38,214 nucleotides of DNA from Fidelibacterota bacterium. GTDB lineage: Bacteria > Fidelibacterota > Marinisomatia > Marinisomatales > TCS56. Shown here one piece after another: positions 1 to 38,214 of this stretch. The notes under the pieces were generated by a model, which worked only from the letters and a program-made list of their open reading frames with translations, was not told the DNA's origin and ran no database searches. The stretch spans positions 1 to 38,214 of the forward strand of contig JBDRBK010000098.1 in assembly GCA_043822705.1 (NCBI GenBank), read 5' to 3'. How positions within the stretch are numbered: position 1 is the stretch's first letter; every line of letters begins with the position of its first letter. Position numbers and translations under genes: made by a program.

Positions 1-2
1 TG

Positions 3-68
3 AAAACATTGCCGGAGCGCGATCAGGATTACCAGGATCGGCTGTTGCTGGTTAAGGACCAGAAGTAG
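3..68 (+). CDS. 3' end of an upstream gene (partial, product unknown)
   Basis: Open frame KTLPERDQDYQDRLLLVKDQK ending in TAG at 66-68, with host-like codon usage; the 5' part lies outside the window. Confidence 0.45.
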   Translation, partial: KTLPERDQDYQDRLLLVKDQK

Positions 69-121
69 CCGGCTAAATTCATAGCTTTTACCGAATAAAA
101 TATCTGTGTAAGTTTTGGGAA

Positions 122-1846
122 ATGAGATTTCCCAAATTACCTTTCAACAGCGCCAGACTATGGTTTATTACCTTGGTTATCGCACTGTTTATTCTGCTGT
201 TTATATTTCCCAAACCCGAAGGCAACGTATTCCTGGCAGCTCGTATTATCGTTACGCTGGGAATAATCCTGATTCTGTTCTGGCCCGATGAGCGCACCGC
301 GACTGGCAGTACTGCGGCCGCGCTTCCCGGCAGCTCCGGTAGCGGTCGTTCGTTGTACGGGAACCATGAATATTCCCGCAGCCACCAGTACTATGAGCAA
401 CTGCTGCAGAATGTTTTTGAAATTATCCAGAGTCTGAATGAGGATTTTCACGCCGCTGTCTACATGATCGATCCCGCCAGCAGCGGTTACACTTTGCAGG
501 TCGCCAGCGGCGGATCATTTCTCGAGTATATTCCCATCGACAATGCTATTCTCAATACGCTGATTAAAAGTGATGAGGGAATGATTTTCCAGCAGAAGGA
601 TGTACAACCAGCCTGGTCGAACCTGATGGGAAATGGAGATTGGCGTGGCAGTGAATGCCTGATAGGAACCCGTATTATTTATCGGAACGTGACCGTCGGT
701 TGTCTGCTGATTCATACCAGTCATTTCAACCTGCTGGAACAAAATTCCCGTGATGTCATCACTGATCTGGGTGTGTTTATCTCCCAGGGAATCGACAGGA
801 TCGAACGAATCGAAGAGTTATCTGCCGACCGGGAGAACCATGCCAAAATCACCACTTTGATGGAAAAAATCGATATAGCGGATGAATATGCCACCGTTTT
901 TGAATCAATCAGAAATCTTTGTCGTTCTTTATTTTCCTATGATAAACTGACCATATCGATTGCCGCTACGAATACCAGTCTGGCCCGGATCATGCTAAGT
1001 GATGGATTTTCCGAGGATATTAGTGTCAAGAGCGATTTTGATATTGCTGATACTCTCCACGGCCGGCCGATTCGAACGGAACAACCGATCAATTCATCCT
1101 ATTGGGAAAAGGATTATCCGGATGAAGGTCGATTCGTCAAAGGTGATATCGAGCGCTTTAATTTTATGGCCGTGGTCGGTGTTCCCCTTAAAATCGGGAC
1201 GTCGGGCGTAGGTGCAATTGTGTTGGAACGATTGTCTTCACGGCAGTTTTCCGAATCGGATCTCTGGTTATTAAAAACTCTGTCCATTAATTTGGGCGCG
1301 GTTCTGCACTGGTCGGATAAGTATCGGGCGATGCACCAATCGGCAACTCACGACGGATTGACCGAATTGCTGAATCATAAATCCTTCCTGGACCGGTTTG
1401 AGGAAGAAATCAGCCGGTCATTACGGTTTCAACAGGACCTGGTTCTGTTGATGATGGATCTGGATAAATTCAAGCGCATCAACGATAATCACGGCCATTT
1501 ATATGGTGATTATGTATTACAGGAAGTATCCCACCAGTTGAAGCTCTGCATCCGTAATATTGACGTGATCGCCCGTTATGGCGGCGAGGAATTTGCCATT
1601 CTGCTGATTAATACCGACAAGCAAAAGGCTCAGGCCGTGGCCAACCGTATTGTCAATTCCATCGGTGGCTACAAATTCCGCCGGGACGGGGTCGAGGTTC
1701 GTATGACTATCAGTGTCGGATTGTCTCAGTTTCCAGCTGATGCCGATCGAATCAAGGACATGATCGCCAAAGCCGATGCTGCAATGTATCGTGTGAAAGC
1801 CCGCGGCGGTAACAGTTTCGCATCGCACGAACAGGCGAGCGGTTAA
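122..1846 (+). CDS. Membrane-anchored GAF-domain diguanylate cyclase (GGDEF)
   Basis: Two N-terminal hydrophobic helices and two GAF-like regions (e.g. VVGVPLKIG..GAIVLE..RQFSESD). C-terminal HDGLTELLN, DLDKFKRINDNHGHLYGD and RYGGEEF, plus an RxxD I-site (RNID). Confidence 0.92.
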   Translation: MRFPKLPFNSARLWFITLVIALFILLFIFPKPEGNVFLAARIIVTLGIILILFWPDERTATGSTAAALPGSSGSGRSLYGNHEYSRSHQYYEQLLQNVFEIIQSLNEDFHAAVYMIDPASSGYTLQVASGGSFLEYIPIDNAILNTLIKSDEGMIFQQKDVQPAWSNLMGNGDWRGSECLIGTRIIYRNVTVGCLLIHTSHFNLLEQNSRDVITDLGVFISQGIDRIERIEELSADRENHAKITTLMEKIDIADEYATVFESIRNLCRSLFSYDKLTISIAATNTSLARIMLSDGFSEDISVKSDFDIADTLHGRPIRTEQPINSSYWEKDYPDEGRFVKGDIERFNFMAVVGVPLKIGTSGVGAIVLERLSSRQFSESDLWLLKTLSINLGAVLHWSDKYRAMHQSATHDGLTELLNHKSFLDRFEEEISRSLRFQQDLVLLMMDLDKFKRINDNHGHLYGDYVLQEVSHQLKLCIRNIDVIARYGGEEFAILLINTDKQKAQAVANRIVNSIGGYKFRRDGVEVRMTISVGLSQFPADADRIKDMIAKADAAMYRVKARGGNSFASHEQASG

Positions 1847-1902
1847 ATACGAATTTTCCCCAGCTACCCGGGAACTCTTACTGAGTGATGAATTAGAAGT
1901 TA

Positions 1903-1931
1903 TTGAAATAATACTGGAAAAGCGGTACAAT
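1903..1931 (+). promoter_or_regulatory. Sigma70-type promoter upstream of the TPR lipoprotein gene
   Basis: TTGAAA (1903-1908), 17-bp spacer, TACAAT (1926-1931). Confidence 0.65.
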
Positions 1932-1944
1932 AGTAAAGACGAAG

Positions 1945-3561
1945 ATGAAAATATTCACTCACAAAAAGCAATTTCTCGCCATCCTGACGTTTAGTGCATC
2001 GGCGATATTGCTCTCCTGCAGCACCCGGCCGCCAATTCAAGTTCAGGCTGAACAATCCGGCGCTGTCGCCAACGAAAGGGTAGATGTGGATCCGGAGGCG
2101 TTACAGCATTTCATGGACGGCCAATTGCTGATGAGCCAGGGCGATTACGCGCTGGCGATTCTGGAATTCCAGGATGCGTTGAGCGCCGACTCGAGTGTCG
2201 CTTCAATCCATATGGCGCTGGCGGAATCATACTGGCACTTGGGTAAAGTTGAGCGATCGGAAGCTCACCTGAAAGAAGCCTTACGCCTCGATCCGGAGGA
2301 TTCCCAAGCTTCGGAAATGCTGGCGCACCAATATATTCTGCGGAAAATGTATGATCCGGCCGTCGATATTTACCGGAAGCTGTGGACCAGTCAGCCGAAT
2401 AATACCGATTATGGTTATGCATTGGCCAATCTGGCGAAAATCAGCAACGATCTGGAGCAGGCTCTGGCAATCTACCTGAAGATTCATGAACAGTTACCCG
2501 GCAGCAGCGTACCGCTGGAAAATGCTGCCCAGATTGCCCTGGCCAGGCAGAATCTGAAGCTTTCCCAGGAATTGTTCACAAAATTGACGGAACTGGAGCC
2601 GGACAATACCAAGTACCTGCGGACGCTCAGCGATCTAGCAATTCTGAACGGTGATTTTGAAACCGGGTTGAATTATCTGAAACAGTTGATCGATCTGGAA
2701 GACGGCGATATTGACTTGCAGATTCGTCTCGGAACCCTGTACTACGAGAATGATCAGGTCGACAAAGCACTGGAATATTTCATGGATTTGTACCGGGAAG
2801 GCAATAAGACACCGGGATTATTGTACTTTTTATCTTCCTTGTCCGCTGAAACCGGTGCACTGGACCAGGCCTGGTTTTTTGCCGAAGAATCGATCCGGTC
2901 ATTCCCCGATGAACCGCGTGGCTACAGTAATCTGGCGTTACTGGCACTACAACAAAACCTGCCCGATAGCGCCATCGCCATCTTGAAAAACGCTGACCGC
3001 TTTGTCCCAGGTGATTTTACAATCAATTTTCTGCTGGGTAACAGTTATTATCAGGTCAAGGATGACGACAACGCTCAATATTTTCTGGAACAGTCGCTGG
3101 GTATCTTTCCCGAGTCGCGGCACGCCCGCCAGACCCTGGCCCTGATTTATGACCGAACCGAACAATGGATCCAATCAGATTCGTTGTACGAAATTCTGGT
3201 TCAGAATGAACCGGATGACGCCCAGGCGCTGAATAATTATGCCTACAGCCTGGTTGAACGGAATCTGCACCTGGAGCATGCTCGGGAAATGGCTGAAAAG
3301 GCGATTCAAATCGAACCGGAAAATGCCGCCTATCTGGATACCGCCGGCTGGATTTATTTTAAGCTTGGCGATTATAAAAAGGCTTTAAGTCTGCTGCAAT
3401 CGGCCGTTGAGCTGGACGATAGTAATCCGGTAATTCTGGAACATCTGGGAGATGTTCTGATTCTGAAAAAGCAATTCACGAAAGCGCGCAGCATCTATCA
3501 GCAGGCAGTGGAACTGGAACCGGATAATGAACGCCTTCGGTCAAAAGCGCAGCCGGATTAA
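1945..3561 (+). CDS. Tetratricopeptide-repeat lipoprotein
   Basis: Signal peptide with lipobox LLSC; many TPR motifs, including ALNNYAY and YLDTAGWIYFKLG..A..LL..A..L.....ILEHLGD. Confidence 0.9.
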   Translation: MKIFTHKKQFLAILTFSASAILLSCSTRPPIQVQAEQSGAVANERVDVDPEALQHFMDGQLLMSQGDYALAILEFQDALSADSSVASIHMALAESYWHLGKVERSEAHLKEALRLDPEDSQASEMLAHQYILRKMYDPAVDIYRKLWTSQPNNTDYGYALANLAKISNDLEQALAIYLKIHEQLPGSSVPLENAAQIALARQNLKLSQELFTKLTELEPDNTKYLRTLSDLAILNGDFETGLNYLKQLIDLEDGDIDLQIRLGTLYYENDQVDKALEYFMDLYREGNKTPGLLYFLSSLSAETGALDQAWFFAEESIRSFPDEPRGYSNLALLALQQNLPDSAIAILKNADRFVPGDFTINFLLGNSYYQVKDDDNAQYFLEQSLGIFPESRHARQTLALIYDRTEQWIQSDSLYEILVQNEPDDAQALNNYAYSLVERNLHLEHAREMAEKAIQIEPENAAYLDTAGWIYFKLGDYKKALSLLQSAVELDDSNPVILEHLGDVLILKKQFTKARSIYQQAVELEPDNERLRSKAQPD

Positions 3562-4198
3562 TTTTCCGTTACTGCTGATCGCTCTGTTTTCCGTCTATTG
3601 GTTTGGTGGCTGCCAGGCTGGTTCGGAACTGCTCACCAATGAAATTGATAAGCCACCTGATTTGTCGGCATTGATCAGAGAGTACAAATTTTGTTCCGGT
3701 CGCGGCAGCCTGTTGTACACGGGTGACAGCAGCAACCGATTGTCGTTCAGTTTTTCCTGCCGGTCGGATACAGCATATATCCAGTTTTCGGATTTAATCG
3801 GCCGCCGAACATTGTATCTTCGGATCGAACAGGATTCAGTGGCCGGCTGGGATATGCTGAATAACCGGCTGTATGATGCCGGAATCATAACCGGATTGTT
3901 TCCGGCCGCCAAGCCAATTACCGCTCATTTGCTGATCGGATTACTCTGGGGATCCGCCGCCAGCGACCAGAATATCACCATTGACACGGCCGCTCAAATT
4001 TCCGGTTCCGCTCCAAACATCGATTTTACTTATAGTCAAACCGATGTAGGTTTAGCCATTGAAAAAGCCGTTTTCAAGACGGAAAGTGGAAATCAAAAAA
4101 TCGAGTTGAAATTCTCACAGCGCCAGTGGGGTAACAATAATCCGGCGGTCATCATCAAGATCCCCGATTCCGTTCCACCGGCACAAATCAATTATTGA
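3527..4198 (+). CDS. Hypothetical lipoprotein, LolB/DUF4292-like
   Basis: Hydrophobic signal ending FGGC; beta-rich body (DTAYIQFSDLIGRRTLYL); overlaps the end of the TPR gene. Confidence 0.6.
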   Translation: MNAFGQKRSRINFPLLLIALFSVYWFGGCQAGSELLTNEIDKPPDLSALIREYKFCSGRGSLLYTGDSSNRLSFSFSCRSDTAYIQFSDLIGRRTLYLRIEQDSVAGWDMLNNRLYDAGIITGLFPAAKPITAHLLIGLLWGSAASDQNITIDTAAQISGSAPNIDFTYSQTDVGLAIEKAVFKTESGNQKIELKFSQRQWGNNNPAVIIKIPDSVPPAQINY

Positions 4199-4201
4199 AA
4201 T

Positions 4202-5128
4202 ATGAGCTCAATATCTGTCGTTATACCGGTATTCAATGAAATCGAATCATTGCCGGAATTAATCAGTCAGTTGCGATCAGCCCTGAAGCATTATTCCACA
4301 GCCGAGCTGATATTCATCGATGACGGCTGCACCGACGGCTCGTTCGAATATTTGCAGGAGCGGGCTGCCGAAGATAAAAATATCTGCCTGATCCAGTTTC
4401 ACCGCAACTATGGGAAATCGGCGGCGCTGGCCGAAGGTTTCAAACTGGCGTCTGGTGATTTTATCGTCACCATGGATGCCGACCTGCAGGATGATCCCGC
4501 AGAAATTGTCAATCTGCAACGGAAGATCGATGCCGGTTTCGACCTAGTATCGGGCTGGAAAAAGCAGCGCAACGACCCCTTTACCAAGACGTTTCCGTCC
4601 AAAGTCTGGAATTTCCTGACCCGGCTGATGACGGGGGTGAAAATCCATGATTTCAACTGCGGACTTAAGATGTACCGCAAAGCAGTGATTAAATCGATCG
4701 ATATCTATGGTGGCCGGCACCGCTATATCCCGGCCCTGGCCGGACAGAAGAAGTTTCGTGTCAGCGAGATCGTGGTCAATCATCGGCCGCGAATTCACGG
4801 TACCACCAAGTACGGCGGCGCCCGTTTTTTCCATGGAATATTCGACCTGATCACGATCATGTTTCTATCGCGCTACACCCAGCAGCCCTTGCATTTATTC
4901 GGATCAATCGGTTTTCTGAGTACGACGGTCGGGTTTATCGCCGAATTTTATGTTTTATATTTGAAGTACATAGTCGGCAATCCGTTTAAACAGCATATGG
5001 CATTAATAATACTGGGTGTCATGCTGATAGTGATTGGAATTCAATTCATTTCCCTTGGTCTTCTGGGTGAAATGATTGCCCATTCTACTCAGGGTCAGGA
5101 AGATCGGGTAAAATGTATTATTTCCTGA
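4202..5128 (+). CDS. GT2 glycosyltransferase, ArnC/polyprenol-phosphate sugar transferase-like
   Basis: ISVVIPVFNE, IDDGCTDGS, RNYGKSAAL, MDADLQDDP, HDFNCGLK; two C-terminal TM helices. Confidence 0.92.
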   Translation: MSSISVVIPVFNEIESLPELISQLRSALKHYSTAELIFIDDGCTDGSFEYLQERAAEDKNICLIQFHRNYGKSAALAEGFKLASGDFIVTMDADLQDDPAEIVNLQRKIDAGFDLVSGWKKQRNDPFTKTFPSKVWNFLTRLMTGVKIHDFNCGLKMYRKAVIKSIDIYGGRHRYIPALAGQKKFRVSEIVVNHRPRIHGTTKYGGARFFHGIFDLITIMFLSRYTQQPLHLFGSIGFLSTTVGFIAEFYVLYLKYIVGNPFKQHMALIILGVMLIVIGIQFISLGLLGEMIAHSTQGQEDRVKCIIS

Positions 5129-5191
5129 TAATTCAAATTTGCTGTGCATAAATCTTAAAACCGTTATGGCAGAATAACTTAAGTTTCATAC

Positions 5192-5938
5192 GTGTCGGAA
5201 AAACACTATCAAGAACAATTACTGCATACCAGGAATTATTTAATTCCCTATTTGCATAACGTTTTGGGTATTGACCTGTCTGGCATGACAATATTAGAAA
5301 TCGGATGTGCTGAAGGTGGTGCACTGAAAGTCTTGCGGGAGATTGGTGCGGATGTGTGGGGACTGGAACTTGAGCAACTTCGAGTCCAGATTGCCCGGAA
5401 TATCAATCCTGATTTGAATATTATTATTGGTGATATCACTGCCAGTGATATTGTGCATAGGATTGGAAAAAAATTTGATTTAATTATTATCAGAGATGTA
5501 ATTGAACATATTCCCGATAAAATTGCAGCTTTCAACAATATGGCGGACTTACTGATATCTGGAGGTTTTCTATATATAACATTTCCCCCAAGATTTTCAC
5601 CATTCGCTGGTCATCAGCAGCACGCTGTGAGTAAAATTGGTAAAATGCCTTATATTCACTTATTGCCGGCGGCGTTTTTCAGTAGGTTATGTCGGATAGT
5701 GGGGGAATCCGAAGGGTTTATTGAACAGGTACTGGTTAATTACAGTATCGGATTGAGTATAAATTATTTCCTAAAAATTTTCCGAAATACCGGATTTGAA
5801 TCCGTTGTTTTGCAGAATTTTCTTATTCGCCCAATATTTAAAACCAGATTTGGTTTGAATCCTAAGAAATTTCCGAATATTCCGGTATTAAGGGAATTAT
5901 TTTCACTCGGTTGCGAATCTATTCTAATAAAGAAATAG
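5192..5938 (+). CDS. Class I SAM-dependent methyltransferase
   Basis: ILEIGCAEGG (motif I) and FDLIIIRDVIEHI; GTG start; AT-rich. Confidence 0.85.
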   Translation: MSEKHYQEQLLHTRNYLIPYLHNVLGIDLSGMTILEIGCAEGGALKVLREIGADVWGLELEQLRVQIARNINPDLNIIIGDITASDIVHRIGKKFDLIIIRDVIEHIPDKIAAFNNMADLLISGGFLYITFPPRFSPFAGHQQHAVSKIGKMPYIHLLPAAFFSRLCRIVGESEGFIEQVLVNYSIGLSINYFLKIFRNTGFESVVLQNFLIRPIFKTRFGLNPKKFPNIPVLRELFSLGCESILIKK

Positions 5939-5940
5939 TA

Positions 5941-6966
5941 ATGCCGAATATCAAAATTAGTCTGATAACACCGACATTCAATCGGAAAGATGAGCTTGAT
6001 TACCTCATTCAATCCTTAGCAAGACAGACTATAGACCATCAAATTTTTGAATTGATTATATCTGACGATGGCTCCACCGACGGGACCGAGCAGTATATTC
6101 TCGAACAGGCCGCTCAGGTCGATTTCCGCCTGGTTTTCATCAAACAGGCCAATCAGGGGCCAGGTGCTGCACGTAATCACGGAATGGAAAATGCATCCGG
6201 CGAACTATTTCTGTTTATCGATTCGGATTGTGAAGCCGCCCCTGACTGGATCGAGACAATTTGGAGATATTATACTACCGAACAGTTTGACGCCTGCGGT
6301 GGCCCTGACGGTGCCAAGGCTGACTTTTCGGCCCTACAGAAAGCGATTGATTATTCCATGACCTCATTTTTCACCACTGGCGGCATGCGCGGTCATAGTG
6401 AAAAAATGCTGGCGAAATTTTATCCCCGCTCCCACAATATGGGCATGACCTACCGCTTGTACGAGCAAGTGGGTGGGTTCGGATCGCTACGGCATGGGCA
6501 GGACATCGAACTCAGCCATCGGATTCACAGCGTTGGCGCGGTAGTCCGCTTTATTCCCGACGCGATCGTCTATCACCGCCGTCGGACCAGCCTTTTGCGT
6601 TTCTTCAAACAGGTATTTAACTGGGGTGTGGCCCGGGTCAATCTCGGCAAAATCAGTTCACAGATGCTGGAACCGATTCATTTTCTGCCAGCGATTGCCG
6701 TTTGTCTGCTGACGGCGGTACTGATCGGCACCTGCTTTCGACCCGGATTATTTCTACCGCTGATCGGTGTCGGACTGGCCGGTCTCGGACTGCTGGCTTT
6801 GGCGGCCGGGATCAAGCAGCATAGCCTGACTGTTGCTGCCTACGCTCTGTTGACCATTCCGATCCAGATTATCGGTTACGGTGCCGGTTTTATTGTTGCC
6901 TTCGTCCACCGCAATCTGCTGGGAGCCGGCACCTGGACCGGTTTCACCAAACGTTATTATAATTAG
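5941..6966 (+). CDS. GT2 family glycosyltransferase with C-terminal membrane segments
   Basis: ATG at 5941; ISLITPTFNR, SDDGSTDGT, NQGPGAARN, FIDSDC, GQDIELS. Confidence 0.9.
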   Translation: MPNIKISLITPTFNRKDELDYLIQSLARQTIDHQIFELIISDDGSTDGTEQYILEQAAQVDFRLVFIKQANQGPGAARNHGMENASGELFLFIDSDCEAAPDWIETIWRYYTTEQFDACGGPDGAKADFSALQKAIDYSMTSFFTTGGMRGHSEKMLAKFYPRSHNMGMTYRLYEQVGGFGSLRHGQDIELSHRIHSVGAVVRFIPDAIVYHRRRTSLLRFFKQVFNWGVARVNLGKISSQMLEPIHFLPAIAVCLLTAVLIGTCFRPGLFLPLIGVGLAGLGLLALAAGIKQHSLTVAAYALLTIPIQIIGYGAGFIVAFVHRNLLGAGTWTGFTKRYYN

Positions 6967-6968
6967 AC

Positions 6969-8900
6969 ATGTGTGGGATCAGTGGAATCGTTTCCGGGGG
7001 TGATCAGCAAGCCAACATCAGCGCCATGTGCCGGGCGCTGGAACACCGTGGTCCGGAAAATTCTACCTTCTACCACAGCGGCAATTTCTGGCTCGGTCAT
7101 AACCGGCTGCGGATCATCGATATCGAAACTGGCGATCAACCGATTTTTAACGAGGATCATTCGCTGGCGATTGTCTTCAACGGCGAAATCTACAATTACC
7201 AAAGTCTGCGTGAAGATCTGATAAAACGCGGGCACACTTTCTATACCAGCTCCGATACCGAGGTGTTGGTACATCTGTACGAAGATTACGGTGAGAAAAT
7301 GTTCGCCCGGCTGAATGGAATTTTCGCTTTCGCCCTGCTGGATGCCCGATCACAAAAGCTAATTCTGGGACGCGATCATTTCGGCGTTAAACCAATGCAT
7401 TATTTTTATGACGGACAGCATTTCATTTTCGGCTCGGAAATAAAGGCCATCCTGAATCACTCGGCAGTTCCGCGGCGGCTGAACCGACAGTCGCTACACC
7501 TGCAGGTCAACCTGCGTTACACGCAATCCGAAAACACGTTATTTGACGGTGTTCGACGTCTGCCACCGGGCAGTTACCTGACCTACCAGGGAGGCGTAAT
7601 CAAACTGGAACGGTATTATCAATTGCAGCCCGGTACCGTCCGGATCAGCACCGGCGACGCCATCGATGGAATTCACCACTATCTTCGGCAGGCGGTCCGG
7701 CGTCAACTGGTCAGTGACGTCCCGATCGGTGTCTATTTATCGGGTGGCCTGGATTCCAGCAGTATCGTCGCGATGATGGCGGAAATCGGTGTCACCGACA
7801 TACGGACATTCACGCTGGGATTCAATGAACCGACTGACGAATTTTCCGATTCCCAGTTGATTGCCGACCAATTCGCAACTACACACCAGACGCTCAGTCT
7901 GAACCTGGAACCGCTGCGAACCCTGCCCCAAGTGATCTGGCATGCCGAGGAACCAAAGATTAATCTGCTACAGGGATTCGCTCTGTCCGATTTTGTTTCA
8001 CAGCATGTTAAAGTCGTGCTGGGTGGTCTGGGCGGCGATGAATTATTTGCTGGGTACGACGTCCACCGGTTGCTGGCGCCGTTTGATCTGCCTGAGCGGC
8101 TGGTTCCTGCTAGCCTGGAACGGTATATCGGCCGCCTGCTGAGCCGAATCGTCTATGGGTTACAGCAGGGCAGCGGAACCCTGAAATACGATGAAATCCG
8201 ACGTGGCCTGCAGGTCGCTCTGGCCAGCGGTAACGTTTTGAAACAATTACTTATTCTCCGCAATGTCTGGGATTATGACCGACCACAGGCCAGGAAAATT
8301 TATTCGCAGGATTTTCTGGAATGTGGTTTTGACTGCTGTGAGTCTGAATTCCGCCCGTATTTTCCCGAATCCGGGAAATTGGCGACCCTGGATAAAATTC
8401 TGTTCACTGAATTCCACACCAAAATGGTCAACGATTACCTGCTGGTCGAGGATCGAATGTCGATGGCTCACTCGATTGAGGAACGGGTCCCGTTTCTGGA
8501 CCGGGAATTGGTGGAATTCGCTTTCTCGATTCCAAGCCAACTGAAACTGCGGCGTCGGGAAACCAAGGCATTATTCCGCCAGGCGATGGCTCCCTATCTG
8601 CCGGAAAAAATCATTCACAAGAAGAAATGGGGTTTTGCCGTCAATCCTTATTTGCAGTACCAGAAGGACCTGAAGCAGGTTGCCGAACGGATACTAACAC
8701 GATCGTTTATTGAGGAGCAGGGGATTTTTAATTATTCCTATATCCGCCAAATCCTGGACTATCCGCCGCATCCCAACCTGCGCTGGCATTATAATTTCTT
8801 GTGGATTCTGTTGGGACAAGCGATCTGGGAAAAAATGTATATTGGCAGCGATTTGTTTCGTGAAAATAACCAGCCGGATATCGAGGCGTTTTATAATTGA
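6969..8900 (+). CDS. asnB: Asparagine synthase (glutamine-hydrolysing) family amidotransferase, probably glycan-modifying
   Basis: N-terminal MCGI (Ntn Cys), HRGP, FNGEIYN, RDHFGVKP, LSGGLDSS, GGDELF, DRMSMAHSIEERVPFLD. Confidence 0.9.
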   Translation: MCGISGIVSGGDQQANISAMCRALEHRGPENSTFYHSGNFWLGHNRLRIIDIETGDQPIFNEDHSLAIVFNGEIYNYQSLREDLIKRGHTFYTSSDTEVLVHLYEDYGEKMFARLNGIFAFALLDARSQKLILGRDHFGVKPMHYFYDGQHFIFGSEIKAILNHSAVPRRLNRQSLHLQVNLRYTQSENTLFDGVRRLPPGSYLTYQGGVIKLERYYQLQPGTVRISTGDAIDGIHHYLRQAVRRQLVSDVPIGVYLSGGLDSSSIVAMMAEIGVTDIRTFTLGFNEPTDEFSDSQLIADQFATTHQTLSLNLEPLRTLPQVIWHAEEPKINLLQGFALSDFVSQHVKVVLGGLGGDELFAGYDVHRLLAPFDLPERLVPASLERYIGRLLSRIVYGLQQGSGTLKYDEIRRGLQVALASGNVLKQLLILRNVWDYDRPQARKIYSQDFLECGFDCCESEFRPYFPESGKLATLDKILFTEFHTKMVNDYLLVEDRMSMAHSIEERVPFLDRELVEFAFSIPSQLKLRRRETKALFRQAMAPYLPEKIIHKKKWGFAVNPYLQYQKDLKQVAERILTRSFIEEQGIFNYSYIRQILDYPPHPNLRWHYNFLWILLGQAIWEKMYIGSDLFRENNQPDIEAFYN

Positions 8901-10159
8901 AGAAGGTACTGGTAATATCATACTATTGGCCGCCCAGTGGCGGACCCGGCGTCCAGCGAATGCTTAAATTCGTCAAATATTTGCCTGAATTCGGTTGGGA
9001 AGCTATAGTGCTGACTGTACGTAATGGTGAATATCCCAATCTGGATTTCAGTTTGTTGGAAGAAGCGAAAAAAACCAAGGTTAAAGTCCTGAAGACCGGG
9101 GCGTTGGAGCCGTTTAGACTGTTTAAGTTGTTCAGTGGTCAGAAATCATTACCGACTTTTCAGCTTAACCAGACCGATTCCGCTGGATTATTAAATCGGA
9201 TTTCTCGGTGGATCAGAATGAATTTGTTCATACCGGATGGACGAGTCGGCTGGGTTCCATTTGCGATTATTAAGGGTTGGAAGTATCTACGTAATAATCC
9301 TGTTGATATCATCTTTACCAGCGGCCCACCGCATTCAACTCATCTGATCGGGCGCTATCTAAAATGGAAGTTCAAATTGCCCTGGGTCGCCGATTTTCGT
9401 GATCCTTGGATCGACCTGTTCTATTACAAGGATCAGATTCGGACGGTATTTGCCAGGAAATTTGATAAAAAACTGCAATTTGCCGTACTTAACAACGCCG
9501 ATCGAATAGTAACCGTTAGCCCCGGATTCCGGGAATTGCTTGGCCAGTATACAGACCAAACAAAAATACAGGTCATCTATAATGGATATGATGAGGATGA
9601 CTTTGGCAAGATTGGTTGCACGAAAGTAAACGATTATCTGAATATCTGTCATATTGGAACTCTATCACGACATCAGAATCCGATGGCGTTATTCGAAGCA
9701 GTCAGGCAAATGACGACTAAGAACAAACCTGCGATCCGACTACATTTTTTCGGTACGATCCACGATAGCGTAAAATATAGCCTGGCTGATAATAATCTGA
9801 CCGAAATCGTCCATTTCCATGGATATGTATCGCACACACAAATCATTGAACAAATCGATACTTTTCAATTACTGTTTCTGGTGATTCCCGTCACGAAATC
9901 AAACCGTGGGATCATACCGGGAAAAATATTTGAATATATCCGGTCTCGAGTCCCGATATTGCTGATTGGGCCGGCAGAATCGGATACCGCAAAGATAATA
10001 CAAATGACCAATTCCGGCTATGTTCATGATTTCAATGATGTCAACGGAATCAAAAATCGTCTCTCCAGCAATTTATCGACTATGCCCAATAATTACATGC
10101 AGTACGAACGTCGGAATCTTGCTACCAAGCTGGCGGATGTCTTCAATGGGATTCGGTGA
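8897..10159 (+). CDS. GT4 (GT-B) glycosyltransferase
   Basis: TTG start overlapping the asnB stop; KKVLVISYYWPPSGGPGVQR, TSGPPHS, WVADFRDPW, IYNGYD, PGKIFEY. Confidence 0.9.
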   Translation: MKKVLVISYYWPPSGGPGVQRMLKFVKYLPEFGWEAIVLTVRNGEYPNLDFSLLEEAKKTKVKVLKTGALEPFRLFKLFSGQKSLPTFQLNQTDSAGLLNRISRWIRMNLFIPDGRVGWVPFAIIKGWKYLRNNPVDIIFTSGPPHSTHLIGRYLKWKFKLPWVADFRDPWIDLFYYKDQIRTVFARKFDKKLQFAVLNNADRIVTVSPGFRELLGQYTDQTKIQVIYNGYDEDDFGKIGCTKVNDYLNICHIGTLSRHQNPMALFEAVRQMTTKNKPAIRLHFFGTIHDSVKYSLADNNLTEIVHFHGYVSHTQIIEQIDTFQLLFLVIPVTKSNRGIIPGKIFEYIRSRVPILLIGPAESDTAKIIQMTNSGYVHDFNDVNGIKNRLSSNLSTMPNNYMQYERRNLATKLADVFNGIR

Positions 10160-10160
10160 T

Positions 10161-11156
10161 ATGAGTCTTTATAAAAAATATTATATGTTGCATAAATTGA
10201 TTTGGGATATCAAAAGAGGGGATAACTTCTATCCGATTGGCGCGGATTTTCGATCGACTGAGTTGGGCGAGTATTATTTTGTATTCGATGAAGGACGGGT
10301 ACGGCACGGTAAAGACCAGGCCTTGATCACTGATTTTGATGAAAACGGAATTCCATTAAATAGTACTTATATCGATGTCGCAGAAAAAAGACTGATTTAT
10401 TTCCCAATCAGTATTGGGCAGTTAGGCCTGGCGGTATATCATAGTTATTTGCATAGCGGCCAAACTGTGGATTTACAGCGTTTTCTGAAATTTGCTGACT
10501 GGTTTGTCGATAATGCTGATTTGGATGATAAACTGGGTGTCAGATGGTTCACGAACGTGGAATTGCCAGCCTACCGGAATCTTGGACCCTGGCAATCAGC
10601 TTTTGCCCAGGGGCGCGGGATATCGATCCTCCTGCGGGCGTACCAGGAAACTAAAAACGAACAATATGCAGAGTATGCTCAAAAAGCCTTGATCAGTTTT
10701 TTATACGAGCCGCGGGATGGTGGCGTAACATCCAGGACTAAATGGGGACCATTTTATGAAGAATATACGGCTGCGATACCAACGCTGGTCTTTAACGGCC
10801 ATATCTTTTCATTATTTGGTCTAATTGATTTTAATCGAGTATTTCCTGACCACGAACGCTGTCGGGAATTGGTTAATCAAGGATATGCGACAATCCTTAA
10901 CTGTATCCCTGATTTTGACTTGGGCTACTGGACTCGCTACAACTACTGCCAGGCCGAATTTTATCCGCTAATTGATCCGGCTACTTTGAACTATCAGAGA
11001 TTGCATGTATTGTTATTGAAAACAATGAATAAATTTCGCTATAGCGAGAGTTTGGATAATTACATCAGGCGCTGGCACAAGCAAATAAATCCGTTTAATT
11101 ACATTAAAGCTTCACTGGTTAAATATCAGGCACTGAAGAAATTGAACCGCATTTAA
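10161..11156 (+). CDS. D-glucuronyl C5-epimerase family protein
   Basis: ATG at 10161, just after the GT4 stop. Motifs WQSAFAQG, FYEEY, FNGHIF, D.GYWTRY and Y..LH resemble the GLCE C-terminal catalytic domain. Confidence 0.8.
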   Translation: MSLYKKYYMLHKLIWDIKRGDNFYPIGADFRSTELGEYYFVFDEGRVRHGKDQALITDFDENGIPLNSTYIDVAEKRLIYFPISIGQLGLAVYHSYLHSGQTVDLQRFLKFADWFVDNADLDDKLGVRWFTNVELPAYRNLGPWQSAFAQGRGISILLRAYQETKNEQYAEYAQKALISFLYEPRDGGVTSRTKWGPFYEEYTAAIPTLVFNGHIFSLFGLIDFNRVFPDHERCRELVNQGYATILNCIPDFDLGYWTRYNYCQAEFYPLIDPATLNYQRLHVLLLKTMNKFRYSESLDNYIRRWHKQINPFNYIKASLVKYQALKKLNRI

Positions 11157-11169
11157 GGAAAAATTAATT

Positions 11170-12024
11170 TTGACATCTTTATCAAGAAAAGTCGCTGACG
11201 CAGTGCGATATGTGCGGCATAATAAATACCTAGAAAAAAACATCACTGATTTCACTGGTCTACCAGAAAAAATATTTACCAATCTGGAAGCAGTGTTTGT
11301 CTTGTCCACCGGCCGTGCCGGGACAGATTTGTTGGAAAGGTTATTCAGATTAGATAAATCGAATTTTACATTCCATGAGCCTATTCCCGACTTGGTGTAT
11401 AGTGCAAAACTAGCCTATGAATTAGGGCCAAATGGATTAGAAGCTAGAAAATTAGGATTTATTTCTGCGCGTTACCATTTATTAAAGGAGTGTTATTTCA
11501 GAGATAAACGATATATTGAGACAAATAATAAACTTACATTTTTTCCCGATGCCATTTATCATTTAATGCCAAAGAGTAAATTCATTCATCTAATTAGAAA
11601 CCCGCGAAGCTTTGTATGTAGTGCTTTACGCAGAAAATATTATGCCGGACATGATTTTGATGATGGCCGGATAGTACCGATCAATAAATCTGAAATTGGA
11701 TGGGATGAATTTTCATTAATACAAAAAAATGGATGGTTGTGGAATGAGACCAATCAGACCATCGAAGCCTTTAAAGCTAATATTAATCCGGATAGAATTA
11801 TTACTATTAAATCTGAAGAGTTATTTACAAATCCAAATACTTTCAATAAAATTATTAAATTCACTGATATAACGTGTGTTGATCAAAAAATAATTACCAA
11901 GATCACAAAAAAGCCGGTTAATCAACAGATAAAAGGGAATGTAGTGCCATTTGGTCAATGGACAGAAAACGAAAAGGATGATTTTTATGCAGTTACCCCA
12001 CTGTGTAAGATATATGGATTTTAA
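11170..12024 (+). CDS. Sulfotransferase-domain protein
   Basis: 5'-PSB-like loop VLSTGRAGT, HEP, 3'-PB-like KFIHLIRNPRSFVCS, and IKSEEL; TTG start preceded by AAGGA. Confidence 0.78.
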   Translation: MTSLSRKVADAVRYVRHNKYLEKNITDFTGLPEKIFTNLEAVFVLSTGRAGTDLLERLFRLDKSNFTFHEPIPDLVYSAKLAYELGPNGLEARKLGFISARYHLLKECYFRDKRYIETNNKLTFFPDAIYHLMPKSKFIHLIRNPRSFVCSALRRKYYAGHDFDDGRIVPINKSEIGWDEFSLIQKNGWLWNETNQTIEAFKANINPDRIITIKSEELFTNPNTFNKIIKFTDITCVDQKIITKITKKPVNQQIKGNVVPFGQWTENEKDDFYAVTPLCKIYGF

Positions 12025-12117
12025 ATGGAATGATATTAATTAGTTGATAAATTAATATAATGAGACAGAACTTATACAGTAATCAGTATTTAATAAATCA
12101 CATGGACGTAAATTACT

Positions 12118-12846
12118 ATGCTTAAGAATTATGTAAAATTGATTCTTATTAATTACCTAAATAAAAAATATATGACTATTGTACCATATAATACTCATGC
12201 GAGTCAAGTCGAACGAGTTAAATATAAATGGTTGATTGATAAGAATATAAATACTATAATTGATATTGGTGCCTCTACAGGAGGATTTGTTCATAAAATT
12301 AGACCATTTTTCCCTGATGCTATGATTTATTCCTTTGAACCAATACCTGATTCCTATAATTATTTAGTTAAACGTTTTTCTAAAGATAAACGTTTTATGG
12401 CTTATAATCTTGCCTTAGGTGATGTAACAGGGCAAATGGATTTCTATATAAATAAACATATCGGTGCTTCATCTATATTGGAAATGACCGATTTGCATAA
12501 GACTGCCCACCCACATACTGCAAATTATTCTAAAACAATTATTAATATTGATAAACTGGATAATGTATTCTCAAGAGAAGATCTTAAAGAAAAGATACTA
12601 CTTAAATTAGATGTGCAAGGATATGAGCTAAAATCACTTAAAGGTGCTCAAAAATTATTAAAGAATATTTATGCCATTTATACAGAAGTGAGTTTCTGCA
12701 AATTGTATGAGGGACAAGCATTATTTAATGATATAATTGAATTCCTTGCTAAAATGGGATTTAAATTGGTTGGTATTGAAGATATTTCGCAAAGTACAAT
12801 TGACGGTCGTTTTCTACAAGGGAATGCGTTTTTTATAAAAATGTAA
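12118..12846 (+). CDS. FkbM family methyltransferase
   Basis: IIDIGASTG, YSFEPIP, LKLDVQGYEL..LKGA, TEVSF..LYEGQ. Confidence 0.9.
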   Translation: MLKNYVKLILINYLNKKYMTIVPYNTHASQVERVKYKWLIDKNINTIIDIGASTGGFVHKIRPFFPDAMIYSFEPIPDSYNYLVKRFSKDKRFMAYNLALGDVTGQMDFYINKHIGASSILEMTDLHKTAHPHTANYSKTIINIDKLDNVFSREDLKEKILLKLDVQGYELKSLKGAQKLLKNIYAIYTEVSFCKLYEGQALFNDIIEFLAKMGFKLVGIEDISQSTIDGRFLQGNAFFIKM

Positions 12847-12865
12847 AGAATTATAGATATTAATA

Positions 12866-13674
12866 ATGAAAATCGCACATATCATCAATCCCGTAAAAAT
12901 TGGGCCTGAATCTGATTTGTATATTGCACAGCCGATTACAATGCATACTATGTTACAAGCGCAAGCTTTTGCACGTAATTCTGTGGTCGTCGATCTATAC
13001 ACAACTCAATATAAAGAAGATCGAGAAATTATTCCCAAAGGACTTAATATTACTGAAGATTTAAAAAGATCGATTCTTGATATAAAAACATTTAAAACCA
13101 ATAGGAAACTACCATTAATTGGTGATATACTTAATTCTCTCTATACAAATTCTGATTCAGATATTTTTATATATACTAATGTTGATATCGCACTTAAGCC
13201 ATTCTTCTATTTAACTATTAAAAGTCTGCTTGAGCTCGGTTATGATGGATTTTGTATTAATAGAAAAACGATACCCAAATCATATTTAGGAATCAATGAA
13301 CTAAATATTGCTAATTTACCGCTACTATATTCGATTGAAGGAGAAAATCATCCAGGAATTGATTGTTTTGTTTTTCAGCGATCCATTTATCCAAAATTCC
13401 AATTAGGTAATATTTGTATTGGTTTTCCACCGATTGGGGCAGTGCTATTTGATAATATAAAAAATTTTCCAAGAATTTTATTTGGATAAAAGATATGAGT
13501 AACACTTTCCATCTTGGTGCGGATAGAATTTGGAAGAATAAATATAAATATTATGATTATTTCAAGCATAATAATGATGAAAGAAAAAATATCAACGAAC
13601 TTTTAGATATACATCCTGAAAATAAATATTTAGCGACCATAAAAAGGTTAATATTAAAGAAGTTTGAAAAATGA
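12866..13674 (+). pseudogene. Glycan-locus hypothetical (GT-A-like) gene interrupted by a frameshift at an A6 run
   Basis: The ORF 12866-13489 (YTNVDI, HPGIDCFVF) continues in the -1 frame as KFSKNFIWIKDMSNTFHLGADRIWK...KKFEK to TGA at 13672-13674. One extra A in the run at 13459-13464 joins the two parts. Confidence 0.65.
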
Positions 13675-13766
13675 ATCATTGTTTTAAACGTATATACGAT
13701 TATTTATTTTCACTGATATAATAATGATATGGGCTTTCTTTCAGTAATAGATACAATTAGTAGACC

Positions 13767-15227
13767 ATGACTATTCGTTCAACAATTAAAAATTTTGGAA
13801 TAAATAGTGCTGTCTATGGACTCGGTAATGTTCTTAATAAATTGTCCGCATTTCTTCTAATACCTATATACACACATTATTTGACTTTGTCAGATGTTGG
13901 AATAATCACACTAATAGAATTAATTGAAGTTATGTTAATAACATTTTTACCATTAGGAACGATTAATGCCCTTTGGCGAAATTTACCGAGACTGGGGAAG
14001 TCAGATAAAAAAAAGACAATAGCATCTGCATTTTGGGGAATTATTATAATTGATACAGCTATCATTGCTTTATTACTAATTAATGCTGGGCCCATTGCTG
14101 AATTGTTTGGTTTAGGTTCTGATGGACAACAATTTGTAAATATTTTATTAGTCAACGTATTTTTAATTACGGGCGGACAATTCATATTATGGATGAAGCA
14201 ATATGAATTACAACCGGTACATTATTTATTCCTATCTGTGGGACAATTTCTTGGTATATTATTGCTATCGATATTATTCATTGTAAAATATAATCTTGGG
14301 ATATTCGGATATTTATACGGCAAAACAATTATCTCAAGTATTTTATTTCTTACAAGTATCTTATTTGTATTACGGAATGCCTTTACACTACCATCTTTTA
14401 GTAAGCTAATTCAATTGATGAGATTTGGAATTCCTTTAATACCGATAGCTTTTGTTACACCCATTTTATCTTTTTCAGATCGCTACTTTCTTATGCAATT
14501 TGTTACCTTAGAAGAGATTGGTGTTTATGGAATTGCCTATAAATTTGGAATGATAGTAAATATGTTGCTAGTGGTTCCTATCCAGCGTAGTTGGGAACCA
14601 TTGATGTTTAGGATTGGAGGAGACCGGCAAAATCATACACTTTTTAAAGATTTACTGTTCTATTTTGCTGTGATTGGCAGTCTACTATTATTATTAATCA
14701 TATTTTCTTCAAGGATGTTATTGTCTGTAGTAGCAACAGATAAATATTTAGCTGGCGCAAAGTACATACCCTGGGTGGCAATGGCATATTTTATTAATGG
14801 GTTCAGAAGTTTCTTTTCTGCCGGTGCTGTATTAAATGATCGTACTATGAACCTTGGTCGCGCTGGATTGTTAGCTGTAATGGTAAACCTGATATTGAAT
14901 TACACACTAATAAAATATTTTGGAGTTATAGGTGCTGCCTGGTCTACAACCATTTCATATCTTGTACTAGTCCTACTGATCTTCCGCGAATCACAATCAA
15001 TAATGTATATCGATTGGGGATTTAATAGACTTGGGATTTTATTTTGTGCATTGCTATGTACAATTCTTGTAGTATTATATTTTCAAACCCAGTTTATTGA
15101 TATTAATATTTTCATTGGATTTATTGGCATAACTATTTTTATCACAAGCTTAAAGTTGACCAAAATCATTGGTGATCGTGAAATCAGTGGAATAAAACAG
15201 ATTTTTAAACAAGTATTTAAGAAGTAG
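13767..15227 (+). CDS. Oligosaccharide flippase (Wzx/MOP family)
   Basis: About 13-14 TM segments; N-terminal NSAVYGLGNVL..FLLIPIYTHYL, DRYFL, IGVYGIAYKF, GVIGAAWST. Confidence 0.88.
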   Translation: MTIRSTIKNFGINSAVYGLGNVLNKLSAFLLIPIYTHYLTLSDVGIITLIELIEVMLITFLPLGTINALWRNLPRLGKSDKKKTIASAFWGIIIIDTAIIALLLINAGPIAELFGLGSDGQQFVNILLVNVFLITGGQFILWMKQYELQPVHYLFLSVGQFLGILLLSILFIVKYNLGIFGYLYGKTIISSILFLTSILFVLRNAFTLPSFSKLIQLMRFGIPLIPIAFVTPILSFSDRYFLMQFVTLEEIGVYGIAYKFGMIVNMLLVVPIQRSWEPLMFRIGGDRQNHTLFKDLLFYFAVIGSLLLLLIIFSSRMLLSVVATDKYLAGAKYIPWVAMAYFINGFRSFFSAGAVLNDRTMNLGRAGLLAVMVNLILNYTLIKYFGVIGAAWSTTISYLVLVLLIFRESQSIMYIDWGFNRLGILFCALLCTILVVLYFQTQFIDINIFIGFIGITIFITSLKLTKIIGDREISGIKQIFKQVFKK

Positions 15228-15231
15228 AGAC

Positions 15232-17592
15232 ATGAGGAAAAAATATTACTGGATAGTGATAATTATAGTATCCACTATTTTTCTAGGAAACATGATAATA
15301 CTTAATCAAGAGCCCTTAGCCAATGATACAGTCAGCTTCAAACCAATTGCCAAATGGACTAAGGAATATACTACAGATAATAGTGATAAGGCATTTTGGT
15401 ATCCTTTTTTATTTGGTGGCATGCCTTCGGTGGGGAGTCATATAAATACACCCGGAAATCCAATCAATAGTATTATAAATATTTTTATGTTTAACCGCGG
15501 GTTAAAATATTGGTTATATTTTACCCTGGGTGGATTCGGACTTTATATTATAATAATAAACAGATCGGCTAATACTTTATCAGCCGTTTTTGGCGGTCTA
15601 GCGTATGCAATTTCGCCATATCTATTTGGTCTAATCAATGCCGGTCATTCATCAAAGATTATTGCTCTTGGCTATGCCCCCTGGGTCTTTTTAGCAGCAG
15701 ATTATTGCATTCGGAAAAACCAATGGCGAGGGGTACTCTTTTTGGCATTGACAACTGCCATACAGCTTTGGTCAAACCATCCACAGATCGTTTATTACAC
15801 ATGGATGTTAATTGTATTCTGGTGGCTATGGAATCTTGTTGGTGATATGATTAAACGAAAACAGACAATGTCCACTACTTTGAAGCCGACGAGTCTTTTA
15901 ATCGGCAGTATTATTATTGCCTTATTAATGGTATCTGATCCCTATATATCGGTATATGAGTTTCAGCAACATTCCAACCGCGGAGCTACCTCGGTGCTGG
16001 ATGAATCCGGACAAACAGATACTGGGACATCCTGGGATTATGCCACCCAATGGTCATTTCAACCAAAAGAACTTATTTCGTTCTTATATCCCTATTATTA
16101 TGGATTACAGAACTATCCTTCGCGCGATATTAAAAGTGCTGCCTACTGGGGTGGGATGCCCTTCACCCAATCGACTCATTATATGGGTTTGCTGGTAGTT
16201 CTGACAGCCGTTTTGGGAGCGCTGCTGAAGCGTCCGGACCGATTCCAGGCCTATCTCTGGGTGACAACTGGTCTGATACTACTAGTAGGATTTGGGAAAT
16301 ATGTTCCAGTCCTTTACGGACCACTTTTCAAGCTGGCGCCATTTTTCAGTAAATTTCGCGTCCCTTCAATGATTTACGCACTGCTGCCATTTACTCTCAG
16401 CATTTTAGCGGCCGTCGGACTGGAAAATATTATGGCGCCAATAAAAGGAGGTTCGGAAGTAGACCGGAAAATTGTAAAAAAGGTTTTGTGGGTTTTCGGT
16501 AGTTTTATCGGTTTGACACTCGTTTATTTATTGTTTGGAAACTCGATTGTATCTTTCCTGAAGCCAACGGAAACGAGTCAATATAACCCCCAGGTGATTG
16601 ACCAGCTAAAAATTGTGCGCCAGGAATTATTCCAGAAGGGTATCTTTTTAGCGCTGGCGATTTCGGTGGCAGGATTTGCCGCAATCTGGATGGGTATTAA
16701 GCAAAAAGTGAAACCGCAATTCGTGGGTATTGCAATTATTGCCCTGACGGTAGTCGACCTCTGGGTTGTTGATAATGAATTCCTGCACCTGAAAAATTCG
16801 AGCCAGATGGATCTGCAATTCCAACCTAATGCAATCACAGACTACTTGACGGCCGATAAGGATTTATTCCGTATTTTCCCCGTGGATGAATTGAATTCCA
16901 ATTGGTATGGTTATTTTGGTCTTGCCAGTATTGGTGGCTACCGGCCGGTTAAATTACGTACTTATCAGGACCTGATGGATGCCGGCGGTCTTAATAATCT
17001 GGCGGTGCTGAACATGCTGAATGTCAAGTATCTGATTACCGGCAAAAGCATTTCCCATCCGGCCTTGCGGCTGGCCCTGGCAGGCCAGCCCAGTGTCTAC
17101 AAGAACACTGCTGTTCTGCCCAAAGCCTGGATCGTTGGAAAAATCCGGCCGGTGGCATCACAGAAGGAATCCCTGGCGGCCGTGCTGGATAAAAATTTCT
17201 CTCCCGCGGCCGAGGCGATTGTCATGGATTACAGCGGACCAGTGCTCGACAGTGCCGTTACCGGTGCGGTCACCGTCGAAAAATATACGGAAAATGAAAT
17301 TATCCTGAAAGCCGATGTATCGGCTACCGCGTTGTTGGTCCTGTCGGAAAACTATTACAAGCCGGGCTGGTTGGTATCTGTTAACGGAATAAAAACTACG
17401 ATATATCAAACCAATCATGTCCTCCGTTCGGTGGTGGTGCCGCAGGGCAAGCATACCCTACGGTTCTGGTACAATGACCGTAAATGGAAAACAACCAGAT
17501 TGATATCCAGGATTTCCTTGGCCTTGACGCTACTGGCGGTTGGTTATGTTTATCGCCTACAAATCGTGGGACTGATAAAGCGTAAATCATGA
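15232..17592 (+). CDS. YfhO family membrane protein (GT-C-like glycosyltransferase)
   Basis: W.P.LFGGMP, GHSSK, NHPQIVYY, YWG.MPFT, SKFRVPS, SIGGY; C-terminal LSENYY.PGW..SVNG...N.VLR. Confidence 0.85.
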   Translation: MRKKYYWIVIIIVSTIFLGNMIILNQEPLANDTVSFKPIAKWTKEYTTDNSDKAFWYPFLFGGMPSVGSHINTPGNPINSIINIFMFNRGLKYWLYFTLGGFGLYIIIINRSANTLSAVFGGLAYAISPYLFGLINAGHSSKIIALGYAPWVFLAADYCIRKNQWRGVLFLALTTAIQLWSNHPQIVYYTWMLIVFWWLWNLVGDMIKRKQTMSTTLKPTSLLIGSIIIALLMVSDPYISVYEFQQHSNRGATSVLDESGQTDTGTSWDYATQWSFQPKELISFLYPYYYGLQNYPSRDIKSAAYWGGMPFTQSTHYMGLLVVLTAVLGALLKRPDRFQAYLWVTTGLILLVGFGKYVPVLYGPLFKLAPFFSKFRVPSMIYALLPFTLSILAAVGLENIMAPIKGGSEVDRKIVKKVLWVFGSFIGLTLVYLLFGNSIVSFLKPTETSQYNPQVIDQLKIVRQELFQKGIFLALAISVAGFAAIWMGIKQKVKPQFVGIAIIALTVVDLWVVDNEFLHLKNSSQMDLQFQPNAITDYLTADKDLFRIFPVDELNSNWYGYFGLASIGGYRPVKLRTYQDLMDAGGLNNLAVLNMLNVKYLITGKSISHPALRLALAGQPSVYKNTAVLPKAWIVGKIRPVASQKESLAAVLDKNFSPAAEAIVMDYSGPVLDSAVTGAVTVEKYTENEIILKADVSATALLVLSENYYKPGWLVSVNGIKTTIYQTNHVLRSVVVPQGKHTLRFWYNDRKWKTTRLISRISLALTLLAVGYVYRLQIVGLIKRKS

Positions 17593-18767
17593 ACTGGTAC
17601 CGCCATTCCGGGAATATCAAGGCCGGCTTGTTCATCGTTGGCCTGTCACTCGTGATTGCCCTGCTGGTTTACTCGCAGCGGATCGTGGAAGAATTACGCG
17701 AAGATAACCGGCAGATCGTGCGGCTGTACTCGGAAATTATTGCAAAAACCGCCACCGACCAGAGCGATTCCAATCTGGATTTCGTATTTGAGGAAATAAT
17801 AAAAAAAGTCCAGTTTCCGATCATTTATTCCAATTCCGAACTGCTGCCGGTATTTCACCGGAACCTGCCGGACTCACTACCGACGGAAAAAATACTGTTG
17901 GATTTTCGGCGGACCATGGATCGGCAGAACGAACCGATACCGATATATTTTACTGACCCGGTCACGGCTAAATCGATCCTGATTGGCAATATTCATTATG
18001 GTGATTCGCGGCTGATTACCAAATTGCAGTGGCTGCCGTTTCTTGAGCTGGGTATTGTGACTATTTTTATCCTGTTCGGTTTCATCGGTTTCTCGATTAT
18101 TCGCAACAGTGAAAAACGCCATATCTGGGTCGGTATGGCCCGCGAAACGGCCCACCAGTTGAGTACACCCGTATCGGCGCTGTTAGGCTGGATCGAATGG
18201 CTGAAAAATCATCCGGAAAAATGCGCCGAAATTGTGCCCGAGATGGAAATCGATCTGGACCGGCTGCAAAAAGTGAACAATCGCTTCAGCCGGATGGGTT
18301 CCGAGACCGTCTTCGGCAAGATCAATCTGGCGACCCAGGTCAACGCGGTTGCCGAATACCTGCGGCGTCGGCTGCCGTCCATGGGTAAGAATATCCGGAT
18401 CATCAATGAGATCAATGGCGATACCGAGATCGTAGCCAATGATACGCTGCTATCCTGGGCGCTGGAGAATGTCATTAAAAACGCCATCGATGCGATCGAG
18501 CGCGATCCAGGGGAAATCCGGGTTACCCAACAGCAGGATGCACAATCCGTAAGTATTCTCATCAGTGATAACGGCAAGGGCATCCCCCGGCGGGACTGGA
18601 AGAATATTTTCCGGCCCGGATTCAGTACCAAAGATCGTGGCTGGGGTTTGGGGTTGTCACTGACCAAAAGAATCGTAGAGGAATTGCATAAGGGAAAAAT
18701 TCGGGTGGTTCAATCCGAAGTCGGCGTCGGTACCAGGATAATCATCGAACTGCCGCTTTCACGGTAG
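17589..18767 (+). CDS. Membrane sensor histidine kinase
   Basis: H-box ETAHQLSTP, N-box ENVIKNAIDA, DNGKGI, IFRPGFSTK, GWGLGL; two TM helices. Confidence 0.92.
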   Translation: MNWYRHSGNIKAGLFIVGLSLVIALLVYSQRIVEELREDNRQIVRLYSEIIAKTATDQSDSNLDFVFEEIIKKVQFPIIYSNSELLPVFHRNLPDSLPTEKILLDFRRTMDRQNEPIPIYFTDPVTAKSILIGNIHYGDSRLITKLQWLPFLELGIVTIFILFGFIGFSIIRNSEKRHIWVGMARETAHQLSTPVSALLGWIEWLKNHPEKCAEIVPEMEIDLDRLQKVNNRFSRMGSETVFGKINLATQVNAVAEYLRRRLPSMGKNIRIINEINGDTEIVANDTLLSWALENVIKNAIDAIERDPGEIRVTQQQDAQSVSILISDNGKGIPRRDWKNIFRPGFSTKDRGWGLGLSLTKRIVEELHKGKIRVVQSEVGVGTRIIIELPLSR

Positions 18768-18804
18768 TCGGTGTTATGATTGTTACCGACTGTTCCGGGA
18801 CTCC

Positions 18805-18833
18805 TTGTGAATCCTGTGGGTAAATTTTAATTT
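18805..18833 (+). promoter_or_regulatory. Putative sigma70 promoter of the yajC-def operon
   Basis: TTGTGA, 17-bp spacer, TAATTT; followed by an AAGGAG RBS before the yajC GTG. Confidence 0.45.
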
Positions 18834-18858
18834 CAATAAGCTAAATAAGGAGATATTT

Positions 18859-19200
18859 GTGGAAATTGCATATGCCATGGCCGCGCCCGGCGCCGAGCAA
18901 GGCGGAGGATTCGCCGCCTTTTTACCATTCATTCTGATTTTTGCTATAATTTACTTTTTCATGATTCGGCCCCAATCGAAACGGCAGAAGGAAAAACAGC
19001 AGATGCTGGAAGCCTTGAAAAAGGGCGACAAAGTCGTGACCATTGGCGGAATCCATGGTACGATCGCCGGTCTGAAAGATAAAGGTAAGACAGTCGTACT
19101 GAAAATTGATAAAAATGTTGAAATCAATGTTTCCCGCAGCGGCATAGCCGGGATGGCTGATAAAGTCAGCGATGAGGACACGATCCAAGCGGAAGCTTGA
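18859..19200 (+). CDS. yajC: Preprotein translocase subunit YajC
   Basis: IIYFFMIRPQ.KRQK, LKKGDKVVTIGGIHG. Confidence 0.95.
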   Translation: MEIAYAMAAPGAEQGGGFAAFLPFILIFAIIYFFMIRPQSKRQKEKQQMLEALKKGDKVVTIGGIHGTIAGLKDKGKTVVLKIDKNVEINVSRSGIAGMADKVSDEDTIQAEA

Positions 19201-19724
19201 TGGCAGCACGGGATGTGACATTATACGGCCGCTCGATACTGAAACGGAAATGCCGGGCGGTCGAAGATTTCTCGGTACTCGAACCGCTCATCAGTGACAT
19301 GTTTGATACGATGTACGAAGAGGAGGGGGTGGGTCTGGCCGCCAACCAGATCGGCCTCGATCTGAACCTGATGGTGGTCGATGTCAGCCATACCGAAGAA
19401 GCCGATGAAGCGATGGTATTCATCAATGGTGAGATTATCGACAGTACGGGCGAAGCGATATTGGAGGAGGGTTGCCTGTCGTTACCGGAAGTCCGGGTGG
19501 ACGTCAAGCGGCCGGAAACGATCACACTCAAATACCAGTCCATCGATGGTCAGGAACACGTTGCCACCTATTCGGGTCTGCTGGCACGGGTGATTCAGCA
19601 TGAATCGGATCATCTGAATGGCATCGTAATCATCGACCGGGTGAGTCCGCTGGTCAGGATGAAATTCAGCCAGGAATTGAAACAGATCGCCCAGCGCGCC
19701 CGGGAGCAGAGCCAAGCACTTTGA
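19200..19724 (+). CDS. def: Peptide deformylase
   Basis: GVGLAANQ, EGCLS, QHESDHL; ATG overlaps the yajC TGA. Confidence 0.96.
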   Translation: MAARDVTLYGRSILKRKCRAVEDFSVLEPLISDMFDTMYEEEGVGLAANQIGLDLNLMVVDVSHTEEADEAMVFINGEIIDSTGEAILEEGCLSLPEVRVDVKRPETITLKYQSIDGQEHVATYSGLLARVIQHESDHLNGIVIIDRVSPLVRMKFSQELKQIAQRAREQSQAL

Positions 19725-19802
19725 ACTATTTTCCGGCGGTCTCGATTGACCGCACTGCCCGGTACACTCGCACGGATTTAACTGATTCTCCGGATTACTG
19801 AT

Positions 19803-20729
19803 ATGCGTCTCATATTCATGGGGAATCCCGAGTTTGCCGTTCCCAGCCTGCGACGACTGGTAGCTTTCGACCACGATTTGGCCGCCGTGGTCACCAGTCC
19901 CGACCGGCCGGTGGGACGCGGACGGCGACTGCAACCGACGGCGGTGGCCGCCGTGGCCTCCGAGCTGAATCTGCCACTATTACAACCGGATTCATTGCGT
20001 GATCCGGATTTCCACCAGCAGCTCACGGAACTGCACCCGGATTTGCTGGTTGTTGTCGCTTTCCGGATTTTACCGCAGACTATTCTAACTGTACCGACCC
20101 GTGGCACCGTCAACCTGCACGGTTCGCTGCTGCCCCGCTATCGCGGTGCCGCCCCGATCCAGCGGGCCCTGATCAATGGTGACAGCAGTACCGGTCTGAC
20201 CACGTTCCTGGTCGAACCGAGTATCGATACCGGCAATATTCTGGACCAGATCGAAGTACCGATCACTGCCGATGATGACTACGGCAGCCTGGCCGAAAGA
20301 ATGAGCCGAATCGGTGCCGATCTGCTGGAAGGGACGATTGCCAGATTGCAGCAGGGCGTCCCAGGAAGTATCCGGCAGAACGAGCAATTGGTCACCCGGG
20401 CGCCGAAGATAACCCGGGAATTATGTCACATCGACTGGCAGGCCACTGCGACGGAAATTCATAATTTGATTCGCGGGTTGGCACCCGAGCCGGCCGCATT
20501 CACCATTCTGGGCGGTCAACGTCTGAAAATATTCCGCAGTGCCGTGACCACCACCACCAAGACCGGTGAACCGGGACTGGTGTTGCAGCACACCGACGAA
20601 GAACTGGTGATCCAGACCGGGCGCGGTGCACTGGCGATCCTCGAATGCCAGTTGGAAGGCAAACGCCGGTTGCTGGTGACCGATTTTCTACGGGGCAGTC
20701 CGGTCAAGGCCGGTGACCGCTTGAAATGA
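19803..20729 (+). CDS. fmt: Methionyl-tRNA formyltransferase
   Basis: IFMGNPEFA, PDRPVGRG, NLHGSLLPRYRGAAPI. Confidence 0.96.
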   Translation: MRLIFMGNPEFAVPSLRRLVAFDHDLAAVVTSPDRPVGRGRRLQPTAVAAVASELNLPLLQPDSLRDPDFHQQLTELHPDLLVVVAFRILPQTILTVPTRGTVNLHGSLLPRYRGAAPIQRALINGDSSTGLTTFLVEPSIDTGNILDQIEVPITADDDYGSLAERMSRIGADLLEGTIARLQQGVPGSIRQNEQLVTRAPKITRELCHIDWQATATEIHNLIRGLAPEPAAFTILGGQRLKIFRSAVTTTTKTGEPGLVLQHTDEELVIQTGRGALAILECQLEGKRRLLVTDFLRGSPVKAGDRLK

Positions 20730-20733
20730 ACCG

Positions 20734-22059
20734 ATGAAATCCCGGGAAGCCACCCTGGATATCCTGGACCAGGCCTGGCAGCGCAACAAACGGCTGTCGG
20801 ATATTAGAGACGCTTATTTTAAAACCCACTCCCTGCCGGTGAACATTCGCCAGCGGATTACCAGCATGACGCAGGAAATAACCCGCTGGCAAGGGCGGCT
20901 CGATTACTGGCTTGGTCAGGTTTCGCATCGACCCCTGACCGACCTGCAGCGCCGCCTGCTGATTCTGCTGCGCATCGGTGCTTATGAAATATTGCTGGAC
21001 GACCAAATCCCCGATTATGCCGCCATTAATTCAGCGGTGGATCTGGCGCGCCGCCGTGTCGGCCGGCAGGCGACCGGACTGGTGAACGCCACCTTACGGA
21101 ATGTCGCCAAGCTCGACCCGCTGGCGCCGCCGTCCGATCCCGACCACCACACGACCGAAGCAGACTGGTACTCCTTTCCCCGCTGGCTGTGGGGACGCTG
21201 GATCGATCGTTACGGCCCGGAGGATACGCGGGCACTGGGTGGTTATTTGAATTCGTTTCCGGCGCTGACGATCCGCCGCGACCGGGGCAGAATTGATAGC
21301 GAGAAGCTGGTGCAAATCCTGGCTGGTGATGGTATTCTAGTGGAACCATTACCTGGCACCGACCTGTTTTTTCAGGTGAGAACCGGCGGTGCCGCTCTGC
21401 GCACTCACCAGTTGTTTAAAACCGGCTGTATCGCTTTTCAGGATCGGGCGGCGGGTGCGGTGGTCGAACTGCTGGACCCGCAGCCGGGCGAGATCATTCT
21501 GGATTTGTGTGCCGCTCCCGGCACCAAGACTGTTTATATAGCCGAACTGCTGGGCCGGTCGGGCGACGGCTGGATTCATGCCAGCGACAGCGATCGCGAA
21601 CGTGTCACCAAGGCCCGGCGGGACGGCGCCCGCCACGGCTGGCGCAATATTCATTGGAATGTCGCCGATGCCACGGTCGCCAGCTTCCCGCTGGCCGACG
21701 GAATTTTGGTGGACGCCCCGTGCAGTGGAACGGGCGTGATCGGGCGGCGTCCCGACATCCGCTGGCGCCGGGTTCCGGCCGATCTGGTGGAACTGGCCGA
21801 ATTGCAGTTGAATATACTTACCAACAGCGCCCGTTACCTGAAGCCGGGCGGCCGTCTGGTGTATGCGACCTGCACGCTGGAACCCGAAGAAAATTGGAAT
21901 GTTGTGAAGGCGTTTCTTAAATTGCAACGGGATTTTACCGTTGCTGAGATCGATCATTTGGTCCCGAAGGAGTGGATCGGTTCCGTTGGTTGCCTGGAAA
22001 CTTTTCCACCCCGCGATCAGGTCGACGGGATTTTTGCGGCCCGGCTCAAAAAAATATGA
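20734..22059 (+). CDS. rsmB: 16S rRNA m5C967 methyltransferase RsmB/Sun
   Basis: NusB-like N-terminus, QD, DLCAAPGTKT, DAPCSGTG, YATCT; follows fmt. Confidence 0.92.
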   Translation: MKSREATLDILDQAWQRNKRLSDIRDAYFKTHSLPVNIRQRITSMTQEITRWQGRLDYWLGQVSHRPLTDLQRRLLILLRIGAYEILLDDQIPDYAAINSAVDLARRRVGRQATGLVNATLRNVAKLDPLAPPSDPDHHTTEADWYSFPRWLWGRWIDRYGPEDTRALGGYLNSFPALTIRRDRGRIDSEKLVQILAGDGILVEPLPGTDLFFQVRTGGAALRTHQLFKTGCIAFQDRAAGAVVELLDPQPGEIILDLCAAPGTKTVYIAELLGRSGDGWIHASDSDRERVTKARRDGARHGWRNIHWNVADATVASFPLADGILVDAPCSGTGVIGRRPDIRWRRVPADLVELAELQLNILTNSARYLKPGGRLVYATCTLEPEENWNVVKAFLKLQRDFTVAEIDHLVPKEWIGSVGCLETFPPRDQVDGIFAARLKKI

Positions 22060-22817
22060 TTCACACACTATTTCGCTACGCTTTCGCACTAACGTTATTC
22101 TCCATCATGGGAATACTGGCCCTGGATGCGCTGGTGCTGCCCCGCTACACCCTGCAGGGCGAAAGTCGCTACCTGATGAATGTCCGCGGGCAGTCGCTGG
22201 AAGAGGCCCAGGCCAACCTGGAACTGGAGGGGTTCAAGGGCGTCGTTTACGACAGCCGCTATTCCAATGAAATAACGCCCGGTACCGTCCTGGATCAGTA
22301 CCCGGTCCCTAATACGAAAGTCAAACCGGGGCGGACGATCAGACTCACAATCAGCGAACCGGAGAAGATGGTCAAAGTGCCCAGTCTGCTGGGACATTCC
22401 CACCGCAGCGCCGAACTGGAACTGCAACAAGTCGGTCTGGTGATCGATACGGTTTATTCCGAGTACAATCCCGATTACCCCAAAGGCACGGTGGCCTGGC
22501 AATATCCCAAGGGCGGTGACAATATGCAGAAGGGTCTGGGCGTTCAGATCACCCTTAGTCTGGGGACGCCGCCGAATTTCTTCGAGGTACCAGATCTGTT
22601 CGGATTGAGCCTGACCAAAGCCAGGGAAAACCTCACCAAGGCGCGCCTGCGGCTGGGCAAGGTTTCCTACCGGCAGAATGAAGATTTGATACCTTATACC
22701 GTCCTGGATCAGTCGATTCCGGCGGAAACGGTGCTGGATCGCTCCCAGCCGATCGATTTAACCGTCAGCGTGTTGAATTTGATTGATATTCTCCATCAAT
22801 TGACCGGCGACCAGTAA
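22056..22817 (+). CDS. Membrane-anchored protein with three PASTA domains
   Basis: ATGA overlap with rsmB; one TM followed by repeats NVRGQS..EA, VPSLLG and VPDLFG with V..Q.P motifs. Confidence 0.88.
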   Translation: MIHTLFRYAFALTLFSIMGILALDALVLPRYTLQGESRYLMNVRGQSLEEAQANLELEGFKGVVYDSRYSNEITPGTVLDQYPVPNTKVKPGRTIRLTISEPEKMVKVPSLLGHSHRSAELELQQVGLVIDTVYSEYNPDYPKGTVAWQYPKGGDNMQKGLGVQITLSLGTPPNFFEVPDLFGLSLTKARENLTKARLRLGKVSYRQNEDLIPYTVLDQSIPAETVLDRSQPIDLTVSVLNLIDILHQLTGDQ

Positions 22818-23408
22818 TTGTTACCAGTACCGGTATTGTTGCGTAAGCTGATCCATTTGGGCGGCACGGTTGTGCCGCTTGGCTATCTTTTTCTGCTTCC
22901 CGATCGGATTACCCTGGCAACCATCCTGGGCCTGACCGCCGTGGTCTTTCTGGCAATCGATCTGGCACGGATTCGAAAGCTGCCGATTATCACCAGATTG
23001 TTCGCGGCCTTGTTCGACCGGATGCTGGTGGCGGGGGAACTGGGCGGTCGGATCACCGGTGCGACCTGGCTGCTAATCGGCGCATTTTTCACAGTACTGA
23101 TTTTTCCCCGTGAAATTGCGATCTGGTCGCTGTTGGTGGTTACGGTGGGCGATCCGTTGGCGGCCCTGGTCGGCAGTTGCTGCGGACGCAGCCGGATCGG
23201 CGGTAAATCGCTGGAAGGCACACTGGCCGGTATTTTATTCACTTTTCCACTGGTATATTTGATACCGGACTTATCGATCGGGCTGGCGCTGATCGGCCTG
23301 GCGACCGGAATGCTGGTCGAACTGCTACCACTGCCGATCAATGATAATTTGGCGATACCGCTGTTTTCCGGCGCTATCATGACAGTATTAAGGACGATTT
23401 TGGGATGA
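22818..23408 (+). CDS. Polyprenol/dolichol kinase-like (cytidylyltransferase family) membrane protein
   Basis: RKLIH, GDPLAALVG, KSLEG, INDNL.IP. Confidence 0.8.
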   Translation: MLPVPVLLRKLIHLGGTVVPLGYLFLLPDRITLATILGLTAVVFLAIDLARIRKLPIITRLFAALFDRMLVAGELGGRITGATWLLIGAFFTVLIFPREIAIWSLLVVTVGDPLAALVGSCCGRSRIGGKSLEGTLAGILFTFPLVYLIPDLSIGLALIGLATGMLVELLPLPINDNLAIPLFSGAIMTVLRTILG

Positions 23409-25480
23409 CATTCCTGGCACCAAGTATTTTGTGGGGACTGGCCGCGGCCATGATCCCGATTCTGATTCATCTGTTCAGCCTGCGCAATACCCGCGAAGTC
23501 GATTTCAGCACCCTGCAGTTTATCAAGGAACTGGAACACGAGACAATCCGGCGCCTGAAATTGAAACAATGGTTGCTGGTCGCCCTGCGGGTCCTGATCA
23601 TCATCTGCCTGGTCATGATGTTCGCCCGGCCGGTCCAGCGCGGTTTCGCCGCCGGTTGGAAGGCCGGTGAGCTGGAATCCCGGGTATTGATATTTATTGA
23701 TAATTCCGCCAGTATGACGGCGGAATTCGAGGTCGGCTCGCGGCTGGAAGCAGCCCGAAAGATCGTGCCGCAGATTCTTTCGGTGTTCGAAGGCCGGACG
23801 CGGCTGGACCTGTACCAGACTAACCCGGTCCGGCTGGTTTATTCCGGTGGCAGCAGCGCCGCCGATGATATCCGCAGCGCCCTGGCCGATATTCCCCAGA
23901 CCGGCACGCGCGATTTTTTGTGGCGTAATATCGACTCGGTCCTTTCCGCCATCACTGTCGAAGAGCCCAACCGGGAATGCTTTATCCTCAGTGATTTCCA
24001 AGATGCTCCGGGCAGCAAATTCCAGCCCGGTGCGCCGGCTGACAGCGTTGCCGGAGACTGGCGCTACTACTGCATCGCCTTTTCGCCGCCGGCTGACAAT
24101 CTGTCGCTGCGCTCGGCCGAACCGGCCAATCAACTGCGAATGCCGGAGCAATTGCTGAAAATCAGTACGGTGATTCGCAATGACGGCAGTATTGACCGCA
24201 GCAATGTTCCGGTTGAATTATACCTGAACGACGACCGCGTCGGGCAGGTCGTCTCGGGCTTCGAAGCCGGGCGGACACGCGAATTTCTGTTCCAGGCCTA
24301 TCCCGGCGCCAGCGGTATTGTCTTTGGCCACCTGACGATTCCCAGCGACGATTTCCCGCTGGATAATGATTACACTTTTGAAATTGTCGTTCCAGCCACG
24401 ATTAACACCACCGTTGTCGGCCCTACGCAGCCGGATATCCATTTATTGCAGACTGCCATCAGATCGATCGATAACGGCAATAACTATATCTTCATGGAAT
24501 CCCGCGTCGGTCAGCGCCCCCAGGCCCTGTTTCTGGATGACACCGATGTCTTGATCCTGTACGACCCGGCCCCGTTTTCGTCGACCGTGCAGGATGAGCT
24601 GAAAAGCTTCCTCAACCGGGGTGGCGGTATCATCTGGTTCGGCGCCGAAAATTCGCTGGCAGCCGAAAACCGGGAGATCGAAAAACAATTCAACCTGCCC
24701 CATGCCCGGGAGTTGACCCGGCTGGAAGGGGAAGCGTTCTATTCGGTCAATGCCGCGAAAGCGGGCCACCCGTTATTGGAAGACCTGGATCTGGCGGACC
24801 TGGAAAACGATCTGCCGCAGGTCTTTCAATATGTGGACGTCTCACTGAACCGTTCGCATAAATCGGTACTGGAAATGAATAACGGCCGTCCGCTGCTGAT
24901 CGATTTTCAGACGCAGGGGGGACGCATATTTTATTTTACTTCACTGCTTGATTTGCGCTGGAACGACCTGGCGTTTCGCGGCCTGGTCGTGCCGCTGCTG
25001 CATCGGATGCTGTTGTTGCTGGCCACCGATGAATCCAATATCCAGCCGGTGGAAGTCGGCCAGCCCAAAGTGATCCCGCTGGACCGTGAACTGCTGCAAA
25101 GTGAGTGGGAATTGATCACACCGTCCGGGAAGCGCATCCTGCAGATTCCCGATTTCGGCGCTGAAAACCTGCGTATCACCGCCACGGCCGAATTAGGCTC
25201 ATACCAGATCATGAATGACGGTGAACTGTATACCGCCTTCTCGACCCGGCTGTCGCCCCATGAATATCCTGCCCAACGGGTCGGCGCCGATGCGGTGCTG
25301 GGGCGCCTGCCGTACAATCGTGCCCGCTGGCTGCCGGCCGGCGATAATATGGCGACGGTGCTCAAGGACACGCGGTTCGGGCGCTCCCTGTGGAGCACAT
25401 TCCTGATTCTGGCCATCATTTTCATGGCGCTGGAAACGGCCCTGGGACGGATAAAAAGCGGCGCGGTGAAGAAGCGTTGA
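23405..25480 (+). CDS. BatA N-terminal domain / vWA domain membrane protein
   Basis: FLAP.ILWGL...IPILIHL, MIDAS-like DNSASM, LSDFQ; C-terminal TM. Confidence 0.82.
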   Translation: MTFLAPSILWGLAAAMIPILIHLFSLRNTREVDFSTLQFIKELEHETIRRLKLKQWLLVALRVLIIICLVMMFARPVQRGFAAGWKAGELESRVLIFIDNSASMTAEFEVGSRLEAARKIVPQILSVFEGRTRLDLYQTNPVRLVYSGGSSAADDIRSALADIPQTGTRDFLWRNIDSVLSAITVEEPNRECFILSDFQDAPGSKFQPGAPADSVAGDWRYYCIAFSPPADNLSLRSAEPANQLRMPEQLLKISTVIRNDGSIDRSNVPVELYLNDDRVGQVVSGFEAGRTREFLFQAYPGASGIVFGHLTIPSDDFPLDNDYTFEIVVPATINTTVVGPTQPDIHLLQTAIRSIDNGNNYIFMESRVGQRPQALFLDDTDVLILYDPAPFSSTVQDELKSFLNRGGGIIWFGAENSLAAENREIEKQFNLPHARELTRLEGEAFYSVNAAKAGHPLLEDLDLADLENDLPQVFQYVDVSLNRSHKSVLEMNNGRPLLIDFQTQGGRIFYFTSLLDLRWNDLAFRGLVVPLLHRMLLLLATDESNIQPVEVGQPKVIPLDRELLQSEWELITPSGKRILQIPDFGAENLRITATAELGSYQIMNDGELYTAFSTRLSPHEYPAQRVGADAVLGRLPYNRARWLPAGDNMATVLKDTRFGRSLWSTFLILAIIFMALETALGRIKSGAVKKR

Positions 25481-25491
25481 GAGACCAAGAA

Positions 25492-26793
25492 ATGACCGGT
25501 GTCAAAGAATATCAACAGGCCGAAAGAGCCTTGCTGGTCGGCGTGATCCACGGTTCCCAGGATGAGATTATCATGCGTGAGCATTTGGCCGAATTGGCCC
25601 TGCTGGCGGATACCGCCGGAGCGATCGTGGTTGGGCAGATCACTCAGCGCATGAAGCGGCTGAACTCGGCTTATTTTATCGGCAAGGGCAAAGCGGAGCA
25701 GCTCGTGCACCAGGCCCAGGAACTGAATGTCCAACTGATAATTTTCGATGACGACCTGAGTCCGGGACAAGTGAAGAATTATCATCAATTGGTCCGGGAT
25801 GTCAAAATAATCGACCGCAGCGCCCTGATCCTCGATATATTCCGCCAGCATGCCCGCAGCCGGGAAGCGCGTACTCAGGTCGAGCTGGCCCACCTGGAAT
25901 ATTTGCTGCCGCGCCTCACCCGGCAATGGACCCACCTGGAACGGCAGATGGGCGGTGTCGGAACCCGGGCCGGCGCCGGTGAAGCCCAGATCGAAGTCGA
26001 CCGGCGACTGATCCGCGATCGCATCAGCCATCTGAAAAAAGACCTGATCAGGATCGAGAAGGAACGGGAGACCCAGGGAAAACGCCGCCAGGATCAGTAT
26101 CGGGTGGCCCTGGTCGGTTACACCAATGCGGGTAAATCGACACTGATGAAAGCCGTCAGCGGCGCCGATGTTTATATCCAGGATCAATTATTTGCGACGC
26201 TGGATACGACGATTCGTTCGGTCGAACTGGATGAATCGCATAAGATGCTGTTAAGCGATACCGTCGGATTCATTCGTAAATTGCCGCCGAATCTGGTCGC
26301 CAGCTTTCGCAGCACCCTCAAGGAGGTGGTGGAAGCCGATCTGATCCTGGTGATCCTGGATGCCTCATCTCCCTGGATTGTCGAGCATTACAACACGATT
26401 CTGACGATTCTCAAGGATCTGGATGCCCAGGACAAGAAAATGTTGATTGTCCTGAATAAGATCGATCTGGTGCCCGACCAGACCGAAATCAGTGTGTTGC
26501 AGGGGCAGTTTCGCGAAGGGATTATGATCTCGGCCCTGGACCGGTTGCGGATAAACCGCCTGCAGACCGCGATCTGCACGGCGATGGATGAGTCCTATAA
26601 AACAGTGGAAATTCGTTTGGGATATCATCAGGGCAAAGCATTGGCGCTGGCTCAGAACGAAGTCGAAATCCTGGACCGCCAGTACGATCCCGATGCCATC
26701 CGCCTGACGATCCGCGGCCGGATCGATCGGATCGATCGGATCCGACAGTTGCTGGCCCGGCCGGAGACGACCGTCGAGCGGGACATAGTTTAA
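25492..26793 (+). CDS. hflX: Ribosome-splitting GTPase HflX
   Basis: ATG at 25492; IGKGK, LILDIF..HA, GYTNAGKST, LFATLD, DTVGFI, NKID. Confidence 0.96.
   Translation: MTGVKEYQQAERALLVGVIHGSQDEIIMREHLAELALLADTAGAIVVGQITQRMKRLNSAYFIGKGKAEQLVHQAQELNVQLIIFDDDLSPGQVKNYHQLVRDVKIIDRSALILDIFRQHARSREARTQVELAHLEYLLPRLTRQWTHLERQMGGVGTRAGAGEAQIEVDRRLIRDRISHLKKDLIRIEKERETQGKRRQDQYRVALVGYTNAGKSTLMKAVSGADVYIQDQLFATLDTTIRSVELDESHKMLLSDTVGFIRKLPPNLVASFRSTLKEVVEADLILVILDASSPWIVEHYNTILTILKDLDAQDKKMLIVLNKIDLVPDQTEISVLQGQFREGIMISALDRLRINRLQTAICTAMDESYKTVEIRLGYHQGKALALAQNEVEILDRQYDPDAIRLTIRGRIDRIDRIRQLLARPETTVERDIV
26719..26742 (+). repeat. In-frame 9-bp tandem repeat in the hflX 3' end
   Basis: CGGATCGAT x2 plus CGGATC, encoding RID-RID-RI. 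Confidence 0.6.
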
Positions 26794-26823
26794 TTCCAGC
26801 CGCTATTCGGTCGGCATGTCCTT

Positions 26824-26851
26824 AAAAACAAAAGCCCCCGGTGCGGGGGCT
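26824..26851 (-). terminator. Intrinsic terminator oriented for the minus strand (may also stop hflX transcription)
   Basis: 8-bp stem AGCCCCCG/CGGGGGCT (26833-26851) followed on the minus strand by TTTGTTTTT. Confidence 0.8.
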
Positions 26852-26857
26852 AAAATA

Positions 26858-27044
26858 TTCCCGTTTTAGACTGTATTTCATGGACCGCGTTTACACACGG
26901 TGGAGGCCTCCCGATCACAGCAAACTTCCTTGATCCGTCGAAGACGAAAAGGCCTGTTTTTTGTTTTCGGAGTACAGCTTCCTGTTTATACTAATTGAAG
27001 ATCCTGAAATAACTGCGCCTAAAACGGGAAGTGTCAAATAACGT
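26858..27044 (-). ncRNA. ssrS: Probable 6S RNA (SsrS)
   Basis: About 175-190 nt with no ORF, lying between a promoter and a terminator. Perfect 12-bp closing stem UUCCCGUUUUAG/CUAAAACGGGAA; further stems UAUUUCA/UGAAAUA and GGAUC/GGUCC; A/U-rich central bubble; CCACC...GGUCCA 3' motif typical of 6S. Confidence 0.7.
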
Positions 27045-27050
27045 TGGTCA

Positions 27051-27079
27051 AATATATAGCGACCCGATTTCGAGTGCAA
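27051..27079 (-). promoter_or_regulatory. Sigma70 promoter of the ncRNA
   Basis: On the minus strand: TTGCAC (27079-27074), 17-bp spacer, TATATT (27056-27051). Confidence 0.7.
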
Positions 27080-27189
27080 TAAAAATCGGATTTGGGGTGT
27101 TGTGACCGTCTGTTGGTATAAGCAAAACGATATTGATTACTTACCGGAACGATACCGTATTTTCGGGAAAATTTATTTATCCGGATGGT

Positions 27190-27288
27190 TCAATTCTGTT
27201 CCGGATAGAAATTCTTTTCGCCCTCGGATTTGGCAATGATGACCGCGCCGATGCTGTCGCTGGTGACGTTGACGACGGTCCGGAACAT
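27190..27288 (-). pseudogene. 3' remnant of a second DAACS (GltP-like) symporter gene
   Basis: Minus frame MFRTVVNVTSDSIGAVIIAKSEGEKNFYPEQN* matches the DAACS TM8 signature (D)MxRTxxNVxxD. Confidence 0.75.
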
Positions 27289-27339
27289 GCCCGGAGATCG
27301 TTGCTCTGGCTGATGCAACCTCCCGATATGTAAATAGTC

Positions 27340-28845
27340 TTATTCTGGTTGTGGTTGTAAACCTTCCAGAGTGTCCACAACTGCTGCACCAACCGCATCA
27401 CCCCACACGTTCACAGTTGTGCGACAGCGGTCTAAAAACCAATCGATTACTAAAATAAGAGATATACCTTCAATCGGTAGGTTTACCGCCTGCAACACGA
27501 TTACCATTGTCACTAATCCAGCTTCCGGGATACCAGCCGCGCCAATGGCAGCCAGAGTTGCGGTGAGAAAAATCACCACCATTTGGACTGAACTAAGATC
27601 AATACCGTATATCTGGGCAATGAAAATTGCTGCAACTGCTTCGTACAGGGCGGTACCATCCATATTTATTGTAGCGCCCAGCGGTATAACAAAACTAGCT
27701 GTCCGCTTGGAAACACCATTGCCACTGATCACGCATTGCATTGTCAGGGGAATGGTAGCCGCGCTGGATGCGGTGGAGAAAGCTGTAGTCAGGGCAGGAG
27801 CGGTATTTAAGGTATAGCGACGAATATTTCGTTGCCCGAAAAATCGCAAGATCAATGGTAGAACAATCGTACCATGGATTAACAGGCCGGCTATAACCGT
27901 ACCGGCATATTTTCCCAGCCGAATTAGTTCGGGTGTGAATCCGCTGAAACCGCCGGCATCACCCAGTCGCCCGGCGATTAATGCACCGATGCCCACCGGA
28001 GCGGTTAGCATCAGGAGCTGGACGATTTTCATTATGGCCTCATTAAGACCTTCAAATACACTAATAACCGGCTGGCCGATTTTACCGAGTGTCGTCAATA
28101 CACCGCCTAACAATAAAGAGAATAGTATCAATGGCAAAACCTCATTATTAGCCATGGCACTGAACAAATTGCGCGGGATTAATCCAATTACTACGTCACG
28201 CAAAACAACTCCTACCGAATGGGGTCTGCCTTTGACCTTTTCCACGATTGCCAGATCGATTCGTAAACCCTTGCCGGTTACGTTCGGTTGGATTTGCTCA
28301 CCAGCCGGATTTTCCCATTGCTTGACTGTAATATTCAGTAAATCGTTTCCGGTAATTTGCTCCACTACCCCCCGTATATTTTCCTGGTCAGATAGAATGA
28401 CCATGTATCGTTCATCATAGATGCGTTTCAAACCGGGTGAATCTAAAATAATAGTACATCCTTCAACCCGATAGGGCACATCCACCATTAGTTCACCACC
28501 CCGCAAAGCAATGCGTTCCTCTTCCGTATCAGCACTGCCCGGTTGCACAAGATTTACCAGAGTGATTCCGACAATAACTGATAGGGCGGTTGTGGTCATA
28601 TAGTAAATAATAGTTTTGCTGCCGATTCCGCCCACCCGGCGAATATCTCCGAGGCGGCTGATCCCTACTGTCATCGAAGCCATTATCAACGGTACCACCA
28701 GCATCAACAAGGCGCGAATAAATAATTCGCCAATAAATTTGATCCCCAGACCCCCAGCGGGCCAAAAGCCTCCGAATAATACTCCACAGATAATACCGGC
28801 GAGAATGCCAAATAATAATTTATTTGAGTTTGTTAGACGATTAAT
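27340..28845 (-). CDS. Dicarboxylate/amino acid:cation (DAACS) symporter, glutamate/aspartate type; probable non-canonical start
   Basis: [34 protein letters not shown]. The frame is open upstream of 28710 through a TM1-like segment ([18 protein letters not shown]) to AAGGAG-cggt-ATC-ATT; start placed at ATT 28845. Confidence 0.85.
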
Positions 28846-28962
28846 GATACCGCTCCTTTATTTTTCATTAGCAATTGACCGAATTTAATTATTAGCGGAA
28901 GAAAATAAATGATATACTTGCGCTTAAATTGCATAGTAGTTGCAGTTATCGGCGATATCAAA

Positions 28963-29169
28963 TTATTTATTTTCCCGACCTTTGATTTCAGTGTATTTTT
29001 TGAAATAGGAATCGCCGAAGCTGGTGACGAATTTTACCAGCTTGTCAGAAATACTGGCACCATGCGAAGAGCTGTTGACACGTTTGATCAGAATATGAAC
29101 CATCGTATCGGCTAAATCCTGAACATGGGCCATTGTCTCACCCAGGCGTTGTGATAACTTTTTACTCAT
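28963..29169 (-). CDS. Small hypothetical protein (68 aa)
   Basis: ATG-started ORF with helical, amphipathic-looking sequence, filling the gap upstream of DAACS; no clear SD. Confidence 0.45.
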   Translation of the reverse strand: MSKKLSQRLGETMAHVQDLADTMVHILIKRVNSSSHGASISDKLVKFVTSFGDSYFKKYTEIKGRENK

Positions 29170-29344
29170 TTTGTTAATTCGATAATCGATTCAATATCCG
29201 TTACCAGCTGTCCGCCAGCGAAATTACAACAGACATAAACAGTGGTCAGGTTGTTTTTTTCCTGATTGCAGAGCAGTCCATTTATATTGGGCCTGTCCGA
29301 CCCCGGGATTAAATTCGGAGCCAAATTAAGAGCGAGTGGTTGAA

Positions 29345-30811
29345 ATGACTTACCTGATCGTAATTCTAATATACTTGTTTACCCTGATCGGGGTGGGGAT
29401 TTACAAATCAACGAAAATCAAGACCCAGAGTGATTTTGCCGTGGCCGGGCGCCGGCTGACACCCTGGATACTGGTCGGCACCATGCTGGCGACCTGGATC
29501 GGAACCGGTTCGATTCTTGGGAATGCCGGGAAGACATTCGATACCGGTATGGCGGCCCTGATCCTGCCGATCGGCGGGACGCTGGGCATCCTGATCCTGA
29601 CGCGGATTGCCGGCAAGGTGCGCACCTTCGGGAAATTCACCGTGCCGGAAATTTTAGGCGTCCGCTATGGCCAAACGGCCCGCCTGCTGGCAGTGATCGC
29701 CCTGGTGCTGGCATACCTGGTGATCGTCAGCTACCAGTACAACGCCGGGGGTGCGGTGCTGGCCACCGTACTCACTGATTCGGTCACCGGCGCGCCACTA
29801 ATCGACGCCCAGACCGGCACGATCATCGCCGCCGTGTTCATCATCGCCTACACGATGCTGGCGGGACTGGTATCCGTGGCCTACACCGATGTCGCCAACG
29901 GGATCATCATGACCGTATCGCTGCTGATCGCCTTCCCGATTTTATGGTTCAAAGCCGGGGGCTGGTCCGGGATGGAAACGGCCTTCTTGGCGATGGGCAA
30001 ACCGGAGCACATGCAATTCTGGGGCGTCTATTCCGGTATGGATATTCTCAATTTCTGCCTGCCGCCGTTTTTGCTGGTGTTGGGCGATGCCAACATGTAC
30101 CAGCGTTTTTCCGCCGCCAAAGATGCCAAAGGCGCCACCAAAGCCACCAATTTTCTGGTGATCGCGGTGCTGGTAATCGAATTACTGATCATCGCCTCGG
30201 CCTGGGTCAGTTCTTCCATGATCAGCGATGCCGCCGTCGGCCGCCATGTTTTGATTTACGCCGCCCACCAACTGTTGCCGACCTTCGTCGGCGCGATCAT
30301 GATGACAACGATCGTCGGCATCATCATTTCCACCGCCGATTCGTTCCTGCTGGTGCCGGCCACGACGCTGATCCGTGACGTCTACCTGAATTATGTCAAT
30401 CCCGCCGCCAGTGAAAAGAAAATCGTGCTCCTGAGCCGACTGGTGGTGCTGGGGCTGGGAATTCTGGCCTACCTGGTATCGCTGGGCTTCGCCGAATCGA
30501 TGGGCTTTTTCGAGAAAGCGCTCTACGCCTACACGATCTACGGCGCCGCCATCACGCCCTCGCTGTTCGCCGCCTTTTTCTGGAAGGGCGCCACCAAGGC
30601 CGGGGCGATCGCCTCGATCGTGTCGGGTACGGCCATGACGTTGTTGTGGAAAGAGGCTGGTATCTTCGAACGGATTCTACCGGCATCGATTTACGGCCGG
30701 GTGGATGAGGTCCTGCCGGCGATTACGGTGTCGATTCTGTGCCTTATTATCTTCAGTAAAGTAAAGCTCGGAGCAAAAAGGATGAGGAACCGGATATCAG
30801 TGGGTTTATAA
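29345..30811 (+). CDS. Sodium:solute symporter (SSS) family protein
   Basis: DFAVAGR, ATWIGTGS..G, TVPEILG.RYG, GLVSVAYTD, YQRF.AAK, IISTADS.L; about 13 TM. ATG at 29345 (GTG at 29336 is an alternative). Confidence 0.92.
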   Translation: MTYLIVILIYLFTLIGVGIYKSTKIKTQSDFAVAGRRLTPWILVGTMLATWIGTGSILGNAGKTFDTGMAALILPIGGTLGILILTRIAGKVRTFGKFTVPEILGVRYGQTARLLAVIALVLAYLVIVSYQYNAGGAVLATVLTDSVTGAPLIDAQTGTIIAAVFIIAYTMLAGLVSVAYTDVANGIIMTVSLLIAFPILWFKAGGWSGMETAFLAMGKPEHMQFWGVYSGMDILNFCLPPFLLVLGDANMYQRFSAAKDAKGATKATNFLVIAVLVIELLIIASAWVSSSMISDAAVGRHVLIYAAHQLLPTFVGAIMMTTIVGIIISTADSFLLVPATTLIRDVYLNYVNPAASEKKIVLLSRLVVLGLGILAYLVSLGFAESMGFFEKALYAYTIYGAAITPSLFAAFFWKGATKAGAIASIVSGTAMTLLWKEAGIFERILPASIYGRVDEVLPAITVSILCLIIFSKVKLGAKRMRNRISVGL

Positions 30812-31000
30812 TTAATTTCGAGTGCTCTTTCAGCAATGCCGGACACCTTTATTTTTCGCCTTTAAACAAGACCGGGATATCCGAATTTTTGTTTATTTAT
30901 ATGGCGGTGGAATCCTAATTTCCCCTCTATTTATTGAAACCGGATTCGGTAATACGAACGGCAAGAATCAGCACAGGATTAATACGACAAAGGACCGACT

Positions 31001-32338
31001 GTGAGATTACCCACCTTTAAGAAGGGCGTTCATCCGAACGACCACAAATATTTCACCTGTTCCAAAATAATCGAGCCGCTGCCGCTGCCGGAAAATGTGT
31101 TCATTCCCCTGCAGCAGCACATCGGCGCGCCCTGCACGGCCACGGTCGAGCCGGGTCAGGCCGTCAAGACCGGCCAGGTGATCGGGTCCAGCGCAGCCTA
31201 TGTCTCCAGCCCGGTCCATGCCACGGTCACGGGGACGGTAAAAGACATCGGTGTCTTCCCGCATCCGGTGGGCGGCAAGGTCCAGATGATCCAGATTCAG
31301 CGCAGTGCCGAGACCGACGACTGGGATTTAATGGAACCGATCAAGGACTGGCCGACCGCCTCTGCCGCAGTGCTCAACCAGCGCATCCGCGAAGCGGGGA
31401 TCGTCGGACTGGGAGGCGCCGCCTTCCCGACCCATGTCAAACTGGCGCCGCCTAAGGAAAAACCGATCGACAGCTTTATTCTGAACGGCTGCGAATGCGA
31501 ACCGTACCTGACCGCCGATCACCGGGCAATGATCGAATACTCCGACCGGATTCTGACCGGCATGGCCATCATCATGCAGGTGCTGGGCGTCAGCAACGGT
31601 TATATCGGGATTGAAGACAATAAACTGGACGCCATCGAAACCATGCGGGCGGCGGTCATAAAAGGCGGCTACGATTATAAGGTTGTGTCACTGCCGGTCA
31701 AATATCCCCAGGGCGCGGAAAAAATGCTGATCCAGTCGGTGCTGAACCGGCAGGTGCCCACCGGCGGCCTGCCCATGGATGTGGGGACGGTGGTCAACAA
31801 TATCGGCACCGCCATCGCCGTGGCCGATGCCGTGCTTGAAGGCAAGGCGCTGGTGGAACGGGTTGTCACCGTCACCGGCGACGGCCTCAACGAACCGAAA
31901 AATGTGTTGGCCCGGATCGGCACGCCGTTCCGGGATATCATCAATTATTGCGGCGGCCTGAAGAGCGCAGCCGCCCAGGTTTTCATGGGCGGTCCGATGA
32001 TGGGCATGTCCCAGTTTAATCTGAATGTGCCGGCGGTCAAGGCCACCAGCGGGATTGTCTGCACCGCCGAACCGGGACAGGCGGCGGACCGGGCCCAACC
32101 CTGCATCCGTTGCGGCTCCTGCGTGACGGCCTGCCCGATGTTCCTGCTGCCGACCAGAATTGCCCGGCTGGCGGAAATGGGCAAACCGGCGGCGGCTGAG
32201 GAACTGGGAATCCTGAATTGTATCGAATGCGGCTCCTGTGCCTTTGTTTGTCCCGCCGAGATACCGTTGGTACAGTGGATTCGCCTCGGTAAACTGCGGG
32301 TCGGTGAGATGAAACGAAAAGCCCAAAACGCGGCTTGA
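31001..32338 (+). CDS. rnfC: Rnf/Rsx electron transport complex subunit C
   Basis: QHIGAP, GIVGLGGAAFPTHVK, NGCECEPYLTAD, YPQGAEK, GGPMMG, two CxxCxxCxxxCP motifs. Confidence 0.96.
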   Translation: MRLPTFKKGVHPNDHKYFTCSKIIEPLPLPENVFIPLQQHIGAPCTATVEPGQAVKTGQVIGSSAAYVSSPVHATVTGTVKDIGVFPHPVGGKVQMIQIQRSAETDDWDLMEPIKDWPTASAAVLNQRIREAGIVGLGGAAFPTHVKLAPPKEKPIDSFILNGCECEPYLTADHRAMIEYSDRILTGMAIIMQVLGVSNGYIGIEDNKLDAIETMRAAVIKGGYDYKVVSLPVKYPQGAEKMLIQSVLNRQVPTGGLPMDVGTVVNNIGTAIAVADAVLEGKALVERVVTVTGDGLNEPKNVLARIGTPFRDIINYCGGLKSAAAQVFMGGPMMGMSQFNLNVPAVKATSGIVCTAEPGQAADRAQPCIRCGSCVTACPMFLLPTRIARLAEMGKPAAAEELGILNCIECGSCAFVCPAEIPLVQWIRLGKLRVGEMKRKAQNAA

Positions 32339-32346
32339 GGAAAGCA

Positions 32347-33381
32347 ATGGACGAAGAAAAGAAATTACCCGAACAACCGGCGGCTAAACCCAAAGCGGAC
32401 AAGCCGGTCAAGGATCCGCGGGCCAAACTCTACCAGCCGGAACACATGTTGATCATGTCTTCCAGCCCGCACCTGGGAACGGCTGACAGCGTTTCGAAAA
32501 TCATGTGGACGGTGATCGTCGCCCTGTTGCCGGCGGTGGTGATGGCGACCTATTATTTCGGTTGGGCGGCTATTTTCATGGTCGGCACCTGCGTCGCCAC
32601 GGCCCTGCTGACCGAAGCGCTGGTCAACCGCCTTAAAGGCGAAACACTGACCATCAAGGACGGCAGTGCCGCCATCACCGGGCTGCTGCTGGCCCTGACC
32701 CTACCGCCGTCATTTCACCTAACCGGGGCGGTGATCGGGACGGTCTTCGCCATCGGCATCGGCAAGCATATTTTCGGCGGACTGGGATACAATATTTTCA
32801 ATCCGGCGTTGCTGGGCCGCGCCTTTCTTCAGGCCAGTTTCCCGGTAGCGATCACCACTTGGACCAATCCCCGGACCATCGACGCGGTATCTACCGCCAC
32901 ACCTCTGGGAGCCTTCAAATTTGAAAAGATCGGCACCGCCCTGGTAGACCTCCTATACGGAAATACGGGCGGGTGTCTGGGGGAAACATCCGCCATTGTG
33001 ATTCTGGCGGGAGGTCTGTTCCTGATTATCAAGAAATATGCCGACTGGCGGATACCGGCCAGCTATCTGGGCTCGGTGTTTGTACTGGGCGGCATCTTCT
33101 GGCTGATCGATCCGGTGCAGTATCCCGACCCGTTCTTCCACCTGTTCAGTGGTGGTCTGATGCTGGGCGCCTTTTTCATGGCCACTGATATGGTCACCTC
33201 GCCGATCACGCCCAAAGGCTCCTGGATATTCGGAACCGGGGCCGGCATCCTGCTGGTGATCATCCGGCTCTGGGGCGGACTGCCGGAGGGCGTCATGTAT
33301 TCGATCCTGTTGATGAACGCCTGCACGCCACTGATCAACCGTTACACCCGGCCACAATATTTCGGAGAACCACGCGCATGA
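32347..33381 (+). CDS. rnfD: Rnf complex subunit D
   Basis: SSPH, FGGLGYNIFNPA, FMN site STATPL, GCLGETS, FFMATD; GAGG RBS before ATG 32347. Confidence 0.95.
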   Translation: MDEEKKLPEQPAAKPKADKPVKDPRAKLYQPEHMLIMSSSPHLGTADSVSKIMWTVIVALLPAVVMATYYFGWAAIFMVGTCVATALLTEALVNRLKGETLTIKDGSAAITGLLLALTLPPSFHLTGAVIGTVFAIGIGKHIFGGLGYNIFNPALLGRAFLQASFPVAITTWTNPRTIDAVSTATPLGAFKFEKIGTALVDLLYGNTGGCLGETSAIVILAGGLFLIIKKYADWRIPASYLGSVFVLGGIFWLIDPVQYPDPFFHLFSGGLMLGAFFMATDMVTSPITPKGSWIFGTGAGILLVIIRLWGGLPEGVMYSILLMNACTPLINRYTRPQYFGEPRA

Positions 33382-33956
33382 ATACATCCACCAAAATGAT
33401 CGTCGTCCTGACGATCATCGCTGCTCTCTCCGGCAGCGTCCTATCGATGTGGGACGGCGTCACCGCACCCCGGATCGAAGCGAACCGGCTGAAGGTCCTG
33501 AAACAGGCCATCTCCCGTGTGCTGCCGGCTTACGAAAGATATGATGAAGTTCAGGTGCGCGAAGATATTACCCTGTATGTCGGCAAGGATGCGGCTGACA
33601 ATACCGTCGGCGTCGCCTTCAAAGCCAAGGGTAATGGTTTCTCGCCGGACCTGACGCTGATGGTCGGCATCACGCCCAACTTCGGCGAATTGACCGGCAT
33701 CGAGGTGCTGGAGCAGACCGAGACGCCCGGCCTCGGGAATAAGATCGAAGAGGACTGGTTCAAGGGCCAGTTCAAAGGTTTGATTACCGACGCCCAGAAG
33801 GCGCAAGTAGTGAAAAATGTTAAACCGGCCGATCCCACCCGCGGGATTCAGGCCATTTCCGGTGCCACGATTTCATCCAAGGCGGTGGTCGATATCATCT
33901 GGAAGCAGATTGCCGTGGTACGCGAATTATATCAAGTGAAAGTGGCAGGTATCTGA
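33378..33956 (+). CDS. rnfG: Rnf complex subunit G
   Basis: N-terminal TM, ETPGLG, FMN-binding SGATISS. Confidence 0.94.
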   Translation: MNTSTKMIVVLTIIAALSGSVLSMWDGVTAPRIEANRLKVLKQAISRVLPAYERYDEVQVREDITLYVGKDAADNTVGVAFKAKGNGFSPDLTLMVGITPNFGELTGIEVLEQTETPGLGNKIEEDWFKGQFKGLITDAQKAQVVKNVKPADPTRGIQAISGATISSKAVVDIIWKQIAVVRELYQVKVAGI

Positions 33957-34567
33957 TGGCAAAGCAAAATTCACTTAAAGTCGAAGTTCTGAAGGGCATC
34001 TGGGCCGAGAATCCGGTCCTGATCCAACTGCTGGGACTCTGCCCGACTTTGGCGGTGACCAACGCCGCCATCAACGGTCTGGCGATGGGCCTGGCCACTA
34101 CCTTTGTACTGCTGATGTCCAGCATTCTGATCTCGCTGATCCGTAACCTGATCCCGGCCCAGGTGCGGATCGCCGGTTTCATCGTGGTGATCGCCACTTT
34201 CGTGACCGTCGTGGATAAATTCCTGGCCGCCTACACCCCGGATATCAGTAAAGCGCTGGGCGCCTTTATTCCACTGATCGTGGTCAACTGCCTGATTCTC
34301 GGACGGCAGGAAGCATTCGCTTCCAAGAATAATGTGGGCCGTTCGATACTGGATGCCGTTGGTATGGGCGTCGGGTTCGCCACGGTCCTGACTGTGCTGG
34401 GTGCGATCCGCGAACTGTTGGGCGCCGGCAGTATCTTCGGGCTGGCGATCATGCCCGCTTCGTTCAATACCTGGCTGGTGATGATTCTGCCGCCGGGAGC
34501 ATTTCTGACGCTGGGTCTGCTGATCGGACTGGCCAACTGGTATAACGACAGGAGGGCGCGGGCATGA
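33956..34567 (+). CDS. rnfE: Rnf complex subunit E
   Basis: ENP...LLGLCPTLAV, IPLIVVNC.ILGR, PPGAF. Confidence 0.95.
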   Translation: MAKQNSLKVEVLKGIWAENPVLIQLLGLCPTLAVTNAAINGLAMGLATTFVLLMSSILISLIRNLIPAQVRIAGFIVVIATFVTVVDKFLAAYTPDISKALGAFIPLIVVNCLILGRQEAFASKNNVGRSILDAVGMGVGFATVLTVLGAIRELLGAGSIFGLAIMPASFNTWLVMILPPGAFLTLGLLIGLANWYNDRRARA

Positions 34568-35136
34568 GTCTCTTAATGCTGTTCATTTCGGCGGCGATCG
34601 TCAATAATTTCGTATTGTCGCAGTTCCTGGGTATCTGTCCCTTTGTGGGCGTTTCCAAGAAGATCGATTCAGCCGTCAGCATGGGCCTGGCGGTGACCTT
34701 CGTACTGACGATTACCGCGGCCGTTACCTTCCTGATCAATAAATACATCCTGATGCAGTTCGGCTTAACCATACTCCAGACCGTTTCCTTTATCCTGGTG
34801 ATCGCCTCGCTGGTGCAGCTGGTGGAAATGTTCATCAAAAAAGTCAGTCAGCCACTGTATAAGGCCCTGGGAATTTACCTGCCATTGATTACCACCAATT
34901 GCGCCATCATGGGACTGGCGTTGTTTGCCGTCGCCAAGGAATACTCCTTTATCGAAGGGATCGTCTATGCCATCGGAGCCGGCGTTGGTTTTACCTTGGC
35001 GCTGATAATCATGGCCGGCATCCGCGAGGAACTGGAACTGGCACGGGTGCCCAAAATTTTCCAGGATGCCGGCATCACCATGATCGTAGCCGGCAGCTTG
35101 GCGCTGGCGTTCATGGGTTTCGCCGGATTGATTTAG
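34564..35136 (+). CDS. rnfA: Rnf complex subunit A
   Basis: NNFVLSQFLGICPF, LGIYLPLITTNCA, AGIRE. Confidence 0.95.
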   Translation: MSLLMLFISAAIVNNFVLSQFLGICPFVGVSKKIDSAVSMGLAVTFVLTITAAVTFLINKYILMQFGLTILQTVSFILVIASLVQLVEMFIKKVSQPLYKALGIYLPLITTNCAIMGLALFAVAKEYSFIEGIVYAIGAGVGFTLALIIMAGIREELELARVPKIFQDAGITMIVAGSLALAFMGFAGLI

Positions 35137-35144
35137 TTGGGATT

Positions 35145-35174
35145 CACCGCGGAGGACGCAAAGGGCGCAAAATA
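35145..35174 (+). repeat. Left arm (L) of the 9-nt-periodic inverted repeat flanking the GxxExxY gene
   Basis: CAC-CGCGGAGGA-CGCAAAGGG-CGCAAAATA; complementary to 35629-35647 and 35680-35697. Confidence 0.85.
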
Positions 35175-35207
35175 ATTGAAAATGATAAAGCAGACGAGGC
35201 AGCAGAG

Positions 35208-35612
35208 TTGACCATCGGCAAATCAGCAGCGTATTTGAATAAGCTCTCTAATTTGATTATCGGAGCAGCTTTAGAAGTGCATAAGCAACTCGGTCCTGGA
35301 TTGTTGGAATCGGCCTATGAAGCGTGTTTGGTTTACGAACTGACTCAAGCTGGACTAAAGATTGAGCGACAAAAAACATTACCAATTATATATAAATCAA
35401 ACCGGATAGATTGTGGTTATCGACTGGATATTGTAGTTGATGATGGCATTATATTGGAACTTAAATCTGTTGATCAAATTCTGCCGGTGCATAAAGCACA
35501 GTTAATGTCCTACTTAAAGCTATCCCAATTGTCATTAGGGCTATTAATAAATTTCAATGTGACTATCCTGAAAGATGGTATTATCAGATTAGTCAATGAA
35601 TTTCCCGAATGA
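35208..35612 (+). CDS. GxxExxY family protein (PD-(D/E)XK nuclease-like)
   Basis: IIGAALEVHKQLGPGLLESAYEACL, YRLDIVV, ILELKSV, HKAQLMSYLK, GLLINFN. Probable TTG start at 35208 after GAGG (TTG 35235 is an alternative). Confidence 0.9.
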   Translation: MTIGKSAAYLNKLSNLIIGAALEVHKQLGPGLLESAYEACLVYELTQAGLKIERQKTLPIIYKSNRIDCGYRLDIVVDDGIILELKSVDQILPVHKAQLMSYLKLSQLSLGLLINFNVTILKDGIIRLVNEFPE

Positions 35613-35619
35613 TCCAATA

Positions 35620-35697
35620 CTCTGCTTACTTTGTGTTTTTTGCGGTGGAATAGAAATCAAGATTTTTTAACTTAGCGAACTTTGCGTTCTCTGCGGT
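35620..35697 (+). repeat. Two right arms (R1 35620-35647, R2 35671-35697) of the inverted repeat
   Basis: CTCTGCTTA-CTTTGTGTT-TTTTGCGGT and CTTAGCGAA-CTTTGCGTT-CTCTGCGGT; direct repeats of each other, 51 nt apart. Confidence 0.85.
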
Positions 35698-35713
35698 AAA
35701 AACGAGGAAAAAG

Positions 35714-36547
35714 ATGATTAATTCGATACTGATTTCGATGGCCAGTATGGGCGGACTGGGACTGCTGTTTTCGGCGGGACTGGCCGTGGCCAATAAAAAA
35801 TTGTATGTGGAAGAAGATCCGCGGATCGCCCAGGTGCTGGAAGAATTGCCCGGCGCCAACTGCGGCGGCTGCGGCTATCCCGGCTGCGCCAATTTCGCCG
35901 ATAATATCGTTGCCGGCAAGGCGGCTGTCAATGGTTGCCCGGTCAACACTGCCGATGGCGCGGAAGCGATCGCGCGGATCATGGGCGTAGATGCGGAATC
36001 CGGCGAACGGCTGATCGCCCGCGTGATCTGCCGCGGCGGCGATTACGAGACCGCCAAGAAAGGTGTTTATAACGGCATCCAGTCCTGCACTTCGGCCCAC
36101 CTGATGGGCGGCGGCGACCGGTTATGCGACTATGGTTGTATCGGCTACGGCGAATGCGTTGCGGTCTGTCCTTTCGATGCCATGTATATGAATGAGAATC
36201 ACCTGCCGGTGGTGATCGAGGATAAATGCACCGGCTGCGGCAACTGCGCCGAGATTTGCCCGCGGAATGTAATCGAAATGCATCCCGAGAGTCATAAATT
36301 GTTCATCATGTGCAAGAACGAAGACGCCGCCAAGGAAGCCCGCGCCACTTGTATCAAAGCCTGTATCGCCTGTGGGATTTGTATCCGGGCGGTGGAAGAT
36401 GGTGAAATTATTATCGAGAAGAACCTGGCCCGCATCGATTATGATAAGTACGGCCGGGTGCCGGTTATCCCGACGGATAAATGTTCCACCAACTCCTTTG
36501 TCACTTTCGGTGCCGAAGAATCAAAAGAACTGGAAGCAGCGGCCTAA
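35714..36547 (+). CDS. rnfB: Rnf complex subunit B
   Basis: N-terminal TM, LPGANCGGCGYPGC, CDYGCIGYGECVAVCPFDA, CTGCGNCAEICP. Confidence 0.95.
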   Translation: MINSILISMASMGGLGLLFSAGLAVANKKLYVEEDPRIAQVLEELPGANCGGCGYPGCANFADNIVAGKAAVNGCPVNTADGAEAIARIMGVDAESGERLIARVICRGGDYETAKKGVYNGIQSCTSAHLMGGGDRLCDYGCIGYGECVAVCPFDAMYMNENHLPVVIEDKCTGCGNCAEICPRNVIEMHPESHKLFIMCKNEDAAKEARATCIKACIACGICIRAVEDGEIIIEKNLARIDYDKYGRVPVIPTDKCSTNSFVTFGAEESKELEAAA

Positions 36548-36979
36548 TTGACTGGATCGGTAATTGACCGGGGGAAAGTGGCCGCCATCGATGGCGACCT
36601 GGCCCGGGTGATCATCGAAGCGGGGTCGGCCTGCGAATCCTGTGGCGCGCGAATTCTCTGCGCACCCGGCGCCGGGAAATCCCGTTCCCTGACAGCGGTC
36701 AACCAGGCCGGTGCCCGGGTCGGCGATCTGGTGACGGTCGAGGAAAGCGGCGGTCTGTTACTCAAACTGTCATTGCTGCAATATGGTCTGCCACTGTTGG
36801 GATTCATCACCGGCGTGGCCGGCACTTGGCTGTTGCCCGCCGTCCGGGAAGCGGAATTGTTACTGTTTATCGGCGGACTGATCGGCCTGGGTCTGGGCGG
36901 TCTGCTGGCCTGGTTGATTGTGCGGCGGATGGCCCGGCAGACCAGGCATTTTTTTGTCGTTTCCCGAATCTTAAATTGA
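36548..36979 (+). CDS. rseC: RseC/MucC family (SoxR-reducing system) membrane protein
   Basis: CESCG..LC motif, AxVGDxV, LxYxxPL, two C-terminal TMs; TTG directly after the rnfB TAA. Confidence 0.8.
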   Translation: MTGSVIDRGKVAAIDGDLARVIIEAGSACESCGARILCAPGAGKSRSLTAVNQAGARVGDLVTVEESGGLLLKLSLLQYGLPLLGFITGVAGTWLLPAVREAELLLFIGGLIGLGLGGLLAWLIVRRMARQTRHFFVVSRILN

Positions 36980-37000
36980 CTCGTTCAGAAAGGGCAAATT

Positions 37001-38214
37001 ATGGCACAACATTATGCTTTAGCCAATCCGATTTCACGACTGCTGGACAAGGACTGTGAGGATTTTGTCCGGGCCGACCTGTTGCGGGTCATCGCCGAGA
37101 AGCAGATCGAAAAAATCACTTTTCATTATACCGCCCTCGACGGCAAACTGAAAGAATTGAAACTGCCGATCGCCAATATCCGTCAGGCCGAGCGAATTCT
37201 GGCGGAAGGGGAGCGGGTCGACGGATCATCTCTATTCAAAGGACTGGTCGACACCTCATTATCCGATCTCTATGTCGTGCCGGTTTACAAAACGGCTTTC
37301 CTGAATCCTTTTGATTCCACCAGTCTCGATTTTATCTGTCGCTACCTTACCCATCAGGGGGAACCGGCGCCGTTCGCCCTGGACAATATTTTGCAGCGCT
37401 CCGCGGACTGTTTCAACAAATCAACCGGTTTTGAGCTGCAGGCGCTGGGTGAGCTGGAGTTTTTCCTGATCCACAGCCCCAAAACGAATATTTATACTTC
37501 CATCAAGCAGCAGGGTTACCATTCGGCGGCGCCTTATGTCAAGAGCGGGCAGATACTGGATGAAATGGTACGCCATATAACGATGATCACCGGAGCAGTT
37601 AAATATGCCCACAGTGAAGTCGGTTATGTCGAGAGTGTCCGCAGCAACCTGGAAGAGATTCGTGGCAAGCAAGCCGAGCAAATCGAGATCGAATTTCAGT
37701 TGACGCCGATGGTCGATGCCGGCGACAATCTGGCCCTGGCACGCTGGCTGATCCGGAACATCGCTTACCAGTACGATTGTGTCGCCACTTTCGCTCCGAA
37801 ACTGGAGGAAGGGGTGGCCGGCAATGGCATGCACGTCCACATGGCAGTGACGGCTGACGATAACAATATCATGGTCGATGATCAGGGCCAATTATCACCC
37901 ACCGCCCGGAAAGCAATCGGCGGGCTCTGTCATTACGCCGATTCCCTGACCGCCTTTGGCAATACCACTTCCTCGGCCTATCTGCGACTGGTTCCCAACC
38001 AGGAAGCGCCGACCAATATCTGTTGGAGCGAACGCAACCGCAGCGCCATGATCCGGGTTCCGCTGGGCTGGTCCAATGTAAAAACGCTGGGGTTGGAGTT
38101 AAATCCCCGTGATAAACAGGAATATCTCGATCAGGAAGGTCGCCAGACGGTGGAATTGCGCAGCCCCGATGGCAGTGCGATTGTATACCTGCTGCTGGCC
38201 GGAATCACCATGGC
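37001..38214 (+). CDS. glnA: Glutamine synthetase family protein (partial, runs off the window; absent from the ORF track)
   Basis: ATG 37001 (MAQHYALANP...), DGSSLF, GELEFFL, HSEVG, GNGMHVH, RLVPNQEAP, NRSAMIRVP, ELRSPD. Confidence 0.88.
   Translation, partial: MAQHYALANPISRLLDKDCEDFVRADLLRVIAEKQIEKITFHYTALDGKLKELKLPIANIRQAERILAEGERVDGSSLFKGLVDTSLSDLYVVPVYKTAFLNPFDSTSLDFICRYLTHQGEPAPFALDNILQRSADCFNKSTGFELQALGELEFFLIHSPKTNIYTSIKQQGYHSAAPYVKSGQILDEMVRHITMITGAVKYAHSEVGYVESVRSNLEEIRGKQAEQIEIEFQLTPMVDAGDNLALARWLIRNIAYQYDCVATFAPKLEEGVAGNGMHVHMAVTADDNNIMVDDQGQLSPTARKAIGGLCHYADSLTAFGNTTSSAYLRLVPNQEAPTNICWSERNRSAMIRVPLGWSNVKTLGLELNPRDKQEYLDQEGRQTVELRSPDGSAIVYLLLAGITM

Follow-up and report, generated by a model that had tools for sequence, protein, structure and literature searches.

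A GxxExxY gene framed by inverted word arrays between rnfA and rnfB, probably a resident copy of a cross-phylum cassette class

Free-standing homing endonuclease genes located between phage genes, such as those of the T4 seg/mob type, are small nuclease genes without a mobile-element backbone. In the REP/REPIN and RAYT systems (REPtrons), a small enzyme gene lies between copies of a short repeat in inverted orientation, and gene-less hairpin copies occur elsewhere. Short tandemly repeated repetitive (STRR) units form hairpins in filamentous cyanobacteria. For the STRR hairpins in the hupS-hupL spacer of these organisms, transcript stability or translational coupling was suggested in the accessible text of one report, in which no link to GxxExxY or IVS-protein cassettes is made (PMC2670836). 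An intervening sequence (IVS) of rRNA is described in the accessible text of another report as 428 nt long, with a terminal stem of 28 bp and a GC content of ~36%, against 42.5% for the genome; RNase III cuts inside the stem (PMC4990558).

The window, which is the whole 38,214-nt stretch of DNA that was analysed, comes from contig C98 of a 3.34-Mb, 218-contig genome (G000) and carries an rnf operon with a 553-bp cassette (35145-35697) between rnfA and rnfB. This cassette most resembles ORF-bearing 23S rRNA IVSs and cyanobacterial STRR hairpins. Like the ORF-bearing IVSs of Coxiella burnetii (helix 45) and Leptospira, as presented in the accessible text of PMC4990558, it is an apparently selfish insert of the ~0.4-0.55 kb class, with inverted repeats that form an 18-28-bp stem, one small ORF and a GC content below that of the host, and both kinds of insert lie inside a transcript that needs to stay functional. 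The initial annotation had drawn the same parallel, and it stands with regard to stem, size and low GC. Unlike these IVSs, the cassette is located in the spacer of an mRNA operon and not in rRNA, its ORF belongs to the PD-(D/E)XK nucleases and not to S23p/PF05635, and its arms are phased word arrays; excision by RNase III, known for IVSs, would here be an analogy.

STRR hairpins share with the cassette the tandem short units and the hairpin in a spacer of co-transcribed genes, and an arm-only allele of the STRR kind was found at this very junction in a relative (G039). However, STRRs as described carry no gene and belong to another phylum, whereas the cassette uses 7-nt words at a ~9-nt phase. 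The likeness to REP/RAYT is one of layout only, i.e., one small enzyme gene within inverted repeats plus gene-less copies: the cassette enzyme is of the PD-(D/E)XK type and not an HUH Y1 (IS200/IS605-like) transposase, many word types per genome take the place of one REP family, G000 appears to have few gene-less copies, and the arms are without strand bias. As with T4 seg/mob genes, a small nuclease gene lies between co-oriented genes and is probably expressed with them, and spread by cutting gene-less alleles is, by analogy, the model favoured for the cassette; the phage genes, which are members of other nuclease families, have no inverted word arrays on their flanks.

We consider it probable (roughly 65%) that the 553-bp block is a resident copy of promoter-less cassettes that occur across phyla, in which a GxxExxY PD-(D/E)XK gene lies inside in-register inverted word arrays, in a spacer between co-transcribed genes.

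Layout of the rnfA-rnfB insert

All features described here are on the forward strand. According to the ORF list and domain matches, rnfC, D, G, E and A occupy positions 31001-35136, followed by rnfB at 35714-36547. The host gene upstream of the insert, rnfA (34564-35136; PF02508, 1.7e-58), encodes the Rnf-Nqr membrane subunit and ends with a TAG stop codon at 35134-35136, and the host gene downstream, rnfB (PF04060 and Fer4 domains), encodes the Fe-S subunit and starts with ATG at 35714. The 577-nt spacer between them holds a single gene. Specifically, a left flank of 8 nt (35137-35144) is followed by the left arm (35145-35172), an array of three 9-nt units with words of the CGCNRAR type, and by a Shine-Dalgarno sequence (GAGG, 35196-35199) 8 nt ahead of the start codon of the GxxExxY/PDDEXK_3 gene (35208-35612; 134 aa), as defined by the ORF list, profiles, alignment and AF2 model. 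The in-frame start codon is the TTG at 35208, the ATG at 35182 being out of frame, and the stop codon is TGA. Two right arm arrays follow, R1 (35620-35648), which is T-rich and degenerate, and R2 (35671-35697), each with three units. The Shine-Dalgarno sequence of rnfB (GAGG, 35704-35707) lies 6 nt past R2. The GC content is 0.34-0.405 across 35200-35700, compared with 0.55-0.62 in the flanks.

The initial annotation had described an AT-rich GxxExxY gene splitting rnfA from rnfB, arms that begin 8 nt after the rnfA stop and end 6 nt before the rnfB Shine-Dalgarno sequence, and an element without a transposase. These points were confirmed by the PF13366 gene with its GC dip, by the reading of the sequence, and by the presence in the block of a single ORF, for a PD-(D/E)XK protein. 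No promoter-like or terminator-like site was found on the forward strand in 34800-36000, which makes co-transcription of the cassette with rnf likely, as far as can be judged from sequence.

The encoded protein matched PF13366 (1.7e-42, 144.9 bits; cut-off 22) and the GxxExxY family TIGR04256 (9.7e-45, 151.7 bits; cut-off 35). It contains the motif G31-E34-Y37 and the catalytic signature D74, E84 and K86, and G29, G31, E34, Y37, D74, E84, K86, Q98, Y102, N115, F116 and R127 were invariant in 65 aligned sequences. The AF2 model of the 134-aa protein (pLDDT 92.4), together with the VIA-align comparison, points to a restriction-endonuclease-like alpha/beta fold. The best fold match was the BpuSI nuclease domain (Z 7.8, rmsd 3.3, 95 aligned), and Cas4 SSO0001 (Z 7.7), CinB (7.5) and Hjc (6.3) were further neighbours, with scores that are middling; tRNA-splicing endonucleases ranked lower (Z 5.2-5.5). 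A Foldseek search against the PDB returned nothing at E ≤ 1e-3, and a sequence search among solved structures returned no match at E ≤ 1. Thus, the profiles, the invariant triad and the fold neighbours support the earlier assignment of the GxxExxY protein to the PD-(D/E)XK superfamily. Conserved residues and the model suggest that it is likely an active nuclease, and the predicted fold leans to DNA as the substrate, without settling the matter. A homodimer prediction (score 0.00, mark 0.42) was uninformative either way. An Rfam search of 34900-35900 gave no match at E ≤ 1; because of this and because the ORF encodes a nuclease of DNA-enzyme fold, an intron or ribozyme was ruled out.

Within the arm limits used in the initial annotation (L, 35145-35163; R1, 35629-35647; R2, 35680-35697), re-reading of the letters reproduced the pair counts reported there: L and R1 form 19 contiguous pairs (14 Watson-Crick and 5 G-U), L and R2 form 18 pairs (16 Watson-Crick and 2 G-U), and all seven deviations have G on the left arm and T on the right arm. 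Both G-U positions of R2 recur in R1, so the number of independent G-U events is about five rather than seven. Moreover, outward extension of L:R2 under a strand-neutral score added one C-A mismatch (over 26 positions: GU 2, AC 1, other 2), and "G-U only" therefore holds solely inside those limits.

The RNA duplex of the two spacers reached -58.7 kcal/mol, against -28.7 +/- 3.9 kcal/mol in 1000 dinucleotide shuffles, none of which was as good. Thus, a long terminal stem surrounds the ORF, as in IVSs, and tandem short units form a hairpin between co-transcribed genes, as in STRRs. The separate duplex energies were -27.0 kcal/mol for L:R1 and -31.8 kcal/mol for L:R2, and the L:R2 helix was present in both the MFE and the centroid folds of 35125-35725 (z = -3.39). 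The duplex of the same arms on the antisense strand reached -45.3 kcal/mol, so that the sense duplex is 13 kcal/mol more stable.

This strong helix, its sense-strand advantage, the seven G-U deviations and the position of the stem base close to the rnfA stop and the rnfB Shine-Dalgarno sequence all favour an operon intervening sequence acting at the RNA level, in which the arms would be selected for pairing in the polycistronic rnf mRNA and the insert would be excised or looped out by RNase III or the GxxExxY protein. Such a role would have precedents in IVS stems, which are RNase III substrates in the accessible text of PMC4990558, and in the hupS-hupL STRR hairpins, discussed for transcript stability and translational coupling in that of PMC2670836. 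Against it, the Rfam search was without a match, and the nearest folds are those of DNA nucleases, with the tRNA-splicing endonucleases lower. The strand statistics given below also count against it.

The rnfA-rnfB junction in related genomes

An RnfA search of 60 other genomes of the order gave 14 orthologues with identities of at least 76%; all other matches represented a paralogue at ~45% identity. The spacers next to these orthologues, plus that of G243, were compared, with stems in the relatives judged by eye. Six genomes of the family have this rnfA, and three of them (G000, G051 and G243) carry a GxxExxY gene at the same junction. In G039, the spacer is a 107-nt hairpin of the same word type without a gene; in G059, the left arm is visible and the contig stops there; in G026, the spacer is 24 nt long and has no arms. 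The left arm starts 8 nt past the rnfA stop in all five arm-bearing genomes (G000, G051, G243, G039 and G059). Among the more distant genomes, the spacer is short and lacks such arms in G028, G019 and G003, and in G032, G044, G001, G042, G054, G030 and G015 it is 137-230 nt long and holds stems or word arrays, several of them of other word types. G054 and G030, which are very close (branch lengths 0.017 and 0.037), are unlike in this spacer.

Overall, the GxxExxY gene was found at 3 of 15 rnfA-rnfB junctions, with G000 counted and one junction unreadable at a contig end, and an rnf accessory gene was ruled out on this count. Since the state of the spacer varies among relatives, the spacer is dynamic and the gene is no part of Rnf. 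The view of the block as an insertion rather than a part of rnf was thus substantiated: the junction occurs in filled, arm-only and arm-less forms, the gene family also occurs elsewhere, and the proposed comparison of empty with filled sites found both, so the gene is not fixed among relatives.

In the host tree, four family members form a polytomy, and the direction of allele change is therefore unreadable. Between G000 and G051/G243, the cassette proteins share 61-62% identity, compared with ~92% for RnfA and 83-86% for RnfB, and FastTree set the G000 protein apart from the G051/G243 copies. A single clade of these cassette genes was not rejected by the AU test (p-AU 0.455), and replacement of the cassette at the same junction was dropped as an explanation because the test is compatible with one clade. 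No target-site duplication was recognisable between the arm-less spacer and the filled junctions, where the flanks are so diverged that one could have escaped notice. Additionally, the contigs obtained from four DNA runs were all from relatives, and none of them spanned an empty rnfA-rnfB junction; in run X4, they break off where the arms lie (35120/35157 and 35693/35690).

These alleles are most economically read as the outcome of one old insertion and subsequent vertical descent; the gene would have been lost from G039, and G026 would have lost the insert or never have had it. The rnf cassette is apparently an old resident, largely inherited vertically, promoter-less and co-oriented with the operon. 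No movement of the cassette is seen at this junction, where the allele data fit one old insertion and then loss.

Cassettes of the same build across phyla

Of 301 genomes sampled across the phylum, 175 contain PF13366. A second copy in G000 lies between citE- and citF-like genes and has arms of a different word. Two sets of loci were analysed, in which related genomes are non-independent and gene calls are crude longest-ORF calls: a phylum set of 98 GxxExxY ORFs, 89 of which had 150 nt on both sides, and a cross-phylum set of 79 ORFs, taken from the 81 found at 80 loci in other phyla, including archaea. The best ungapped complementary segment between upstream and downstream flanks exceeded the 95th percentile of shuffled controls in 65 of the 89 phylum cassettes and 61 of the 79 cross-phylum cassettes.

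A period of 9 nt was the commonest best fit (28 of 49 phylum and 20 of 49 cross-phylum cassettes analysed). Unit-specific positions matched in register at 0.72 (n = 778) in the phylum set and 0.79 (n = 830) in the cross-phylum set, against 0.32 and 0.31 after a shift by one period; because the register is the best-scoring one, the in-register figures are somewhat inflated, though not this far. Each arm consists of 7-nt words repeated at a ~9-nt phase, and the two arms of one cassette agree, whereas word types vary widely among cassettes, even inside one genome (at least nine types were seen). The same build recurs around the IVS protein family: all seven genes of G000 for PF05635 four-helix-bundle proteins ("23S rRNA IVS protein") have their own inverted word arrays. 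In-register arms are thus the rule for GxxExxY cassettes and for the unrelated PF05635 cassettes of G000.

GxxExxY cassettes apparently constitute a widespread, undescribed class of selfish elements. In the accessible parts of the literature, no description of gene cassettes with these arms was found; in one paper, "GxxExxY" serves only as an annotation label, and in another the function of PDDEXK_3 is listed as unknown. The proteins are abundant in this phylum and present in many phyla, including archaea. Their packaging in hairpin arms, their sense placement in operons and a build held in common with the "23S IVS protein" family give what was a vague "hypothetical nuclease" the form of an element that experiments can address.

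In the phylum set, the orientations of the neighbours relative to the cassette were ++ in 79 cases, -+ in 3, +- in 1 and -- in 0, with one side undetermined in 6; both neighbours were thus co-oriented in 79 of 83 fully called cassettes, compared with a crude G000 baseline of 1293 ++ triples among 2304 gene triples (56%). The cross-phylum set (++ 43, -+ 14, +- 12, -- 7, ?+ 3) was no better than this crude baseline, longest-ORF gene calls being noisy in GC-rich genomes.

It is improbable that the arms are the terminal inverted repeats of a DNA transposon or MITE-like element served by a trans-acting transposase, with the GxxExxY gene as a passenger. Arm-only copies (G039 at rnfA-rnfB and the hairpins on contig C46 of G000), the unrelated PF05635 cargo in the same build and the assembly breaks at the arms in run X4 all speak for such an element. 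However, because word types differ among cassettes, even within one genome, a single transposase could not recognise all arms. Moreover, no target-site duplication was recognised in the strongly diverged flanks at rnfA-rnfB, and the invariance of the nuclease triad points to an active role for the gene.

The cassette gene was AT-richer than its flanks in 86 of 89 phylum and 75 of 79 cross-phylum cassettes (161 of 168 together), and its GC content tracked that of the host (r = 0.60 and 0.87). This tracking, the conserved catalytic residues and the old, apparently vertical residence at rnfA-rnfB in the family are in line with a domesticated host function, i.e., an accessory or defence nuclease in operons flanked by hairpins with the usual role of REP- or STRR-type intercistronic stabilisers. 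Set against these points are the patchy occurrence, both in the phylum and at the rnfA-rnfB junctions, the GC deficit of nearly all cassettes, neighbours that are unrelated from site to site, and the finding that the closest relatives of the rnf GxxExxY protein, at ~60% identity, belong to other phyla and archaea; a host function is accordingly very hard to credit. A cross-phylum cassette remains the preferred reading.

Strand bias of the arms and a proposed mechanism

The initial annotation had taken the G-U-only deviations of the rnf arms as the mark of an RNA-specific helix and as an argument against DNA inverted repeats, and had made its reading depend on covariation or a G-U strand bias in homologous flanks. 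Selection on the sense RNA would predict more G-U than A-C mismatches. On the sense strand, the arms had 97 G-U, 83 A-C and 163 other mismatches in the phylum set, and 76, 97 and 100, respectively, in the cross-phylum set. Thus, the 168 pooled cassettes had 173 G-U, 180 A-C and 263 other (transversion) mismatches, with no sense-strand excess of G-U. Higher score cut-offs left the outcome unchanged (G-U:A-C, 83:76 and 64:86, respectively), and single cassettes were lopsided either way (e.g., 6:0, 0:4 and 1:5).

The G-U pattern of the rnf copy therefore cannot carry the inference, and both uses of it fail, in-register inverted arms being standard for the class. In general terms, a single copy with a neat stem whose deviations are all G-U says nothing for an RNA-level mechanism if its family lacks strand bias. 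The absence of bias removes only the evidence of selection for an RNA stem, and it is compatible with formation and processing of the stem in RNA. In view of the more stable sense duplex and the seven G-U deviations, local selection may have acted on this transcript. Even with the co-orientation of the phylum cassettes and the lack of a promoter-like site of its own in its favour, selection of the arms as an RNA-level operon intervening sequence appears unlikely.

For the cassette as a cross-phylum element, we tentatively propose a mechanism in which the inverted repeats are kept up at the DNA level. The nuclease may cut the word arrays, which would form hairpins or cruciforms, and recombination during repair may then copy the cassette in or re-homogenise its arms, in a homing-like manner. 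As the arms are complementary, the L:R2 stem would still form in the rnf transcript. There, by analogy with the stems of rRNA IVSs, RNase III might conceivably cut it, a step we hold to be slightly more doubtful than homing; such a cut would release the cassette as a small mRNA of its own, and both rnfA and rnfB could still be translated. The RNA effect would then arise incidentally and help the operon to bear the insertion, and selection for the stem is not revealed by the sequence statistics.

A broader scheme, which we offer as speculation with little expectation that all of it holds, would unite GxxExxY and four-helix-bundle cassettes as cross-phylum, promoter-less selfish operon genes. 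Their word-array hairpins would serve both as homing target or homology for the element's own structure-specific nuclease and as an RNase III or looping signal in mRNA. If so, the cassettes would be messenger-RNA counterparts of rRNA intervening sequences, and the cyanobacterial STRR hairpins would be explained as empty shells. The packaging, orientation and shared build described above already link three loose ends, namely rRNA intervening sequences, STRR hairpins and PDDEXK_3, and the rnf copy adds a well-defined series of alleles together with a test that went against the RNA-only claim. Within G000, a few clear gene-less hairpins were seen, for example on contig C46, and two-word arrays of the L type were weakly enriched (27, against 16 in a block shuffle).

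Base composition and assembly breaks

The GC content of the GxxExxY gene was below that of its 1-kb flanks in 161 of the 168 cassettes (loci L001-L202), with median differences of -12 and -9 GC points in the two cassette sets. The GC content of the gene was still correlated with that of the host (r 0.60 and 0.87 in the two sets).

In run X4, metagenome contigs from a relative with ~8% sequence difference to the window stop precisely at its arms (35120-35157 and 35690-35693), indicating that short-read assemblies are broken by the arm repeats. Many GxxExxY gene copies in the phylum are likewise located at contig ends.

PF05635 cassettes of the same genome

Seven genes encoding PF05635 ('23S rRNA IVS protein', four-helix-bundle) were found in the window's genome, G000 (loci L203-L209): C123:15726-16037, C84:21138-21455, C11:20336-20647, C106:22373-22687, C192:16777-17016, C75:13940-14158 and C128:35524-35826 (L209). 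All seven were surrounded by inverted short-word arrays, each gene with its own word, giving seven word types, and none of the seven was located in rRNA.

Two cassettes, ~1.7 kb apart, were found in one citrate-lyase-like operon (G000:C128:35524-37824; L002 and L209). The first carries a GxxExxY gene flanked by citE- and citF-like genes and the other, further along the operon, a PF05635 gene; each has separate inverted arms. Additionally, mosaic arrays at C198:20570-21881 and C13:18381-18720 of G000 consist of three differing word modules in succession, of the CGCAAAG, AATTGGA and GCTCCTCA types, the last of which also makes up the arms of the C106 PF05635 cassette. These arrays may represent hairpin elements nested within one another.

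Gene-less hairpins and a conserved spacer core

Two hairpins without a gene were observed in G000 (C46:420-510 and C46:1950-2095). In both, G in the left words lies opposite T in the right words, corresponding to G-U pairs as read on the strand shown; their position within the word is identical across the three units. This left-G/right-T asymmetry is shared with the window arms. In a relative (G059:C153, L071), tandem gene-less hairpins lie on either side of a GxxExxY gene (~1300-1520 and ~1850-2050), each with arms of three words and a ~28 nt loop, the loops being near-identical.

In the rnfA-rnfB spacers of G032 (L008), G044 (L009) and G001 (L010), inspection by eye revealed a non-coding core in which ~100 nt are conserved. 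The core is enclosed by short stems (CCGCAGRG / CYCTGCGG) whose two sides change together among these three relatives. It could represent either a small RNA or an arm-only relic.
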